The position numbers were made by a program, and so were the translations under genes. Of a DNA stretch of 64,000 bases, positions 1 to 64,000 are shown piece by piece (position 1 is the first letter of the stretch; each line of letters opens with the position of its first letter). Location of the stretch: the sequence record OP729297.1; one strand, 5' to 3'. Below the pieces are notes generated by a model that was not told the origin of the DNA, did not search any database, and saw only the letters and a list, made by a program, of their open reading frames with translations.

Positions 1-97
1 CTGATAAGGCTACGACCGCACATGTTATTTCTCCAATAACTCTACGTCAGCACTACTTGCCAACATATAGAAATTAGAGAGCAGGCTAAGAATATTC

Positions 98-865
98 TTA
101 AAAGCCCTTGAAGTCCCTGAGGATGTATTCTTCAAAGAATAGGCGTCGGAAGTCTTCGTGGAAGATGATACGGTGGTTCGTTTTGAACTCGCAGTCATCA
201 CACGCGAGTGACCACAGCAGGTTATGCACTTTGGATAGCAGGTAGTCCGTACGCACACAGAAGAACTCCAGGCCGATCGTAATCGTTTCGGCACGAAGCT
301 CGTGGTATTGTTGATTGCTTTCGCACTTCATCAGTGCATCAAGGCTTACAGATGAAACCAAACCGCTGCGATATTCAATGTTGCGTCCACCCATGTGCAT
401 AAATGAAGCAGCGCCGTAGTCAAGAATAGCCTGCCACAAGTCCGGGTTTGAATACACCAAAGACAGCTCACTGTTTTTGAGGTCAGTATCACCTTCTTTC
501 TGTTTCAGGCTGTCTATGATTTCTAGGACGCGTGTGGCAACCTTGTTCATTGTGTCGCTGCAAACATACGTTAGATCGTGCATCAACACAACGTGGGCGC
601 CAGCGTAAGTATAGTCACGATGACTGATAGGCGGTTCGTCCACACCAAAGCAAATGAGAGTGTGTGGCAGATTGTTTGTATTCAGTAACTGCTTAACGTA
701 GGCTTCGACTACACGTTTAGAAGTGCCGATGATCACGACAGGCTTTGACGTGCCGTAATTCAAGCCATTGTTTTCCAGTGCTCGCGCCATATGGCACAGA
801 GAACGGACGTAAGGGTCAAACGATCCCATAGCAGGGATATACATATGTTGTACACGAGATTTCAT
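98..865 (-). CDS. hypothetical protein (255 aa)
   Basis: ORF track 98..940; start moved to ATG 865, which has a strong RBS (GGAGG-CTATT-ATG) and avoids overlap with the upstream gene. Confidence 0.7.
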   Translation of the reverse strand: MKSRVQHMYIPAMGSFDPYVRSLCHMARALENNGLNYGTSKPVVIIGTSKRVVEAYVKQLLNTNNLPHTLICFGVDEPPISHRDYTYAGAHVVLMHDLTYVCSDTMNKVATRVLEIIDSLKQKEGDTDLKNSELSLVYSNPDLWQAILDYGAASFMHMGGRNIEYRSGLVSSVSLDALMKCESNQQYHELRAETITIGLEFFCVRTDYLLSKVHNLLWSLACDDCEFKTNHRIIFHEDFRRLFFEEYILRDFKGF

Positions 866-911
866 AATAGCCTCCGGGCATAACGCCCATACATGGAGTT
901 GAGATAAAAAG

Positions 912-1934
912 TTATTCTGCGATAGTGCCACGAACAACACATGGTGGTACCCAGCGTGACTTTAATTCACGCTCACCCTTTAAAGGTCCGTACCAATAAC
1001 TATGATGATGGCCTCTGCGTATATGCGCACGACGACCATTCGATTCATGAGATTTCACTTCGCTTTCATAGGTACGAATTTCATTAAGCAACTCTGTACC
1101 CACATTCCACTCACGAACATCACGAACAGGAATGATTTTGTAACTGTTACCGCTACGTCTAGGTTTGAGTGATTTGATTCCTCCTTTATAGATATTGTCT
1201 ACCTGTGATGCAACGAACAGCAGCACGTTAACGACAGGCTTCATGAGAGCCATGACAGCTCCAGTGATCTCAGGGCCGTTGTCAGAATTACTGTCAACAC
1301 CAGTCGCGCCGTTAGCGCCTACAAGGTGCATGAACCAATCGAAACCATCAGACAGTTCCATGTCTTTGGTAATGTCGAATATGATATAGAGCGACATTAC
1401 TTGATTGCCTGTGCCATCATTATACACACCGAAGCAGGACAAGCTCAGGTGAGTTGCCTCTTGGTAGTTAACGTATGTTGCCCAGAACCCTTCAATATCA
1501 ATTTCGTATTTGTTACCGGTCGCGGCATGTTTGTAGTCGAGTGTGAACACACAATTGATCCACTGCGACCAGTGAGGTAATTGACGCAGCGTAGAGGTCG
1601 GCAGCACTTTAGGTGCATCACCCTCAATCAGATGCGGCCACAGTTCTTTCTCAATCACAAACGATGCTTTCGTAAAAGACCAAACGTAATGCGTATAGGT
1701 CGCTGACGAAATAAACATTAGCTGACGTGCTATGTCAGGATTGATCTCCGTTGGAATCATATTAGCCCAACGAACAAACTCTTCCATAGGGATTCCTAGG
1801 GAAGGGAGTTTACCGTTCTTGTTTTTCAGGTACTTAGTGAAGTGATCGGTTATCTTTGATCGTGCTGCACCACGAGAGGCAGACTCCTGCAGGTATGCCT
1901 CATGTACTTGGACGAATGTTGCTTTTTCAGACAT
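912..1934 (-). CDS. AcrVA2/FinQ-family protein (anti-CRISPR AcrVA2-like), 340 aa
   Basis: Start at ATG 1934 (GGAG RBS). Colinear motifs match AcrVA2 as I recall it: PTSTLRQLPHW, IEGFWATY, VLLFVASQVDNI, VGTELLNEIRTYES, RAHIRRGHHHSYWYG, RWVPPCVV. Confidence 0.75.
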   Translation of the reverse strand: MSEKATFVQVHEAYLQESASRGAARSKITDHFTKYLKNKNGKLPSLGIPMEEFVRWANMIPTEINPDIARQLMFISSATYTHYVWSFTKASFVIEKELWPHLIEGDAPKVLPTSTLRQLPHWSQWINCVFTLDYKHAATGNKYEIDIEGFWATYVNYQEATHLSLSCFGVYNDGTGNQVMSLYIIFDITKDMELSDGFDWFMHLVGANGATGVDSNSDNGPEITGAVMALMKPVVNVLLFVASQVDNIYKGGIKSLKPRRSGNSYKIIPVRDVREWNVGTELLNEIRTYESEVKSHESNGRRAHIRRGHHHSYWYGPLKGERELKSRWVPPCVVRGTIAE

Positions 1935-1947
1935 AGAAACTCCCAGA

Positions 1948-1982
1948 CAAAAAAAAAATGGGGAGGCCATCCGGCTCTCCCC
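1948..1982 (-). terminator. intrinsic terminator
   Basis: Minus strand GGGGAGAGCC-GGAT-GGCCTCCCC followed by A and a long T run. Confidence 0.7.
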
Positions 1983-2030
1983 TGCCCAAGTCGGGCTAGA
2001 CTACACACAGCATTTGTGTTCGGTTGGTGA

Positions 2031-2732
2031 TCAATATTTACAGATTACGTTCATGAAGTAGTAGCGCATTAAGTCTGGATGCAGGATGCAGTTCTTTTTA
2101 TATCTACGCAACATCTGAATGACTTTATGCAGGTCTTCATGGTGCATGAACATGAAGTCACGACCAAACGTATAGGTTGTCGCATGGATCTCCTGAACGC
2201 GCTTTTCGAAATCTGGGTCAATTGCCATAGACACAAAGTTGTCTACTGTGATGTTGGACTTTAGATCGAAGTCACCACAGGCCAGCTCAGGATTGCAGAC
2301 GTCCAAGAAGTTTTTAAACTGAGTGTCTCGAACAATCGCCAGAAGTTTCTCGATTGCCGGTTCGCCGTAGATAGTGATTTGAGTGTCGTTAGTATGTACG
2401 GTACGACCAAGCGCATCAAAGATGCCAGCCAGAGAACTGGCGAGTCTCTCCAAACTTATGTGGAATAGACTTTCAGACAGCACGATAGGAAGTTGTGGGG
2501 GCGCTGTATGACCACGGAAACTAACAACAGAATCGTATGCAGTACCGACAATGCTTGAAGGAATATCCCGGCGGAGAATAGAGTACAGTGCATCGTTAGC
2601 ACTACGTTCAGTGACGTCAATATAGAACAGCGTCTTGGTTGCAGCATCAGGCTGTTTGGCCTGACGTGCGTAGCCATGAATTAATCCATGCAGAGCTTCG
2701 GTAGGTAAAATGTTAGTCTGAATCTTTTTCAT
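2031..2732 (-). CDS. hypothetical protein (233 aa)
   Basis: ORF with GGAG RBS, co-oriented with neighbours. Confidence 0.75.
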   Translation of the reverse strand: MKKIQTNILPTEALHGLIHGYARQAKQPDAATKTLFYIDVTERSANDALYSILRRDIPSSIVGTAYDSVVSFRGHTAPPQLPIVLSESLFHISLERLASSLAGIFDALGRTVHTNDTQITIYGEPAIEKLLAIVRDTQFKNFLDVCNPELACGDFDLKSNITVDNFVSMAIDPDFEKRVQEIHATTYTFGRDFMFMHHEDLHKVIQMLRRYKKNCILHPDLMRYYFMNVICKY

Positions 2733-2742
2733 AAATCACTCC

Positions 2743-2793
2743 TGGCGCATTGCCTATCGAGTTAGGTTGTTTGCTTGTGGCGCATTGCCTATC
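2743..2793. repeat. 16-bp direct repeat TGGCGCATTGCCTATC x2
   Basis: Exact copies at 2743-2758 and 2778-2793 in the intergenic leader of the 2031..2732 gene. Confidence 0.85.
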
Positions 2794-2832
2794 AAGCGAG
2801 AGAATGTGGGAGGCATCCCTCCCACTATTGGT

Positions 2833-3261
2833 TTACAGTTTTACGCGGGCCGCGCTGTATGAGAGAATTGTGACACCCTCTTCAACATCGCTAACGTTTG
2901 CCACTGCAAGGCATGGCGCAACAGACTTGTCATTGACGACAACCTGTAGGCCGAGAATGCTGCCGACGTTACCAGCAGTGATATCTTCGACGCGAGCGAT
3001 AGGGTCGAAGAAGTTTTCCAGGCCGTTGGTAGAGAAGCCCGCCACCAGATCAAGAGTTACCAATACGATTCGGCGGGTATCAGGCGCAGACTCTTCTGGC
3101 AGTGCTGACTGCAACAGAGAATAGACTGTATCGACATTGAACTCAGGTTCGCCTTCAACGTTAGGCACGATAGTTGGTGTACGAACCTCACTACCGTCTT
3201 CTTCGTTGGTTGTCACTGTTTCCAGATTAAGGATATCAGCAGTATAGATTTGAGTACGCAT
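2833..3261 (-). CDS. hypothetical protein (142 aa)
   Basis: ORF with GAGGAG RBS. Confidence 0.75.
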   Translation of the reverse strand: MRTQIYTADILNLETVTTNEEDGSEVRTPTIVPNVEGEPEFNVDTVYSLLQSALPEESAPDTRRIVLVTLDLVAGFSTNGLENFFDPIARVEDITAGNVGSILGLQVVVNDKSVAPCLAVANVSDVEEGVTILSYSAARVKL

Positions 3262-3276
3262 TTGTTCTCCTCAAAC

Positions 3277-3303
3277 AAAAGAAGGGAGAGCCGAAGCCCT
3301 CCC
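3277..3303 (-). terminator. intrinsic terminator (UUCG loop)
   Basis: Minus strand GGGAGGGC-TTCG-GCTCTCCC-TTCTTTT just after the RecA stop. Confidence 0.8.
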
Positions 3304-3310
3304 GCGTTTA

Positions 3311-5830
3311 TTACTCGTCGTCATCGTCATCAGAAGTCTTCGCAGACTTACTGATAGCGTTCTTCAACATCTCGTTGCCTTTGGTAGACTGCACGAACTT
3401 GAAGCACCACAGACGCAGGCCAGCAGGTTTGACTTTCAGTTTCTTACACACGCCAACAACTTGCTCTTTGCTGCCGTTGATAAGAGTACGGAAGTCATCC
3501 CAGTCCATCTTAACGTCAGATGCGAGCGGGCATGGCGCCTTGATCTTGAAGCTCTTACGAGTGCCGTTGATCAGGCCGAGAGTTTTCAGGTAATGCCACG
3601 TATCGAACACTGGGTCGAAGCCACGCGCTTCACCGTTGCCGTCAGCTTCCCACAGACGTAACCAAGTCTGCTGGTTAGGGATGCCGCCCATCTTGTTCTT
3701 GATGGTCTTGGCTGCAATGAAACGGTAGCGGTCGGTACCACCTTCAACAGTTACAGACTTCTCACCAACGATACCCGGTGCGTCTTTCATTGTCGGCCAG
3801 CCCTGAGGCACAGCACGAGAAGCCAGACGAACACGCACGTCAGAGTTGTGGCTAACGAAACCGTTAGTGATCACAACAGACGTTTCTTCGACGTTCACAT
3901 CCCAGAACTCCACAGGATTGACCAGAGCTTTCAGCGTGAACGGAACAGGAACGATAGAGTTATCGAAGTTATACCAGTCGTCGATGTACGCCAGTTGCTG
4001 CATCAGCAGGTCGTACTGGTCATCGTAACCTTCAATCTGCTTATGCAGAATCAGGTCGAGAGCCTGTGCGAAGTCCTGCTCTGGCGCCAGATAGATTTTA
4101 TCCTGGCCAGTCTGCAACTGATAGTCCAGCACATAGCGAGTCAGTTCAGGGAACACGTCAGCGATCACAGTCAGCATCTGAGTCTGACGTTGACGGCTGG
4201 TGGCCTCGAAGCTGATACCAGCAAACGCACCGAGTTCTCCCTGCGCTACCGCCGCTTCCAGCTCGTGGTAGTTCAGGCCAGGGATATGCAGGCCGCTTTC
4301 GTCGGCGTAAGCATAGATACCGATAGACAGCAGGTGACGTGCCCACAGAGAGAACGTGTGAACATCGTCCTGATCGCCAATCATATCAGTGGTCAGTACG
4401 TTCGCAGCAAACGTAGTGTCGCCAGCAACGGCCAGAGGCAATTGTACGCTCTTGAAGTCAGCGTTACCTAGCATCTGATAAATCAGACTGCTTGACAGGT
4501 CGAACTCGTCAGGCACGTTCGCTTTCAGTTCTTTCACAGGCGGTACACGCAGACCTGCGTACTGGCCTTTCTGCTCTGGATATTGAGCAAGCTGGTTGAG
4601 CGTGTTCCACTCAGGACGCAGCACAGCCATACCATCAGCAGTCGTGTCATACATGAAGGTGAACTGACGATGTTCAGCGCTGCCTACATACGCATGACCA
4701 CCAGCGTTCAGTTCGACCGGGAACGGAGCGTCATCAACTTTCCACGCGCCATTGATCTTCTGGAAGCCGTCGAACGATTCGACCATAACTTCCGTACCAG
4801 CATCGATCAGCTCTTTGATCTGAGGTGCAGTCAGCACGCCGTGATCAGTACGAATCAGAGTATCGCGGTCGAAGCAATAGAACTTCAACGCGTCACCGCC
4901 AGGCTCATACTCAGGTGAGCCGAACATAACAGCAGGCTTCTGACGTAACTGGTTAACGCCAACGATGGTCATCATCTTACGACGCATACCACCACGGAAA
5001 CGTTTGATGCCGTCGGAGAACATACGCGCTTGCAGCGCCATTGCTTTCGAGCCTTCGTCATCATCGACCTGATCCGGCATCATTGCTGGATAGGAGTCAA
5101 CGATAACCATCGCCTGCATGTGTCCGTCTGGTGCAGGTACTTTGAACTGGTTGTTACGGCTGAACCATTTCTTGTCATACTTACCAGCCAGCTTCTTCGC
5201 GTTCTCTTTGTTGTTCTCAAAGATGTAGTACGCGGTACCGTCTTTCTCAACGATCTTATCTGGCAGACGACGACGCAGCATCGACATATAATCGAAGAAG
5301 CGCTCACCGTTGTCTGGTGCATAGTAACGGATCTTAGGCTTAACGATCCAGCTACCGTCTTCATCATCACGCACACCGAAGATAGTTTTCGGGTCAACGC
5401 GAACGCCGAACGTTTTCAACTGACCAGCAACGTACTCTGCGTCGGTTGAACCTTCGTAGTCAAACACTACGCTAATGCCAGAGTAATGCAGACGAATCAG
5501 GCTCGCCATAATACTCATGGTCATTGTTGACTTACAAGACTGCTCACCGCCGCTAAACGTGTACCAGCCACCAGGGACAATACCACCGGACAGGAACATG
5601 TCGAGTGCGAGACAGCCTGTTGAGATACGAGGTGCGTGACGCGCTGCATCCTGCGAACTTACTTTCGTTTTCTTTTCGATGCCATCAAGAACATCGTCCA
5701 TCAAACTAGCCAGGTCAAAGCCCATGACTTCTACGCCGCCAACATCATCGGCCGCGAATGCTTTACCTTTCTTGGCTTTGGTTTTACCTTCGGCTTCTTT
5801 TTCAGCCTTGATTCGTTTCGCTTTAGCCAT
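3311..5830 (-). CDS. recA: RecA/UvsX-like recombinase, intein-containing (839 aa precursor, 495 aa spliced)
   Basis: RISTGCLALDMFLSGG, P-loop GGEQSCKST, IVDSYPAM, MALQARMFS, NQLRQK, GGDALKFY, KTIKNK. Confidence 0.92.
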   Translation of the reverse strand: MAKAKRIKAEKEAEGKTKAKKGKAFAADDVGGVEVMGFDLASLMDDVLDGIEKKTKVSSQDAARHAPRISTGCLALDMFLSGGIVPGGWYTFSGGEQSCKSTMTMSIMASLIRLHYSGISVVFDYEGSTDAEYVAGQLKTFGVRVDPKTIFGVRDDEDGSWIVKPKIRYYAPDNGERFFDYMSMLRRRLPDKIVEKDGTAYYIFENNKENAKKLAGKYDKKWFSRNNQFKVPAPDGHMQAMVIVDSYPAMMPDQVDDDEGSKAMALQARMFSDGIKRFRGGMRRKMMTIVGVNQLRQKPAVMFGSPEYEPGGDALKFYCFDRDTLIRTDHGVLTAPQIKELIDAGTEVMVESFDGFQKINGAWKVDDAPFPVELNAGGHAYVGSAEHRQFTFMYDTTADGMAVLRPEWNTLNQLAQYPEQKGQYAGLRVPPVKELKANVPDEFDLSSSLIYQMLGNADFKSVQLPLAVAGDTTFAANVLTTDMIGDQDDVHTFSLWARHLLSIGIYAYADESGLHIPGLNYHELEAAVAQGELGAFAGISFEATSRQRQTQMLTVIADVFPELTRYVLDYQLQTGQDKIYLAPEQDFAQALDLILHKQIEGYDDQYDLLMQQLAYIDDWYNFDNSIVPVPFTLKALVNPVEFWDVNVEETSVVITNGFVSHNSDVRVRLASRAVPQGWPTMKDAPGIVGEKSVTVEGGTDRYRFIAAKTIKNKMGGIPNQQTWLRLWEADGNGEARGFDPVFDTWHYLKTLGLINGTRKSFKIKAPCPLASDVKMDWDDFRTLINGSKEQVVGVCKKLKVKPAGLRLWCFKFVQSTKGNEMLKNAISKSAKTSDDDDDE
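3845..4876 (-). mobile_element. intein (344 aa) in RecA
   Basis: Starts CFDRDTLI (block A, Cys1), ends ITNGFVSHN followed by Ser+1; removing it restores GGDALKFY/SDVRVRL. Confidence 0.92.
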
Positions 5831-5851
5831 TTGTGCTATAGTCCAGATTGA

Positions 5852-5879
5852 GAAAAGAAGGGGCAGCCTAAGCTACCCC
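5852..5879 (-). terminator. intrinsic terminator
   Basis: Minus strand GGGGTAGC-TTAG-GCTGCCCC-TTCTTTT after the SSB stop. Confidence 0.8.
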
Positions 5880-5887
5880 GTTACCGA

Positions 5888-7129
5888 TTACTTTTTCTTT
5901 TTCTTTTTCTTCTTCGGCGCGTCGTCATCATCGTCATCAGAAGATTTCTTTTTCTTCTTCTTATCGGATGATTTCACCTTGTCAGAAGATTTCTTTTTCT
6001 TCTTCTTAGGTGCATCGTCTTCGTCGTCGTCATCATCGTCCGACTTCTTAGACTTCTTAGACTTCACCTTCGAGGACTTTTTCTTTTTCGAAGGACGATC
6101 GTCATCATCGTCTTCGTCATCGTCATCTTCGTCATCGTCTAACAGCTTACGAGACTTAGACGCTTTTGACTTCTTGGACTTGGATGGACGGTCATCGTCG
6201 TCATCTTCATCCTCGTCGTCATCGTCATCGTTGCGACGTTTTTTCTTGTCTGCCTTGCCGCCTTTCTTCTTGCGGCCCAGCGCCATGTCATCGTCGTCAT
6301 CGTCTTCGTCATCATCACCATCATCGTTGGTGTTGACACCGATAACGTCCATCTTTTTGAAGTCTGCCATAGCGGCGGCTTCATCCAGACGACCCAGCAT
6401 GTCGTAGATTTCGTTCCAGTTGTCGAAGTCCCAGGTCAGGTAACCCTTTTCTTCTTCGGTCAGCGGAGTGTGATCGCCACGTTCGATGGTGTAACGCTCG
6501 GCCGGAGATTTTTTGGCGTTGTATTTGATTTCAATATCGCAGCCATACTTCGGATGGTTAACCTGGAACGCCTGCTTAGACTTCTTACCAGACTTCTTAT
6601 CTTTGACCGTGTGAATGTTACGTTCACCCAGCTCGCGGATTTTGCCTGCCAGAGAGTTAGACAGCGGAATACACATAACAGGAGTCCAAGACTCACTGCC
6701 CATTTCTTTCTTGCCTGTCTTCTGCTCTTGCTTAGTGAGCTTAGGCATTTTACGCGGTGCAGCAGCCTGCTCGTCACGAATGATTGCCTGTGCGTACCAC
6801 TTATAGTCGTACTGCGCTGGCGCACCAGATTCGTCGTTACCGTGAGCGATACCACAGTACGGACACTTCATACCGTTCAGAGGTTTGTTCTGATTGTCCG
6901 GGTCGAAGCTAACGCACATGCGCGGGATTTTGATCTCTTTGTCTTTATCTTTGCCGCCCATGATCTTGATCCAGTGCTTCTTGATTGGAAGCAGGTCAAG
7001 GTCAAGCAGACGAATTGATACCCAGTTGCCGTTTGCTTTCTTCGAAAGAGGGAAGATTTCAAAGATCTCTGACTCACGCAAGCTATCGCGCTTGCTGTTG
7101 TCTTGAATGTCACCAAATCCACGTGCCAT
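5888..7129 (-). CDS. probable T4 gp32-like single-stranded DNA-binding protein with long Asp/Lys tail
   Basis: Adjacent to recA; IRLL..HW, CPYC, HPKYGCDIEIK resemble phage gp32-type SSBs; ~150-aa D/E/K/S C-terminal tail. Confidence 0.65.
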   Translation of the reverse strand: MARGFGDIQDNSKRDSLRESEIFEIFPLSKKANGNWVSIRLLDLDLLPIKKHWIKIMGGKDKDKEIKIPRMCVSFDPDNQNKPLNGMKCPYCGIAHGNDESGAPAQYDYKWYAQAIIRDEQAAAPRKMPKLTKQEQKTGKKEMGSESWTPVMCIPLSNSLAGKIRELGERNIHTVKDKKSGKKSKQAFQVNHPKYGCDIEIKYNAKKSPAERYTIERGDHTPLTEEEKGYLTWDFDNWNEIYDMLGRLDEAAAMADFKKMDVIGVNTNDDGDDDEDDDDDDMALGRKKKGGKADKKKRRNDDDDDEDEDDDDDRPSKSKKSKASKSRKLLDDDEDDDDEDDDDDRPSKKKKSSKVKSKKSKKSDDDDDDEDDAPKKKKKKSSDKVKSSDKKKKKKSSDDDDDDAPKKKKKKKK

Positions 7130-7168
7130 TGTTGTTCCTCAATATTGAGTTTGCTCTTGTGTGAGCAT

Positions 7169-7177
7169 TGTTTACAG
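7169..7177 (-). promoter_or_regulatory. class A promoter motif CTGTAAACA
   Basis: Recurrent motif, 40 nt upstream of the SSB start. Confidence 0.6.
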
Positions 7178-7179
7178 TT

Positions 7180-8217
7180 TTAGGCTAGCCCTTGAGCCTG
7201 CATATGTTTGCGCATCTGTTCAAGTTCGAACTTATCGAACTCCTCACCAACGTCCATCGTTAGACGAGCAACGCCGAGTGGGTCTACGCGCTTAATAAGC
7301 AGCCTCAGTTTTTCGGTACGTCTTTCACTATCTACGTGATCTTCTAAGTGATGATGGTCACTCACTTTTTGATGTAGGGACGCGTCCGCACCTTCATCAG
7401 ATTCATTCGCAGGAGTATCGAGACTTACCGAGAAATTCAGAGAAGTGGTATCTTCACCTGTCGCCAGTTTCTTACGTTGAGTCTGGGGAATAGTGTACGC
7501 GATGCCGTATTCATGCTCGCTACTACTACAGGTTTGTGCGTTCAAGATCCACCACTTCGTATAACTCACAATCGCACCACGCGACGAGTCATACTTGTTG
7601 ATAGCCACGATGACGTTACGCAGGAAGTTCTGGCGCACGTCTTTGCTGTCGTACAGCTTACCGCGGTTCGTATCAACGTAGAATTTTGTTTGCTTGCTGC
7701 ATAGTCTATAGAAGTCAGCAACTACCGAGTGGAAGTATTCCATGAACTGCGGTAGAAGGTCATTCAGACGGCACAACGCGATAAAGAGTTTGGAACGAGA
7801 CTCTGCGCCAAACATCTTCACGTATGCGTTCAATCGTTTCGAATACGCTTCGCGCTTGATAGGGTCTTGCGTCGAAATGAATCCGCGATAGAGATCAACA
7901 TACGTCGCGTAGTATCGCTTAATTACATTTTCCAGGAAGACGTAGATGAAGTTGCGCTCCATTTTCAGTTCCTGGATATAAATCATTTTCTGATCACGAG
8001 GCACAGAGAGCGCCTTAATCAGAAGGCTAATCGCACGGTCACGCGTTTCTGCGTTATACGGCTTTCGCTTCTTATTCGACGTAATCATGTTCAACAGATA
8101 GGTCAGTTGCACATCGAATACGTTCGTGTTCTCAACAATCTCACGGAGGCAGTCGTGAAGCATGGTGTCCATGACGCTTTCTATCTGACCGCCTGTGAGA
8201 TTCGACTTATTGTTCAT
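7180..8217 (-). CDS. phage sigma-70-family transcription factor (regions 2-3, no clear region 4)
   Basis: DVRQN..AINKYDSSRG..SYTKWWI matches region 2.2-2.4 (D..Q..A..KFD..RG..Y..WWI); SVSLDTP is region 3-like. ATG 8217 follows an AGGTG RBS (track starts at GTG 8229). Confidence 0.75.
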   Translation of the reverse strand: MNNKSNLTGGQIESVMDTMLHDCLREIVENTNVFDVQLTYLLNMITSNKKRKPYNAETRDRAISLLIKALSVPRDQKMIYIQELKMERNFIYVFLENVIKRYYATYVDLYRGFISTQDPIKREAYSKRLNAYVKMFGAESRSKLFIALCRLNDLLPQFMEYFHSVVADFYRLCSKQTKFYVDTNRGKLYDSKDVRQNFLRNVIVAINKYDSSRGAIVSYTKWWILNAQTCSSSEHEYGIAYTIPQTQRKKLATGEDTTSLNFSVSLDTPANESDEGADASLHQKVSDHHHLEDHVDSERRTEKLRLLIKRVDPLGVARLTMDVGEEFDKFELEQMRKHMQAQGLA

Positions 8218-8249
8218 GGTCAAATACACCTGTTAGTTGCTTTGACTCT

Positions 8250-8258
8250 TATTTACAG
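8250..8258 (-). promoter_or_regulatory. class A promoter motif CTGTAAATA
   Basis: Recurrent motif upstream of the sigma gene. Confidence 0.6.
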
Positions 8259-8262
8259 ATTT

Positions 8263-8574
8263 TTAGATCTTCGTGAGGTCGTCATGTTGATCTTGAATCT
8301 CGGAGCCAGTCAGTTCTGCCTCAGGCTTACGCTGACCTAAATCTGCTGGTGGTTTAGTGCGTTGTTCTTCACGCTGCTCCTGTTCGCGTTCAGTGCGCTC
8401 TTTTTCCTTTTTCTCAATCTCTTCCTTGGGTGTGTCGATACCATATTCTTCTTTGATGCGCTGCTGGTCCTGTTGCTCCAGTGCGCGTTGCTGGCCATCG
8501 AGAGGCGGTTGTTTCTCCGACGTGTCCTGACGATCAACACGAATCTCGTGTGAAAGGCTTACAAAGATTTCCAT
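8263..8574 (-). CDS. hypothetical charged protein with MEIFVSLS leader (103 aa)
   Basis: ATG 8574 with GGAG RBS; shares the N-terminal tag with six other proteins. Confidence 0.75.
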   Translation of the reverse strand: MEIFVSLSHEIRVDRQDTSEKQPPLDGQQRALEQQDQQRIKEEYGIDTPKEEIEKKEKERTEREQEQREEQRTKPPADLGQRKPEAELTGSEIQDQHDDLTKI

Positions 8575-8594
8575 GGGATTTACTCCAGAATGAC

Positions 8595-8620
8595 AAAAGC
8601 GGCAGCACAAGGCCACCGCT
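8595..8620 (-). terminator. intrinsic terminator
   Basis: Minus strand AGCGGTGGC-CTTGT-GCTGCCGCT-TTT after the 2H phosphoesterase stop. Confidence 0.7.
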
Positions 8621-8625
8621 AGATT

Positions 8626-9093
8626 TTAGCTACGCTTCTCCAACACCTTGCGATCTTCTTCAATGAAGCGCAGAGTAATTGGAGGGCGTCCTGGGTGCTG
8701 AATGATCTGATTGAGATATTCAGCCTGACTGTCTTTCGCGTGTTTCAGCAACGTGACGTGCGGGCGATACGGCGTGTGCGAAAACTTCGCTGCACCACAT
8801 GCGTGAATGCGCTCATGCTCCGCACACAGGTCAGGTGATTCGAGAACGAGAACCAGAATCTTATCTTGACCTTCGCCGAACAGTTCAGCAGAAGCGACGG
8901 TAGCGAAGAACTCACCAGCATCGTTTTGCTCAGCCTGAACGTCAGGATTGGTTTCATCATAAGCCAGAGTAACGTGCAATTCTTCTGGCACATCATCGCT
9001 ATCACGGTCGATGCCGATAGCAGCACCGAGTTTCAGCAGCATCTCCTCTGAATCATAGTCAGGGAAGACGCGCCACAGGCCACCTTTAACCAT
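8626..9093 (-). CDS. 2H phosphoesterase, anti-CBASS Acb1 (T4 gp57B)-like (155 aa)
   Basis: Two HxT motifs (LHVTLAY, PHVTLL), LVLVLESPDL, and size and layout like T4 57B as recalled; ATG 9093 with GAGG RBS. Confidence 0.8.
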   Translation of the reverse strand: MVKGGLWRVFPDYDSEEMLLKLGAAIGIDRDSDDVPEELHVTLAYDETNPDVQAEQNDAGEFFATVASAELFGEGQDKILVLVLESPDLCAEHERIHACGAAKFSHTPYRPHVTLLKHAKDSQAEYLNQIIQHPGRPPITLRFIEEDRKVLEKRS

Positions 9094-9610
9094 TTTGAGT
9101 TTCCTCTTTGGGCAAGTGGAAGCAGCCAGCCTGCTGCAATTGACCGCACTTATCGCAGTGGAACATACCGATTGGTTTACCGTGCAGTAATTCAGGATGA
9201 CCTTTGCACACGAAGTCCTGATTGCGATAAATACGCAACAGCGCACCAGTGACTTTATTGTCCACAGAGATGTATTGGCCAGTAAGATGGCAGTCACTTT
9301 CCCGTGCGCGTGTCTGATACTTGGCGACTATCTCACGGACAGTTTCATCCAGAGTATCGGCATCGTAATCTTTGGTCACAGGATTATCTGCGGTCTCTGC
9401 AATCAGAACATCCAGAACGACGATAGGCGACACAACACCAGTAAGGTTTGAGTAGCTCAGGCTGCGTTTGGTTTCTTCAAACAAAGTAACCGTAGGTATC
9501 TGAGAAGCCGTGCTCGCTGTGGTCAACACGTTAATCAAAGATTCTTCGTAGACAGCGCTACCGAAGTCTTCCCAGTCTTTTTGGTTGTCGAACTGAATAG
9601 CATCAGACAT
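9086..9610 (-). CDS. hypothetical protein (174 aa), C-terminal Cys/His cluster
   Basis: ORF overlapping neighbours in operon fashion; HCDKCG..GCFH. Confidence 0.7.
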   Translation of the reverse strand: MSDAIQFDNQKDWEDFGSAVYEESLINVLTTASTASQIPTVTLFEETKRSLSYSNLTGVVSPIVVLDVLIAETADNPVTKDYDADTLDETVREIVAKYQTRARESDCHLTGQYISVDNKVTGALLRIYRNQDFVCKGHPELLHGKPIGMFHCDKCGQLQQAGCFHLPKEETQNG

Positions 9611-10337
9611 TTGCTTTTTGTCCTTTAGCGTTCGGGATAGGCCATGCCGCGTAAATCACGTTACGGCATTCAGCCACCAGCGGGAATAATACAGACACAC
9701 CATAGTCGCGCAACGACACATGAATATCCAGCGTGTCGCTGTACGTTTTCAACATCGCTTCCATCAAATGATTGACCAAAACGTTATGCGTAGTCGTAAA
9801 CGCTAGTGGGCTTTCATTAAAGGTGTTCGTAGGATGATCAAACGCTGGTGCAGGCGCAGGTAGCCAGCAGTCCGTTTGCTCACGCGCGTACTGATCAAAA
9901 CACACCATAGACAGGAAGGCCTGAACTTGGTCTGCCGTGTACTTGAGGAAGCGCGATGCAAACTCTTTCTCATGCTCGCCAGGAAGACGCTCAGGAACTG
10001 CGGGCGTCAGAGTTTCCTGCTTGGCTTTGTACGGGTTACCACGCGACAGATCTTCACGATATTGCGCAACGTACTGACCAAAGAGAGAACGGAAGCGATA
10101 GAGAATACCCTGAATAGGAAATTCCAAATCAGTGCGGCTGATTGCATTGTCGAATGCCAGCTCGATGCTCTCCGCCAATGAGTGCAGACGTCGCTCATTG
10201 ATTGGTTGATTGTATGGCGCCTCAGGAGGCACAACACAAAGAGAACTGCCGAATTGAATGTGAACCATATTCTCCGCATAGAAGCGACAATGGTCCAGAG
10301 CGGCCACAAGGCCAACGAGATTGTTCATCATGATCAC
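9603..10337 (-). CDS. hypothetical protein (244 aa)
   Basis: Long ORF in operon; exact start among clustered Met codons uncertain. Confidence 0.7.
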   Translation of the reverse strand: MIMMNNLVGLVAALDHCRFYAENMVHIQFGSSLCVVPPEAPYNQPINERRLHSLAESIELAFDNAISRTDLEFPIQGILYRFRSLFGQYVAQYREDLSRGNPYKAKQETLTPAVPERLPGEHEKEFASRFLKYTADQVQAFLSMVCFDQYAREQTDCWLPAPAPAFDHPTNTFNESPLAFTTTHNVLVNHLMEAMLKTYSDTLDIHVSLRDYGVSVLFPLVAECRNVIYAAWPIPNAKGQKANV

Positions 10338-10549
10338 TCGTCTAAAGTGCAGTCACATGGCTTATTGATGTTTTCTGCAAATGGTGAAGGCTCAGATACT
10401 TTCCCGCACTTAACGCAGGTGCGTACCCAGCCCATTGGAGTTAAACGCGCAGCGCTTAACGTATCGTCCTCTTCGACTTCGACTTGAGGAGCAGAAGCGC
10501 CGTGATAGCTAATGCGTGTGCTACGACGGCCGCAACCTGAACACGCCAT
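10334..10549 (-). CDS. small Cys-rich putative Zn-binding protein (71 aa)
   Basis: CSGC, CVKC and CDC motifs; start overlaps the upstream stop. Confidence 0.65.
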   Translation of the reverse strand: MACSGCGRRSTRISYHGASAPQVEVEEDDTLSAARLTPMGWVRTCVKCGKVSEPSPFAENINKPCDCTLDE

Positions 10550-10980
10550 TAGGAGGACACCGTTCTCAGCACAATACCAGGAACGTCTTCAAACGAAGGC
10601 TCGACAGCAGTGATAATGATCTTATCAATCTGTTCATCGGTCATGCCTTTAGCTCGAAGACCTGGTCGCATCCAGTCAGGCACAGAGCACGGTTCGAACT
10701 CCTTGACTGGTTCCTGTCTGGCAATCATCTCACGCCAGCGCTGGACAGACCCGAGAATGCTGCTGGCTTTTACCTCAGAAAAATCGAATGATGTAGGAGC
10801 GGCAGCAGGGGTACCAGCCATCTTCTCAAACATCTCACCGCATGTCTTGTTGATCTCACGCAGCAACATGTTCTGCATCACTTTGCCAAACGCGCTTTCT
10901 TCTGCATGTCCGTGAACGATGTGCGGACCAAAGTGCAACGACACACTATTGATTGCAGGATTAAATTTCTGCTTCTGCAT
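10549..10980 (-). CDS. hypothetical protein (143 aa)
   Basis: Start moved to ATG 10980 (GGAGG RBS). Confidence 0.65.
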   Translation of the reverse strand: MQKQKFNPAINSVSLHFGPHIVHGHAEESAFGKVMQNMLLREINKTCGEMFEKMAGTPAAAPTSFDFSEVKASSILGSVQRWREMIARQEPVKEFEPCSVPDWMRPGLRAKGMTDEQIDKIIITAVEPSFEDVPGIVLRTVSS

Positions 10981-11242
10981 CTTCGCCTCCGATTTGCAAA
11001 CGAGCAGGACGACTGACGATAGGACCTTTGAACATGTCCATGTGACGCTGCACGATTTCATCCACAGTGATAGACGCACCAGCAGGTACTTCAATCAGCA
11101 TCTCACCGCAGTTCTCAACTACAGTACAACCAGCAGCGATCAGTTCACCATTCAGTTCTGCAACACGACGGTGCATCTCTGTAATCGAGTGGATGATTGG
11201 CTGGCTGGGCACAACACCCATCGCAGGATTTTTAAAGAACAT
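10961..11242 (-). CDS. hypothetical protein (93 aa)
   Basis: Start moved to ATG 11242 (GGAGA RBS). Confidence 0.6.
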   Translation of the reverse strand: MFFKNPAMGVVPSQPIIHSITEMHRRVAELNGELIAAGCTVVENCGEMLIEVPAGASITVDEIVQRHMDMFKGPIVSRPARLQIGGEDAEAEI

Positions 11243-11247
11243 CGAGA

Positions 11248-11904
11248 TTAATCTCCGTTGCGTTTGACTTGATCGGCTAAAGCCATCAGGTGCTTGCACA
11301 AACCAGGAGCATGTCCTGGGTTAGTGAAGTCAGGTGGCTCACCGTTGCCGTAAATAATTCGCGCACAGCCGTGTTCGGCGTCCGCATACTCCCACATGAA
11401 AACAAAGTTCTCACATGGACAACTGACCAGTACACGCTTTTGTTTTGAAATAGGCTTGAACGGGTCATCCAGACCGATAATCATCGGCTTGTGAATGCGC
11501 ACTGTTTTATTAGGGCGCAGTGGATCTTTGTGTCGCACGTTAGCCATGATCATCGGCAGACCTTTGTTAGTCTTACCGCGTTTCACACCGTTAACGTAAC
11601 ACTCCATCGCGTTCTCTTTCATCAGGCGAGGTGTCGAGCGCATCAGCGCAGTAAGCGACATACCTTTTTCCATCAGAGGAGTCTTCGGTGGCTGAGGTAC
11701 AACTTGCGGCTTGAATGGCTGCAATTGAATTGCGCGTTTCTCACCTTTGGTCATGCGACGAGACTTGGCTGTAGCAGCACTGATCGTTTTAACAGCTTGC
11801 GCGAGCTTACCACGCTTCGCTTGTTTGTGTGCCTTATTCCGAGTCTCGGCCTCTTTGGCGGCTTTCGACTTCTTCGGTTTCTTGGCGAGTGATTTGTACG
11901 CCAT
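11248..11904 (-). CDS. SWIM-type Zn-finger protein with Lys-rich N-terminus (218 aa)
   Basis: VSCPCENF...GLCKHL (CxC...CxH); ATG 11904 with GGAG RBS. Confidence 0.7.
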   Translation of the reverse strand: MAYKSLAKKPKKSKAAKEAETRNKAHKQAKRGKLAQAVKTISAATAKSRRMTKGEKRAIQLQPFKPQVVPQPPKTPLMEKGMSLTALMRSTPRLMKENAMECYVNGVKRGKTNKGLPMIMANVRHKDPLRPNKTVRIHKPMIIGLDDPFKPISKQKRVLVSCPCENFVFMWEYADAEHGCARIIYGNGEPPDFTNPGHAPGLCKHLMALADQVKRNGD

Positions 11905-12349
11905 AATTAACTCCATTAAGCAGATACATTCGCGGCTTACGAATTTGAGTAAGCTGGGTCAGGTTCCGAATGTCATACTGACGACGATACGCGAAGTCAG
12001 GATCATCCTGTGTGAAATAGCGAGTGATTAACGGCTGGAAGTCGCCACTCCTATCTGCTATCACAGGCAACAAATCGAAGTGCAAGGCAGTGCGAGTGAA
12101 TGCACGTAATAACCAACGCGAGTTCACTTCACAGTTTGGATCTTGCAGGGCAGTATAGACTTTCGTAGGCTTCATCTGGAGACAGGCTTTGTTCATCACC
12201 AGATAGTTGTTGCTCTGCTCGATTGTTGCAGCGACTACAGGATAGACCATTCGCTTCATGCACATATAACGAATGGCGATCAGGACTTCGATCATTGCAT
12301 CATGCGTTTTCGGCACATCGACGGGATCGTTATTCGAGGTCCTCGTCAT
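11834..12349 (-). CDS. hypothetical protein (~171 aa, start uncertain)
   Basis: Only ORF filling the 11.9-12.3 kb gap on the coding strand; weak RBS and ~70 nt overlap with the downstream gene. Confidence 0.45.
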   Translation of the reverse strand: MTRTSNNDPVDVPKTHDAMIEVLIAIRYMCMKRMVYPVVAATIEQSNNYLVMNKACLQMKPTKVYTALQDPNCEVNSRWLLRAFTRTALHFDLLPVIADRSGDFQPLITRYFTQDDPDFAYRRQYDIRNLTQLTQIRKPRMYLLNGVNYGVQITRQETEEVESRQRGRDSE

Positions 12350-12806
12350 CAATGCTTTCAGCATCTGCATCCCCGTCATCACCTTCGGATTCATCCGCGT
12401 CAGGGTCTTCTGCGTCTTCTGCGTCAGCATCTCCAGAGGTGTCAGATTTCTTTCCACCTTTCTTAGTCTTAGACTTTCCATCGGAGTCGTCTCCAGTATC
12501 ATCGGAAGCGTCATCTGTTTCATCGTCACCACCATCTGTATCAGTGTCGGTATCAATGTCAGTATCGTCTTCTTCGGGTTTAGTTTCGCCGGATTTCTTG
12601 GCGCCTTTCTTACCCTTTACAGAATCACCGCCACCAGCCTTTTGAGCTAGTTTTTCTTTGTCCTTGGCTTCTTCTGTGAGACGGAGCTTCTTCTCCAATG
12701 AAGCGTAATCGGCCAGGTCAGTGCGTCCAGTTGTGGACTCTGGGCTTGATACGCGAGCGCGGTTCTTGTACGTGCTATCCTGACTAAGGCTTACATAAAT
12801 TTCCAT
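12330..12806 (-). CDS. acidic low-complexity protein with MEIYVSLS leader (158 aa)
   Basis: GAGGT RBS; D/E/T/G-rich C-terminal half. Confidence 0.8.
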   Translation of the reverse strand: MEIYVSLSQDSTYKNRARVSSPESTTGRTDLADYASLEKKLRLTEEAKDKEKLAQKAGGGDSVKGKKGAKKSGETKPEEDDTDIDTDTDTDGGDDETDDASDDTGDDSDGKSKTKKGGKKSDTSGDADAEDAEDPDADESEGDDGDADAESIDDEDLE

Positions 12807-12813
12807 GATTACC

Positions 12814-13224
12814 TCAAGTGTATCGAGAGTTGGGTTCTTTGCCGTCGAGAATATCGGTTAGGATATTTGCTCTGTAGTCCAGTAGCAATCTCTGGCCTTC
12901 GATGTTCTTGTCTTGACTATTAACCAGTTCTTCAAGGCGTCTAATGCGACGCTGAATCTCTGGTGTTGGATGCTTGCGACTGAGTAGAGCCATCTTAACT
13001 ACCAGTTGTTCTCTCATGGTCAAGGCCGATCGCAGGTTATCACAGGTCTGGCTGACCAACATCAGCATTACCAGATACTTACGCGACTGTACTTGATCAG
13101 GTGGCTTTACCTTAGAGAGAATAACGTCGATGCAGCGAGGCACCACATAACCTAGCTGTTCAGTGCGATAGACAGACTCCTTAAGTCGGCGCAATGATCG
13201 TTCATAATCTTTTTGTATGCTCAT
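12814..13224 (-). CDS. hypothetical protein (136 aa)
   Basis: ORF coupled to the upstream nuclease stop. Confidence 0.7.
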   Translation of the reverse strand: MSIQKDYERSLRRLKESVYRTEQLGYVVPRCIDVILSKVKPPDQVQSRKYLVMLMLVSQTCDNLRSALTMREQLVVKMALLSRKHPTPEIQRRIRRLEELVNSQDKNIEGQRLLLDYRANILTDILDGKEPNSRYT

Positions 13225-14306
13225 AGCTCAAATGTTTTTACGATATGCTTCGGACGTTGAGACTTCTGCTTCTTGTCCGGCAGCAGACCTTGTTGTTGAG
13301 TTTTCCGACCCGTACTTACGATTTCCATATATGTCAGGTCAGGGTTGGCCATGATTCGCTGCTCTAACTTCTTCATGAAGTCAATCATGTGTGATTGAAT
13401 AAAGCAATAGTCAACAAAAGGGCATGTGTCATATCCGTGGAACTCGTCCCAATAATACTCAGCGCTCTTGCACGGCTTACGTTTAATAGCTGGCAGCAGA
13501 TCACCCGTGCGCGCCGATTTTACCGCAGCATCCCATGCGCGTATTTGCTCCATCATAAAATCTTTTGCGCGTTTTGACTCTGCCTCGTCAAACACAAAGG
13601 TCTTCTCGACAAACTTTTTAGGGTTGTCACGCGGTACGTACACCAGAGTGTAGTCCACGATGTTGTAGCCATAACGCTTTTTGAGAAGATAGGCGTAGGT
13701 CGCGATCTGAAAGCGATGGTACTTAACAAAGAACGAACCATCTGCGGCCTTAGTGACCATAGTTGATTTCAAATCGATCAGACTGTATGTGCCGTCAAGA
13801 TTATCAATCAGTCCATCGACGTAACCTTTGAGTGACTTGTACAGGACTTTCAATTCTGCATAAGCCATAGGTTGATCGCAAGATGGGCAGCGGTTGTTCG
13901 TGCTTTTAGTTCGCGTGTACTTCCCTTTCTTGTACTTACCGTCAACCATTTTGCCTTTGGTCTTCGGGTACTCTACGCACTTCTCGTTGGTACACTTCCA
14001 GTGACCAACCATCTGACCACTGTGGCCCAGAGCATTCTGCAACGATTCGTGCATCCCTGTCCCTGCTTTCGCAAAGATGTTCAGCAACGTACCAGACTCA
14101 CCAGTCATGCACTTGTTGTGCTTCTGGTAAATCAGCTTGGCCGTTTCTTGAATCGCACAGATAGGAAACATTGAAGGGCTGACACGTTTCTTCGGCCAGC
14201 GCTTCTCTTGGTTCTTTACGTCAAGCGCAGCATCGATCATCTTGCCGATGCGCGACAACACGCGAGTATCATTGACTCGCGCTGGTACGTTTGCGAACGT
14301 TCTCAT
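13221..14306 (-). CDS. Cas4-like PD-(D/E)xK exonuclease with predicted Fe-S cluster
   Basis: N-terminal PICAIQ, GTGMHE, GYVDGL..IDLKST, C-terminal PC..CPFVDYC; extra CxxxxC...CPSC insert; ATG 14306 with GAGGA RBS. Confidence 0.8.
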   Translation of the reverse strand: MRTFANVPARVNDTRVLSRIGKMIDAALDVKNQEKRWPKKRVSPSMFPICAIQETAKLIYQKHNKCMTGESGTLLNIFAKAGTGMHESLQNALGHSGQMVGHWKCTNEKCVEYPKTKGKMVDGKYKKGKYTRTKSTNNRCPSCDQPMAYAELKVLYKSLKGYVDGLIDNLDGTYSLIDLKSTMVTKAADGSFFVKYHRFQIATYAYLLKKRYGYNIVDYTLVYVPRDNPKKFVEKTFVFDEAESKRAKDFMMEQIRAWDAAVKSARTGDLLPAIKRKPCKSAEYYWDEFHGYDTCPFVDYCFIQSHMIDFMKKLEQRIMANPDLTYMEIVSTGRKTQQQGLLPDKKQKSQRPKHIVKTFEL

Positions 14307-14604
14307 AGTCATCCTCGCTTACGGCAATTGTTTGTTCAAAGAAAACGAACTTGTAGTAGCGAGTACCAAACAGGTAACAGCGTACTTCAACACCTTCTTC
14401 CTTGAAAGAATACATCAGGCGCAGACTACTGGTCATTGTCTCAATATCAGTAGCGGCAGGCAAAGTAAGGCCTATCATATCACCCTGATTGTTGAACGCA
14501 CCTAACGTTTGAGGTTCGACTTTGAGTAGATCGCAAAACTGTAGCCAGTGCCGATCATAAAAGCGACGTTCCGCTTTATGTACATAGCGATGTGGATTAC
14601 CCAT
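14269..14604 (-). CDS. hypothetical protein (111 aa)
   Basis: First ORF of the minus-strand operon; short overlap with the nuclease gene. Confidence 0.55.
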   Translation of the reverse strand: MGNPHRYVHKAERRFYDRHWLQFCDLLKVEPQTLGAFNNQGDMIGLTLPAATDIETMTSSLRLMYSFKEEGVEVRCYLFGTRYYKFVFFEQTIAVSEDDYENVRKRTSASQ

Positions 14605-14620
14605 TCTTATTGTCCCTTTT

Positions 14621-14629
14621 CTGTAAATA
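14621..14629 (+). promoter_or_regulatory. class A promoter motif CTGTAAATA
   Basis: 40 nt upstream of the primase start. Confidence 0.6.
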
Positions 14630-14668
14630 TAGCTATATGCGTAAATTACGAAACGAATAGAGGATGGT

Positions 14669-15727
14669 ATGGCAGAAGATGTCCATCAGATAATTCTCGA
14701 TGAAATTGGCAAACTGCCAGGCGAGAAGAAATACAACGGCGACACTGTTATGGTGTGCTGTCCGTTCCACAGCGATAAGACTCCTAGTTGTGGTATTTAC
14801 ACATCTGTAGGGATGGAGATACCGCTCGGATTCTTTCACTGCTTTGGTTGCGGTGAGAAAGGTGGTTGGAACAAACTCGCAGCACACGCGAGACTACAAG
14901 AGATCAAAGGCTGGGCGCTAAAAGATGCTGGCACGAACTCTCTTAGTGCTCTGCTTAAAACGTATGACCAGATAGGCTCGAAGATTGGTACTTACCCATC
15001 AGTTGGTCTGTTGATGAAAGCGCTTGGACGTAAGAGCTACATGGAGTGGCCGCTTGATGTTGAGTGGCGCGGTTATCCTGGAGCGCTTGTTCGTGCTGCT
15101 GGTGGTTTGCTTAACGCACAGCACACAGGGACGAACGTTTGTTTCTTCCCATGCAAACACGGAACGAAATACATAGGTGGTATCGCTGCATATCTGCGTA
15201 AGCAAATGAACGGCACCAGCTATGTGAACTCGCAAGGTGATTGGGCAAAAGACAAAGGCCTGTTCCCACTTCCATTAGTCAAAGAGTGTTTGAAGAAATA
15301 CAAGCTGCGGTACGTTGTGCTGGTGGAAGGTCCTCGTGATGCTCTCGCGCTGTTATCGTATGGTATACCTGCTCTGGCCGTTCTTGGCGCAGAACAGTTT
15401 GGTGAAACGAAACGCAGAACGATTGAGATGCTTGGTGTGAGTGTCGTGTACACCATGACAGATAACGATGGTGGTGGGAAGTTGCTGCGCACCAAGATCA
15501 AGGAAGAGTTTGCGAAGAACTCACCAGTACCAGTCAAACACTTCAAGCTGCCGCGTGAGTTTGATGAAGAAGGTAAACTGATTAAGCTCGACCCAGACAA
15601 CGCACCATTCAAGTTGATCAAAGAAGTTCGCATGACACTGAAAGACATTCACGGCAAGAAGTGCATCATGCCAGCGAAAGCGCTTGGATGGAATCGACCT
15701 AAAGCAATAGAGAAGAAAGGAAAGTAG
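14669..15727 (+). CDS. dnaG: DnaG-type DNA primase
   Basis: CHC2 Zn finger CCPFHSDKTPSC..FHCFGCG; TOPRIM VLVEGPRDALAL and TDNDGGG. Confidence 0.9.
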   Translation: MAEDVHQIILDEIGKLPGEKKYNGDTVMVCCPFHSDKTPSCGIYTSVGMEIPLGFFHCFGCGEKGGWNKLAAHARLQEIKGWALKDAGTNSLSALLKTYDQIGSKIGTYPSVGLLMKALGRKSYMEWPLDVEWRGYPGALVRAAGGLLNAQHTGTNVCFFPCKHGTKYIGGIAAYLRKQMNGTSYVNSQGDWAKDKGLFPLPLVKECLKKYKLRYVVLVEGPRDALALLSYGIPALAVLGAEQFGETKRRTIEMLGVSVVYTMTDNDGGGKLLRTKIKEEFAKNSPVPVKHFKLPREFDEEGKLIKLDPDNAPFKLIKEVRMTLKDIHGKKCIMPAKALGWNRPKAIEKKGK

Positions 15728-15728
15728 A

Positions 15729-15908
15729 ATGGCTTTGAAATTCAGAAAGCAGTTTAAGCAACACTCGATTGAAGATTTACGCAGCCGCAGTATTCGTCGT
15801 ATGCAGCGTCTGATCAACCGCATCAAAGTTGAACCGCGATTGATTAAGCCCGGTGAGTCATCAGCGTTTCTTGATCGTTTACGCGAGCAAACAGAACAGC
15901 AGCAGTAA
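15729..15908 (+). CDS. small basic hypothetical protein (59 aa, MALKFRKQFK...TEQQQ), below track cutoff
   Basis: Hand-translated; ATG 1 nt after the primase stop, ends just before a terminator. Confidence 0.55.
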   Translation: MALKFRKQFKQHSIEDLRSRSIRRMQRLINRIKVEPRLIKPGESSAFLDRLREQTEQQQ

Positions 15909-15949
15909 TAAAAATGGGAGACTCCTTTCGGGGCCTCCCATTTTTTTTT
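15909..15949. terminator. bidirectional intrinsic terminator
   Basis: A-tract, TGGGAG..CTCCCA stem, T9; between convergent genes. Confidence 0.75.
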
Positions 15950-15965
15950 GTCTATGGCTTGTCGA

Positions 15966-16616
15966 TTACGCGTCGTCAAGAGCCTGAACGATCAGTTCAA
16001 CGATTGCTGGACGAGTGATGTGCTCGCGCAGAATGTTGAGTTCAGACACAGGCAGACCGAGACCACGAGACAGGAATTCACGTTCCAGGTTGTCGTCAGA
16101 TTCTTCGCTGTCTTCTTGCGCTCGCATGATGAATGCGTTAACGAACTGGTTGCTGGAGAACTGCTCGCCGCCTTCGAAGATGATTTCTTTCTTACGGGCA
16201 CCACCGCCCAGATCGATAGCTTGCAGTTCGCCAGTTTCTTCACCCAGCTCAGCCGCGATAGCCGCGTTCATCTTGTTCAGGTTACGCATTTCTTTCTGCG
16301 CCAGCTTGCTGCTACGCATGTACTCTTCGGCGCTCTTGGTATCAATGATAACCAAGTGGCCCATACGCAGGGCGCGGCGAAGGTGAGTAGACTGCATCAG
16401 GCTTTCTTTGGTAGCTTGCTGCGTCAGATCGATTGGGATGAAGGTAGCAGGAACCAGAACAGGAACTGGCTGGCCCATGTCGTCTTTCGCGCTGAACATT
16501 ACGTTGCCGCGAGGCTCAGTACGGTTAGCGACGTACATAGGTGCAACGGTGTCTTTGCCGTAGCGCTCGTTATAGGTAGTCAGGGTAATCGGTTGTACAA
16601 GGACTTTATTGCTCAT
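15966..16616 (-). CDS. hypothetical (probable virion) protein, N-domain paralogous to the Ig-repeat protein
   Basis: VANRTEPRGNVMF / PATFIPIDLTQQA match the N-terminus of 16670..18439. Confidence 0.8.
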   Translation of the reverse strand: MSNKVLVQPITLTTYNERYGKDTVAPMYVANRTEPRGNVMFSAKDDMGQPVPVLVPATFIPIDLTQQATKESLMQSTHLRRALRMGHLVIIDTKSAEEYMRSSKLAQKEMRNLNKMNAAIAAELGEETGELQAIDLGGGARKKEIIFEGGEQFSSNQFVNAFIMRAQEDSEESDDNLEREFLSRGLGLPVSELNILREHITRPAIVELIVQALDDA

Positions 16617-16645
16617 GGGTAAATCTCCGAATTTTCAGTTCTATT

Positions 16646-16661
16646 AGGGGCCGAAGCCCCT
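16646..16661 (-). terminator. UUCG hairpin without U-tract (weak terminator or stabiliser)
   Basis: Minus strand AGGGGC-TTCG-GCCCCT. Confidence 0.4.
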
Positions 16662-16669
16662 GTAAAGGA

Positions 16670-18439
16670 TTAAGCTGCCGCGACAGCTAAAGTGTCGGTG
16701 AAGTCAACATAGCCAGCATGTTGCACCACAAGCTGAGCCTGACCTTCAACCAGAGGGCCGGACAGCGTAATAATGAACTCACCAGTGGACGCATCAGCTA
16801 CAGCATCACCCGTAACACTACCCTGCGTCAGAGTGACAGTAGAGCCAGGCGTTGCTTGTCCTGCAACGGTGTCTTCGCCAGCTTTCAGATCAGCATCAAG
16901 CTGACCGAGTGCTTCAACGACCAGAGTAACCTGGAAGGAAGCTGGCAGATATTGAGCGCGTGACAGTTCGACAGTAATCGGACCAGGCACAACGTTCGTG
17001 AAGCCGTTAACACTGAACGCACCCTGCGGATTTGAAGACGCAGTTTTGGTTTCGCCGTTCATGGTGATCTTAACGGTGGCGCTCGCAACAGTGTCACCGA
17101 CTACAGCAGTCTGACCGTCCTGTGCTTGTTGCAGCGTAGGCGCAGCGAACTCTTCCAGAATAGTGAACGACGTTGAGCCATCTTCGTAGAACGCAGAGGT
17201 AACGTTGACCACACCAGTAGAACCCACACCAGCTTTCGCATCAACACCAGTAATGTTGAACGTACCAGCAGCCAGATTGACAGTACCTTCGTACACGCCA
17301 GCCTGAACTGTTACGGTAACAGCGATATCGTTCGCTTCGGCATTCAGACCTGCAATGGTACCAGATACCACAGTGCGGGTTTCGCCGAACGCATCAGCGT
17401 CATCAACTGCGATTGCACCGAACTGGAGTTTAGTCGGCTGCATTGTCGCGGTTGCTTCATCGTAGCCGTCTTTTTCCAGCACACGAATAGACACAGCGCC
17501 TTTAACTGCACCGACAGTAGCAGTCCAGTCACCCTGCGCATTGGCAGTAGCGAACTGATTAGACTGGCCGTCGATCAGGATTTCGACTTCTGCTTCTGGC
17601 GTTGCTTTACCAGACAGAGAAGTAGTCAGGAACGATGCGCTGTCAATCTGCGCCAGACCAGGCACTGAGTCAGTTACGACAGTTACCGTTTTATCCAGAT
17701 AGCCGTCAGCAGTGAACGTCAGATGGATATCACCAAACGGCAGTGGATCGACGTTGATAGAGAACGCACCAGCGTTATCAGCCTGGCCAGTGAACTGTTT
17801 GCTTTGTACCGATACCACGATATTAGCATTCGCAACAGTCGTTCCCGAAACCGTAGTTTCTTTGAAGACTGCATGAACAACAGGTTCAGGCATTGGTTGC
17901 AGCGGCTGTGGGCCTGCTTCGAAGTCGTAACGCGCTGGCGTATAACCGTTTGCAGTTACAGTGATCGAGAACGGACCTTCTTCCAGACCAGACACGTCAA
18001 CAGTGAACACGCCACTACCGTTCGAAGTACCAGTCCACACGTTACCGTTCTGTTCAACGATCACAACGGCGTTAGGGATTGTGGTACCGTCAACTGACAC
18101 TGCACCAGCAACTGGAGTTTGTGACAGAGAAGGCTGTGGAATACCTTCACCAGGCTGAGGCATATCGTCAGGGTTCAGCAGAGCGACACGCTGCAACTGG
18201 ATCAGAGATTTCAGTTGGCTACACGCCAGCAGGTTTTCCAGAGGCGCTTGCTGCGTCAGGTCAACAGCATTGCGCGTCGCAGGAATGATAACGTCCTTCA
18301 TCTGGAAGTTGTCACCTGGGCACTGGAAAGAGATTTGACCCAGCGGCTGAGTCTGGTTGCTGACCAGCATCTGAGGCTCGCTCAGAATGTTGCGCTGAAT
18401 AAAAGCGCGATACTGATCGAGAGAAATAAAGTTACTCAT
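16670..18439 (-). CDS. Ig-like repeat virion surface protein (Hoc-like decoration candidate)
   Basis: About six ~80-aa T/V/G/A-rich beta repeats (VSGTT..NA.V.V, A...G.F.I.V, V.A.GY) after a ~90-aa N-domain. Confidence 0.75.
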   Translation of the reverse strand: MSNFISLDQYRAFIQRNILSEPQMLVSNQTQPLGQISFQCPGDNFQMKDVIIPATRNAVDLTQQAPLENLLACSQLKSLIQLQRVALLNPDDMPQPGEGIPQPSLSQTPVAGAVSVDGTTIPNAVVIVEQNGNVWTGTSNGSGVFTVDVSGLEEGPFSITVTANGYTPARYDFEAGPQPLQPMPEPVVHAVFKETTVSGTTVANANIVVSVQSKQFTGQADNAGAFSINVDPLPFGDIHLTFTADGYLDKTVTVVTDSVPGLAQIDSASFLTTSLSGKATPEAEVEILIDGQSNQFATANAQGDWTATVGAVKGAVSIRVLEKDGYDEATATMQPTKLQFGAIAVDDADAFGETRTVVSGTIAGLNAEANDIAVTVTVQAGVYEGTVNLAAGTFNITGVDAKAGVGSTGVVNVTSAFYEDGSTSFTILEEFAAPTLQQAQDGQTAVVGDTVASATVKITMNGETKTASSNPQGAFSVNGFTNVVPGPITVELSRAQYLPASFQVTLVVEALGQLDADLKAGEDTVAGQATPGSTVTLTQGSVTGDAVADASTGEFIITLSGPLVEGQAQLVVQHAGYVDFTDTLAVAAA

Positions 18440-19124
18440 TGGAGTCTCCAGATTGTTTAAGGTTCTGTAGCGACTGGCAGAACGTCTGATACTTACGAGG
18501 CGTTAACCGCAGCGCTGTGCCTAAATTAAATTCAGAATTGGTTATCTTGCCCACCATCTGAGTAAATCGTTCTTCATCGTCCAGGTAGGCAAGCATCCAT
18601 GGGCGATAGTCGTTGAACGTTTGAACCAGATAGTTATGAACCTGATCGACAATGCGGCTTCGGCCTTCTACGTAGTCAAAAGACCGATCGCAATCAGAAT
18701 CATCAATCCCGGCAATAAACATAGTAAGACAGATAGCAGTACGGGTACGATTTTGTGCGCGTCGAATCGTATTGTCCAACTGCTTTTGATCCATCTCTTT
18801 GAGTTCTGGGAAGAGGCCACGTTTGTAATAAGCGATCTCCTTGTTAGAGATTGAACGGTCGGCAGCTTCTTTGCGGTCTAACGCCATACAGCCTGTAGGC
18901 GTTTCGCGTGTGCAATACTGGCACGTTGTGATCGGACACTGACCACGAAAACGAAACTGTTGTGGCTTGTCTTCCATTTCAGGACAGACAATGATTGGAC
19001 GATTGTCCTGCACAACACGAATCGGAACTGCTTTTCCTTTATTTGTTTTGGTGGTCGCAGACTTCTTCACCTTGACAGGTTTCTTTGCCGCAACTGCCTT
19101 TTGTTCTTTCTTTAACTTCGCCAT
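18432..19124 (-). CDS. hypothetical protein, Lys-rich N-terminus and Cys cluster (230 aa)
   Basis: CPITTCQYC..GC; ATG 19124 preferred over GTG 19139. Confidence 0.7.
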   Translation of the reverse strand: MAKLKKEQKAVAAKKPVKVKKSATTKTNKGKAVPIRVVQDNRPIIVCPEMEDKPQQFRFRGQCPITTCQYCTRETPTGCMALDRKEAADRSISNKEIAYYKRGLFPELKEMDQKQLDNTIRRAQNRTRTAICLTMFIAGIDDSDCDRSFDYVEGRSRIVDQVHNYLVQTFNDYRPWMLAYLDDEERFTQMVGKITNSEFNLGTALRLTPRKYQTFCQSLQNLKQSGDSNE

Positions 19125-19160
19125 TTCTATATCCCACAAGCCGTGTTAACCAAGTAAGGA

Positions 19161-19169
19161 TATTTACAG
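19161..19169 (-). promoter_or_regulatory. class A promoter motif CTGTAAATA
   Basis: Intergenic, ~37 nt upstream of ATG 19124. Confidence 0.6.
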
Positions 19170-19170
19170 A

Positions 19171-19536
19171 TTAATTGGCCACAAACATGGGAAAACCTAT
19201 GGAGACCGAATACAGTACGCCGTTAGGAATTTCGTTCACAGACGGGTCACGATAGGTAAACTTCGGAGCCTGAGTAACAGGAGCCAGAATCTGGACAGCG
19301 CCGTCGTAAGTACGCGTTGCGCCATCGGTACGCAGCAGTTCGAGATAGTCCGCGATCTTGGCTTTCAGATCTTGCAGCAGCGTAGTGCCCTGTTCATCCG
19401 AACGAACACTGACCAGAGTTTCCATTGTGGAATACGTCTGGCTGTTCTCACCGACCTGACCACGATCGAGATAGACAGGTGTGCCAAACTCAGACACTAC
19501 ATCTTTAACGAGAGAAAGCAGTTGTTCATGTTCCAT
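19171..19536 (-). CDS. hypothetical protein (121 aa)
   Basis: Start moved to ATG 19536 (GAGG RBS). Confidence 0.7.
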   Translation of the reverse strand: MEHEQLLSLVKDVVSEFGTPVYLDRGQVGENSQTYSTMETLVSVRSDEQGTTLLQDLKAKIADYLELLRTDGATRTYDGAVQILAPVTQAPKFTYRDPSVNEIPNGVLYSVSIGFPMFVAN

Positions 19537-19543
19537 GTTTGCC

Positions 19544-20092
19544 TCACAGTACAGGTGCTGACAAGAACTTCGGAACGTAGACGTCAACGATGCGGTCGAA
19601 GCCTGCGAATGGTTTCCGGTTCGTATGTCGGTAGAAGGTATACATGCCAATAAGGCTTGCGTCAAATTCGTGAATCGCTTTGCGACTCTTTTTGGAAGTC
19701 AGATTATAATGCGCGTAATAACCTTTAAGGTCCATAGTACGGTTGAACGCGTTCTTCCACTGACTTGCCGTGATCAAATCGATCGGGCAGTTCTTTTTCA
19801 ATGCGAACATGGACAGCACACCAAGCATCAAACTGATAGCCTCAATAGTGTTACCGCCAAGGCCACGCGACTGGAATCGCTCGAAGCACATTGCATCAAA
19901 CGGTCCATAGCGCTTCCATATGTCATCAAGCTCTTTCATGAACTCTTTGACTGGTTGGCGCATGTCGTGGTGTAGGTTTTGAATTGGATGTTGAAACATC
20001 CTCGTCCCGAGAATCTCTATGCGCTTGTCCTTAAATTCAGTGACAGACAACGCGAAGTTAACCTTTCCCGGGTCGCCTGAAAGAATACGCAT
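19544..20092 (-). CDS. ruvC: RuvC-like Holliday junction resolvase
   Basis: ILSGDPGKVNFA (catalytic D), CFERFQ (E), HEFDAS (D); RNase H fold layout. Confidence 0.8.
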   Translation of the reverse strand: MRILSGDPGKVNFALSVTEFKDKRIEILGTRMFQHPIQNLHHDMRQPVKEFMKELDDIWKRYGPFDAMCFERFQSRGLGGNTIEAISLMLGVLSMFALKKNCPIDLITASQWKNAFNRTMDLKGYYAHYNLTSKKSRKAIHEFDASLIGMYTFYRHTNRKPFAGFDRIVDVYVPKFLSAPVL

Positions 20093-20161
20093 GTTAGGCT
20101 CCTCGTTTTAACATACACTAAATAAGTATTTGTCAGGGCAAAGGTCCAAAATTCTTAGTCA

Positions 20162-20168
20162 CTAATTT
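20162..20168 (+). promoter_or_regulatory. class B promoter motif CTAATTT
   Basis: Recurrent intergenic motif ~25 nt upstream of the 20192 start. Confidence 0.55.
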
Positions 20169-20191
20169 CAAGCACACAGAGGAGAACTTTT

Positions 20192-21301
20192 ATGAGCTGG
20201 ATTGAGCGCGGGAAACCCCGCAACACATACGACCGGCACAAGACCTACGAAACGGAACGCGTACAACGCCGATTGGACAGTGTGCAAAAGGTTGTGCAGT
20301 CCAAAGTCGAACAGGCATTGCAGGTAGACGCCACCGATATCGTCATCTTCAAGAAAGCGAAGATGGGCCTCACCTGTAGCTGCAACAAAACCGAAAACGA
20401 TGTACTGGATAACATTGCTGGTGGCCTGAAAAGTTTAGGCCGTGAATCCGATGCAATGTCTGCTGGCGTTAAGATCGATACTGTCTCCAAGGGTATGTTC
20501 GGCGGTGGGCGCCAAGCAGTAAGCCTTGATGATATCGACGACGGCATGAACGCTGTTATGGACGCCGCAGACCTGATGGGCATTGACACAGGTGAGGAGT
20601 TCGACGTCAAGTGGGATGGTGGTAACGTTGCGAACTGCGGCATCTGCTATCGTCAAGGTGTTGTGCCTGGTTTTGTCAGTACAGGCTTCATCTACAACAT
20701 CGCCACGCACTATCACGTCAAGGAACTGGAGGGTTATACACTCGATCAGTCCACCAGCCCAGCGACATTCAGGCAGGTACGTAAAGACGGTTACGCGGAT
20801 TTCGATCAGCTTATCCCAAAATACTTTACGCAGGCGACTTATTCGGTGCGTCTGAATGAAACCATGTTACCTGCTTTCCCACGCCCTATGCTGTTGGTTA
20901 ACGGTGTTGAAGTCGAACTGACAGCAGCTAATCTGGAACGCTGGCGTGGTAAACATGTGACGATTCGTGTTCGAGGAGTTGAGGCATTCTCACACGTCAC
21001 GATGATCTTCGATTTGGGTGTGCCGCCTGTTAAAGGCAACATCAGCGAAGAAGCAAACGTGCTGAACTACGATCAGGAACTGACTGTCGGTAACATCACG
21101 GTAGTTCTGCCTGCGCGTAGCGGTGCGATTGAACCAGAAGATATTCTCGTTCTGCCTTTCAAAAACTACGTGCTGAAAGTTATGGAAGCACCGAAGAAAC
21201 GCACAGCGAAGAACGATCAGTGGGAATGGGTGTGTACCACTCGTCCCGTACAGCGCAAAGAGATTGCGTATAACATTTTCAAAGGCTTCAAAATCCGATA
21301 G
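20192..21301 (+). CDS. probable virion neck/head-completion protein
   Basis: CSC...CGICYRQGVVPGF resembles the Cys motif of jumbo-phage neck proteins (recall only); class B motif upstream. Confidence 0.5.
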   Translation: MSWIERGKPRNTYDRHKTYETERVQRRLDSVQKVVQSKVEQALQVDATDIVIFKKAKMGLTCSCNKTENDVLDNIAGGLKSLGRESDAMSAGVKIDTVSKGMFGGGRQAVSLDDIDDGMNAVMDAADLMGIDTGEEFDVKWDGGNVANCGICYRQGVVPGFVSTGFIYNIATHYHVKELEGYTLDQSTSPATFRQVRKDGYADFDQLIPKYFTQATYSVRLNETMLPAFPRPMLLVNGVEVELTAANLERWRGKHVTIRVRGVEAFSHVTMIFDLGVPPVKGNISEEANVLNYDQELTVGNITVVLPARSGAIEPEDILVLPFKNYVLKVMEAPKKRTAKNDQWEWVCTTRPVQRKEIAYNIFKGFKIR

Positions 21302-21310
21302 GAGATTAAC

Positions 21311-21970
21311 ATGACTCGTATTAAGATCAGCTTGAGCAGTGAAGCGAATGGGGATATGACCAATAAGCCACAGCCTGCTTCTGACATTCCAGATAGCTGG
21401 CCAGATCCCAACAAGCTGACAGGTAAAATTCCGTTTGACGCGAATCAGAGCGAAACAGCCGACGACATGTTCGACCCTGATAAAGCTGTCGAAGGTAACC
21501 CTGATTTGCGCAACGGCAACACCAAGCCGGGCGCAGAGGGTAAAGCGTCACGCCCTGACGAGAACTACCGTGCTGGTGGCCGTACCACGAATCAGGTTGA
21601 ATCCGTGCATTGCAATAAAGTGAATGCGCTCGGACAGCCTGTTCGTTTCACGAAAAACGACATTATGAGCGGTGGTCTATCGTTCAAAGACCTGTTCGGT
21701 GACGTATTCGGCGATATCTTCGGTGATCGTCGTGTGCAGAAAGCGATTAGCAGTGCGCTCACTGCTAACGAAGGCGTATCGGTATCGAAAGGCAAGTCTA
21801 AATCAGCTAAAATGCGCTCGCAGATGCTTAAAATGGTCATGCCTGAGCTATCGCGTGAACAGGGCGAGCGTTTAGCGTCTGCGATGGCCGAACACGACGG
21901 CGAAACAGTCAAGCGAATACTGACTCAAATCGGTGTTAAGCTCGGAAAACGCGTTTCACAGAAAAAATGA
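21311..21970 (+). CDS. hypothetical (probable virion) protein with MTRIKISLS leader variant
   Basis: GGAG RBS; leader resembles the MEIxVSLS family. Confidence 0.75.
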   Translation: MTRIKISLSSEANGDMTNKPQPASDIPDSWPDPNKLTGKIPFDANQSETADDMFDPDKAVEGNPDLRNGNTKPGAEGKASRPDENYRAGGRTTNQVESVHCNKVNALGQPVRFTKNDIMSGGLSFKDLFGDVFGDIFGDRRVQKAISSALTANEGVSVSKGKSKSAKMRSQMLKMVMPELSREQGERLASAMAEHDGETVKRILTQIGVKLGKRVSQKK

Positions 21971-22330
21971 TCTGATTTTTCGTTTCAAAATTGGGGAAAG
22001 TCCTTGATTTTTCTCGGATTTTCCTCATTTTTAGTCTGAAAAGGGGCATTTGGTCAAAAAATGTACTACTTTTTTGGAAAAATTTACACGGTTTAGACGA
22101 CCTAGGGTTTTCCGCTAGATCGCTGCCCAGGGTGCGTAGAGGGTGCAATCTCGGCTGTTCGGAGCATGGTTTCTTTATTTTCTATGTCTCCGAAACGTGC
22201 CGCCTAAAGATGTACCTGTAGTTGTAATGTTCAAGCGTACCACGAGCGTTGTAGCTAGCCCGCTGTAGCCCATGCCTTCCATGCCTAGCTGTTGTAGCTT
22301 CCAGCTGTAGCATTCGGAGTTAAGAGTTGT
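21971..22330. other. non-coding region with A/T tracts and short TGTAGC repeats; candidate replication origin
   Basis: ~400 nt without a credible ORF; T/A tracts at ~10-11 nt spacing in 21976-22082; TGTAGC at 22250, 22264, 22293, 22306. Confidence 0.4.
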
Positions 22331-22373
22331 CTGATTCTGTAAAGAAACGATAGAAAAATCAGGTAATCATGAT

Positions 22374-23990
22374 GTGAACATGAAAAAACGAATCGTTTCC
22401 GGTCAGGGGCCCGTGCTCGTCACGAATCCCTCGTACCAGGAGAAGGAAGTCGTTATTTGGGTGCGAGACAACGTTATAAACGCTTGCCCGTACGAGGGGC
22501 CTGATGCTGAACAACGTGAGTTCCGTGCTCAATTGAACTTATTCTTCTGGCACATTCTTCAATGCAGCCTTTATCCTGCACGTAAACACAAAAAGAAGAA
22601 GTTTGGACGGGTCTGGGTGCCGTTTCCAAGCTCATTGGGCAAAGAGAAGCTACCTATGGTGTTCGGTCATCAAAGGGGCGGTGATAATGTAGCTGTAGGG
22701 CGATATGCCAAGTCGAAGAAAGGCACGTTTAGTAGATCCCTTGACTGGTTGATGGCTAACGTGTTTGAAACGAAACCGTACGATAAGAAAAAGGGCCTTA
22801 GTCGAGAGTTTAGGATGCGTCCTGAAATCTTAGACGGGATGTACGGGCATTTTAAGCCGCAGTCTCATTACGATATTTTGTACCGCATTCGATTCTATAG
22901 TCCTCTTAAAATCTTGAGAGAGGATTACGGGGTAACGGTGTGGTCGCAGATTCAGAAAAATTCTAAGCTGCCGTTCAAACGCCCTACGCACGATCTTAGC
23001 TCGCTTGATCGAAATCGTGACAGGGGTAACGGTAAGGAACTTAAAGGCCGTGCTCTTTATCGTAAGGTACTTGACAAGCTGATGCCGAATGAGGTGAACA
23101 TCGAACCTATCCTCGCTTATTTAGAAGACAGGTCCTTGATTGCTAATCACAAGGCGAAGAAGCAGTACCTGCAGGTTAAGACGTTGCTCGATACTATTGT
23201 GTCGGGGCCTGTTCAGATCGTTAGCGAGAAACCTCTTGTCATTCGTTATTGGCCTAAATATAGGCTGTCGCAAATTGGCGGACGACTGTTCGAAGTTGGT
23301 GGTGGGTTCCAGAACTTACCGTCAGACCTGAAAGAGCAATGTTACACGATTGGCACTAACTGGGATATGAAGTCCAGCCAGTTCAACGTGTTGCGTAAAG
23401 AGTTTGGCGCTTACGGAATTGAGTGTGCGATGTTTGATACGGTAAGCTCCGTTGATGATATCAGTCGCATAATGAAATTGGACAGACGTGCAGCAAAAGT
23501 TTGTTTATACGGTACGATCTTCTCGGCAGGCCAACTTGAGACAACGAAGTACAGCAACGTCTTTAAGGAACTTGCTCGCTTCATGCCTGTCTCGAAAGTG
23601 AAAGAGGAGATATTGGATTGGAATACGAGGATGACGCCTCTGTATTTCGCCATCACTGATCTGCTTGGTGTGTATCGTTCCAAGTTCCGAAAAAATAAAA
23701 ATGCACGGAGGCCAGAGTACGGCGTTCTCCAGTGTGCAACGGGATCGAACTATGATCCTGATCCTGACGATACGGACAAGAAGATTAAGAAGCGCGTTCT
23801 CAACCACATGCTTTCTGGGTGGGAGAGTTATTTTCTTTTCGATGCGATTCTTAACTGCCCTAACGTCAAGGGTGTGTATTCTCTTGAGCACGATGGCGCA
23901 TTGCTCTGCGTTGAAGGAGACACCGTAACGAGCAACCACGCCGAGTTTGTACTCAAGAAGTTTTCTGATAAAAAGATATTCTCGGAGTAA
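22374..23990 (+). CDS. PolA/T7-RNAP-superfamily palm-domain protein (TV-Pol-like), 538 aa
   Basis: GGRLF..GFQNLP (cf. GRL..NLQN), motif A-like WDMKSSQ, motif C-like LEHDGAL; start GTG 22374 or ATG 22380. Confidence 0.55.
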   Translation: MNMKKRIVSGQGPVLVTNPSYQEKEVVIWVRDNVINACPYEGPDAEQREFRAQLNLFFWHILQCSLYPARKHKKKKFGRVWVPFPSSLGKEKLPMVFGHQRGGDNVAVGRYAKSKKGTFSRSLDWLMANVFETKPYDKKKGLSREFRMRPEILDGMYGHFKPQSHYDILYRIRFYSPLKILREDYGVTVWSQIQKNSKLPFKRPTHDLSSLDRNRDRGNGKELKGRALYRKVLDKLMPNEVNIEPILAYLEDRSLIANHKAKKQYLQVKTLLDTIVSGPVQIVSEKPLVIRYWPKYRLSQIGGRLFEVGGGFQNLPSDLKEQCYTIGTNWDMKSSQFNVLRKEFGAYGIECAMFDTVSSVDDISRIMKLDRRAAKVCLYGTIFSAGQLETTKYSNVFKELARFMPVSKVKEEILDWNTRMTPLYFAITDLLGVYRSKFRKNKNARRPEYGVLQCATGSNYDPDPDDTDKKIKKRVLNHMLSGWESYFLFDAILNCPNVKGVYSLEHDGALLCVEGDTVTSNHAEFVLKKFSDKKIFSE

Positions 23991-23993
23991 AGT

Positions 23994-24518
23994 ATGAGTA
24001 AGGTACTTACCGAATATGAGGTTGTACGCTACGCAGCAATCTTGGAAACGATTCTGCAAAACAAGTACGGCACTTGTGCCAAGCTGTTTCAGGCGTACAA
24101 AGAAAAGAAGGAAGAGAAGCCAATTCTCATGGTCATGTATGATGCCCTGGTCTATGAGGAAACTCAAGGTCTGGCTTCACTGGATGACTGGTACTATGCT
24201 CACCCTGAATCTCATGCCCAAATCGAGCAGTACCTGAATACCGTTCATCGTTTGTTGGGTGATACGGTGCCGAACAAAGATTTTCCTTTGGTGTTCAGCT
24301 ACAAGTTGTTGCAGAATCATCTGCCTGAAAAGAATCCGATCGTCAAGCAGGCACGGTTCATGTACGACCGACTCCAACGTCTGTCCAACAAGATTCGCTT
24401 TCCTAAGGGATCTAAATCCGACCGTGAGTTTGATCGTATGTTGGCTAAAGACGGTTTCGCCACGTGGGACGATTACTTCGCCTACGAGCTTGAGCGTCAA
24501 CTAGGCAAGAGTGATTGA
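23994..24518 (+). CDS. hypothetical protein (174 aa)
   Basis: GGAG RBS, operonic. Confidence 0.75.
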   Translation: MSKVLTEYEVVRYAAILETILQNKYGTCAKLFQAYKEKKEEKPILMVMYDALVYEETQGLASLDDWYYAHPESHAQIEQYLNTVHRLLGDTVPNKDFPLVFSYKLLQNHLPEKNPIVKQARFMYDRLQRLSNKIRFPKGSKSDREFDRMLAKDGFATWDDYFAYELERQLGKSD

Positions 24519-24557
24519 TACTGTAAACTAACAGCAATCAACATAGAGGATTAATAT

Positions 24558-24752
24558 ATGACAGCTATCGTCAAACATATCTCCGTACACCCGAAGTTTC
24601 GTTATGCCCGTCGCGTAGGTATTTTTGACGAGCTGGACAAACGTGAGGCCGAAGCCAAACGCAAACAGAATCAGGGACGTCAGTCCTACAAACAGGTAGC
24701 GTTTGGCTATCACTACTCGTCCTCTCACCTCTCACCAACTCCTGAGAAATGA
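24558..24752 (+). CDS. small basic hypothetical protein (64 aa)
   Basis: GAGGA RBS; CTGTAAAC motif at 24521. Confidence 0.65.
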   Translation: MTAIVKHISVHPKFRYARRVGIFDELDKREAEAKRKQNQGRQSYKQVAFGYHYSSSHLSPTPEK

Positions 24753-24759
24753 GGTTACA

Positions 24760-25278
24760 ATGAATAATCTCGCACACAGCATTATCGAAAGTCTTGCTGG
24801 GAAGTCTTGTTCGGTAGAAGCCCGTGCAGAACCTAATCCATACATGGGCTTGCTCCAGATGCGCGCCGCACCTTCTATTCTGGTGGACGCGCCTCACTTT
24901 TTTGTTAGCCAAACCGACGTCAACGATTTTGAAATTGTTTATTTCGGACCAGAGGAGTATCACGGTAACGCGTCGGTTGATGCGCACCAGATCTGCTCTC
25001 TGTCTGAACTCGGTTGGGCACTCGACGAAATTGATTCACGGCCGAAGCCTCGCATCGTCATTGCGGAGCTGTTGCACCTGGGTCAAGATCGTCCTGCTGC
25101 TCTGCGTATGATTGCAGATGCCTTGACTGATGCCGACATGTGGGAAGAACAGTTGATCATCTCCGTCGAAGCCTCAGAACACTGGCGCCCAGCAACGTTC
25201 GAGCAAACCGAAGGACGTGCCTGTCGCGGTCACACAGCGCAGGTTCACGTCAACCATACCGTTGACTCACTCTATTAA
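24760..25278 (+). CDS. hypothetical protein (172 aa)
   Basis: Start moved to ATG 24760 (GAGGT RBS). Confidence 0.7.
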   Translation: MNNLAHSIIESLAGKSCSVEARAEPNPYMGLLQMRAAPSILVDAPHFFVSQTDVNDFEIVYFGPEEYHGNASVDAHQICSLSELGWALDEIDSRPKPRIVIAELLHLGQDRPAALRMIADALTDADMWEEQLIISVEASEHWRPATFEQTEGRACRGHTAQVHVNHTVDSLY

Positions 25279-25289
25279 TAAAGGCCGTT

Positions 25290-26264
25290 ATGAAACATAG
25301 TGAAAGAGATTACGTTGTCGTAAGACAGGGTAATAAAAATCATCTTGTTCTGGCAACCGGCAAAACTGTTGGCATTCTGGCTAATACGCTCGGTTCGCCT
25401 GATCCAGAAACAATCAAGTTCAGTCCTAAGGCTGGCGATGTACTTGCAGTGCTTGGGCCAGACCCTGAGCCTGGTATGTCAGTCTGTGGTGTGACTGTTC
25501 GACCATACGCTTCAATGCCTGTCTATGGTGGTCTGCCTCGTCTTGCTCTTTATGGGCGTGAGGCCGAAGTAGCCAAAGCCTGTCGCATGGCAGTGAAGAA
25601 ACTTCCTAAGGTCATTGAGAAGTACGGCCTGAACGAAGCCGTTCGTCGCTGCAAGCAAATCAATTTCGTCCAGCAGTCTGGTTCGAAGACGCACTCGTTC
25701 CGTTCTAAGTTCAAGAAGGACGAGTGGCATGACGAGATTACGATCTTCGTTGACCGCGATTGCGTTAGCGTTGACGTCTACAACAAACTGATCATCGCAC
25801 TCGGTGAATCGGTGTGGACGCACCTGCTGAGTTCTAAGCGCAAGGTCAAATGGATGATGCTGTTTAAGAAACTGCGTAACGTCCAGAAGATCACGCAAAC
25901 TCACCTCGAAGGTCTGCTGGAAGATTTCCAGCGAGCTGGTGATGCGAAAGACGTGAAGAACGTTGTGTCCGAAGACCTGTTGCCTTTCGTTGACATGATC
26001 TTCCGCACGATTGCTCGTCAGAACTCTATCTCGGTCCGTGAGCTGGAACTGATTGCCTCCAACGACAGTCAGGCAGTTGCAGAACTCTGGCCGGGTGAGA
26101 TTCAAATCGCTGAGGGTCGACCTGACCTTGATAAAGCGATCATGAAGAATCCAACAACGTTGTTTGCTAACGTGTTCGCTCGTCATCTCGACGGCATCGA
26201 CACAGGCAAGACGTTGCGTAAAGCGATTAAGAACTCGCTTAAAGAGATTCGTGGCGCTGAGTGA
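25290..26264 (+). CDS. hypothetical protein (324 aa)
   Basis: Long ORF on the coding strand. Confidence 0.8.
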   Translation: MKHSERDYVVVRQGNKNHLVLATGKTVGILANTLGSPDPETIKFSPKAGDVLAVLGPDPEPGMSVCGVTVRPYASMPVYGGLPRLALYGREAEVAKACRMAVKKLPKVIEKYGLNEAVRRCKQINFVQQSGSKTHSFRSKFKKDEWHDEITIFVDRDCVSVDVYNKLIIALGESVWTHLLSSKRKVKWMMLFKKLRNVQKITQTHLEGLLEDFQRAGDAKDVKNVVSEDLLPFVDMIFRTIARQNSISVRELELIASNDSQAVAELWPGEIQIAEGRPDLDKAIMKNPTTLFANVFARHLDGIDTGKTLRKAIKNSLKEIRGAE

Positions 26265-26836
26265 TGCAACGCCTTACGCGTATTAAGGCAGAGCACCTGT
26301 TAAGACGTCAAGGGTTACGTCAGGCCCTTGACTACTTTGACCAGACAGCTAACTCTCACCCGCTCTACACTCGTGACTTCTCGTTGAACGTGGTACTGAC
26401 CTCACACGCCATGTTGAACATCGAGCAAGGCCCGCAGTTAGAAATAAACCTGCTGCTCGCTTCACTCTTTCTCCGTATGCCGACTTCTTCGGACTACGAC
26501 TTTATGCACACCGTGAGTGCTGCTCGTAAGTTTTTTAAACTGCACCGCAACATAGGTAATGAGGACCGTGTGATCTCTTACATTCTCGATCAGGAAACAG
26601 AAATGAAACCTGTTACCGAGATGGGTAGCGTCCTGCACGACGCGGAGATCTTAACGTTCCTTATCCAACCACCATCAGCCATAATTGAGTTCGTTCGGCA
26701 GAAGACAGGTCAGGACGTTATCAGTTCTCGCCTCTTCCTCGAACGCATCGTTGTATCGCAAGTAATGTACACACCTCTCGGGCGTGAGATGCTCCGAGAT
26801 TTGTCTGCGTCTATCTTGGTTGATTTAAGGGCATAG
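26261..26836 (+). CDS. hypothetical protein, possible degenerate HD-fold
   Basis: Overlapping stop/start; LLLASLF and LHDAEIL loosely resemble HD-domain helices but the HD dyad is absent. Confidence 0.65.
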   Translation: MMQRLTRIKAEHLLRRQGLRQALDYFDQTANSHPLYTRDFSLNVVLTSHAMLNIEQGPQLEINLLLASLFLRMPTSSDYDFMHTVSAARKFFKLHRNIGNEDRVISYILDQETEMKPVTEMGSVLHDAEILTFLIQPPSAIIEFVRQKTGQDVISSRLFLERIVVSQVMYTPLGREMLRDLSASILVDLRA

Positions 26837-26838
26837 TT

Positions 26839-27183
26839 ATGGGCGACGAGGATTTCGACTTTGAATTTGGTGCGGACGATGATAGTGGTTACTACATCGA
26901 CCAACCACTCCACATGATCGTGGATGGTGACGAGCGCATCATTGGTCACCTCGTAGATTCAGGTGACACTGTGTTAATGTATGGAGGCTACTACGTTGTT
27001 GATGACGAAGAAAGCGAATTGGAAGCACAGCTTTTCGAAGTCCCAATCTTCAAGGTAGATCCTCTCGCCGATATTGCTATCGTTATGAATGCCGATGAAA
27101 TGCGATTGCGCCACAATGGTGAGTTGCTGACAATGGCATTCATTAACGATATTCCTCTGGTAGTTAAAAGCACGAGGCATTAA
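26839..27183 (+). CDS. acidic hypothetical protein (114 aa)
   Basis: Operonic ORF. Confidence 0.7.
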   Translation: MGDEDFDFEFGADDDSGYYIDQPLHMIVDGDERIIGHLVDSGDTVLMYGGYYVVDDEESELEAQLFEVPIFKVDPLADIAIVMNADEMRLRHNGELLTMAFINDIPLVVKSTRH

Positions 27184-27770
27184 TGATCAAATATATTTTC
27201 TTCGACATGGACGACACGGCATTTGATACGCATAACTTCATGTTGTGCTATCTGATGAACTTTGGGATCTATCCAGGCAGTGACACGTACATCACGCCAG
27301 AGAATGGACATGAGCCTTTCGTCGAAATGTTGGAAGATGGCCGCTTCATGCTTGAAGCCAACATGCGTGACTACTTCATCCAGACTGTTGCGATGTTGGT
27401 GCGTGAAGGTTTCAGCGTAGGCATTTGTACGCATCGTGGTTATCACGCTAAAGGTGAGCGCAACACACGCAAGGCACTTGAGAAGCACCTGTCGCTGTTT
27501 GATCATATCGAAGTGCTGGACAGTCGTCAACATCCAGATAAGATTGCCTACCTGAATGAGAAGTTCGGTGAAGGTACTTGGATTCTGGTTGACGACAATC
27601 CTGTTACTGCGGTGCGCGACAAGTTCACACGCGTCGGCGATCAACTGGTACTGCCTAACAATGTGATGCTGTTCACCAAAGGATGGAACACGCACATTGA
27701 TCATCCTCACCGAATTAGTTCATTCGACAAGAAACATTTCTTGCAAAATCTTCTCCCGATGTTGGGTTAA
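27183..27770 (+). CDS. HAD-superfamily phosphatase (5'(3')-deoxyribonucleotidase-like)
   Basis: Motif I FFDMDDT, motif II CTHRG, motif III K, motif IV LVDDNP. Confidence 0.8.
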   Translation: MIKYIFFDMDDTAFDTHNFMLCYLMNFGIYPGSDTYITPENGHEPFVEMLEDGRFMLEANMRDYFIQTVAMLVREGFSVGICTHRGYHAKGERNTRKALEKHLSLFDHIEVLDSRQHPDKIAYLNEKFGEGTWILVDDNPVTAVRDKFTRVGDQLVLPNNVMLFTKGWNTHIDHPHRISSFDKKHFLQNLLPMLG

Positions 27771-27797
27771 GAATTGTCTGAATATTTCACAATGTTT

Positions 27798-27804
27798 CTA
27801 ATTT
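27798..27804 (+). promoter_or_regulatory. class B promoter motif CTAATTT
   Basis: Just upstream of the structured intergenic element. Confidence 0.5.
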
Positions 27805-27810
27805 GTAACA

Positions 27811-28155
27811 GTACAAAACAGCGCATACGGAGTGTGTGCTGACTGTTTAGTTCGGCCTGTTTCTTTTGCCGAATTTGGGGATAGGCCGAACTCTTTTTTG
27901 TACAGACTCGGCCCAGAGTCACCCTAGGCCAAATAGCGTAACACCGCGTTATCGCTAATGGCCGAAAGCGGCTGCTCTAGGCTGCGAACGCTGCTACCTG
28001 CCGATAAGTTCGCAAGCCGCAAAGGGCGTAAGACCGCAAGCGCTACCGTGTCGGTGCATTCGAAAGACACGGGGAGAAAGCCCTGGCTAGACCGTCATCT
28101 GGCGAGGGTGGACTCCAATAGGTTTTTCACGGAGAGCCTATTGGAGTTTAAGACT
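27811..28155 (+). ncRNA. candidate structured non-coding RNA of unknown family (~345 nt)
   Basis: At least nine complementary stems found by eye, including perfect 10- and 11-bp helices; upstream promoter motif; terminal long hairpin; no credible CDS. Confidence 0.6.
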
Positions 28156-28192
28156 TTTCTGACTTTATTCTTGTGTGACTACTCGCAGTAAA

Positions 28193-28201
28193 CTGTAAAC
28201 A
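28193..28201 (+). promoter_or_regulatory. class A promoter motif CTGTAAACA
   Basis: 40 nt upstream of 28242. Confidence 0.55.
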
Positions 28202-28241
28202 TAATTCAGAAGAACGAGAAATTTTTAGCACAGGAGAATAG

Positions 28242-28439
28242 ATGCTTCGTAGACCAAGCTACCGTGTTGTCGCCGACTTGATTCAGGCTGACGGTACATT
28301 CACCACTCACACTGTTGAGAGTGGCATAAAAGATTATGACGTTGTGGAAAAGAAACTTGAGTCCATCAAGCAGAACCCGCCGTCCCACTTTAAGCAATTC
28401 TTCCGCGTGGTGCCACGCTGGGAAATGAGCTTTGCCTAA
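28242..28439 (+). CDS. small hypothetical protein (65 aa)
   Basis: AGGAG RBS, between a class A motif and a terminator. Confidence 0.7.
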   Translation: MLRRPSYRVVADLIQADGTFTTHTVESGIKDYDVVEKKLESIKQNPPSHFKQFFRVVPRWEMSFA

Positions 28440-28490
28440 TCGTCAGCGCCCACTGCCGATGTGTTATCATCCCAAACTTTGTAACACCAT

Positions 28491-28526
28491 AAGGACCCTC
28501 CATTTTGGATGTGGTCCTTTCTTTTT
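28491..28526 (+). terminator. intrinsic terminator
   Basis: AAGGACC..GGTCCTT stem followed by TCTTTTT. Confidence 0.65.
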
Positions 28527-28535
28527 GTCTAAAAT

Positions 28536-28544
28536 CTGTAAATA
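28536..28544 (+). promoter_or_regulatory. class A promoter motif CTGTAAATA
   Basis: Upstream of the clamp loader. Confidence 0.6.
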
Positions 28545-28581
28545 TCAGGTGTAACGCATCAAAACTATAGGGCGAAGTAAA

Positions 28582-29868
28582 ATGGCGAAAGAAGAAAAGA
28601 AAAAGAAGAAGTCGCGTTCGTTCGGTGACGATAAGCCATCGAAAAAGAAAGGCGGTTCTTCCGAGTCTGTAGAGTTGACCACGATTAACTTTGCAGACCA
28701 ATTCCGACCGAAGAAGATTGAAGACTATGTTGGTCAAGACCACATCGTTAAGATCATGAAAGGTTGGCAGAAGTCGAAAACGATTCCATCAACGATGATC
28801 ATTACTGGCCATCTTGGTTCTGGTAAAACAACGTTTGCTCGTCTGGTGGCGAAGTACATCAACTGTGAATCGTTCTCGGCCTGTGGCAAATGTCGTTCGT
28901 GTGAAATGCACGACCGCGGCGCACACCCTGACGAGCAAGAGTTCGATATGGGCGGTGAAGCTGGTAAAGTTGACGGCAGCCAGAAGATTGTGGACAGCGC
29001 ACCATTGAGTCCGATGTTCAAACGTCGTGTGTTCATCTTCGACGAATCGCATCTCATGTCCAGCGCAGCCGAATCGAAGTTCCTTAAGATCACCGAGCAG
29101 CCACCAGCGCACGTTGTATTCATCTTCGTAACAACGAACCCAGAGAAGATGAAGAACACGATGATCAGCCGCATGACGCAACTGCCTATCAGGCCGATTC
29201 CTACTGACGTGATTCATAAGCGTCTGTTGGAGATCAGTGACCAGCTTGATATCATGCCGAAGAAAGATAAGGCGCGTGATAAAGCAGACGCAGCATTGCA
29301 TCAGGTTGCTGAATATGCTGGTGGCCAGATGCGTGGTGCAATCACCATGTTGCAGAACATCTACGCTTCGGTGAAAGGTGGTGAGGACTTCGATAAGAAC
29401 CTCGTTGCCGAACTCGCAGCAGCAGATCCAGAGATCGATATGGAAGCGAAAGCTGTCCAGATGATCGGTGCGTATCTTGCGATGGACCTGATTGGTGTTA
29501 TTCAGTTCCTGCGTGAAGCGAACAACCCTCGTGCAATCGTAGCGAAAGCTCGTTGGATTATTCACGGTGTGTTGGGGCATTATGCCGAAACGAATAAGTG
29601 GCAGTCGGCTGGCCTCAAGATGTTCATGAACATGGTCAAGAAAGACAACATCAAAGTCAATCTGGTCAGTTTGGTGTATCTGCAATCCGCATTAGCAGAA
29701 GCCGAAGTAGCATTCAACTCTACATCGGTGCCAGCAGATATCATGCTGGAAACTGTGACCACCAGAACCATGTCTGATATCTATAGCGGCAAGCTGGTGG
29801 TTGATTTGGGTAACGACGACGAAGACGACGAACCCAAAGAGAAGAAGAAAAAGAAAAAGAAGAAGTAA
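28582..29868 (+). CDS. clamp loader AAA+ subunit, DnaX (gamma/tau)-like
   Basis: FRPKKIEDYVGQ, GHLGSGKTTFARL, C..ACGKCRSC Zn module, FDESH, TTNPEK..ISR. Confidence 0.88.
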   Translation: MAKEEKKKKKSRSFGDDKPSKKKGGSSESVELTTINFADQFRPKKIEDYVGQDHIVKIMKGWQKSKTIPSTMIITGHLGSGKTTFARLVAKYINCESFSACGKCRSCEMHDRGAHPDEQEFDMGGEAGKVDGSQKIVDSAPLSPMFKRRVFIFDESHLMSSAAESKFLKITEQPPAHVVFIFVTTNPEKMKNTMISRMTQLPIRPIPTDVIHKRLLEISDQLDIMPKKDKARDKADAALHQVAEYAGGQMRGAITMLQNIYASVKGGEDFDKNLVAELAAADPEIDMEAKAVQMIGAYLAMDLIGVIQFLREANNPRAIVAKARWIIHGVLGHYAETNKWQSAGLKMFMNMVKKDNIKVNLVSLVYLQSALAEAEVAFNSTSVPADIMLETVTTRTMSDIYSGKLVVDLGNDDEDDEPKEKKKKKKKK

Positions 29869-29875
29869 ATAAGTG

Positions 29876-29907
29876 AAAAATGGGTGGCCAAAGTGCTGCC
29901 CATTTTT
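29876..29907 (+). terminator. intrinsic terminator
   Basis: TGGGTGGC-CAAAGT-GCTGCCCA flanked by A and T tracts. Confidence 0.7.
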
Positions 29908-29931
29908 ATTTCAGAAATGTCTGACTCAACG

Positions 29932-29938
29932 CTAATTT
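29932..29938 (+). promoter_or_regulatory. class B promoter motif CTAATTT
   Basis: Upstream of the MEIFVSLS gene at 29974. Confidence 0.55.
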
Positions 29939-29973
29939 TAATCCACAATTCACAATAGCGCTGGAAGACAATA

Positions 29974-30510
29974 ATGGAAATCTTTGTATCACTCTCGAAG
30001 ATTACACTTGGGTCTGAGGGCATGGCACAAATTGATAGCCCATGCACGACCCCTGACCTGAAGAAGCTCGCATCGCTTATCTTTGGTCTGGCCCGCTTCG
30101 ATCAAGACACCTTTGGTTCAATCACTACTCGCAAGGGCACACTGTCTGCCGTGCGTGAAGGCGAAGAAGGTGCTCTCTGGTTGTTAGGCGATAAGCGTCT
30201 TAAAGATGCTACTGACTTTGCCCAAATCATGAAGCCGATGCCTATGTTAGGTCCTAACGGCGTCGGTGATCTGTACATGACGCTCAACGTACCGCAGCGT
30301 CCTGCTCAATTCTTGATCTGCCCTAAAGGTGGTCACTCCATTATGTGGTTCGGTACTGAGAAAGCTCTTATCGACCACTACGCAGAGCGCGATGCCAAGC
30401 CATCTGTTAAGATGATGCTGACAGGCAACCGCGGTAATGCGTCCGTGATTCGTTCGTGGTCTGCCGCTGATATCGAAGACGAGGAAATTCTCGACCTTCA
30501 ATCAGCATGA
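29974..30510 (+). CDS. hypothetical protein with MEIFVSLS leader (178 aa)
   Basis: ORF track; leader family. Confidence 0.8.
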   Translation: MEIFVSLSKITLGSEGMAQIDSPCTTPDLKKLASLIFGLARFDQDTFGSITTRKGTLSAVREGEEGALWLLGDKRLKDATDFAQIMKPMPMLGPNGVGDLYMTLNVPQRPAQFLICPKGGHSIMWFGTEKALIDHYAERDAKPSVKMMLTGNRGNASVIRSWSAADIEDEEILDLQSA

Positions 30511-30597
30511 GGAGGTGATCCCAATCTCCTCGCTGACTACTGCGAGGTAAAATAATCGTAGTAGACTTAACAGTCGGGTGCATAGCGCGCCATCTAC

Positions 30598-30624
30598 AAA
30601 AGGGTGGCTTCGGCTGCCCTTTTT
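30598..30624 (+). terminator. intrinsic terminator (UUCG loop)
   Basis: AAAAGGGTGGC-TTCG-GCTGCCCTTTTT. Confidence 0.85.
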
Positions 30625-30640
30625 CATTTCTGGAGCCGTT

Positions 30641-31090
30641 ATGGAAATCATGGTCAGTTTGAGTGTGCGCTCTAGCCCACTCGAAGATACCAAAGTGAGT
30701 TTAGAAAACTCGCGTGACGATCTCAAAGGTGCGCAACGCAGAAGTAATGCGGCGCGTAAAGAACTGAACGACAAACAATCCGAGGGAGATACACGAGGTG
30801 TTGAGGTCGCACGTAAGAAAGTGCAGGACACTCAACGTTCGGTAAAGACCCAGCAGGATATCGTTCGCACCAACCAACAACGTGTGAGCCGTGCTGCTGT
30901 CGTTGATCGTTTGGTGAAAGAATGGAACCGTCTTGAGAAACTGAAAGGCACCGACCAAGATACTGACGCGACGAAGAAACAACGCGCAGCATTGTCTGGT
31001 CAGATCGCCGAAGCGCGTAAAGCGTTACAGCGTATCAAGCGTCCTAAATCCACAAGGCCTAAGAAGCCTAAGAAGCCACGGAGGTACTGA
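30641..31090 (+). CDS. basic coiled-coil protein with MEIMVSLS leader (149 aa)
   Basis: Start moved to ATG 30641 (GGAG RBS). Confidence 0.8.
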   Translation: MEIMVSLSVRSSPLEDTKVSLENSRDDLKGAQRRSNAARKELNDKQSEGDTRGVEVARKKVQDTQRSVKTQQDIVRTNQQRVSRAAVVDRLVKEWNRLEKLKGTDQDTDATKKQRAALSGQIAEARKALQRIKRPKSTRPKKPKKPRRY

Positions 31091-31374
31091 TGGAACTCAC
31101 CGTAGATCTTTCTAAGCCTGTGTGCAACGTACCAACTCCAGAACAGGACTACGCCGAACTTTGTAAGATTGACGCGAAGATTCGTGGCCTGATGATGGAC
31201 CAACGTGAAGCAATGCCTGCTGTTATTCATCTGATAGATGATGAACTGGTATGGCCTAAGCGCTTGCACAGACAGCTACGTCGGCGTATTGGTCTTGAAA
31301 ATGTTGATGGTCCGTTCTATGGAGACCACTACCTGGATAATGGTGTGCGCAAAGTGTTCGCAGGGGCTGCCTAA
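31090..31374 (+). CDS. hypothetical protein (94 aa)
   Basis: TGATG coupled start. Confidence 0.7.
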   Translation: MELTVDLSKPVCNVPTPEQDYAELCKIDAKIRGLMMDQREAMPAVIHLIDDELVWPKRLHRQLRRRIGLENVDGPFYGDHYLDNGVRKVFAGAA

Positions 31375-31391
31375 CGGTGGCCCTTCTTTTT
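31364..31391 (+). terminator. intrinsic terminator
   Basis: GGGCTGCC-TAAC-GGTGGCCC-TTCTTTTT. Confidence 0.75.
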
Positions 31392-31408
31392 GTCTATACC
31401 GATCAAAA

Positions 31409-31417
31409 CTGTAAATA
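31409..31417 (+). promoter_or_regulatory. class A promoter motif CTGTAAATA
   Basis: Head of the operon containing the SbcC-like gene. Confidence 0.6.
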
Positions 31418-31453
31418 ACGAGTATCATTAACACCAATACTTGGGCTTTAACC

Positions 31454-31666
31454 ATGAACCAGACTATCAATATCCGTGGCTCGAATAGCCGCTGGAACGT
31501 AATGCGTCACGATACCGATATCAATCCAGTAACAGGCAAAGAGGAGAAGACACCGCAGTGCATCTTCTCGTCTGCTACTCCTGTACCAGAAGAAAAACTG
31601 AATGAGCTGCGCCAGGTGTATCGTGCTGCTGACCTTTGGGTTGAGCGTCAGGGAGTATTCCACTAA
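31454..31666 (+). CDS. small hypothetical protein (70 aa)
   Basis: Coupled to the next gene (TAATG). Confidence 0.6.
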   Translation: MNQTINIRGSNSRWNVMRHDTDINPVTGKEEKTPQCIFSSATPVPEEKLNELRQVYRAADLWVERQGVFH

Positions 31667-31866
31667 TGACTGCTATCCAGCGCAAACCGATCGCTATGCC
31701 ACTGTGGCGTGTTTTAAAACCAATCGCAAGCGATACCCGCGACGAATCATATGCGTATGATGTGATCGCAGAATCTGCCGAGCCGTACACCGCTGATGAA
31801 ATCGAAGTATTCGAACAGATTCACGGTACAGGTCTTATCCAGGAAGAAACAATCGAGTACGTCTAA
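31666..31866 (+). CDS. small acidic hypothetical protein (66 aa)
   Basis: TAATG overlaps at both ends. Confidence 0.65.
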   Translation: MTAIQRKPIAMPLWRVLKPIASDTRDESYAYDVIAESAEPYTADEIEVFEQIHGTGLIQEETIEYV

Positions 31867-34202
31867 TGGGCAAAGCGAAGCAGAAGCAAAAACAGAACCA
31901 CGGCATCGGCCTGAAAGAAATTCATCTGCGCGATGTTGGCGTGTACAAAGAGCTTGATATCGACACACTGGACAGTGAAGGCTTCGCAACCATTTGTGGT
32001 AAGAACCTCGACAGTCCGAACGTTAAAGACAACACGAACGGTGTAGGCAAAAGCCTGTTGTTCGGTGCAATCCCTACGCTGCTGTATGAAGCTGATCCTC
32101 TTGCGATGAAGAAGAAAGACAAGGGGAACATGCTCGGCAAAGACAGTTCGATTGAGCTGGCGTGGGAATCACCTCTCGGTGGTGAAGTCCGTATCGTTCA
32201 AACCAAATCGAAGTATCAGGTGTTCTACAATGGTGAGAACCAGAAAGTAGATCGTCAGGATGTTGCTCGCTCTTGGGTGACGAAGCACTGGCCATTAACG
32301 CGTGACGAGTTCTATAGCTACGCATATATCCAGTCACAGATTCAGCATCCATTCCAACGCGCTACTCCTGCTGAACGCCTGTCTTACCTGACCTCGTTGT
32401 TTAACCTGGATGTGTTCGATAACATTCGCATGGCGTTGAAGAAGAAACTGGACTTGGCGAAAGACGCTGAGACAGAATCTAAAGGTCTGGCTGATATGCT
32501 GGACGTTACTCAACGTAAGCAGAACGCGTTGTCGATTCACGCCGAAGAAAAGAATACGCTCGCCTCAATCATCAAGCACTCTGATAAAATGAAGGCCAGA
32601 CGTAACGATCTGTCGGAGCAGTTGATTGAACTTGGTACTCAGCGCTCGAACGCGCGGAAATACGAAAAGCTCAAGCATCAACTCGACACGTTAGGCATCG
32701 AATGCTCTGACCTGAAAGGCGAATTGAATGCGCTGCGTGGTGAACTGATCGAGCACGACCGCTACGACGATTACGTTGAAGCACTGGAGGAGTACCAACA
32801 GGAACTCGCTGACGTTAAAAAGAAAATGAAGGCGCTCGGTGATGTTGCTGACCTCGACAACAAAAAGCTGCGCAAAGAACATGGACGCTTAGTCAAAGAG
32901 GAAGAGAGCCTCGAAGCGTTGCTGGAGAAAGTCGATGAACAACAAGAAGAATACGACGAGTGGCGAGAAGCCGTGGACAAGCTCAGTAAAAAGCTGTCTA
33001 AGCTCAAGGCTCCTAAGCGAACTCAGGAAGAGGCACAAGATTCCCGAGCAGAAGCCAAAGCGATAGTTCAGGCGTATCGTGCTTTCGAAGAACACGACCA
33101 CGACGGTAACTCTTGTCCTACCTGCGGTCAGGATGTTGACCTGAAAGCTATGGCGCGCGCTGCAACAAAAGCTCAGGCAATCATTGACGAGTGCATCGAG
33201 GCTTTGGATTATCACAAGCTCAACGATCAACTCACCGAATTGAAAGCTGAGAAGGTGAAGAAGCCTAAGCACAAGCGCAAGGACCTTGAGAAGAAACTCA
33301 AGGCAATCAGCACAGCACTGGACGCTATCGAAGAACAATTCGAAGCGGCTAAGAAGTACGAGAAGCTGGTGGCCAAGCGTGATGCGCTCAAGAAACCTAA
33401 AGCAGTGAAGCAGCCTAAGAAAGCTCGTAAGACGATCAAGAACCGAATCAAGGACCTTGAGATTCTGAAAGACCTTCGTGCTGCACTCAAAGCTGTTGGT
33501 GAACCAGAAGACCCGTTCTATATACTTGATGGTCGATATAAAAAGATTAGCGCCGAAGTTGAAAAGCTGATCACCGATATCGAGAAGAAGGAGCGTAAAG
33601 CGCAGAACATCCAGATGCGTATTCAGGAGCATGAGCACTACGAAGAAACGTTGCGTGAACTCCGTAGTAAACTCGCAGACCTGCAACCGCTGATTGATAA
33701 GCGCAAAGTATTCGAAGTCCTGTACAAGGCTTACAGCAACAATGCTCTCAAGCTGAAAGCGGTTGAAGGCCGTATCAAACAGATTGAGAAGAAGCTGAAC
33801 GAATACAGCGGTCTGGTGTTCCCTGAGCCGATGCACTTCGATTTGTTCACTACCAAGCAGGGTGTTGGTGCAACCGTTACGCGTGTGTCTTCTAAAAAGA
33901 CAACCGATATTGCAATCATGAGTGGTGCAGAGACAAACTGCTTCCGCCTGTTGTTTGCTGTAGCGATCATGCCATTCATCCCTGCTAACCGTCGCACGAA
34001 CTTTATCATTCTCGACGAGCCTGATAATAGTTGCAGCCCTGCGGTCAGTGAGCACATCATCAACAACTTCCTGCCGATACTCAAACAGATTATCCCGAAC
34101 ATTTACTGGATAACTCCGAATGATGTTGAGCACTTCTCTCATAATCAGTGGACGGTAACCAAGAAGCAAGGTACGTCTGCACTTACACGTAAGGTAATGT
34201 GA
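31866..34202 (+). CDS. SbcC/Rad50/T4 gp46-like SMC ATPase
   Basis: Walker A NGVGKS, coiled coils with CPTCG Zn hook, signature MSGAE, Walker B IILDEPD. Confidence 0.9.
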   Translation: MGKAKQKQKQNHGIGLKEIHLRDVGVYKELDIDTLDSEGFATICGKNLDSPNVKDNTNGVGKSLLFGAIPTLLYEADPLAMKKKDKGNMLGKDSSIELAWESPLGGEVRIVQTKSKYQVFYNGENQKVDRQDVARSWVTKHWPLTRDEFYSYAYIQSQIQHPFQRATPAERLSYLTSLFNLDVFDNIRMALKKKLDLAKDAETESKGLADMLDVTQRKQNALSIHAEEKNTLASIIKHSDKMKARRNDLSEQLIELGTQRSNARKYEKLKHQLDTLGIECSDLKGELNALRGELIEHDRYDDYVEALEEYQQELADVKKKMKALGDVADLDNKKLRKEHGRLVKEEESLEALLEKVDEQQEEYDEWREAVDKLSKKLSKLKAPKRTQEEAQDSRAEAKAIVQAYRAFEEHDHDGNSCPTCGQDVDLKAMARAATKAQAIIDECIEALDYHKLNDQLTELKAEKVKKPKHKRKDLEKKLKAISTALDAIEEQFEAAKKYEKLVAKRDALKKPKAVKQPKKARKTIKNRIKDLEILKDLRAALKAVGEPEDPFYILDGRYKKISAEVEKLITDIEKKERKAQNIQMRIQEHEHYEETLRELRSKLADLQPLIDKRKVFEVLYKAYSNNALKLKAVEGRIKQIEKKLNEYSGLVFPEPMHFDLFTTKQGVGATVTRVSSKKTTDIAIMSGAETNCFRLLFAVAIMPFIPANRRTNFIILDEPDNSCSPAVSEHIINNFLPILKQIIPNIYWITPNDVEHFSHNQWTVTKKQGTSALTRKVM

Positions 34203-34522
34203 TGATCTTCGGTCAACTCAATCGCGATCATGAAAAAGGTAGTGTGCCTATCGACCCTGCGTACATTAATCGCAATCCTCATATCTTTGCTAGGTATGAG
34301 GTTGTGTCCAGCATTAACTGCGTAGACGAGCAAGAGGAGTTTTACTACAAGACTCCTCTGCATAAAATGTTCGGCCTCTATCCTCAGGTTCGTAAGGTGA
34401 TGCGTCCTTCGCTGCGTGTGTATATGAAAGACCACCAGCTTATCTGTCATCCTACTTTGGCCAAGAACATCGAACGTACTTTGCGTGAGTACACGGCACA
34501 AGCATTAGACACAGTGGAGTAA
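34199..34522 (+). CDS. hypothetical protein (107 aa)
   Basis: Coupled start. Confidence 0.7.
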   Translation: MMIFGQLNRDHEKGSVPIDPAYINRNPHIFARYEVVSSINCVDEQEEFYYKTPLHKMFGLYPQVRKVMRPSLRVYMKDHQLICHPTLAKNIERTLREYTAQALDTVE

Positions 34523-34524
34523 CG

Positions 34525-35238
34525 ATGCCTGTAATTGCGGTAACACGCCAGAGCCCAGAGCAAGTGCTGGGCTGGCTGCGAAAGAAAGGTCAGGCAGAAC
34601 GTGTGACCTTTGTTCCACTTGGTGGCGTCTTAGACCCTGCCAAGAAATATCGTAAGTACCTGTTCGTTATCGGCGAGAAAGAGTATAGCCGTAACGCGGT
34701 TGCTATTCGTGATATGCCTGACCACATTGTGTTTGTGTTCGGTCATCCAGAAACGTTACGTCGATACGGCCTTGACGTCGATCTCAAACTCGACGAGATG
34801 CAGCCGCAGAAAGGCAAACTCAGTCCTGTCGGTAAGTACCTTGACGATTTGAAGAAACGCGCAATCGACGGCAGCCTGTTCTATCGACTGATGACCTACA
34901 TCTATACGTTGCCTTCGAAGACTCACCAGAAGCCTTTGACTGCAACCATCTGTCGTTGGATTTATCACGGTGGTCGTAAGAACATCGAGCGTGAGATCGA
35001 CGCGCTGCCAATCAAACTGACTGCTATGCAGAAACACACGCTGATGAAGATTCTGGCTAAGCCTGTTGCTGAACGTCTGTGTCAGGCTTTCCTCGATCTG
35101 AATAGCGGTGCATGTGAGACAGTTGGTGAAGCAGTTGTCAAACATAACGTGCAGGTGTTTGAGATTGGTTACATTCGCGGTAACGTGGAGAAGACCTCAA
35201 ACATCACCGATACCTACCTCGCTAATCAGGGTGTGTGA
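34525..35238 (+). CDS. hypothetical protein (237 aa)
   Basis: GGAG RBS, operonic. Confidence 0.75.
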   Translation: MPVIAVTRQSPEQVLGWLRKKGQAERVTFVPLGGVLDPAKKYRKYLFVIGEKEYSRNAVAIRDMPDHIVFVFGHPETLRRYGLDVDLKLDEMQPQKGKLSPVGKYLDDLKKRAIDGSLFYRLMTYIYTLPSKTHQKPLTATICRWIYHGGRKNIEREIDALPIKLTAMQKHTLMKILAKPVAERLCQAFLDLNSGACETVGEAVVKHNVQVFEIGYIRGNVEKTSNITDTYLANQGV

Positions 35239-35239
35239 T

Positions 35240-35557
35240 ATGGCAATCCCTCATGATGTAAGTAAAAGCGGTACGCTGTTGGTGCAAGTTCGAGATGACG
35301 TACCCAGCATCGCTAACGTAAATATCCCAGGCCTGTCTGCTGCGGTGTTTGGCTCTGCTGGTGATTATGAACTAACACCAAGCCACATCCGAGAACTCTC
35401 AGTTGTTAAAGACAGCATGAGTGCTTACTCGGATGAAGATCTGGAGTCTATGGCTCGCATAGGGCGCAAGGCACAACTCGCACTTGATATGCGTCGCAAG
35501 AAACCAATAAGCACGGAAGAGGTGGAAGAAGCATGTCAGCCGACTATCAGGCGTTAA
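35240..35557 (+). CDS. hypothetical protein (105 aa)
   Basis: Start moved to ATG 35240, 1 nt after the previous stop. Confidence 0.7.
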   Translation: MAIPHDVSKSGTLLVQVRDDVPSIANVNIPGLSAAVFGSAGDYELTPSHIRELSVVKDSMSAYSDEDLESMARIGRKAQLALDMRRKKPISTEEVEEACQPTIRR

Positions 35558-35874
35558 TGTTGGTGTCAATACTCGCGGCGTTCGTTATGCGTCCTGTTGT
35601 GTTAGGCATTAACATGGCTGAGATGAAACGCACTGTGTACATCATGGCCGTTGCACTATTCCTGATAGTGTTCTGCAACGAAGCTATGGAGATGACTAAG
35701 TGGCATGTGTTCACCTACGTCATGTCCTTCATGATAATCGCGGCCATGTATGATGGTGCGTATGCTGGTGGCCTGAAACACTATGTCAAAGGTTATGTAT
35801 TGCAGTTCGGTTATCTGGCACACATCGGCATTATCTCAGGCTTAATCGCTTGGGCAACACGTTGGACATTCTAA
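35533..35874 (+). CDS. small integral membrane protein (3-4 predicted TM segments)
   Basis: Hydrophobic stretches LMLVSILAAFV, YIMAVALFLIVF, VFTYVMSFMIIAAM, LAHIGIISGLIAW; start 35533 or 35557. Confidence 0.7.
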   Translation: MSADYQALMLVSILAAFVMRPVVLGINMAEMKRTVYIMAVALFLIVFCNEAMEMTKWHVFTYVMSFMIIAAMYDGAYAGGLKHYVKGYVLQFGYLAHIGIISGLIAWATRWTF

Positions 35875-35892
35875 GGGGCTTCGGCCCCTTTT
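35873..35892 (+). terminator. intrinsic terminator (UUCG loop)
   Basis: AAGGGGC-TTCG-GCCCCTT-TT. Confidence 0.8.
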
Positions 35893-35905
35893 GTCATTTC
35901 CGCAG

Positions 35906-35912
35906 CTAATTT
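35906..35912 (+). promoter_or_regulatory. class B promoter motif CTAATTT
   Basis: Upstream of 35961. Confidence 0.55.
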
Positions 35913-35960
35913 TAGACTAAGGCGTAGCACATTATCCTTAATCTACCTGAGGTGGAAACC

Positions 35961-36806
35961 ATGCAGTACATATCATCTTTTTTCGGGTTGGGTGGTCCAT
36001 CACCCACGAACCCGAACGTATTCCTATACGACAGCCGAGAAGACTCTGACTTCTCCACGCTGACGGATATGACCAAGGCAAACGTCCTTGCTCGAAAAGC
36101 CCGTGCTGTTTTAGGCTTCAATGGATATCTCAATCCAATCAGAGGGCGTAAGTCCAATAAATATCACTTCACCTGCTTGAAGTACCAGCAGCCAAGTTCA
36201 ATCGCGCTTGATAACTCCTACGACATTGTTCAACAGGACCCTTCAAAAGGTCTTAGTGGTAACTGTAGTATTGCGGCCTCGCAGTCCTATTCGTTTCTGA
36301 ACACATCAGGCAACACGACAGTATTTCTGACCACAGGGATGATTGCTGGTCAGCCTATACAGATGCCTCCGATGAATCTGCATGATGGTAACTGTCCGTA
36401 CGGTCAATTTGCCACAGGATTCATTGTCAGTCGATATGTCAGAGACACAGGCGTAACTGCAACTGGTACATGTAGCGCTGGTGGTGCAACGGGTGTTTGT
36501 ACGTATACAACTGTCACGGCGAACGAAACTCCTGCATACGCGTGTACGATGATGGGACTGCCTACATCTTTCTATGCTACTGGTGCTAACGGTACACCAG
36601 GTGTTTCTGCGGGTGCGTCATATACAGGCGTCTTCGCTCAGAATCAGACAGGTGAAGATGAAGCGCCTATCCTGAATAAAGCATTCTTCTATAGCTCTGT
36701 CCTACGTGCATTCTGCAAGCTCGATACGAATGACTTTGATGCTGTCACGTCAGATCCCGGCACTCGTCCTAAGATGCGGTTCAAACAATCGAACTTAGCC
36801 ATCTAA
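35961..36806 (+). CDS. probable virion protein, MQY...PGTRP paralog family member 1 (281 aa)
   Basis: T/G/S-rich; shares RKAR..LG..LNP.RG..KY.FT and a C-terminal PG(T/S)RP with 40030..40890. Confidence 0.75.
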   Translation: MQYISSFFGLGGPSPTNPNVFLYDSREDSDFSTLTDMTKANVLARKARAVLGFNGYLNPIRGRKSNKYHFTCLKYQQPSSIALDNSYDIVQQDPSKGLSGNCSIAASQSYSFLNTSGNTTVFLTTGMIAGQPIQMPPMNLHDGNCPYGQFATGFIVSRYVRDTGVTATGTCSAGGATGVCTYTTVTANETPAYACTMMGLPTSFYATGANGTPGVSAGASYTGVFAQNQTGEDEAPILNKAFFYSSVLRAFCKLDTNDFDAVTSDPGTRPKMRFKQSNLAI

Positions 36807-36842
36807 CGATAATTTTAACCTGTCTAAAAGAGGGCTATATCT

Positions 36843-37415
36843 ATGGACGCTATGACGTTTCGAAAGAAAGCAATCGCGGAAGTTATTGATCGTGAAGGTG
36901 GCGAGAAATACACTAACCGCTCTGCTGACCGTGGCGGTCCTACACGTTGGGGTGTCACGGAAAAGAATGCTCGCGCTTATGGTTACAAAGGCGCTATGCA
37001 AGACCTGCCATATGAGATTGCGTATGCGATCTACAGTGCTAACTTCTGGGACTTCTGCAAATGCGATCAGCTTGCGAAGTACAGTCAGGAACTGGCGCTG
37101 TGGGTATTTGACTACGCAGTTAACTCAGGACCACCAGCCGCAATTGCGGAGTTACAGGACCAGTTGAATATTCTGAACAGCAGAGGCAAGCTCTATCCAG
37201 ACTTTGCACCTGCTGCGAATATTGGTCCTAAGACTATCGCTGCGCTGGACGCGTATTGCAAAGTGCGCGATATCAAAGTATTGGCTTATGCCTACAACGG
37301 CTGCCGTATTGCGAAGTTGAAAAACATCGCTAAGGCAGATGAAACCCAGGAAGATAACATTTATGGTTGGTACCAGCGTGTTATCACAATCACTAAACAA
37401 GTTGGAGTAAACTAA
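36843..37415 (+). CDS. glycoside hydrolase family 108 lysozyme (endolysin) with C-terminal PG-binding domain
   Basis: REGG catalytic motif, DRGGPTRWGVT, FDYAVNSG, IGPKT, GWYQRV. Confidence 0.88.
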   Translation: MDAMTFRKKAIAEVIDREGGEKYTNRSADRGGPTRWGVTEKNARAYGYKGAMQDLPYEIAYAIYSANFWDFCKCDQLAKYSQELALWVFDYAVNSGPPAAIAELQDQLNILNSRGKLYPDFAPAANIGPKTIAALDAYCKVRDIKVLAYAYNGCRIAKLKNIAKADETQEDNIYGWYQRVITITKQVGVN

Positions 37416-37417
37416 CC

Positions 37418-37753
37418 ATGTCCCTGATTAAACTGAATCTGAAAGAAGCTGTTAAGTCCGAATCTGCTGCCGCTGCTCTGTCTGCGTTCTTCAAAGGCCT
37501 GGACAAGAAAGCGCTGTTCGAGATTATCGACGACGGTATGCCGTCTGACCTGTCTGGTCCTAACGATATCCTCGACCTGCGTTTCATCAGCGCTACTGGT
37601 GACACTGCTCGTTTCGGCATCATCACCAAAGACGAAGATGAAGGCTTCAACGTATCTGGTATCGACATTCGCTTCGAAGGCGAGTTCGACGATGAAGGTG
37701 ACATTCAGCCAACTCTGGCCGCTGCTAAAAAGGCGCTGGCCCGCCTGCGTTAA
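37418..37753 (+). CDS. acidic hypothetical protein with MSLIKLNL..SESAA leader (111 aa)
   Basis: Operonic; leader shared with 38368. Confidence 0.75.
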   Translation: MSLIKLNLKEAVKSESAAAALSAFFKGLDKKALFEIIDDGMPSDLSGPNDILDLRFISATGDTARFGIITKDEDEGFNVSGIDIRFEGEFDDEGDIQPTLAAAKKALARLR

Positions 37754-38352
37754 TGGAAATCTACGTCTCCCTGTCACAGGCGACGCAAATCACAGCCCAG
37801 GCACTGCAAAGTGTCGTGGGCTTTCGCGTATTAGATCACAAACTTTTACGCGAAGAAGATGGTTTCGCCTTCTACGCGTTTGTCACTTTCATGCGCGATG
37901 ATTCTGGTGATTATGAACTCAAGATCGCCAAGCTAATTCGCAAAGGCTTGACAACGCATAGCTTCAAGTTGACTAACATCACGACAGTCAGTGAGGGTTA
38001 TCAGACGATCTATGAAGCAGCCAACGCTATGGAGCGTTTGAACAAGAACGGCAAATTCATGTCGCTCTCGTCGCCACCTCCTATTCAGAGCGTTGTGTTC
38101 CAGCTCGCTGACTTCCGCATTCCAATCACGCCAGATCTTCAAATCAAGATCGACGCATGGTGCAATGCGCAGGTTATCTGCCCACTGCGTTACGCTGTAT
38201 TGAATCCAAGAACAGAAGCGATTGAGGTTGCATTCAAAGATGCCTCAGCACACAACTCGGATATCATTCAGCGTATGCTGCGTGACTCTTTGTACCAGGC
38301 GCTGGGTGATTACTCGGCAGGTAAGAACTTCGATGTGCCTGGGCGACCCTAG
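37753..38352 (+). CDS. hypothetical protein with MEIYVSLS leader (199 aa)
   Basis: TAATG coupled start; leader family. Confidence 0.8.
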   Translation: MEIYVSLSQATQITAQALQSVVGFRVLDHKLLREEDGFAFYAFVTFMRDDSGDYELKIAKLIRKGLTTHSFKLTNITTVSEGYQTIYEAANAMERLNKNGKFMSLSSPPPIQSVVFQLADFRIPITPDLQIKIDAWCNAQVICPLRYAVLNPRTEAIEVAFKDASAHNSDIIQRMLRDSLYQALGDYSAGKNFDVPGRP

Positions 38353-38367
38353 GCATAAGGAAACAAA

Positions 38368-39300
38368 ATGGCACTTATCAAAATCAATATTGCGGATTCT
38401 CTGCTGTCTGAGTCGGCAGCTAAGAAGCCAGGCTACAAAATGGCTAAAGTCGGTGGCGCGTCTGCTCTTGTTATTAGCAGCGAACATAAACCTGCTGTAT
38501 CGAAGTGCATCTCCAATGCGCGTAAAGCTCAGAAGCTGGCACTGTCCGCGTTAAAGAACCGTATTGAAGCAAACACTATTGCGGCTGTGCGTGTTCCGCG
38601 TGAAGAAAACCCTGCGCGTAAAGCTAAACTGCGCCAGCGTGTCAAGGCCATGAAAACTAAAGCCTCTGCTGACGTGAAGACAGCCAAACAGCTACTGCGT
38701 GAAGGTACCGCCGCTATGAAAGCTGCTGGCCTGAGTGCATTGTCTTCTCCTCTGAAAGCAAGCGACATTTCATTGACTAGCGAGCCTGGCCGCTCTGCAC
38801 GTACCGTTAAGGCGGCACAAACCGACTCTCTGATAGTCAAAGGGAAGAAGGGCTACAGCAAACCTAAATTCCTGGCGGCCTCGAAGTTTGAAGCTCTCGG
38901 AAGCAAGGCCCCTACGAAAGCTGCGACCAAAGCTCCGATCAAGAAAATGAAAGGCGCTATCACTGGTGCGCATACTCCAGCTAAAGCTCGCGCTGTGAAA
39001 AAGCAACGCGCCGAGGCGCTTACTGGAAAAAAGCCTGAAGGGATTAGTGGTGCGGTGCCCGGAAAGCGTATTGACGACTACACTGATCCCAAAGTGAAAT
39101 CAGCTATCACTCGCTTTGTTAAGAAGGCGGATTCCGACTTATCCCGTCTCACCAACGAAGAACTGAAATTTGCACAAAGTTCTTTACTTAACAAACGTCA
39201 ATCTCGCGCCAATATGGGTCATGGGAAGAAAGCCGGTACGTTATACAACGGTGATACTTACCAGCGCGTGATGGATGAAATAAAGCGTCGTAAAGGCTAA
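38368..39300 (+). CDS. Lys/Ala-rich basic protein with MALIKINI..SESAA leader (310 aa)
   Basis: AAGGA RBS; histone-H1-like composition. Confidence 0.8.
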   Translation: MALIKINIADSLLSESAAKKPGYKMAKVGGASALVISSEHKPAVSKCISNARKAQKLALSALKNRIEANTIAAVRVPREENPARKAKLRQRVKAMKTKASADVKTAKQLLREGTAAMKAAGLSALSSPLKASDISLTSEPGRSARTVKAAQTDSLIVKGKKGYSKPKFLAASKFEALGSKAPTKAATKAPIKKMKGAITGAHTPAKARAVKKQRAEALTGKKPEGISGAVPGKRIDDYTDPKVKSAITRFVKKADSDLSRLTNEELKFAQSSLLNKRQSRANMGHGKKAGTLYNGDTYQRVMDEIKRRKG

Positions 39301-39809
39301 TGCAGATCTTTGTTAGTCTGAGTGCGCCCACCATCTACTATCGCGGTCTTGCAGAAGACTGGTCTGATGATCATGCGAAGAAGCAGCACATGACTTGGGT
39401 AACTCCAGATCGTGCGTATGCTGAATTGTATGCGGAGGGTGGGCGCCTCTACAAATTTCATGCGGACCCTGGTCGCTATGCTACCTTGAAGTTCCGTTCT
39501 CTGTGGACGGAAGTAAAGTTCGCTGAGATTCATAGACGAGTGAAGCAGCTTATCATGGAAGCCTTCCAGTTGCATCTGGTTGGCAAAGATGAAGCGATGA
39601 CTCTCGTTAAAAGGTTAGACGCGCTGAATAACCTCATACCTGCCTCGCAGTACAAGCGAGTCTATATGTGGTGGGACGAGTATACCGAGATCAGCAAGAT
39701 ACTCAAACTAGCTGGGTACGACTCAATCAAAGGCAATGAAGGTGAGCACCATGATGTTCCTACCTTCGGCATCTTTGATCACACGCGTGTCAAAATGATT
39801 AAGGAGTAA
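39300..39809 (+). CDS. ADP-ribosyltransferase-fold (ART-PolyVal-like) protein with MQIFVSLS leader
   Basis: YYRG..., WVTPDRAYAELYA, GRLYKFH, AGYDSIK, GIFDHTRVK follow the order of ART-PolyVal motifs (YHG, F.T.D...A..YA, G.VY, GYDG, VF.P.QIK). Confidence 0.55.
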   Translation: MQIFVSLSAPTIYYRGLAEDWSDDHAKKQHMTWVTPDRAYAELYAEGGRLYKFHADPGRYATLKFRSLWTEVKFAEIHRRVKQLIMEAFQLHLVGKDEAMTLVKRLDALNNLIPASQYKRVYMWWDEYTEISKILKLAGYDSIKGNEGEHHDVPTFGIFDHTRVKMIKE

Positions 39810-39811
39810 TC

Positions 39812-39949
39812 ATGTTCCAGTCAAAACGTCTGCAACTCGTTTCACGACGCACGGTGCAGATGATCAACTTCGGCATGGGCAAGATTATTGAAGAAGTTTG
39901 GTTCGACCCAAAGAAGAACCGTAATGTGATCAAGACAGTTATAGTCTGA
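39812..39949 (+). CDS. small hypothetical protein (45 aa, MFQSKRLQLV...KTVIV), below track cutoff
   Basis: Hand-translated; AAGGAG RBS; followed by a terminator. Confidence 0.6.
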   Translation: MFQSKRLQLVSRRTVQMINFGMGKIIEEVWFDPKKNRNVIKTVIV

Positions 39950-39954
39950 CACCC

Positions 39955-39987
39955 AAAGGGCTTGCATCGAAAGGTGTAGGCCCTTTT
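39955..39987 (+). terminator. intrinsic terminator (GAAA loop)
   Basis: AAAGGGCTTGCATC-GAAA-GGTGTAGGCCCTTTT. Confidence 0.8.
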
Positions 39988-40029
39988 GTGCTATGCCGTG
40001 GTTCCACAATAAAAACCAAGGCTTATACA

Positions 40030-40890
40030 ATGCAATATTTATCCAGTTTCGCTTCAATCACCAATACATCTCAACCAACCACTGTGTTTTTATCTGATGA
40101 TGACAACCTGCCTCAGATCAATGAAGACACAATGGAAGAGATATTCCGTAAAGCACGAACAACACTAGGAGGTGGCTTTCAATTAAATCCAGTTCGTGGT
40201 CAAACCGCCGAGAAGTATTACTTCACTCAGATGCGCAATGCCTACACATCGCGTAGTGCTGTGCCCGCGGCAGACAATACAGTCATTGGTGCTGCGCTTA
40301 GGACAGACGAGAACTATGCCTCTCTCGCTTCTGATGGTCAGTCAACCGAATGGTCTGTGTTTGAGTATGCTGTGTCAGATGCAATCTATGTCTATCCATT
40401 GAAACGAAACTTCGTTATCAACCCAGGCCTAGGACACACGCAAATGATCATGCCCACATTCTCCGTCAATCGAAGTATGTCCTCTCAGTGGGCGGGTTAC
40501 TACCTGGATGCGTACTTGTGTGAGTCTGGTGCTGCACCAACAAAAACAAATGCCTACCTGGATGTTACGTACAGCGGCAACTACAACGTAACTCCGACAT
40601 ATCCTGTGACAGACTCAATATCAATGCTTGACTGCATGTATGGCACTCGATACCAGAGCACTTCATCTGGCACAAGTCTGGGCTGGGGCAATAACCGAGT
40701 CACAGATTCTTTCCACTCTACTGAGACACTGTTTGAGCCTGAGACAGTGAATATTCACTTCGGACTCTTTCCACTTTCCTCTACCTTATTCTGGAAATTT
40801 GAAAGAGACATAGACTTCACGGTAGAAGATAACCTTGTGCCTGGCTCTCGTCCCTTTATTCAATTCACTGTAACCCACACAGAGCTATAA
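40030..40890 (+). CDS. probable virion protein, MQY...PGSRP paralog family member 2 (286 aa)
   Basis: Start moved to ATG 40030 to align with the paralog at 35961. Confidence 0.75.
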   Translation: MQYLSSFASITNTSQPTTVFLSDDDNLPQINEDTMEEIFRKARTTLGGGFQLNPVRGQTAEKYYFTQMRNAYTSRSAVPAADNTVIGAALRTDENYASLASDGQSTEWSVFEYAVSDAIYVYPLKRNFVINPGLGHTQMIMPTFSVNRSMSSQWAGYYLDAYLCESGAAPTKTNAYLDVTYSGNYNVTPTYPVTDSISMLDCMYGTRYQSTSSGTSLGWGNNRVTDSFHSTETLFEPETVNIHFGLFPLSSTLFWKFERDIDFTVEDNLVPGSRPFIQFTVTHTEL

Positions 40891-40899
40891 GGAGCATTT

Positions 40900-41265
40900 A
40901 TGTGGAAATATGAACAGACAACTGGCCGTCTGTATAACGCTGCTGGTAAACTTGTCGCTACTGGCTATGCTGGTAAAGGCGAGCACAAAAACAAACATGA
41001 GTCTCAGAACGTAGTGGGTATGGGTCCTCTGCCTGTTGGTCACTACACGCTGAATGCGCCGCGCACCAGTGCGAAGACAGGACCTTACGCAATGGACCTG
41101 ACTCCTGCAAAAGAGAACGTGATGTTCGGCCGCTCTGCTTTCCAGATGCACGGCGATAGCATCAAAGCACCAGGTACTGCATCCAGTGGTTGTATCATCA
41201 TGCCACGCAACATTCGTGAACTCGTATGGAACTCAGGCGACCACCAGCTTGAAGTAACAGTCTAA
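40900..41265 (+). CDS. Tlde1/DUF2778-family L,D-transpeptidase-fold peptidoglycan enzyme
   Basis: GYAG.G, GPLPVGHY, FQMHGDS..ASSGCII (His...SxGC catalytic motif). Confidence 0.8.
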   Translation: MWKYEQTTGRLYNAAGKLVATGYAGKGEHKNKHESQNVVGMGPLPVGHYTLNAPRTSAKTGPYAMDLTPAKENVMFGRSAFQMHGDSIKAPGTASSGCIIMPRNIRELVWNSGDHQLEVTV

Positions 41266-41289
41266 CTGTTGTGGCACAAGGACGTGCTT

Positions 41290-41298
41290 CTGTAAATA
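41290..41298 (+). promoter_or_regulatory. class A promoter motif CTGTAAATA
   Basis: Only 6 nt before ATG 41305. Confidence 0.55.
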
Positions 41299-41304
41299 TT
41301 TAAC

Positions 41305-41811
41305 ATGGAAAAGATATCCTTTACTGGCCATCGCCCGCAATCGCTGGGTGGATTCAGCCCTAAGGCAAAATACCGCCTGTATAAATTCGCGCACCGTAAA
41401 ATGCTCACAATCGACGATGATGCAATTATCTATGTTGGTTGTGCTCTAGGTTTTGACATGGCCATTGCTACCGCTGCAATCGAGCAGGGCCATAAAGTTG
41501 TCTCCTGTCTGCCTTATCCTGGATTCAATTCACGCTGGCCTGTTAGCAGTGTGTTTGAGCTTGACGGCCTTCTTAATAAAAGTCACGAAGTAAGAATAGT
41601 CACATCAAAAGAAGATTGGCTGCACATGGATGGTCAGGCGGGTTTTGCGTTGAACAAACGCAATCACTACATGGTCGATGAAACTGATCGACTCATATCA
41701 TTATGCTGCGGTGCTCCATCAGGTACGCAGAACTGTATCGACTATGCGCTCAGGCAGAACAAGCCCGTGACATACTGGTGGAAGGACTGGCTGCGATTCA
41801 ATAGGAAGTAG
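41305..41811 (+). CDS. SLOG-superfamily YspA/DUF1273-like protein
   Basis: SFTGHRP, GCALGFD, CLPYPG, RNHYMVD, GTQNCIDYA. Confidence 0.8.
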   Translation: MEKISFTGHRPQSLGGFSPKAKYRLYKFAHRKMLTIDDDAIIYVGCALGFDMAIATAAIEQGHKVVSCLPYPGFNSRWPVSSVFELDGLLNKSHEVRIVTSKEDWLHMDGQAGFALNKRNHYMVDETDRLISLCCGAPSGTQNCIDYALRQNKPVTYWWKDWLRFNRK

Positions 41812-41814
41812 CCT

Positions 41815-42570
41815 ATGCAATACCATGTTTCCAACTACGGTGTATTCAGTCCATTGTGTGCTCAGGTCTACGCATTCGATCAGAGCACATCGTTGCAGAC
41901 GAGCGCCGCAGTAGACGCCGTGTATAAATCTTTGTTCACGCTCGGCCTTGAGGGTCAAGCCAATACAGTCTCTGGTGTGCTATCTGGTAAGCGCTATGCC
42001 TCAAATCTCAAGTGGGCATACAGCGCCGTGCCGACAACTGACGATCAGTTCCACATAGGAACGACCGTGAGCGAAGGCTGCTCTAGAGGAAACTCTAATA
42101 GCGATTTAAACTGGTCGGCTAACAACACTCTATTCATCTGTGATAGTTCTGGCAACAGGGCTTGGTCCTACGGTAGATGCTCGGTGTCTACAGGTTCGCA
42201 GTCTCCTTCTCTGTCTGCAACCATTGTGCTGCGAAATGAAAACAACACAGGGTACAGTCTGACTTATGTGGGTAAGGTCAGCTTTAACACCTACCTAAGT
42301 GTGGCCTCTGCACAATTCAAATATGCGCGTGGTTCTAGCCTGAGTATTAACGCCAGCTCGTACTCGTACACCATAAACAACGGCTCGTCTGACATGCGCA
42401 TGATAGCTGATACGACTGAGGCTGATGGTGTGAGAACGCTGGACAAGTACGAGTGCATACAGAACGGCAAGCTGTTCAGCTTTAAGCCTGAAGAACTGAA
42501 CTTCGGTCAACTTGTCCCAGGCACACGGCCTAAGGTTCAAGCCTTCTTGACCGCCAAGTTTGACCTTTGA
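41815..42570 (+). CDS. probable virion protein, MQY...PGTRP paralog family member 3 (251 aa)
   Basis: MQY start and C-terminal LVPGTRP; S/T/G/N-rich. Confidence 0.7.
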   Translation: MQYHVSNYGVFSPLCAQVYAFDQSTSLQTSAAVDAVYKSLFTLGLEGQANTVSGVLSGKRYASNLKWAYSAVPTTDDQFHIGTTVSEGCSRGNSNSDLNWSANNTLFICDSSGNRAWSYGRCSVSTGSQSPSLSATIVLRNENNTGYSLTYVGKVSFNTYLSVASAQFKYARGSSLSINASSYSYTINNGSSDMRMIADTTEADGVRTLDKYECIQNGKLFSFKPEELNFGQLVPGTRPKVQAFLTAKFDL

Positions 42571-42572
42571 TT

Positions 42573-42581
42573 CTGTAAATA
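42573..42581 (+). promoter_or_regulatory. class A promoter motif CTGTAAATA
   Basis: Upstream of the SbcD-like gene. Confidence 0.6.
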
Positions 42582-42597
42582 GCAGTCAAAGAAACCT

Positions 42598-43686
42598 ATG
42601 GACTCTGTAGTGATGAAAAAGAAAAAAGTATCTGAGATGTTAGAGGCTCTTGTCACATCTGACTGGCACTTCGAAGGGCTTGCTAATCATTTCCCTACTG
42701 ACCACGTTGACCGTCAACTCGAAACGATCGACCGTATCTATCAGTATGCAATCGAGCACGGCATTCGTCACATCTTCGTTCCTGGGGATATCACTGATAA
42801 GTTTAAGATGGACGACGAGACTAAGCGCAAGCTGCTCCAGTTCTTCTTGAAGTACGAAGGGATTATTGATACGTGGTATAGCGGTGGCAACCATGACTGG
42901 GCAGATATGTCGAACACCAGCATGGACTTGATTAAGACGTTCTGTGAGTGGGACTTCTTAAAGTCACTGCACATCTACCTGCGTCCTGAACAGGTAGAGA
43001 TTGATGGTGTGATCGTTAACTTCCTGCCGCACCCTGCGAAAGAAAGTATCAGACACAAGAAGCCGTGCCTGAACTTCTGTCACGTTGAAGCAGTTGGTGC
43101 TCTCGGTGATAACGGTCGTCCGCTTAAAGCGAAGCACGATATCAAGGTTGACCCTCGTGACTATACGATAAGCGGACACATCCATCTTGCTCAGGTGCTT
43201 GAGAAGAAGCGCTTCGAGTATTGTGGTTCACCGTATCAGAAAACATTTGGGGAAGCGTTGCCGAAGGGATTCATCCACATTCGCGCCAAATATAAAAAAG
43301 GTGAGCTGGTGGTTCAACGGAAGTTCGTTGACAGTAAGCCTGGGTTTAGATTGGAAACAGTTGCAATTGAAAATCAGAAAGACTGGTCACGTCTGGAAGT
43401 AAACCCTGCGATTCGCTACCGACTCATTGTTAAAGATACGGTGTCAATCCCAGCAGATATTCGTACACGCGTCCCAAATATTTCCCAAATAAATTCCACG
43501 AATAAACGTGTCGATCTCGATAATATAGATACAGTTGATGTTAGCGAGCTGGCGCTTGCGGATATTGACCCACGTGATGGCCTAAAGGATTACCTGAAGG
43601 CTTCGGGAATTAAAAAGTCTTTGCGGGTTCGTGCTCGCAAGGAACTTGACGCGGTGTTATCTGAAATAGGGTATGCTGCTATGTAA
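42598..43686 (+). CDS. SbcD/Mre11/T4 gp47-like metallophosphoesterase nuclease
   Basis: SDWH, PGDITD, GGNHD, GHIH, YCGSP; start 42598 or 42613. Confidence 0.9.
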   Translation: MDSVVMKKKKVSEMLEALVTSDWHFEGLANHFPTDHVDRQLETIDRIYQYAIEHGIRHIFVPGDITDKFKMDDETKRKLLQFFLKYEGIIDTWYSGGNHDWADMSNTSMDLIKTFCEWDFLKSLHIYLRPEQVEIDGVIVNFLPHPAKESIRHKKPCLNFCHVEAVGALGDNGRPLKAKHDIKVDPRDYTISGHIHLAQVLEKKRFEYCGSPYQKTFGEALPKGFIHIRAKYKKGELVVQRKFVDSKPGFRLETVAIENQKDWSRLEVNPAIRYRLIVKDTVSIPADIRTRVPNISQINSTNKRVDLDNIDTVDVSELALADIDPRDGLKDYLKASGIKKSLRVRARKELDAVLSEIGYAAM

Positions 43687-43729
43687 AAAAGATTTAGGAA
43701 ATTTCCTGAGAAAACTTTCAGGGATTATA

Positions 43730-43736
43730 CTAATTT
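43730..43736 (+). promoter_or_regulatory. class B promoter motif CTAATTT
   Basis: Upstream of the histone-like gene. Confidence 0.55.
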
Positions 43737-43804
43737 TTACATGCTGATTTCAAAAACTTAATGTCCTAAGGACGAAAGTTCAATTGTAACTTGAGGAAAT
43801 AACC

Positions 43805-44467
43805 ATGGCCGTAAAACGCAAACTGAAAAGCACCAAAGATCCTAAGATGACCAAAAAAGCTGGCGCTGCCAAGGCTACTAAGCCTAAGGCGAAAAAAGCT
43901 AAAGCTGCACCTGCGGCTAAAGCTCCAAAGGCTACCAAAGCTGCTAAGCCAAAAGCTGCCAAAGCGAAAAAGCCGGCGCGTACCGCTTCTGAGAAAAAGT
44001 TCGACAACGAACGTGCTACTCACCTGCGTAAGCAGGCTAAGAAAGCAAAAGGTAAAAGCATCGAGCAACGCCTGAAAGAGCGTCTGGCTAAATACCAGGC
44101 TGGCCTGAAAGCGACTGCCGTTTCTCAGGGCAAAGTTCGTAAGCTGCTGCTGAAACGTCAGACCATCGCTCTGGGTAACCTGAAAGCGAAACAGAAAGCT
44201 GGTTATCGTAACCTGATCGCCAAGCAGAAAGCTCGTCTGGCCGCGCGCAAAGCTCGCAAGCCGATGATCAAAGACGGCAAGCTGGTCACTCCGAAAGTAG
44301 CTCCGAAAGCGGTTACCCTGGTTAAGCCTAAGCTGAAACCACTGCCGCGCCTGAAAAAAGGTAAAGAGACTACCCAGAAAGCTGTGAAGCACACTGGTAC
44401 CGCAGCGCAGAAAGCTGGCGCTAAGAAAGCGGCAAAGACCAAAGCAAAAGGTAAAGTAACTGTTTAA
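43805..44467 (+). CDS. histone H1-like Lys/Ala-rich DNA-binding protein (220 aa)
   Basis: KAKKAKAAPAAKAPKA-type repeats, very few acidic residues; GAGGA RBS; own promoter motif and terminator. Confidence 0.8.
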   Translation: MAVKRKLKSTKDPKMTKKAGAAKATKPKAKKAKAAPAAKAPKATKAAKPKAAKAKKPARTASEKKFDNERATHLRKQAKKAKGKSIEQRLKERLAKYQAGLKATAVSQGKVRKLLLKRQTIALGNLKAKQKAGYRNLIAKQKARLAARKARKPMIKDGKLVTPKVAPKAVTLVKPKLKPLPRLKKGKETTQKAVKHTGTAAQKAGAKKAAKTKAKGKVTV

Positions 44468-44497
44468 TCGGCCTGGTCGATAGACATTACTACAAAC

Positions 44498-44527
44498 AAA
44501 AAGGGGTGGCTTCGGCTGCCCCTTTTT
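44498..44527 (+). terminator. intrinsic terminator (UUCG loop)
   Basis: AAAAAGGGGTGGC-TTCG-GCTGCCCCTTTTT. Confidence 0.85.
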
Positions 44528-44539
44528 GTATTTCTGTCA

Positions 44540-44546
44540 CTAATTT
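44540..44546 (+). promoter_or_regulatory. class B promoter motif CTAATTT
   Basis: Upstream of the MEIQVSLS gene. Confidence 0.55.
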
Positions 44547-44576
44547 TTCTTCAATATCCGAACACTGGGGAAAATC

Positions 44577-46484
44577 ATGGAAATACAGGTTAGCTTGTCT
44601 GCCCTGGCTCCTTCACAATATCGACCGTACTTGAAGAACTGGACGCCAAACAAAGCGCTCTTAAAAATCTTCGAGCGCATAAGCGGTAAGACCGGCCGCA
44701 AGGCAATGCGCATTTATTTCGATATCGGCCATAACGTCATTAAGAACGCCGATGTGTTGTCCACTGCACCGCAGCCTATCAACGATTTTCTTGCCGAAAA
44801 GAAAATCACTGTACTGGATTATTTTGCAGGTATCGGTCGTGATTCTCACGGGCGTACTGTGCGTTTAGGTAAAGCTCTTGCCAAAGAAGCCGAACTCAAG
44901 AAGATGTTCGACTCTGACCCTAATCGTAAAGTTGTAGCGCAAGAAGGTAAGAGTGGTCGCATGGTGTGTCTGTCAATGCACCCATACGATATTGCAGGCA
45001 TGTCTACTGACCGTGGTTGGGTGAGCTGTATGAACCTGGTCAACGGCACGAACAAACACTACATCAAATCAGAAGTGAAGACAGGCACTTTAATAGCATA
45101 TCTTATTGACGCTAACGACAAGAATATCAACAAGCCTGTTGCTCGCTGCCTGTTGAAACCTTTCTTTGACGTCGATGCTGTTAGGCCGAGTGTTGGCAAG
45201 AAAGGCGTTACTGTCGTATATCTTGCAGACCGTGCGTACCCAGATAAGAACGCCACGTTTGTAATGCAGGTTCAGGACTGGGTTGACCAGAATATCAATA
45301 AAGACCTTGCTGCCGGTAAAACTACGTTAAGTCTCGCGCTGCCTGACAAGTTGTATGACGATATGCAGCGTGGCATGTTTAAGTATGATGCATCTAAGAC
45401 TGCCGCTGAAAACAACGAGGCGTCCTACGCAGAACTGCGTATGCGTCAAGAAGTGCGTAATGATCCTGATGGCTATTTGTCGAAGATTACTGCTACGGAA
45501 TATACGGACCGACTCGGCAACAATATCGCTAACATGTCGAAAGAGTTCTTCTCGTTTGTGCGTAAAGTCCTCGCTTCTGGTTGGGGCGGCGATGACCTGC
45601 TGTCTAAGGTCACCAAAGCAGTTGCACATATGGAGGCTTTTGAAAGCCCTAGTGTGTACTCTCAGATCAAGAAAGCCTATCTCGACTACGCCTCTAACAA
45701 TCTGTCAGATAGTCAGTTGCTGGAGCAGGCCGAGCTGGTGGGCTTCAACCCAGGCCTAGCTATACCTCTTCTTGGTTTTGTCGAGAGTGAGGATGAGAGC
45801 ATGACTGACCGCGTTACTCAATCCCTTGATACGATTGCCCTGTATTCTAAAAAGGATGGAAGTGAGGGTGGATATCCTGACGCACTGCGTGAGATTTGGG
45901 ATAAGGCAAAATATTTTTCAGATTCTGATGGTGTGTTCTGGCGACAGGCTTCGTATGTAGGTTTCAATGGCGGTACCGTAGAGTCGGTACTTGAGGACAT
46001 GAATAGCCGCTACAGCAAAGAAAATCTTGTGGCCGCGCTTGTGTCTCTGTACTTCGCTGTTCGAGACAAAGATAAAATTGAAGCATTGACAGCCAAATCG
46101 TTAAAGGCCTGTGATGATGTTGTTCGCCCTGATTACACTGAATATGCACTGCCTATATTTGACGGCCTGACTCCTATTAAGATTCATCTAGGCATGCGCC
46201 TGACAAACAGAATAGTGGCTGATACTCATGGCTTCGACAAGAAGACATTCAGAAAAGTGAATGCTAACAGATTCCAAATGGAGAAAGGCATCACTGCCTC
46301 GGATGTAATTAACTCCAACGTTATTGCTGATGTAGGCTTGACGTTTGTGGACAAGATCGCTGACTCGTCTGGTTTCGTTGCGTTTTACGTCAAAGACCAG
46401 CTTGACGCAGAGGCATATTCCGCGGCAATTAATGCTATTGAGAAAGCTATTGTTCTCAACTATCTCGATCACGCAACCAATTAA
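44577..46484 (+). CDS. hypothetical protein with MEIQVSLS leader (635 aa)
   Basis: HPYDIAGMSTDRGWVSCMNL..GTLIAYL block recalled from large-phage hypothetical proteins. Confidence 0.85.
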   Translation: MEIQVSLSALAPSQYRPYLKNWTPNKALLKIFERISGKTGRKAMRIYFDIGHNVIKNADVLSTAPQPINDFLAEKKITVLDYFAGIGRDSHGRTVRLGKALAKEAELKKMFDSDPNRKVVAQEGKSGRMVCLSMHPYDIAGMSTDRGWVSCMNLVNGTNKHYIKSEVKTGTLIAYLIDANDKNINKPVARCLLKPFFDVDAVRPSVGKKGVTVVYLADRAYPDKNATFVMQVQDWVDQNINKDLAAGKTTLSLALPDKLYDDMQRGMFKYDASKTAAENNEASYAELRMRQEVRNDPDGYLSKITATEYTDRLGNNIANMSKEFFSFVRKVLASGWGGDDLLSKVTKAVAHMEAFESPSVYSQIKKAYLDYASNNLSDSQLLEQAELVGFNPGLAIPLLGFVESEDESMTDRVTQSLDTIALYSKKDGSEGGYPDALREIWDKAKYFSDSDGVFWRQASYVGFNGGTVESVLEDMNSRYSKENLVAALVSLYFAVRDKDKIEALTAKSLKACDDVVRPDYTEYALPIFDGLTPIKIHLGMRLTNRIVADTHGFDKKTFRKVNANRFQMEKGITASDVINSNVIADVGLTFVDKIADSSGFVAFYVKDQLDAEAYSAAINAIEKAIVLNYLDHATN

Positions 46485-46523
46485 ATGTAAAGCAATCATG
46501 TAGGGTAAAACAGGCCTTAGTCG

Positions 46524-46530
46524 CTAATTT
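46524..46530 (+). promoter_or_regulatory. class B promoter motif CTAATTT
   Basis: Upstream of 46569. Confidence 0.55.
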
Positions 46531-46568
46531 TTACTCGATATGATTACTAGACCCAGTAGAGGATGATC

Positions 46569-47852
46569 ATGGCTAAGACTGCCAAAAACAATGAAGTTAG
46601 CAGTATCAGCGCATCTGTTGACTATAGCTCTGGGAATATGACTGCATTACGTGGTGCGCGTACAGCGAAAGAGTTCCGTAACGTACTCGATAAAGTTATC
46701 GCTAACGCCACCTCAGTAGTCATCCCACAGAAACTCCTGTCCGTCAGCGCTAAAGCCATCGAACTGTCTGATATCGAAGGCTCAATCAAAGGCAAACAGG
46801 CCAAGGCTATCGACCTTAACCAAGTTATCGATCTGACCAAGATTGATATCTCTGATGTTAAGAGCAAAGCTCAATACAACCAACAGGTAAGCCAACTGTC
46901 TCAGGCGATTGGTGAACTGTCGGTCGCGTACCAGATTCTGAACAGTAAGACTTTCAGCGCATTCAAAGATCAGAACGCAGCCGCTAAGTCTCTGCTGAAC
47001 GTTATCACTCAGGCGAAAGACCAGCAGCAAAAACTGGTTAAGCTCATGAGCATCGACGTTAAAAACGGCGCGCCTAAAGAGCATACCAAGCTGGCTGCAA
47101 CCATCGCCAACTACCTGTCGAAGATTCTGAATAAAGAAGACTATTCGAAGATTCGTACTCGTACTTTCATCGCGTCTGGTACTGACCCAATCTGTTTCCA
47201 GACCTACGTGTTCATTGATAACTTCGTGAACTCCGATGGCATGCACTACCCGAACTATGCTCTGGTACTGTCTACCACAATCGCAGTAGCAAGCGGTATC
47301 AGCGAAAACTTCCTGACGTCACTCGTTGACGAGAAAGTTCCTGGCTCGTTCCCTATGGGACGTCAGATCGCTACCGCTCCTGAGATGAAGCGTACTATCA
47401 ACCATCTGATGGCTCTCGACGGATTCTTGAACTACAGCGAGCGTAAGCCTATCAACCGTTCTACGCAGAACCTGCGTGACACCACCATGCTGGGTAATCA
47501 GCAACACACCATTCGTGGTCGTAAGAAAGAAATCTTCGACAACGTTCGTGTGCAGAACGATAGCCTGTATGTGCGTCTGGTTCCTGGTCTTAGCCCGACC
47601 GAGAAGAAAGAAGCTGTCACAGAGATTCTGGGCATGGCGTCTACTGCGCTTCGTGCTGGCCGCGGTGGTAAGAACAGCATCGTTCACCAGATGGTCAATG
47701 GCCGTAACGGCCGTGAGTTCGTTAAGATCTCTCTGACTGGTTCTGGCGGTACTGCGAAAGGCGTTCTGACCCTGCGTAAGATTGATGAAATCGCCGACGT
47801 TATGGGTCTGAACCCACAACAGAAACGTCTGCTGAAACAATCGGTCAAGTAA
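46569..47852 (+). CDS. probable virion structural protein (427 aa)
   Basis: GAGGA RBS favours ATG 46569; class B motif; SSISA and LSVSA motifs. Confidence 0.75.
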   Translation: MAKTAKNNEVSSISASVDYSSGNMTALRGARTAKEFRNVLDKVIANATSVVIPQKLLSVSAKAIELSDIEGSIKGKQAKAIDLNQVIDLTKIDISDVKSKAQYNQQVSQLSQAIGELSVAYQILNSKTFSAFKDQNAAAKSLLNVITQAKDQQQKLVKLMSIDVKNGAPKEHTKLAATIANYLSKILNKEDYSKIRTRTFIASGTDPICFQTYVFIDNFVNSDGMHYPNYALVLSTTIAVASGISENFLTSLVDEKVPGSFPMGRQIATAPEMKRTINHLMALDGFLNYSERKPINRSTQNLRDTTMLGNQQHTIRGRKKEIFDNVRVQNDSLYVRLVPGLSPTEKKEAVTEILGMASTALRAGRGGKNSIVHQMVNGRNGREFVKISLTGSGGTAKGVLTLRKIDEIADVMGLNPQQKRLLKQSVK

Positions 47853-48958
47853 TGGCGTTAACGCATTTCAAGGTAGATCGCACGTTCAAGGAGAATACGT
47901 ATAGCGGGCAGTATCGTCCGCAACAAATGCGTAGCGCAACTCCTTACGTGCTTGATACTATCATTCGTCAAGTCCTCGCCTATTTGATTGAAGCTCAGAT
48001 GCCTTTCACCAAGTCGCTGAACTTCACTCTGGTGAACGTGTACTCGACGGATAACGATATGTCGATGGGTTACTCGAATCGTCCTGATGATTCAGTGATC
48101 ATGATTGACAGCGGTATCTGCTTCACGTTCTGCCTGAAACCTCGCGCTAACCGTATTCTCCCGCAGCCGATGACTCAACTTGGCCGCGGGCGTTACTGGC
48201 GCTTGTGGGGCGTTGACAATAACAACGAATACATCACTATTGGTCTTCCACGTTCGGTCATCTTTGGTCTGAACGGCAATGGTGTTGAGATGCTGAATGT
48301 GGTGTACAACACTATCGGTGCTGTCACGCGCAACTACGTCCAGCTGGTATCGAGTTCGAACCTTGCTCCTTCGCAGAGCGCTCGCGATCTTGCATCGCAG
48401 GCGAACCAAGTGAAAGACCTGACTGTATCGAACCTGATGCGCACAGTGCCTTACGATGAATGGCACTTCAATATCAACATCTGGAAAGACTACTCGGAGA
48501 TGCTTATCCCCGACGTGATGCGTAAAGACTTTCCGCTTTACTTCTGTATTTTCATCCTGCCTGGCTTGTATCTGCCTAACGTAGGTAAAGCTGGTACGGA
48601 GTTCATCGAGAAGACTGTGGTTGACTTTGTTGCGAAAGGCCTGATGAAGATTGCTGCTTCTCTGGCTTCGCCGATTGTTGATCAGAGTCCTGAGTTGCTT
48701 GCTGCACTCTATCTCCTTCTGACTCCTACGCAGGACACGAGCGATATGGAAGCGAGTAACGTGGAACGAACGAACTTCGTGCGTAGCTACTTCTACAACC
48801 TGAGCCAGAACATGCAAAACGTTCCTGAGTATCAGGCTAAGGTAGTGCGTACTGCGAACTCCAACCACGTTGCAATGGCGAGAGCGCTAATCGAAGGTGG
48901 GTATAATGACCAGCTACGCAATTTGATTGAGTACCTGGGACTCACTAAGGCAGACTGA
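47852..48958 (+). CDS. probable virion protein (368 aa)
   Basis: TAATG coupled, in the putative late operon. Confidence 0.75.
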   Translation: MALTHFKVDRTFKENTYSGQYRPQQMRSATPYVLDTIIRQVLAYLIEAQMPFTKSLNFTLVNVYSTDNDMSMGYSNRPDDSVIMIDSGICFTFCLKPRANRILPQPMTQLGRGRYWRLWGVDNNNEYITIGLPRSVIFGLNGNGVEMLNVVYNTIGAVTRNYVQLVSSSNLAPSQSARDLASQANQVKDLTVSNLMRTVPYDEWHFNINIWKDYSEMLIPDVMRKDFPLYFCIFILPGLYLPNVGKAGTEFIEKTVVDFVAKGLMKIAASLASPIVDQSPELLAALYLLLTPTQDTSDMEASNVERTNFVRSYFYNLSQNMQNVPEYQAKVVRTANSNHVAMARALIEGGYNDQLRNLIEYLGLTKAD

Positions 48959-48959
48959 T

Positions 48960-50123
48960 ATGCGCACAACAGAAGGTAACGTACTGGTCCTCGAGGAAAG
49001 TTTCTTCGACGATCTAGACCAGCCTGTTTATCCACAGTCAGATGATATGGGGCCTGTAGTAAGCCTCATTGACCCTGACGATAAATCGGTGCTGGCTCAA
49101 GTGGTCGCAACGCCGGGAGAAGTGCCTGGCTACTGGACTGCTGATGTTGCGATTCCTAACATGGGGCTGGTGGACGATAAACGTCTGACAGTCAAATGGC
49201 GCTATGATTCCGAAGAAGGGATCATGCAGTCGAGTCAGGAACTCATTGTTGAGCCACTGACTGAGAACCGTGTTACGGATATCGTTACGCTTTTTGGTGA
49301 TAACGAAACGTTTGAGATGACGTTGCCGTTTCACTTCGATACGCGTGGCGATAAGCTGAAATTCCAGCTCGCGTTAAACAACCAAATCGTTGCATCTGAT
49401 ATCGACTCCGGCGATGCAGGTGTGAAGATGATTGTGAACCGCGCCAAGACCTGCGTGTTTCAGGTGCCTGTGTGGGTTGCTACTCGTCGCTTAGAGCCGA
49501 TTAGTTTAATCGCGCAGTACACTTCTGCCTCACGCAAGACAACCAAGATGCTGACGTATAAGCTGTGGGCAGTAACGCCGCAGATTCTTATTGCAGCGTC
49601 GATGGTAGAAGACCACATCAACAAAGCGCGTCAGTACAACGTTATTCCTGAACTGGAATATACGCAAGCTGACCTGATTGGTTATCTGTATCGTGGTCTG
49701 GCGTTGTTCAACATGATTGGCCCGCGTGTTACTGGTTTCAACGGTACGAACATGCAAGGCACAATCCTTGACGGCTGGATTACCTGTAGTTGTTACTATG
49801 CGCTCGCTGCTCAGTTACAGGCAGAAGGGCAAATGGCTTTCGACTTCACAGGGCAGGTCGTTAACTTAAACATGGACCGCACACCTTCGATTGAGGCTGC
49901 TCTCGGTAGACTCGAAACGCAGATTCAAGGTCCTGTTACGAACTTGAAGAACAAACTGTCTAAGGCCGGAATCAACGACGGTGATGGTTCTCAGGGTTCT
50001 GGTGCGATTGACGGTGCTCGCGCACTTGGCAAGCTCGGCATCACAAACAGCCCAACCACCAAATGGGCTACTGTTGGTAACCGCAGTATCTGGGTCAATG
50101 CGCGATATCGCGTAACAGGCTAA
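48960..50123 (+). CDS. probable head-tail adaptor/neck protein (387 aa)
   Basis: C-terminal LALFNMIGP..YALAAQLQAEG..FDFTGQ..LNMDRT resembles jumbo-phage adaptor proteins (recall only); start moved to ATG 48960. Confidence 0.5.
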   Translation: MRTTEGNVLVLEESFFDDLDQPVYPQSDDMGPVVSLIDPDDKSVLAQVVATPGEVPGYWTADVAIPNMGLVDDKRLTVKWRYDSEEGIMQSSQELIVEPLTENRVTDIVTLFGDNETFEMTLPFHFDTRGDKLKFQLALNNQIVASDIDSGDAGVKMIVNRAKTCVFQVPVWVATRRLEPISLIAQYTSASRKTTKMLTYKLWAVTPQILIAASMVEDHINKARQYNVIPELEYTQADLIGYLYRGLALFNMIGPRVTGFNGTNMQGTILDGWITCSCYYALAAQLQAEGQMAFDFTGQVVNLNMDRTPSIEAALGRLETQIQGPVTNLKNKLSKAGINDGDGSQGSGAIDGARALGKLGITNSPTTKWATVGNRSIWVNARYRVTG

Positions 50124-50134
50124 CCCTAAGTTTA

Positions 50135-50141
50135 CTAATTT
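50135..50141 (+). promoter_or_regulatory. class B promoter motif CTAATTT
   Basis: Upstream of 50170. Confidence 0.55.
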
Positions 50142-50169
50142 CAATTGTCGAAACATTCAGGAGATGACA

Positions 50170-50970
50170 ATGAAGGCTTTCATCAAACAGATTGACCAGC
50201 TCAACGACAACCAGAGCGTGGCCATCGTGCAAGTGACTCACAACGTCGGCGAAAACATTGCTGACAACTTCGGTGCTGTAGTCAGTGCTTCCTGCAATCG
50301 TGAATATATGCCGGTCGCTGGTGCAACTACTGTGATTGAGCCAGGCAAAACCACCAGCTTCGTCCGCACCATTCTGAACCGTATGCAGGATGTTATTCCT
50401 GTGTCTCAGATGGGCGACGAGTTCCAGGCACTGTCTAAAAACATGTACATGGACAAGTCCGAGCGCATGTGGGCAGTACGCCGTAGCGAAAGCGGTGAAG
50501 ACGTGCTGGTACGCGAGAGCGATGCCAATGACAACTCTGAACTGATCGATATGATTCGTTCTGTGTCTGGTGCTGCTAACATTAACCTGGCTTCGTCTAT
50601 GCCTACTCTGGCGCAGGCGATTGCTCGTCACAACCTGGTGCTGGCTGGCGCTGTCGGTGGTGACATGGTTAGCTTCGTGTCTAACTCTGGCGATCTGAAA
50701 GTTGGTTTCGTTGCTGCTAACGTTACCGATGACAACACCTTCCTCGTTGTTGACACTCAGGGCAACGAAGAACAGATCAGCTCCATGAGCATGGTCGCTG
50801 TGCTGTCTGGCGACGAGCTGGACGAGAAACACTTCCCACAGGTTGATAGCGTGTCTGCTGCCGCTGGCGTTGACGTGCCGAAACTGTTGAGCTACTATGC
50901 TCAGGTGTTCCGTTACAGCCCTGACTACTACGCTAAGATCGAAGGTATCATCAAAGGTCACAGCTTCTAA
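50170..50970 (+). CDS. probable virion structural protein (266 aa)
   Basis: CAGGAG RBS; own class B motif and terminator; internal SVSG and SVSA motifs. Confidence 0.75.
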   Translation: MKAFIKQIDQLNDNQSVAIVQVTHNVGENIADNFGAVVSASCNREYMPVAGATTVIEPGKTTSFVRTILNRMQDVIPVSQMGDEFQALSKNMYMDKSERMWAVRRSESGEDVLVRESDANDNSELIDMIRSVSGAANINLASSMPTLAQAIARHNLVLAGAVGGDMVSFVSNSGDLKVGFVAANVTDDNTFLVVDTQGNEEQISSMSMVAVLSGDELDEKHFPQVDSVSAAAGVDVPKLLSYYAQVFRYSPDYYAKIEGIIKGHSF

Positions 50971-50979
50971 ACAAACCCT

Positions 50980-51007
50980 AAAGGGAGCCTCACGGGGTTC
51001 CCTTTTT
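50980..51007 (+). terminator. intrinsic terminator
   Basis: AAAGGGAGCCT-CACG-GGGTTCCCTTTTT. Confidence 0.8.
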
Positions 51008-51029
51008 CGTTTCCACTGAGGATTTCAAC

Positions 51030-51848
51030 ATGGCGGCCATAAGCTTGGATGACATTGGCTCTTTCGCACAATCTGCAAAGACAGGCAAAAAGAGCAAAGC
51101 GAAAGTTAAAGCTAAGACCACCGTCAAGAAAGCTAAGACAGTTAGCAAAGGCGTAAAGGTCAAAAAGAAAAAGAAGTCCGACCCATCGAAAGACGTGCTG
51201 CCTAAGCATATTGATCCCGATGACTTCTATTCGGATATTGCAGCATCTCAAAAGGCAATGCAGTCTCTTGAAGAACCTAAGCCTAAAAAGGTGAAGAAGA
51301 AAGAGAATGCAGTCGAAGCAATCAAAAAGAAAAAGAAGAAGAAAGAGAAAAAGAGTTTGAGCACTGACGTGGCTGCGCTTGAGGGACAATTCCTTGAGGC
51401 TATGGCAGAAGTGCCTGATGTTATTCGGCAGGAGAACGATCAGATTGCCGAATACATGACGATGTTCAAGCAGTGTCAGTCAATGGCCCGTATCTGCGAG
51501 GGACAATATAAGAAGTCCAAACAGAGCCGTGATATTTATGCGCTCATGCAACTGTATAACCAGATGCGTGAGATTATCGCTGACCTACGTGCGCTGCGTG
51601 ACGTGTCGCAACTGGCAGAGATTCTCAACGCAGAGGTCATGGGGCCTTTCGCGGAATCTGCTGGTACTATTCTGGTTGGTGTGTTCCACCAGATTAACGC
51701 ATGGAATAAAAAGAACCTGCCTGTCGAAATGATTGCTGGTGCCAATAATCAGACTGAGACAATCATTCGTAATGCTGCGAAAGATATCGAGCAAGCCTAC
51801 CAGGCGGGCCTATCGAAGACAGTTCAGATCTTTAGTGCGAGCGCCTAA
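51030..51848 (+). CDS. hypothetical protein, Lys-rich N-half and helical C-half (272 aa)
   Basis: GAGGA RBS; poly-Lys tracts. Confidence 0.8.
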   Translation: MAAISLDDIGSFAQSAKTGKKSKAKVKAKTTVKKAKTVSKGVKVKKKKKSDPSKDVLPKHIDPDDFYSDIAASQKAMQSLEEPKPKKVKKKENAVEAIKKKKKKKEKKSLSTDVAALEGQFLEAMAEVPDVIRQENDQIAEYMTMFKQCQSMARICEGQYKKSKQSRDIYALMQLYNQMREIIADLRALRDVSQLAEILNAEVMGPFAESAGTILVGVFHQINAWNKKNLPVEMIAGANNQTETIIRNAAKDIEQAYQAGLSKTVQIFSASA

Positions 51849-51850
51849 GT

Positions 51851-51859
51851 CTGTAAATA
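51851..51859 (+). promoter_or_regulatory. class A promoter motif CTGTAAATA
   Basis: Upstream of the HNH gene. Confidence 0.6.
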
Positions 51860-51881
51860 GAACTGTATTTAGGAGATCAAT

Positions 51882-52247
51882 ATGGCATACAGACCGAAGG
51901 GTGGTATTGCAGCAAGAACGATGGGTGGCCGAGGCAGAAGCATGTCAACCTCTCAACGCCTTGCTGGTGTTACTGGATTCGAACGTGCTCGCGCTGGTAC
52001 TCACGTTCGTATGGACCGAGGTGATTGGACTCGCCTCAAAATGAGCATCATTGATGAACGTGGCAATCAGTGTGAACGCTGTGGTAAGCCCACCAGTCAA
52101 CTCATTCTCAACCACAAAGTTGGCCATGCTCAGGGCGGTTCGAATATGAAGCATAACCTCGAACTCCTTTGCTATGACTGCGACAATAATCAGATCGGCA
52201 GTAACAACCGACGTGGTTCGAGACTGCTGCATGGAGGTAGACGGTGA
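51882..52247 (+). CDS. HNH-family nuclease (121 aa)
   Basis: CERC..LNHKVG..GGSN..NLELLCYDC. Confidence 0.8.
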   Translation: MAYRPKGGIAARTMGGRGRSMSTSQRLAGVTGFERARAGTHVRMDRGDWTRLKMSIIDERGNQCERCGKPTSQLILNHKVGHAQGGSNMKHNLELLCYDCDNNQIGSNNRRGSRLLHGGRR

Positions 52248-53026
52248 GTCGTTTGAAATCATATGGCTCAGGTGTTGGCTTGGACCTACGCAACTTTCCT
52301 GACTGCGTTGAGCCTGAGTACATCGAGGCTTGGGGTGCGTATATCACAACGCAAACAGCGGTTGACCTGTTCCACTCTCTGCCTCAACCTCTTGGTATGC
52401 AGCGTGTCGTAGAAGGCTTCCTGTCTTCTCTCGCTAAGACCAGTACGCAGTTCCTGTTACGTCCAGTGCCGCCTGTCACCAAGCATTCTCTCGAACAGGC
52501 CAAAGCTCTGCTCAAGCTACAGCACCGTGATCTGAAACAGTGGCTGCAACGTATTGAGTTCAGCAATAAGTTTCGTCTGGCTGACGTGTATAGTCGCACC
52601 AACAGTGACTATAACCGTGTGGCAAACTGCATCAACACCACGATCGATATCTATCTGGTGTACGTACCGCAGACAACTCGTGGTGGTATTCCGAAAGTCG
52701 GAGAGATACTCCACAAGCAGGTTCCGTACTGGTTTTCGAGCAAACAGCCAAAGGCTTTGTTCAAAACTGATAATTTGACCATGAAACTGGCAAAGTCTCC
52801 CCTGCCTGTTGTGCCGGACACTTATCCTCCGATTCAACAAGCGATGCTCTCGCCTCGTGCTTGGCATCCTTGGAATATTGATTTGGGAGTTGACTGTATG
52901 CGAGTTAAGGGTAACGCGATTGCGCTGCATCTTCAATCACGCAGACTGTGTTGCTTCCTGTCCTCGTACAAACGTCATGCTGTGGAGAAGAGGCTCAACA
53001 CTCTGGTCAAGAGCATTTTTATTTAG
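52244..53026 (+). CDS. hypothetical protein (260 aa)
   Basis: GTG start overlapping the HNH stop; GGAGG RBS. Confidence 0.75.
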   Translation: MSRLKSYGSGVGLDLRNFPDCVEPEYIEAWGAYITTQTAVDLFHSLPQPLGMQRVVEGFLSSLAKTSTQFLLRPVPPVTKHSLEQAKALLKLQHRDLKQWLQRIEFSNKFRLADVYSRTNSDYNRVANCINTTIDIYLVYVPQTTRGGIPKVGEILHKQVPYWFSSKQPKALFKTDNLTMKLAKSPLPVVPDTYPPIQQAMLSPRAWHPWNIDLGVDCMRVKGNAIALHLQSRRLCCFLSSYKRHAVEKRLNTLVKSIFI

Positions 53027-53036
53027 GAGAAGAACC

Positions 53037-53531
53037 GTGATTGACGTAAACTCGCGGCTTCATTCTCTGCTTGCTGGCATTGCGCAGAGCGATAAGCGAT
53101 ACGCAAATGCTGCTGGTGGAATCATGAAGTCCATTTCTGAGGCGAGAACGCCTATTGAATTGCCTGAGTCAGTTCTCGAACTGCTTGGCCGTTCTAATGT
53201 GCCTGATATCACTCCGTACGATCAGGAAGACCTGCTTCTGATTATGGACGCTCTTGCAAAAGCATTGCTGTTCATTCAGAATATGCCTGATACCGTACCT
53301 GTTGATGACGGTAAGTATCGCGCTTACGTTGCAGAGTATCGCATTCAATACCAGACACTGACCAATGAACAACTCACGTCTGTGTTTACGCGCGATAAGT
53401 TCGAAGGGCTTGGTCCTCTTCGGGCCTACGCTCTGGCCGTAGTGCTATCAGATATCGCCGCCGACCGTCGCTTGCCTGTTCCAAGCGTGTGGCAGTCTGT
53501 GATTGACAACTATACTAAACTGGGTGAATGA
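53037..53531 (+). CDS. hypothetical protein (164 aa)
   Basis: Start moved to GTG 53037 (AGGAG RBS). Confidence 0.7.
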   Translation: MIDVNSRLHSLLAGIAQSDKRYANAAGGIMKSISEARTPIELPESVLELLGRSNVPDITPYDQEDLLLIMDALAKALLFIQNMPDTVPVDDGKYRAYVAEYRIQYQTLTNEQLTSVFTRDKFEGLGPLRAYALAVVLSDIAADRRLPVPSVWQSVIDNYTKLGE

Positions 53532-56500
53532 TGAATCAGATTATTAGTATGTCAGCAACCGCGACACAGCAAATTGCCGATACGTTCAATCAGGCACTTT
53601 CTGTTCGTCCGTTGCCGCCCGAGTTCGACGCCAAAACGGCGAAGATGTATGCCACAGGGAAGTCGCGCCGTAACTACGAAACTCTCGCAGTGTTCACGGC
53701 ATCTACCGTTGCTCGCATCTACGCAGCATTCGACCTGATCAACTACATCGTTATCAACGGTGCAGAGTTCGAAGATATGATCGAGGTCTCTCCTGATGAC
53801 TTCGTTAAGCGTATCAAAAACAACATCGAAGCGTCCTCGCTGAAAATCAATATGATGTTGAACGGTGACAAGCTGAGCCGTGAGATTAAGACCGCTCTGG
53901 CCGAACACCTGTCTGCGTCATCTGGTGCGATCATCGAAAACAGTACGCGCTTCCCTGGCGGTAAAGATATCATCATGTCTGGTACTCCGTGCCCGACTAG
54001 TCCGCTGGCATCGAACGGTAACTTCAACGTCCTGAACAATCAGGGTAGCGACCGTCCTCGTGTTGATAAAGACGCGAACTTCGAAAGCGCTAACCTGCGT
54101 ACCTACAGCTCCGAAGTAGCGCAGTCTGCTATTCGTGTGGCGAAGACCACCTACAAAGATATCTTCGGCGTTGACCGTAGTAACAGCAATGCGTTCGACA
54201 CCAAGATGATCCGTATCCCTCTGGATAAAGACTGGTCTGTGTATAACGCTGCTCTGCGTTCTATCCATCCTCTGATGAACACGATTGATATCGATCTGTT
54301 CCGCAATCTGGATAAAGCTGTGGTTGATGGTCTTGGTGACTTCATGACTATCGGCATTCGCTCTATCCCAGGTAAAGCGATGATTGATCGTAAGATCCAG
54401 GCGATGAAGATCAGTCACGACACTCCAGTCGAGTTCAACGAAGTAGCACTGGCAACCGACGTTCGCGTTGAAGGTGGCCTGATTGTTAACTTCGAAAAAG
54501 AGATGGTTGAGTACATCTCTCAGGGCGCTGATACTCAGGCCATGTGTCTGTATCGTTGGTTCCAGGGCTGGGCGAGCTACTACTTCCGTGTTGCTAACTC
54601 AACTCGTACTGGTATCACTCGTGCTGCACGTATTCCTCGTTACGTGACCTCTGCTACCACGCTGCCTGAACTGAAAAAGCTGCGTGAGAAGTTCGGCTAC
54701 GTGGTGAACGACGTTGTGGCTGACGAGCACGGTATGACTATCATGCCGAATGGTACAATGGCAGTGCTGCCTCGCCGTGAAGATATTGATATCGAAATGG
54801 TGAAGACATACGAAACAACCCTGAATACCGTCCTCGAAGACTTGTTCGAAAAAGGTATTCCGTTGTCTACTGAGCACGACACCCTGCGTACCAACATGTT
54901 CGCAATCCAGAACAACAATCTGGACTTTGACCGTGAAGTGCAGGCTAAGTCGAAATCTCTGTCGCGTTTCAGCGATGTGTGTATCGGTATCGACCCTGAC
55001 TTCTCGCTGATCGTAAACACCTCAAACGGTGGCGGCCTGGCCGTTAACGAAACTCGTACTGTCGGCATGAAGTCTCCTAACTCTCTGGATGTTGCAGATG
55101 CTTTAGGCTACGACTTCGCAGAGCCGGGTGAAGCACCTAACTTCCGTTCTGCCTCGAACGTGATTGGTAACATCTATCACAATCAGGCGTCTGGTGGTAT
55201 GGCTCTGTATCGTCCGTCGTATGACACGATGATTGAAGCCGCTAAGGTTGAATCTGGTTCAGGCAAGTTGATTGAGAGTGTGAGTGAATCCACTATCAAG
55301 TACAACTCCACCGATGGTTCTAATCTGCCTGAGTTGCTGAACATCATCGCACAGACCTGCCAGACCTACGAGTTCATGCTCAAGAACAAACAAGTTCCTG
55401 ACCTGAAAACGCTGGTGGAGAATGCGCGTAAAGCTATCGGTATGGATGCAGAGAACGCTGCGCTGTCCGAAAGCCCGATGGATAACGGCCTGTACGAAAA
55501 CCTGATCGCCAACGACTTCTCAGTGCCTGATATGTCAAACGAGCGTCCTGCTCTGACTATGCTGCGCATTATGATTCGTGTGATGAACGACGCTGCTGGT
55601 CTGCGTGGTTCTAACCTGATTGCAACCTCTCTCAATGAGATGGGCAGCATCATGGCCGCGACTGAATCTCTACCGTCGCACACTCACTACTTCGTAATGG
55701 GTGAGAAGTCCAAACTGTCTGACATGGCACGCCTCAACAACTACTTCGGTGGTGCGTTGTATCGTGAAATGGCACAGTCTCTGGTTCGCGCTGACCGTAA
55801 GAAACTGTTTAGCTCTCTGATCGAATCTGATCAAGCTCCAGGCTCTGGCCGTCTGCAACAAATCATTCTGCCATTCGCTACCATGTACAGCGATGTGATT
55901 CCTAAGTCTCTTGAGATTTTCGAATCGGCTGAGACTGAGATTGAACGTCTGAAACCAGACAGCGGTATCACCATTGATGATATCCGTATCCCTGGTCTGA
56001 AAGATGGTGCAGCATTACTGCCGCATCAGGTCGAAGCGCACAAAACTCTGCGTCGTCGTCCACGCTTTGCAACAATCTTTATCGCGCCCGGCGGTGGTAA
56101 AACGATTATCGGCCTGACTGATATCGCGGCTACCATCAAAGAGCTGGACGACTTGGGTGAAGAAGGCATTCGTCCTCTGATCATCTGTCCGTCTAACCTC
56201 GTAGCGAACTGGTGTGACGACCTCCACAAAATCGTTGATGGCTGGAACGCAGTACCAATCACTGCTGACACCGTGAACACGTGGGGCGAAGAACGCATGT
56301 ACGATGTGATCTCTCAGTCACCTCGTAACACAATCTTCATCGTCGGCCTGAGCTATCTGCAAACTGGTACGTTCAACGTTGATATCGGCGGTGTTCGTGT
56401 TCGTGTGCGTGGTGCTGTTGAGTTCGTTAACCGCTTCAAGTTCAGCTATGTGTTGCTCGACGAGTCCCACAAAGTGAAGAACTTCTCTGGCGGTCAGGCT

Positions 56501-59374
56501 GGCTCTCAGGTTCACTTCAATACCAAAGCGGTCTTCACTGCTCCGTCCGTCCGCTATGCTCGTATCGCTACTGGTACGCTGGTAACTGACCGTGTGCGTG
56601 ATATCGTTGGTCAGGCCGCACTGATGACGCCTGCTATGTTCGGTGATTCACTGGACGTTGCGTATGATGGCGCGAAAGACGATATCGAAATGATTCGTCG
56701 TGCGCACTCACGTATGGCTAACCATACGGCGTTCATCTCGTTCAAGCGTAAGCATTGGGCGTTCATGCTGCCGAACCCGATTGATACCTTCATCCAGGTT
56801 GAGATCGATGATCCGTCAGTGCCTAACTCTGCGCTGCACCAGGAAGTGTACAACGCAATGTACGCGGAAGTTCTGGAGAAGCTGGACGAAGCGGCCAAGA
56901 ACGCCAAGAAGAAAAGTGGCGGTGGCGACGACGAGGACGACGAAGCTGGTGGTGATGGTGATTCCACATCGGATATCGACGAAGACGAAATCGAAGAAGG
57001 CGATGACCTGGGTGCATTGTTAGCGAGTAACGCTGACCTGAACATGTACTTCCAGCGTATGGAAATGATGCTGACTGACCCGATGGGTGATGACGTTGCT
57101 CGTCTGACGTTTGAAGCCGCAGGCGTTACCAACTTCGTTTCTGCGAAAGTGTTGACCATCATCGACCGTATTCGCAAGCACTTCGAAGTGCAGCCTGAGC
57201 GTGACCATCTGATCGGCGAACAGCAGATCTTCGAATGGAAGCCTGGCGTAGAGCCGCGTGAACTGGACATTGCTGTCTACAACGGTCAGAAGTATCTGGC
57301 ACGTAAGCAGTCCGAAGAGTTCAAGCGTCAAGCGCTGCCGCCTTCAATGGTTCCACCTCCAGACGATCCAGACTACTGGAAGCCTGAGGTGCAAGGCAAG
57401 CTGATTGTCTTCACTCGTTATGTTCGTGCTGCTAACGCCATCTACAATGCACTGCCATCCAACTATAAGAAAGTTGCTGTAGTGTATCACGGTGAAGTTG
57501 GTAAGCTCGGTCAGAACAAAGACGCTAACCTCGACGCTTTCAAAACTGACCCGAACGTTCAGATTCTGATTGCGAACGAACAAGCGATCTCCGAAGGCCA
57601 CAACATGCAGATGGGTAGCCGCATCATTCGCTGTGATACTCCGTGGTCACCAGGTACTTACGATCAGTCTACTGCGCGTATCTTCCGTCCTGACGTTGCT
57701 GCTGCGAAGCTGGACGAGAACGGCAAGCCAGGAGACATGGCTCGTGAAGTTGTGTTCATCGACTGGGTTATGACGAACAAGACCTTAGAAGTTGGTAAGG
57801 TTGCACGTCTGATGTGGAAGACCCTGGAGAAGACTCGCTTCGACGAGAAAGGCAACCAGCGTTACGAAGCACTCGACCAGTATAAACTGGACCCAATCAA
57901 AATGAGTGCGAAGCTGCTGATCGACAACAACACAATGGAAGACTTTGCTCCATACTTCCTTGCGAAACGTGATCTTAACGATATCGAATCGCAGGAGTTC
58001 CAGGAGATGCGTAAGACGACTATTGCTGCAATGCAGGCACTGCCGTCAACGCCAGCTCTGACTGACTTCCGTGTGATGGAGCAGACTCCGCTTGTTGCGA
58101 ACCAGAAGATTCCAGATCGTAATGGCTGGGGCACTGAGCGTCTTCTGGATTGGGCGCGTAACCGTAACTTCACTAGCGGCGAAGGGCTGAAAGATTCTCT
58201 GAATCGTGCACCTGTCGTGACTGAGTTCGGTAACGGCGTTGTCGTGTCTGTGACTGTTCGTATGGTCGATGGTAAGCTGCGTGGTGACAGTCCTATCAGT
58301 ACCGTTCGTGTTCGTCTGGCTGGCTCTGGTGAAACCGTTGCAGTTCCTGCGACGAAAGTTCACATTGCTACGAAGGTAGACAAGAACGATCTGAAACGTT
58401 TCTTCGAGGCGCGTAAAGCATGGGCGAATGAGAAAGATCGCAAACGTGCTAACGCCGAAGCTAACCGTGTTGAAGTCGAAGACACCGTTGCCGACGAAAC
58501 GCAGACTGCTGACACGAAAGAGACAGAGAAGAAAGTCGAAGCGCAAGAGCGTAAAGCTGCTCGCGTGGCCAAGCGTGTGGAGAACAAAAAGACTGGTAAG
58601 CCAATCAACGAAGGTGTTGAAGAAGCTGCCAAGAAAGTTCGCCGTCGTAAGGTTGCAGACCTGCCTCCTCTGGCTAACACCACGACTCGCATGAAGCCTG
58701 GTGCTAAAGCTGTGGCCGAAGCTACTGGTGCTGATATGGCGATGGACCTGACGCCTACCGTGTATAACGGATTCGTTGCGCTGTATGCGAACGCGACTGA
58801 CCCTGATGCAGAAGCACTCAAGGCATTCGACTTCGTTGAGTTCGGCGATTACGTTTATTACGACTGCGTGTACTACTCGGACTTCGAGGCCATGCTTGAC
58901 TTCATCGAGGTTAAGAAGAAACTGGCATTCGACAAACCATCCGAGAAACGTCTGGAGTTCGTACTGGACTTCTTCGACGAGTCTACGCCGCGTATGGGCT
59001 TCAACGTCAAACTGGCTACGAAAGGTCAGGAGCAACTGCCGAAGTTCTTCCTCGTGAAACACAAGTCTGCCTCTGATAAGAAACACGTCAAGGCATACCC
59101 GATGATCATGGAAGACCGACTGCGTATTATGTTCGACCTGAAAACCAACCCGCAGATGAAACGCTTCGTCGGTACGAAAATCCCGAACACTCGTAAGTTC
59201 GGTACGTTCGACCTGTCGCCTGGCATGTGGATTGGCTTCGTGAAGAATGTGGCTACTGCGAAAGCACGTATCAATAAGATCGTGAAAGCAGGCTACAACA
59301 TCACGAACATTAAGAAGGTCACTACTGCGCTCGACAAGTTGAAACTGACCATGTCGAAAAACAAATCAGTCTAA
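53528..59374 (+). CDS. large SNF2-like superfamily 2 helicase/ATPase (1948 aa)
   Basis: Motif I APGGGKT, II LLDESH, III ATGT, V SEGHNMQ, VI QSTARIFR; ~830-aa unknown N-terminal and ~500-aa C-terminal extensions. Confidence 0.85.
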   Translation: MMNQIISMSATATQQIADTFNQALSVRPLPPEFDAKTAKMYATGKSRRNYETLAVFTASTVARIYAAFDLINYIVINGAEFEDMIEVSPDDFVKRIKNNIEASSLKINMMLNGDKLSREIKTALAEHLSASSGAIIENSTRFPGGKDIIMSGTPCPTSPLASNGNFNVLNNQGSDRPRVDKDANFESANLRTYSSEVAQSAIRVAKTTYKDIFGVDRSNSNAFDTKMIRIPLDKDWSVYNAALRSIHPLMNTIDIDLFRNLDKAVVDGLGDFMTIGIRSIPGKAMIDRKIQAMKISHDTPVEFNEVALATDVRVEGGLIVNFEKEMVEYISQGADTQAMCLYRWFQGWASYYFRVANSTRTGITRAARIPRYVTSATTLPELKKLREKFGYVVNDVVADEHGMTIMPNGTMAVLPRREDIDIEMVKTYETTLNTVLEDLFEKGIPLSTEHDTLRTNMFAIQNNNLDFDREVQAKSKSLSRFSDVCIGIDPDFSLIVNTSNGGGLAVNETRTVGMKSPNSLDVADALGYDFAEPGEAPNFRSASNVIGNIYHNQASGGMALYRPSYDTMIEAAKVESGSGKLIESVSESTIKYNSTDGSNLPELLNIIAQTCQTYEFMLKNKQVPDLKTLVENARKAIGMDAENAALSESPMDNGLYENLIANDFSVPDMSNERPALTMLRIMIRVMNDAAGLRGSNLIATSLNEMGSIMAATESLPSHTHYFVMGEKSKLSDMARLNNYFGGALYREMAQSLVRADRKKLFSSLIESDQAPGSGRLQQIILPFATMYSDVIPKSLEIFESAETEIERLKPDSGITIDDIRIPGLKDGAALLPHQVEAHKTLRRRPRFATIFIAPGGGKTIIGLTDIAATIKELDDLGEEGIRPLIICPSNLVANWCDDLHKIVDGWNAVPITADTVNTWGEERMYDVISQSPRNTIFIVGLSYLQTGTFNVDIGGVRVRVRGAVEFVNRFKFSYVLLDESHKVKNFSGGQAGSQVHFNTKAVFTAPSVRYARIATGTLVTDRVRDIVGQAALMTPAMFGDSLDVAYDGAKDDIEMIRRAHSRMANHTAFISFKRKHWAFMLPNPIDTFIQVEIDDPSVPNSALHQEVYNAMYAEVLEKLDEAAKNAKKKSGGGDDEDDEAGGDGDSTSDIDEDEIEEGDDLGALLASNADLNMYFQRMEMMLTDPMGDDVARLTFEAAGVTNFVSAKVLTIIDRIRKHFEVQPERDHLIGEQQIFEWKPGVEPRELDIAVYNGQKYLARKQSEEFKRQALPPSMVPPPDDPDYWKPEVQGKLIVFTRYVRAANAIYNALPSNYKKVAVVYHGEVGKLGQNKDANLDAFKTDPNVQILIANEQAISEGHNMQMGSRIIRCDTPWSPGTYDQSTARIFRPDVAAAKLDENGKPGDMAREVVFIDWVMTNKTLEVGKVARLMWKTLEKTRFDEKGNQRYEALDQYKLDPIKMSAKLLIDNNTMEDFAPYFLAKRDLNDIESQEFQEMRKTTIAAMQALPSTPALTDFRVMEQTPLVANQKIPDRNGWGTERLLDWARNRNFTSGEGLKDSLNRAPVVTEFGNGVVVSVTVRMVDGKLRGDSPISTVRVRLAGSGETVAVPATKVHIATKVDKNDLKRFFEARKAWANEKDRKRANAEANRVEVEDTVADETQTADTKETEKKVEAQERKAARVAKRVENKKTGKPINEGVEEAAKKVRRRKVADLPPLANTTTRMKPGAKAVAEATGADMAMDLTPTVYNGFVALYANATDPDAEALKAFDFVEFGDYVYYDCVYYSDFEAMLDFIEVKKKLAFDKPSEKRLEFVLDFFDESTPRMGFNVKLATKGQEQLPKFFLVKHKSASDKKHVKAYPMIMEDRLRIMFDLKTNPQMKRFVGTKIPNTRKFGTFDLSPGMWIGFVKNVATAKARINKIVKAGYNITNIKKVTTALDKLKLTMSKNKSV

Positions 59375-59402
59375 AAGGTAAGGGGCTTCGGCCCCTCCTT
59401 TC
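59375..59402 (+). terminator. intrinsic terminator (UUCG loop)
   Basis: AGGGGC-TTCG-GCCCCT-CCTTTT. Confidence 0.75.
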
Positions 59403-59417
59403 ATGTGAGGACTCACC

Positions 59418-59969
59418 ATGCTGAACAAGTTCTATCAGAAGCTCCAGGTCATCATGACTATGCTCGGTCTTTATGACGGTGCATGTGATGGCGTCTGGGG
59501 CCCTAAGTGTATTGAGGCAAAACGTAAGTGGGAGATGATGGACGAGTTCGAGCCAGCTACTCCTTCAAACGGTCTGCCGTTCAACGGTCGCGGTAAGTTG
59601 CCAAAAGGCATGAACTGGGGCTTTAAGTCTCTGGACATTATCTGGGATCAGTGGGATCAAGAGAAAGCAGATGCAATCCTGAAAGAGAAGGGTGCGCTGC
59701 TGACTACTGATCTCGTTCATGCACACGCTGTAGGTGAAGTGGCAGAAGCTCGTAAAGCTGCCGAAGCCGAGCCTGTTGCTACTGTAAACACAGTGTCACA
59801 GGCACCAATCGCTGCGTCTGTACTCAACACCACTCCTGTTCAAGAGCCTGAACCTGAGCCAGAAGTGGATGACGTCGAGGAAGAGGAAGAAAACGACGCA
59901 GACGGCATCACGGAAGAGAATACTTCACCAACTCCAGTTAAGCAGAACAACTGGACTAAGAAACGATAA
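59418..59969 (+). CDS. protein with N-terminal peptidoglycan-binding-like domain and acidic tail
   Basis: LQVIMTMLGLYDGACDGVWGPKC matches the PGBD pattern LQ..L..LG...G..DG.FGP.T. Confidence 0.65.
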   Translation: MLNKFYQKLQVIMTMLGLYDGACDGVWGPKCIEAKRKWEMMDEFEPATPSNGLPFNGRGKLPKGMNWGFKSLDIIWDQWDQEKADAILKEKGALLTTDLVHAHAVGEVAEARKAAEAEPVATVNTVSQAPIAASVLNTTPVQEPEPEPEVDDVEEEEENDADGITEENTSPTPVKQNNWTKKR

Positions 59970-59978
59970 GGAACAGCA

Positions 59979-60965
59979 ATGCACGAAATCACTCTCCCAT
60001 CTGGCGCTGTGGTGTCAGTCTCTGCTGCAAATAAAAAGCAGATCGCTAACGCCGAGATTCTCTTCGGCAAGAACGCGAAACTGATCGTCAAGAAGATTGA
60101 CGAGCTGGTGAAGATTAAAGAGCTGGACACTGCAAAGCTGTCTGCTGTGCTCGACCTGCTGAACGATGCAGATGCTACTACGGCCTTCGCCAAGAAAGCT
60201 GCTGGTAAGTCTCTGGTCACTGCGATGAAGAACCTGTATAAAGCTAAGACGCTGGTGGCTACCATCAATGGTCTTCGCGCAATCAAGATGAAGCCTGTCG
60301 CGATCCAGCAGAACGCTCCTGCTAAGACGACTCGCCCTGTGCGCTCGAACACTGTTGACGCTAACGGTAAGATCGAACGCAACAAGTGGTACGTCATCGA
60401 CCACACACGTCACGCGAACGACATTATCATCAAAGGTCCGTTCAAGACCGAAGATGAAGCCGAAGCCAACGTGGAGACAGGCAAGAACAAGCGTGTCATC
60501 ATTCAGGAAGCGATTACCGGCCAAGACTGTCTGGATGAAGGTCTGACGTGGACACAGAACCCAGATCAGAAACAGACTGGTGGTACTCCTGGGTCTAAGC
60601 CTAAAGCTAAAACCAAGCTGCGGACGTTTGACCCTGCCTATTCTGTCTTACGCAACAAGACTGCCCGCCAATATGCGCCTGAGTTTATTCGCGCTGTTGA
60701 GCCGATTCCTGGTGCGGCCAAATTGCTTCGTGCTACAGGTAACCAGTTCTCCTTCTCATACAAAGATCTGGAAGTATCTGTCGTTATGAAACAGAAAGGC
60801 TGGGTGCTGACATTCATCGCTGACCACTTGAAGAAAGTGCAGAACGTCCAGATTCATCTCGGCGAACTGGACTCAATCACGAACGTCATCGATCTGTTCG
60901 CAACGAAAGACCCGTCAGCCGCGCAAGTTAATGCTGCGATCAAGAAAGGTCTGCGTAAACTTTAA
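59979..60965 (+). CDS. hypothetical basic protein (328 aa), VVSVSAA leader variant
   Basis: AAGGA RBS. Confidence 0.8.
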   Translation: MHEITLPSGAVVSVSAANKKQIANAEILFGKNAKLIVKKIDELVKIKELDTAKLSAVLDLLNDADATTAFAKKAAGKSLVTAMKNLYKAKTLVATINGLRAIKMKPVAIQQNAPAKTTRPVRSNTVDANGKIERNKWYVIDHTRHANDIIIKGPFKTEDEAEANVETGKNKRVIIQEAITGQDCLDEGLTWTQNPDQKQTGGTPGSKPKAKTKLRTFDPAYSVLRNKTARQYAPEFIRAVEPIPGAAKLLRATGNQFSFSYKDLEVSVVMKQKGWVLTFIADHLKKVQNVQIHLGELDSITNVIDLFATKDPSAAQVNAAIKKGLRKL

Positions 60966-60976
60966 TCCAAAAAAAA

Positions 60977-61006
60977 AAGGGTGGCTTCGGCCGCCCTTTC
61001 TCGTTT
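60977..61006 (+). terminator. intrinsic terminator (UUCG loop)
   Basis: AAGGGTGGC-TTCG-GCCGCCCTT-TCTCGTTT. Confidence 0.75.
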
Positions 61007-61012
61007 CTAAAT

Positions 61013-61021
61013 CTGTAAATA
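61013..61021 (+). promoter_or_regulatory. class A promoter motif CTGTAAATA
   Basis: 40 nt upstream of the DNA polymerase start. Confidence 0.6.
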
Positions 61022-61060
61022 ACAGCCATCAATTTGTGTTATACACTCTGATAGGACTAG

Positions 61061-64000
61061 ATGGTGAAAATCAAGCATATAGCTTTTGACTTCGAGCCAC
61101 CTGAGCAGTTTGCCGACCAGCAGACATACGACGGTGTTCGAATACTAAAAGGCGTAAGTAAAAGCGCTAAAGGTGGTAAAGCACTACTCGTCCTCGATCA
61201 CATGCCAACCGAAGACTTGCGTAACGGCAAGATATTCAGTAGCACAGAAGGTGAGTTGTTCCTGAATCAGATTCAGTATCTCGAAGATACGTTTCCGACC
61301 AAGACAACTCTCGACGACTGGAACTTCCTTGTTGTCTCGTACAACATGTTCAAGACGTATGACAAGGGCGAGCAGTTCAAAGAAGACGCAGACCAAGCGT
61401 TTGCGGATCGTATTCGTGATTTGATTGTTGAGTACAAGCCAGACTATGTTCTAACATTTGGTAAGGCGCCGTTCAAAGCGCTTAACGCCGATAAGATTCA
61501 GTTCTCGAAAGATCACTACGAGCACTGGTACGGTGTGGAGATTCCGACGAAGCTCAAACACGATGGTAAGAAGCACAGCTTTATCCATCTGCCGAACGTC
61601 AGCTATCACACCGTATTGAACCCAATGCACATCAGCGGTTCATCGTATACTCTCGGTTACATGGCACGTTGGATGTTGCCGTGGTTGAACAAAGGGATGC
61701 GTTATAAGATCGACGAAGTTACGTGTGGTAAGAATCGTAACTGGGACCTCGTGTATGTAACTAAGGTCAAGCAACTTGAGAAAATCTTGAAGCGTATGAA
61801 GCGCGCCAAGAAGGTTGCAGTCGATACCGAAACCGAGAACCTGAACCGTATCAAGAACAAGATTCTGACGGTGCAGTTATCGGACGACGGTAAGAAAGCG
61901 TATGTCATACCTGTCTATCACCGAGACAGCCCATTCAGTCCAAAAGAACTGCGTAAGGTTAAGGAACTGTTTAAGGACTTCTTCGAGGAGAACGACAACA
62001 AGTACCAAATCTATACCAACGCGAAGTTCGACCTGAACGTAATGCGCTCTAACTTCGGCATTCGTAGTTATGCAGCAAACGTTTGGGATATTCAAGCAGG
62101 CGAGTTCGCCTTCGATGAAAACGCCAAGTCGTTGTTGAACGTAACTGGTAACGGTTACTACAACTTGGCTAACCTGACAATGCAGTTTGGTTGTAAGGTG
62201 TATCATGAAGTGTCGTTCGGTAAAGAGATGCGAGCGACTATTGCCGACGTTGACTTGGACGAGAGTGTTCAGGAATACGCAGGACTTGACGTTATCGTTC
62301 CATTCCGTATCGCAGCGAAGCAGATGTTGCGAGCGAACGATATCAAGTACGGCAAGTATGAGTCTATGGTCAGTGAGCAAATCTCCGACCAGATTCATGC
62401 GTTCTCCATTCTGGAAACAACAGGTGCTGGTGCTGATATCGACTACCTGTTTAAGCTCAACCTGCCGAACTCTCCTATCAACGAGGAGATTCGAAACGTA
62501 GAGCGTGAGTTCATGAACAGCCCTGAGGTTAAGGCTGCGAACAAAGTGATCTGCAAAGACGACAACGTTCCTAAGATGGGTCTTATGGGCAAAGTCGAAG
62601 TCACCAAGTTCGATATGTCGAAGTCGGAGCATAAGCAAATCCTGTTCTTCGATGTGATGAAACTCAAACCTTTGAAAGAAGGGGAACAGCTCCGTGAGAA
62701 CGGCAAGAAGACGGGTAAGCTCGACAAAGACTTCCAAGCGGCGTATGCAGATATTCCGTTGGTGTCGCTCTACACAAAGCTCGGCAAAGCGTACAAGCTC
62801 AAGAACGCCTACGTTAACAGCCTGCTTAAATTGTGGGGAGAGTCAGAGGACTTCAAACATGACCGTTCAATCCGACCAACTTATGGCTATCTCGGAGTTG
62901 TAACGGGACGTACCTCAGCGTCTGACCCGAACTTGCAACAGGTACCAAGTCGAAGCGAGATGGGTAAACTGATCAAGCGTATTCTGATTGCGCGTAAGAA
63001 CAGATTGCTTATCAAGGTCGACTACTCGGCACACGAAGTTCGTGGTTGGTCAATCATCTCTGGTGACCAGGGCGTTGCAGACGTATTCGAACAGGGCCGT
63101 AAGCTGCGTCATCGTTTCCGTACAGTACCTGACCCGTGGATCGAACACCGCGTCGAAGCAGAAGGTGACGTTCACAAAATCAACGCCGCGTACTTCTTCG
63201 GTATTCCAAACGTAATGGACGTAACCAAGTCCGTACGTAACGCGGTTAAGACCGTAATCTTCGGCCTGATCTATCAGCAGGGTGATAAGGGTCTTGCGAA
63301 GTCAACTGGACGTGAAGTTGAGGAGATTGCTGAGATCAAAGGCAAGTTCCTTAAACGATTCCCTGTTGGCTTAAAATGGTTCGACAAGATTAAGAAGTTT
63401 GCACACGAGAACTTCTTTGTTGAATCACCAGTTGGTCGTCGTCGTCATCTCTGGGGCCTGATGCTTCCAGAGTCGCATAAAGAAGCGAACATGGTTCATG
63501 CAGCATGTGACCGTCGTGCGGTAAACAGTCCAGTACAGGGCTTCGGTTCTGACTTGATGATGTCCGCGATTCGTATTCTTGACCGCATGAAGTATGACTA
63601 CTGGAAAGCGAATGGCGAATACCCTGACTTCGATATGAACGTATCGGTACACGACTCCTTGACCGTTGACTGCGATTACAAATGGATCTTCCTTGCGCTC
63701 GATATGATCGAACGTGCGATGACCAGCGCAGTGGTCGAGAAAGTGCAGAAGCGTCACGAAGGATTTGAGTTCACGTCCGTACCTGAAATCGACTTTGAAA
63801 TCGGTGCGTCAGAGAAAGACGTGCAGGGTTGGAACTTCTCTTACACGCAACTCAAGAAACTCATTAAAGACGGCCTTGAGATTAAACGTGACGAGCTGGG
63901 TGAGACCGACCTCGATGTTGAGAAGACACTGGATAGCATTATGGAAGACCAGTATCATCTCATGTCCGATTGGATGAAGAAACAGCTTTGGGCTAACGAT
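61061..64000 (+). CDS. polA: family A DNA polymerase with 3'-5' exonuclease and N-terminal UDG-like domain; 3' end runs off the window
   Basis: Absent from the track (no stop in window); motifs hand-translated in the 61061 frame: ExoI DTET, ExoII NAKFD, ExoIII YAGLD, TGRTSASDPNLQQ, motif A DYSAHE (63020), motif B R...KTVIFGLIY, motif C VHDS (63647). Confidence 0.92.
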   Translation, partial: MVKIKHIAFDFEPPEQFADQQTYDGVRILKGVSKSAKGGKALLVLDHMPTEDLRNGKIFSSTEGELFLNQIQYLEDTFPTKTTLDDWNFLVVSYNMFKTYDKGEQFKEDADQAFADRIRDLIVEYKPDYVLTFGKAPFKALNADKIQFSKDHYEHWYGVEIPTKLKHDGKKHSFIHLPNVSYHTVLNPMHISGSSYTLGYMARWMLPWLNKGMRYKIDEVTCGKNRNWDLVYVTKVKQLEKILKRMKRAKKVAVDTETENLNRIKNKILTVQLSDDGKKAYVIPVYHRDSPFSPKELRKVKELFKDFFEENDNKYQIYTNAKFDLNVMRSNFGIRSYAANVWDIQAGEFAFDENAKSLLNVTGNGYYNLANLTMQFGCKVYHEVSFGKEMRATIADVDLDESVQEYAGLDVIVPFRIAAKQMLRANDIKYGKYESMVSEQISDQIHAFSILETTGAGADIDYLFKLNLPNSPINEEIRNVEREFMNSPEVKAANKVICKDDNVPKMGLMGKVEVTKFDMSKSEHKQILFFDVMKLKPLKEGEQLRENGKKTGKLDKDFQAAYADIPLVSLYTKLGKAYKLKNAYVNSLLKLWGESEDFKHDRSIRPTYGYLGVVTGRTSASDPNLQQVPSRSEMGKLIKRILIARKNRLLIKVDYSAHEVRGWSIISGDQGVADVFEQGRKLRHRFRTVPDPWIEHRVEAEGDVHKINAAYFFGIPNVMDVTKSVRNAVKTVIFGLIYQQGDKGLAKSTGREVEEIAEIKGKFLKRFPVGLKWFDKIKKFAHENFFVESPVGRRRHLWGLMLPESHKEANMVHAACDRRAVNSPVQGFGSDLMMSAIRILDRMKYDYWKANGEYPDFDMNVSVHDSLTVDCDYKWIFLALDMIERAMTSAVVEKVQKRHEGFEFTSVPEIDFEIGASEKDVQGWNFSYTQLKKLIKDGLEIKRDELGETDLDVEKTLDSIMEDQYHLMSDWMKKQLWAND

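Follow-up and report, generated by a model that had tools for sequence, protein, structure and literature searches.

The locus described here raises the question of what a relative of AcrVA2, an inhibitor of Cas12a, does in a lytic phage of Erwinia amylovora. This fire-blight bacterium has a type I-E CRISPR system and a type I-F remnant array, and no type V-A system has been described in it (PMC9004355), in keeping with a preliminary reading made from the sequence only (the sequence-only reading), which had noted that Cas12a is rare in enterobacterial hosts. The gene lies in a stretch of 64,000 nucleotides (the window) from the genome of Erwinia phage vB_Ea_2910A (OP729297.1; 262,854 bp, approximately 263 kb), a lytic jumbo phage belonging to Alexandravirus. 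Base 1 of the window corresponds to base 198,855 of the record (100% identity). The product of the gene, WAK44554.1, is labelled 'hypothetical protein' in GenBank, and it is the only member of the AcrVA2 family within the 64-kb window.

AcrVA2 is known to act on nascent Cas12a and to trigger loss of its mRNA (Marino et al., bioRxiv 10.1101/2022.11.29.518452). According to a 2026 summary of the published paper by Marino et al., the protein binds the fresh N-terminus of Cas12a, its C-terminal part binds ribosomes and polysomes, and a cellular enzyme is recruited, rather than the mRNA being cut by AcrVA2 itself (PMC13728456). Homologues, carried on plasmids and 'megaphages', in most cases occur without Cas12a, and other targets have been suggested for them (bioRxiv 10.1101/2022.11.29.518452). 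Both the mechanism and the occurrence of homologues without Cas12a had been stated in the sequence-only reading, and they agree with these two sources.

The genes and intergenic stretches of the locus, in coordinates of the window, are the following.

98 to 865, minus strand: hyp255 (255 aa), the downstream neighbour, with discrete allele classes of its own
866 to 911, minus strand: putative downstream intergenic anchor, with a small hairpin and GGAGG before the next gene
912 to 1934, minus strand: AcrVA2-family gene (PF26125, 'AcrVA2-like'), an intact ORF of 340 aa with a TAA stop at 912-914
1935 to 2030, minus strand: putative upstream intergenic anchor, with a GC hairpin (1960-1982), T10 (1949-1958) and GGGAG (1940-1944)
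2031 to 2732, minus strand: hyp233 (233 aa), the upstream neighbour, an independently swapped cassette
2833 to 3261, minus strand: hyp142 (142 aa), a third independently swapped cassette
3311 to 5830, minus strand: UvsX-like recombinase, conserved backbone
5888 to 7129, minus strand: SSB, conserved backbone
7180 to 8217, minus strand: sigma-factor-like protein, conserved backbone

The longest mechanical ORF at the AcrVA2-like gene extends to an ATG at 1970. The ATG at 1934 is the better-supported start, since the GenBank CDS begins there, the first residue of close relatives matches it, and GGGAG (1940-1944) is located 5 nt 5' of it. The ATG at 1970 falls within the loop of the GC-rich hairpin (1960-1982), which is followed by ten T, and the longer reading is thus unlikely.

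In a single-sequence phmmer search against all PDB chains, the best match of the 340-aa protein was AcrVA2 (7ci1/7ci2, E=2.3e-9), with residues 72-335 of the query aligned to residues 67-317 of the 323 in the chain; all PDB matches that followed had E>0.6. A profile of 60 diverse family members, which are 16-56% identical to the vB_Ea_2910A protein, matched AcrVA2 at E=4.5e-48 over positions 9-319 of the 323-residue chain. The exhaustive profile search reached 2,083 representative clusters (50% identity) at E<=1e-3, 403 of them at E<=1e-10. An AlphaFold2 model built from the alignment of the 60 members (pLDDT 92.2, pTM 0.90) had AcrVA2 as its sole fold match in the PDB when searched with Foldseek (7ci2_A, E=4.6e-12, probability 1.0, TM 0.57-0.62), and the closest fold other than AcrVA2 was found at E=0.057. 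Sequence identity to AcrVA2 is 17-19%. The protein also matched PHROG 6160 (E=4e-72), which has no assigned function, and precomputed matches to PF26125 'AcrVA2-like' are present in relatives 46-96% identical to it.

Searches of annotated collections were less informative. The Pfam-A search of the vB_Ea_2910A protein gave two sub-threshold chance matches only, the copy used apparently being without the PF26125 model, and no match was obtained in PADLOC or NCBIfam. A cluster look-up of ten family members returned no informative names, and the word-index search of named collections found just 4-5 close relatives, even when the profile query was included. The ORF at 912 to 1934 nevertheless encodes an intact, full-length member of the AcrVA2/FinQ family (PF26125) with the AcrVA2 fold. 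This is what the sequence-only reading had proposed when it described a full-length AcrVA2-like protein in a jumbo phage: phmmer, profile and Foldseek searches all agree, and the profile and structure comparisons with AcrVA2 that it had called for are both significant.

The second named relative is FinQ, a plasmid fertility inhibitor, which was not reached when plasmids were searched by tblastn with the vB_Ea_2910A protein; only four unnamed weak matches were obtained. A search with a family member from an Aeromonas plasmid, itself found with the vB_Ea_2910A protein, gave 762 records, with hundreds of plasmids from E. coli, Salmonella and Shigella carrying a gene labelled 'finQ: protein FinQ'. 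The FinQ sequence used for comparison, a 363-aa ORF from an IncI1 plasmid of an E. coli from river water, matched the family profile with an hhalign probability of 100% (E=4.2e-49) and the vB_Ea_2910A protein directly by BLASTP (E=9e-15, 23% identity over residues 85-334). By these sequence comparisons FinQ belongs to the same family as AcrVA2 and the vB_Ea_2910A protein, so that the homology to FinQ claimed in the sequence-only reading stands. Both FinQ and the phage protein occur in enterobacteria without Cas12a. FinQ differs in being carried on conjugative IncI/F-like plasmids, between trbA and pndA, and its N-terminal part is unrelated in sequence to that of the phage protein. The vB_Ea_2910A protein, encoded by a gene of a lytic jumbo phage rather than of a conjugative plasmid, is a family relative of FinQ and not a FinQ.

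Several residues of AcrVA2 have been examined by mutation: W79A and D89A weaken its activity with a moderate effect (Marino et al., bioRxiv 10.1101/2022.11.29.518452), and H286A, R288A and H291A abolish the down-regulation of Cas12a mRNA and protein while binding is kept (bioRxiv 10.1101/2022.11.29.518452). In the phmmer alignment, where the PDB chain numbering equals the protein numbering + 1, W79, D89, H286, R288 and H291 correspond to W85, E95, H304, R306 and H309 of the vB_Ea_2910A protein. W85, P120, H304, R306, H309 and W328 are invariant in all 60 family members, and W85, H304, R306 and H309 also in all 14 phage alleles. Among the 60 members column 95, a Glu in the vB_Ea_2910A protein, is mostly D (37) and sometimes E (10). 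The sequence-only reading had described six motifs in order, and at least six collinear blocks of invariant or nearly invariant columns do run along the protein (W85; P112/P120; G149; G279; H304-R306-H309-H311-G316; W328/P331). As judged from the alignment, all residues known to be required for AcrVA2 activity are kept in the phage protein. The beta-region alignment is too weak for the Cas12a-peptide contacts E98, D129 and D195 of AcrVA2 to be placed with confidence.

The motif AHIRRGHHH, which the sequence-only reading had contrasted with PHIRRGHWH, was found at residues 303-311 (H304-H311 at nt 1002-1025), and the His at column 310 is real. Trp predominates in this column (45 of the 60 family members), followed by Tyr (7), Phe (6) and His (2). 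The His is confined to the allele class of 2910A, other Erwinia jumbo-phage alleles having a Tyr, and Trp is present in JA13, FBKp24 and AcrVA2. Because the three essential residues are intact and column 310, an aromatic site, varies in the family and is not known to be required, the variant should not be read as evidence of altered chemistry.

The protein can be divided into regions that differ in their conservation; the regions below are given with their identity to other phage alleles.

1740 to 1934, minus strand: N-terminal helical region, residues 1-65, with helices at 6-17, 25-38 and 50-56 in the model; identity 0.27
1575 to 1739, minus strand: conserved helix/loop region, residues 66-120, with invariant W85 and P120, and with E95; identity 0.41
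1281 to 1574, minus strand: central beta-sheet region, residues 121-218, with strands within 123-214 in the model; identity 0.28
915 to 1169, minus strand: C-terminal module, residues 256-340, best conserved, with H304-x-R306...H309 and W328; identity 0.55

Residues 219-255 have an identity of 0.36, which leaves residues 1-65 and 121-218 as the most variable regions between alleles. The same ranking of regions was repeated in the broad family, where identity in the beta region falls to 0.13 with 17% gaps. All 14 phage alleles combine an acidic beta region (pI 4.2-4.8) with a C-terminal module that is strongly basic (pI 10-11, net charge +7 to +16). This pattern of conservation would fit a constant ribosome-engaging module combined with a variable reader, in line with the report on the AcrVA2 C-terminus cited above, in which the target is recognised by other parts of the protein. 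Residues 256-340 are accordingly described here as the putative ribosome-engaging or effector part, and residues 1-65 and 121-218 as a putative target-reading surface.

A single copy of the gene was detected by tblastn in each of 64 phage records, comprising 48 Erwinia, 3 Dickeya and 13 Klebsiella/'Serratia' jumbo phages. These phages are related to PaBG and Lu11 and form part of that group of jumbo phages (PMC7412058). A viral structure library added homologues in the phiKZ-like Erwinia phage RisingSun and in several siphoviruses. The gene order at the locus is sigma-like factor, SSB, UvsX-like recombinase, hyp142, hyp233, AcrVA2-like gene and hyp255, the three backbone assignments being based on PHROG 97, 15004 and 17569 and on Pfam RecA. 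This order is common to Alexandravirus, Sasquatchvirus (Y3), Snuvirus (SNUABM_7), Yoloswagvirus and Rivsvirus (SNUABM_5), with a few of the small genes absent in some phages, and in all of the Alexandra-, Y3-, SNUABM_7-, Yoloswag- and SNUABM_5-like phages examined the AcrVA2-like gene occupies the same slot beside UvsX. In Dickeya phage JA13, JA13-like metagenomic contigs and Klebsiella phage FBKp24 the homologue has a different neighbourhood of small accessory genes, and the JA13-type homologue adjoins an HD-domain/ppGpp-hydrolase-like gene. An insertion in the UvsX-like protein was considered as an intein and rejected, as no Hint or intein model matched it.

The AcrVA2-like gene does not follow the phages that carry it. 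Between vB_Ea_2910A and Dickeya phage AD1, the identity of SSB (97%), UvsX (98%), hyp233 (93%) and hyp255 (95%) is high, and that of the AcrVA2-like protein is 32%. In SNUABM_3 (SSB 94%, UvsX 93%, hyp255 59%, hyp233 absent) it is 33%, whereas in the more distant Y3 (SSB 83%, UvsX 78%, hyp233 35%, hyp255 53%) it is 56%. Nucleotide identity to AD1 is 0.88-0.99 on the flanks and 0.36-0.59 over approximately 900-2000, with a second drop over hyp142. Across nine phages, pairwise identities of the AcrVA2-like protein showed no correlation with those of UvsX (Spearman 0.07, p=0.70), whereas SSB and UvsX were closely correlated (Spearman 0.92). At a cut of 60% identity the phage alleles form seven classes, three of which occur within Alexandravirus and are at most 36% identical to one another. 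The AcrVA2-like alleles are thus replaced as whole cassettes, at a fixed slot, between phages that are otherwise near-identical. Host species does not explain this diversity, E. amylovora being the isolation host of almost all classes.

Within the class of 2910A (SNUABM_17, SNUABM_32 and phB78), the one class tested, dN/dS was 0.05-0.10 overall and 0.02-0.08 in every region. Selection on the gene in this class is thus strongly purifying, as for a functional gene, and the diversity lies between discrete classes. Gradual positive selection was rejected as its source, dN/dS within the 2910A class being low in every region.

The neighbouring small genes behave in a similar manner, hyp142, hyp233 and hyp255 having discrete classes that assort independently. 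For hyp142, identity is 50% in AD1, where its neighbours have 93-98%, and nucleotide identity falls at 2801-3200. The hyp233 protein is 71% identical in SNUABM_33, although identity is 98-100% for most of the remaining block in that phage, and 30% identical in Alexandra; it had no family match. The gene for hyp255 is probably co-transcribed with the AcrVA2-like gene. No sequence match was found for hyp255 in Pfam, PHROG or the PDB, and its model (pLDDT 84.6) showed weak similarity to two-RecA-domain helicase folds (TM 0.2-0.33). It was considered as a recognisable counter-defence protein, but the similarity is weak and generic (TM <=0.33) and no conclusion was drawn. A fixed partner gene was likewise rejected, as none of these three genes keeps step with the AcrVA2-like gene in its changes of allele, and not every phage has all three. 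No AcrVA1-like gene or Aca-type regulator was recognised among the neighbours.

The intergenic stretches on both sides of the gene are conserved across alleles. The upstream stretch is kept in phages with unrelated alleles, and its hairpin is present in the computed fold and has compensatory stem changes in Y3 and SNUABM_7. The downstream stretch has a mean column identity of 75% in 8 phages of different allele classes. A promoter was considered for the conserved upstream motif and rejected, because only one copy of the motif is found in the window and there is no enrichment of sigma-70-like sites. We infer that these stretches serve as homology anchors for the exchange of cassettes in co-infections.

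Exchange of cassettes in hyperplastic regions is known from T4-like large lytic phages. As in those regions, conserved intergenic stem-loops flank variable accessory genes, and the rest of the genome is conserved. The slot beside UvsX differs in that it always holds one protein family, of which alleles are exchanged, rather than unrelated genes.

Taken with the AcrVA2 work, these observations make it fairly likely that the protein functions in co-translational silencing of a target other than Cas12a. In the proposed mechanism, the basic C-terminal module would engage translating ribosomes, as in AcrVA2, and the variable N-terminal and beta regions would bind a short segment of one particular nascent polypeptide, whose mRNA would then be lost through a recruited cellular RNase. 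The target would be a protein newly made after infection, presumably one other than Cas12a given that type V-A systems are absent from the hosts. It could be an inducible or fast-turnover component of host defence, or else be encoded by a competing mobile element. The divergent allele classes would most likely differ in what they recognise, and the conserved flanking intergenic sequences would let homologous recombination exchange alleles during co-infection. Points against this explanation include the His at position 310 in place of an aromatic residue, and the diversity of alleles among phages that were nearly all isolated on E. amylovora.

Silencing of a host defence gene, the function suggested in the sequence-only reading, is a reasonable proposal, and would essentially be the suggestion already in print from Marino et al. 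at the level of the family. It is weakened by the fact that blocking biogenesis leaves existing proteins untouched (Marino et al., bioRxiv 10.1101/2022.11.29.518452), so that silencing new synthesis would be useless against defence proteins that are in place when a lytic phage enters. The protein could instead be a weapon against rival mobile elements, in the way that FinQ serves plasmids, and its target could then belong to a phage satellite, an induced prophage or a second phage infecting the cell. The proteins of such an element are all newly made during infection and hence fully exposed to a mechanism that hits new synthesis only. FinQ itself, a member of the family, reportedly lowers the mRNA of F transfer genes, i.e. 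genes of a rival element (Marino et al., bioRxiv 10.1101/2022.11.29.518452). Several deeply divergent alleles are found in phages from one host species, many of them from one country, and the exchange of cassettes implies frequent co-infection. However, the mechanism would be the same as in the explanation preferred above, only the target being different, and no sequence feature separates this proposal from the host-defence version. Taken as a distinct explanation, a weapon against rival elements is regarded as somewhat doubtful; between an induced or fast-turnover defence component and a competing element's protein, for which FinQ is the precedent, the choice of target is about equally open.

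A housekeeping regulator with no arms-race target, which would shut off a class of host mRNA or time phage expression in the replication/recombination module, would fit the position of the gene by UvsX, SSB and the sigma-like factor, its presence in every member of these lineages and the strongly purifying selection. A gene with such a role would be expected to track the backbone, and it does not (rho 0.07; 32% against 93-98%), and the homologues of JA13-like and Klebsiella phages have a different neighbourhood of small accessory genes; we consider a housekeeping role unlikely. Even less probable, to a degree that it can hardly be favoured, is a true Cas12a anti-CRISPR kept for hosts with type V-A systems. 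The homology to AcrVA2 and the intact essential residues are in its favour, as is the tolerance of AcrVA2 for divergent Cas12a orthologues (bioRxiv 10.1101/2022.11.29.518452). Against it are the CRISPR content of E. amylovora, limited to type I-E and the I-F remnant, the 17-19% identity to AcrVA2 with the regions outside the C-terminal module least conserved, and the occurrence of most family members without Cas12a. Seven mutually divergent allele classes are also hard to square with a single conserved target motif.

Co-translational silencing of a target other than Cas12a thus remains the preferred explanation. A more specific form of it can be offered tentatively: the slot beside uvsX may hold a natural series of alleles encoding co-translational silencers of mRNA, each specific for a polypeptide, in which a C-terminal module is shared, each class has a different nascent target (in host defence or in rival phages, prophages or satellites), and alleles are traded by co-infecting jumbo phages at the intergenic hairpins.

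The protein is comparable to AcrVA2 of a Moraxella bovoculi prophage (PDB 7CI1/7CI2) in family, fold, carriage by a phage and size (approximately 322 against 340 aa), and in keeping the Trp and the H-x-R...H activity residues. It differs from AcrVA2 in belonging to a lytic jumbo phage instead of a prophage, in having a host without Cas12a, in having no AcrVA1-like or Aca-type neighbour recognised and in the His for Trp at column 310, and its activity is putative, by homology at 17-19% identity. An AcrVA2-like ORF43 has been reported in the lytic Shewanella siphovirus vB_SbaS_Y11 (PMC10846135), and proteins clustering with AcrVA2 were found in metagenomic huge phages by Al-Shayeb et al. (PMC7162821). 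As with vB_Ea_2910A, the hosts of these phages have type I systems or no Cas12a. Those reports contain no comparative analysis of the locus, and the Erwinia and Dickeya copies have been annotated as 'hypothetical protein'; among the entries listed of the ortholog table of Marino et al. there is no Erwinia or Dickeya phage. The family itself is known, and what is new in the current study is the pattern of allele swapping at a fixed locus beside UvsX.

AcrVA2 was the first bacterial example of gene silencing through recognition of a nascent protein, and the targets of the Cas12a-free members of its large family are a standing question, for which the swapped alleles constitute a natural comparative system. 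Cultured lytic jumbo phages that are near-identical except for the AcrVA2-like allele could, by comparison, reveal both the targets and the rules of recognition. These phages are already being studied for the biocontrol of fire blight, and a gene for counter-defence or competition would be relevant to the design of phage cocktails. If the gene merely behaves like other members of the family, the assignment would still be of use in annotating about 50 genomes that label its product 'hypothetical protein'. If the slot does hold an allelic series of silencers, near-isogenic pairs such as 2910A and AD1 would be ready-made for finding targets of this family other than Cas12a.

The three small minus-strand genes beside the AcrVA2-like gene, hyp255 at window 98-865, hyp233 at 2031-2732 and hyp142 at 2833-3261, have each been independently swapped for divergent alleles between near-identical phages. 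In the related Erwinia phage SNUABM_33, for example, hyp233 is only 71% identical, against 98–100% for the adjoining genes. Because these three genes are each replaced independently, the entire segment that lies downstream of uvsX acts like a plastic region.

The predicted structure of hyp255 comprises two alpha/beta domains (pLDDT 84.6), and its likeness to SF2 RNA-helicase cores was weak and generic (Foldseek E ~5e-5, TM 0.2–0.33). No canonical Walker A motif was seen in hyp255. A helicase-like protein encoded next to a trigger of mRNA decay would be intriguing, but the modelled likeness cannot yet be interpreted.

Two backbone genes adjoining this region also had unusual features:

Window 3311-5830, minus strand: UvsX-like recombinase, 839 aa
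Window 5888-6330, minus strand: low-complexity C-terminal tail of SSB, with repeats of families D1 and D3

The UvsX-like recombinase is about twice the usual length, and its RecA domain is interrupted by an insertion of ~450 aa. Read by eye, this insertion begins with Cys and ends with His-Asn followed by Ser, an intein-like arrangement; Hint/intein Pfam models gave no match to it. The recombinase measures 830–853 aa in all relatives, and its CDS in SNUABM_17, another related phage, is 3,576 nt long. In the long SSB tail, poly-Asp/Glu blocks alternate with poly-Lys blocks, and the tail is built of about four imperfect repeat units of 84–93 nt each.

In nearly all gene gaps in window 1-8400, a T-run follows a GC-rich hairpin, as in these examples:

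Window 5860-5879: GC-rich hairpin and T-run
Window 3284-3303: GC-rich hairpin and T-run
Window 2806-2825: GC-rich hairpin and T-run
Window 1960-1982: GC-rich hairpin and T-run

Terminator-like sites numbered 19, compared with 6.7 expected. A 49-nt hairpin element (family D2) is repeated at window positions 30579, 44481 and 60956.

On E. coli plasmid NZ_CP091675.1, RefSeq finQ is a 259-aa CDS (locus 1540-2319). Since the ORF encodes 363 aa (L016:1228-2319) and the AcrVA2-family profile alignment begins at its residue 5, the annotated start looks to have been placed too far downstream. The label 'putative mycothiosynthase' on the AcrVA2-family homologue in Erwinia phage RisingSun (BFVD A0A223LH45) looks like a misannotation, and the 9-kb contig of a Raoultibacter MAG carrying a 51% identical homologue (P0003) is probably a mis-binned phage contig.

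The gene has different neighbours in jumbo phages like Dickeya phage JA13:

L010:5848-7472: AcrVA2-like gene region, JA13-like jumbo phage
L017:6001-7566: AcrVA2-like gene region, JA13-like jumbo phage

In these phages, genes for ASCH-domain and BrxR-type winged-helix proteins lie ahead of the AcrVA2-like gene, and an HD-domain (ppGpp synthetase/hydrolase-like) gene follows it directly. Such surroundings look like host-takeover or counter-defence genes.
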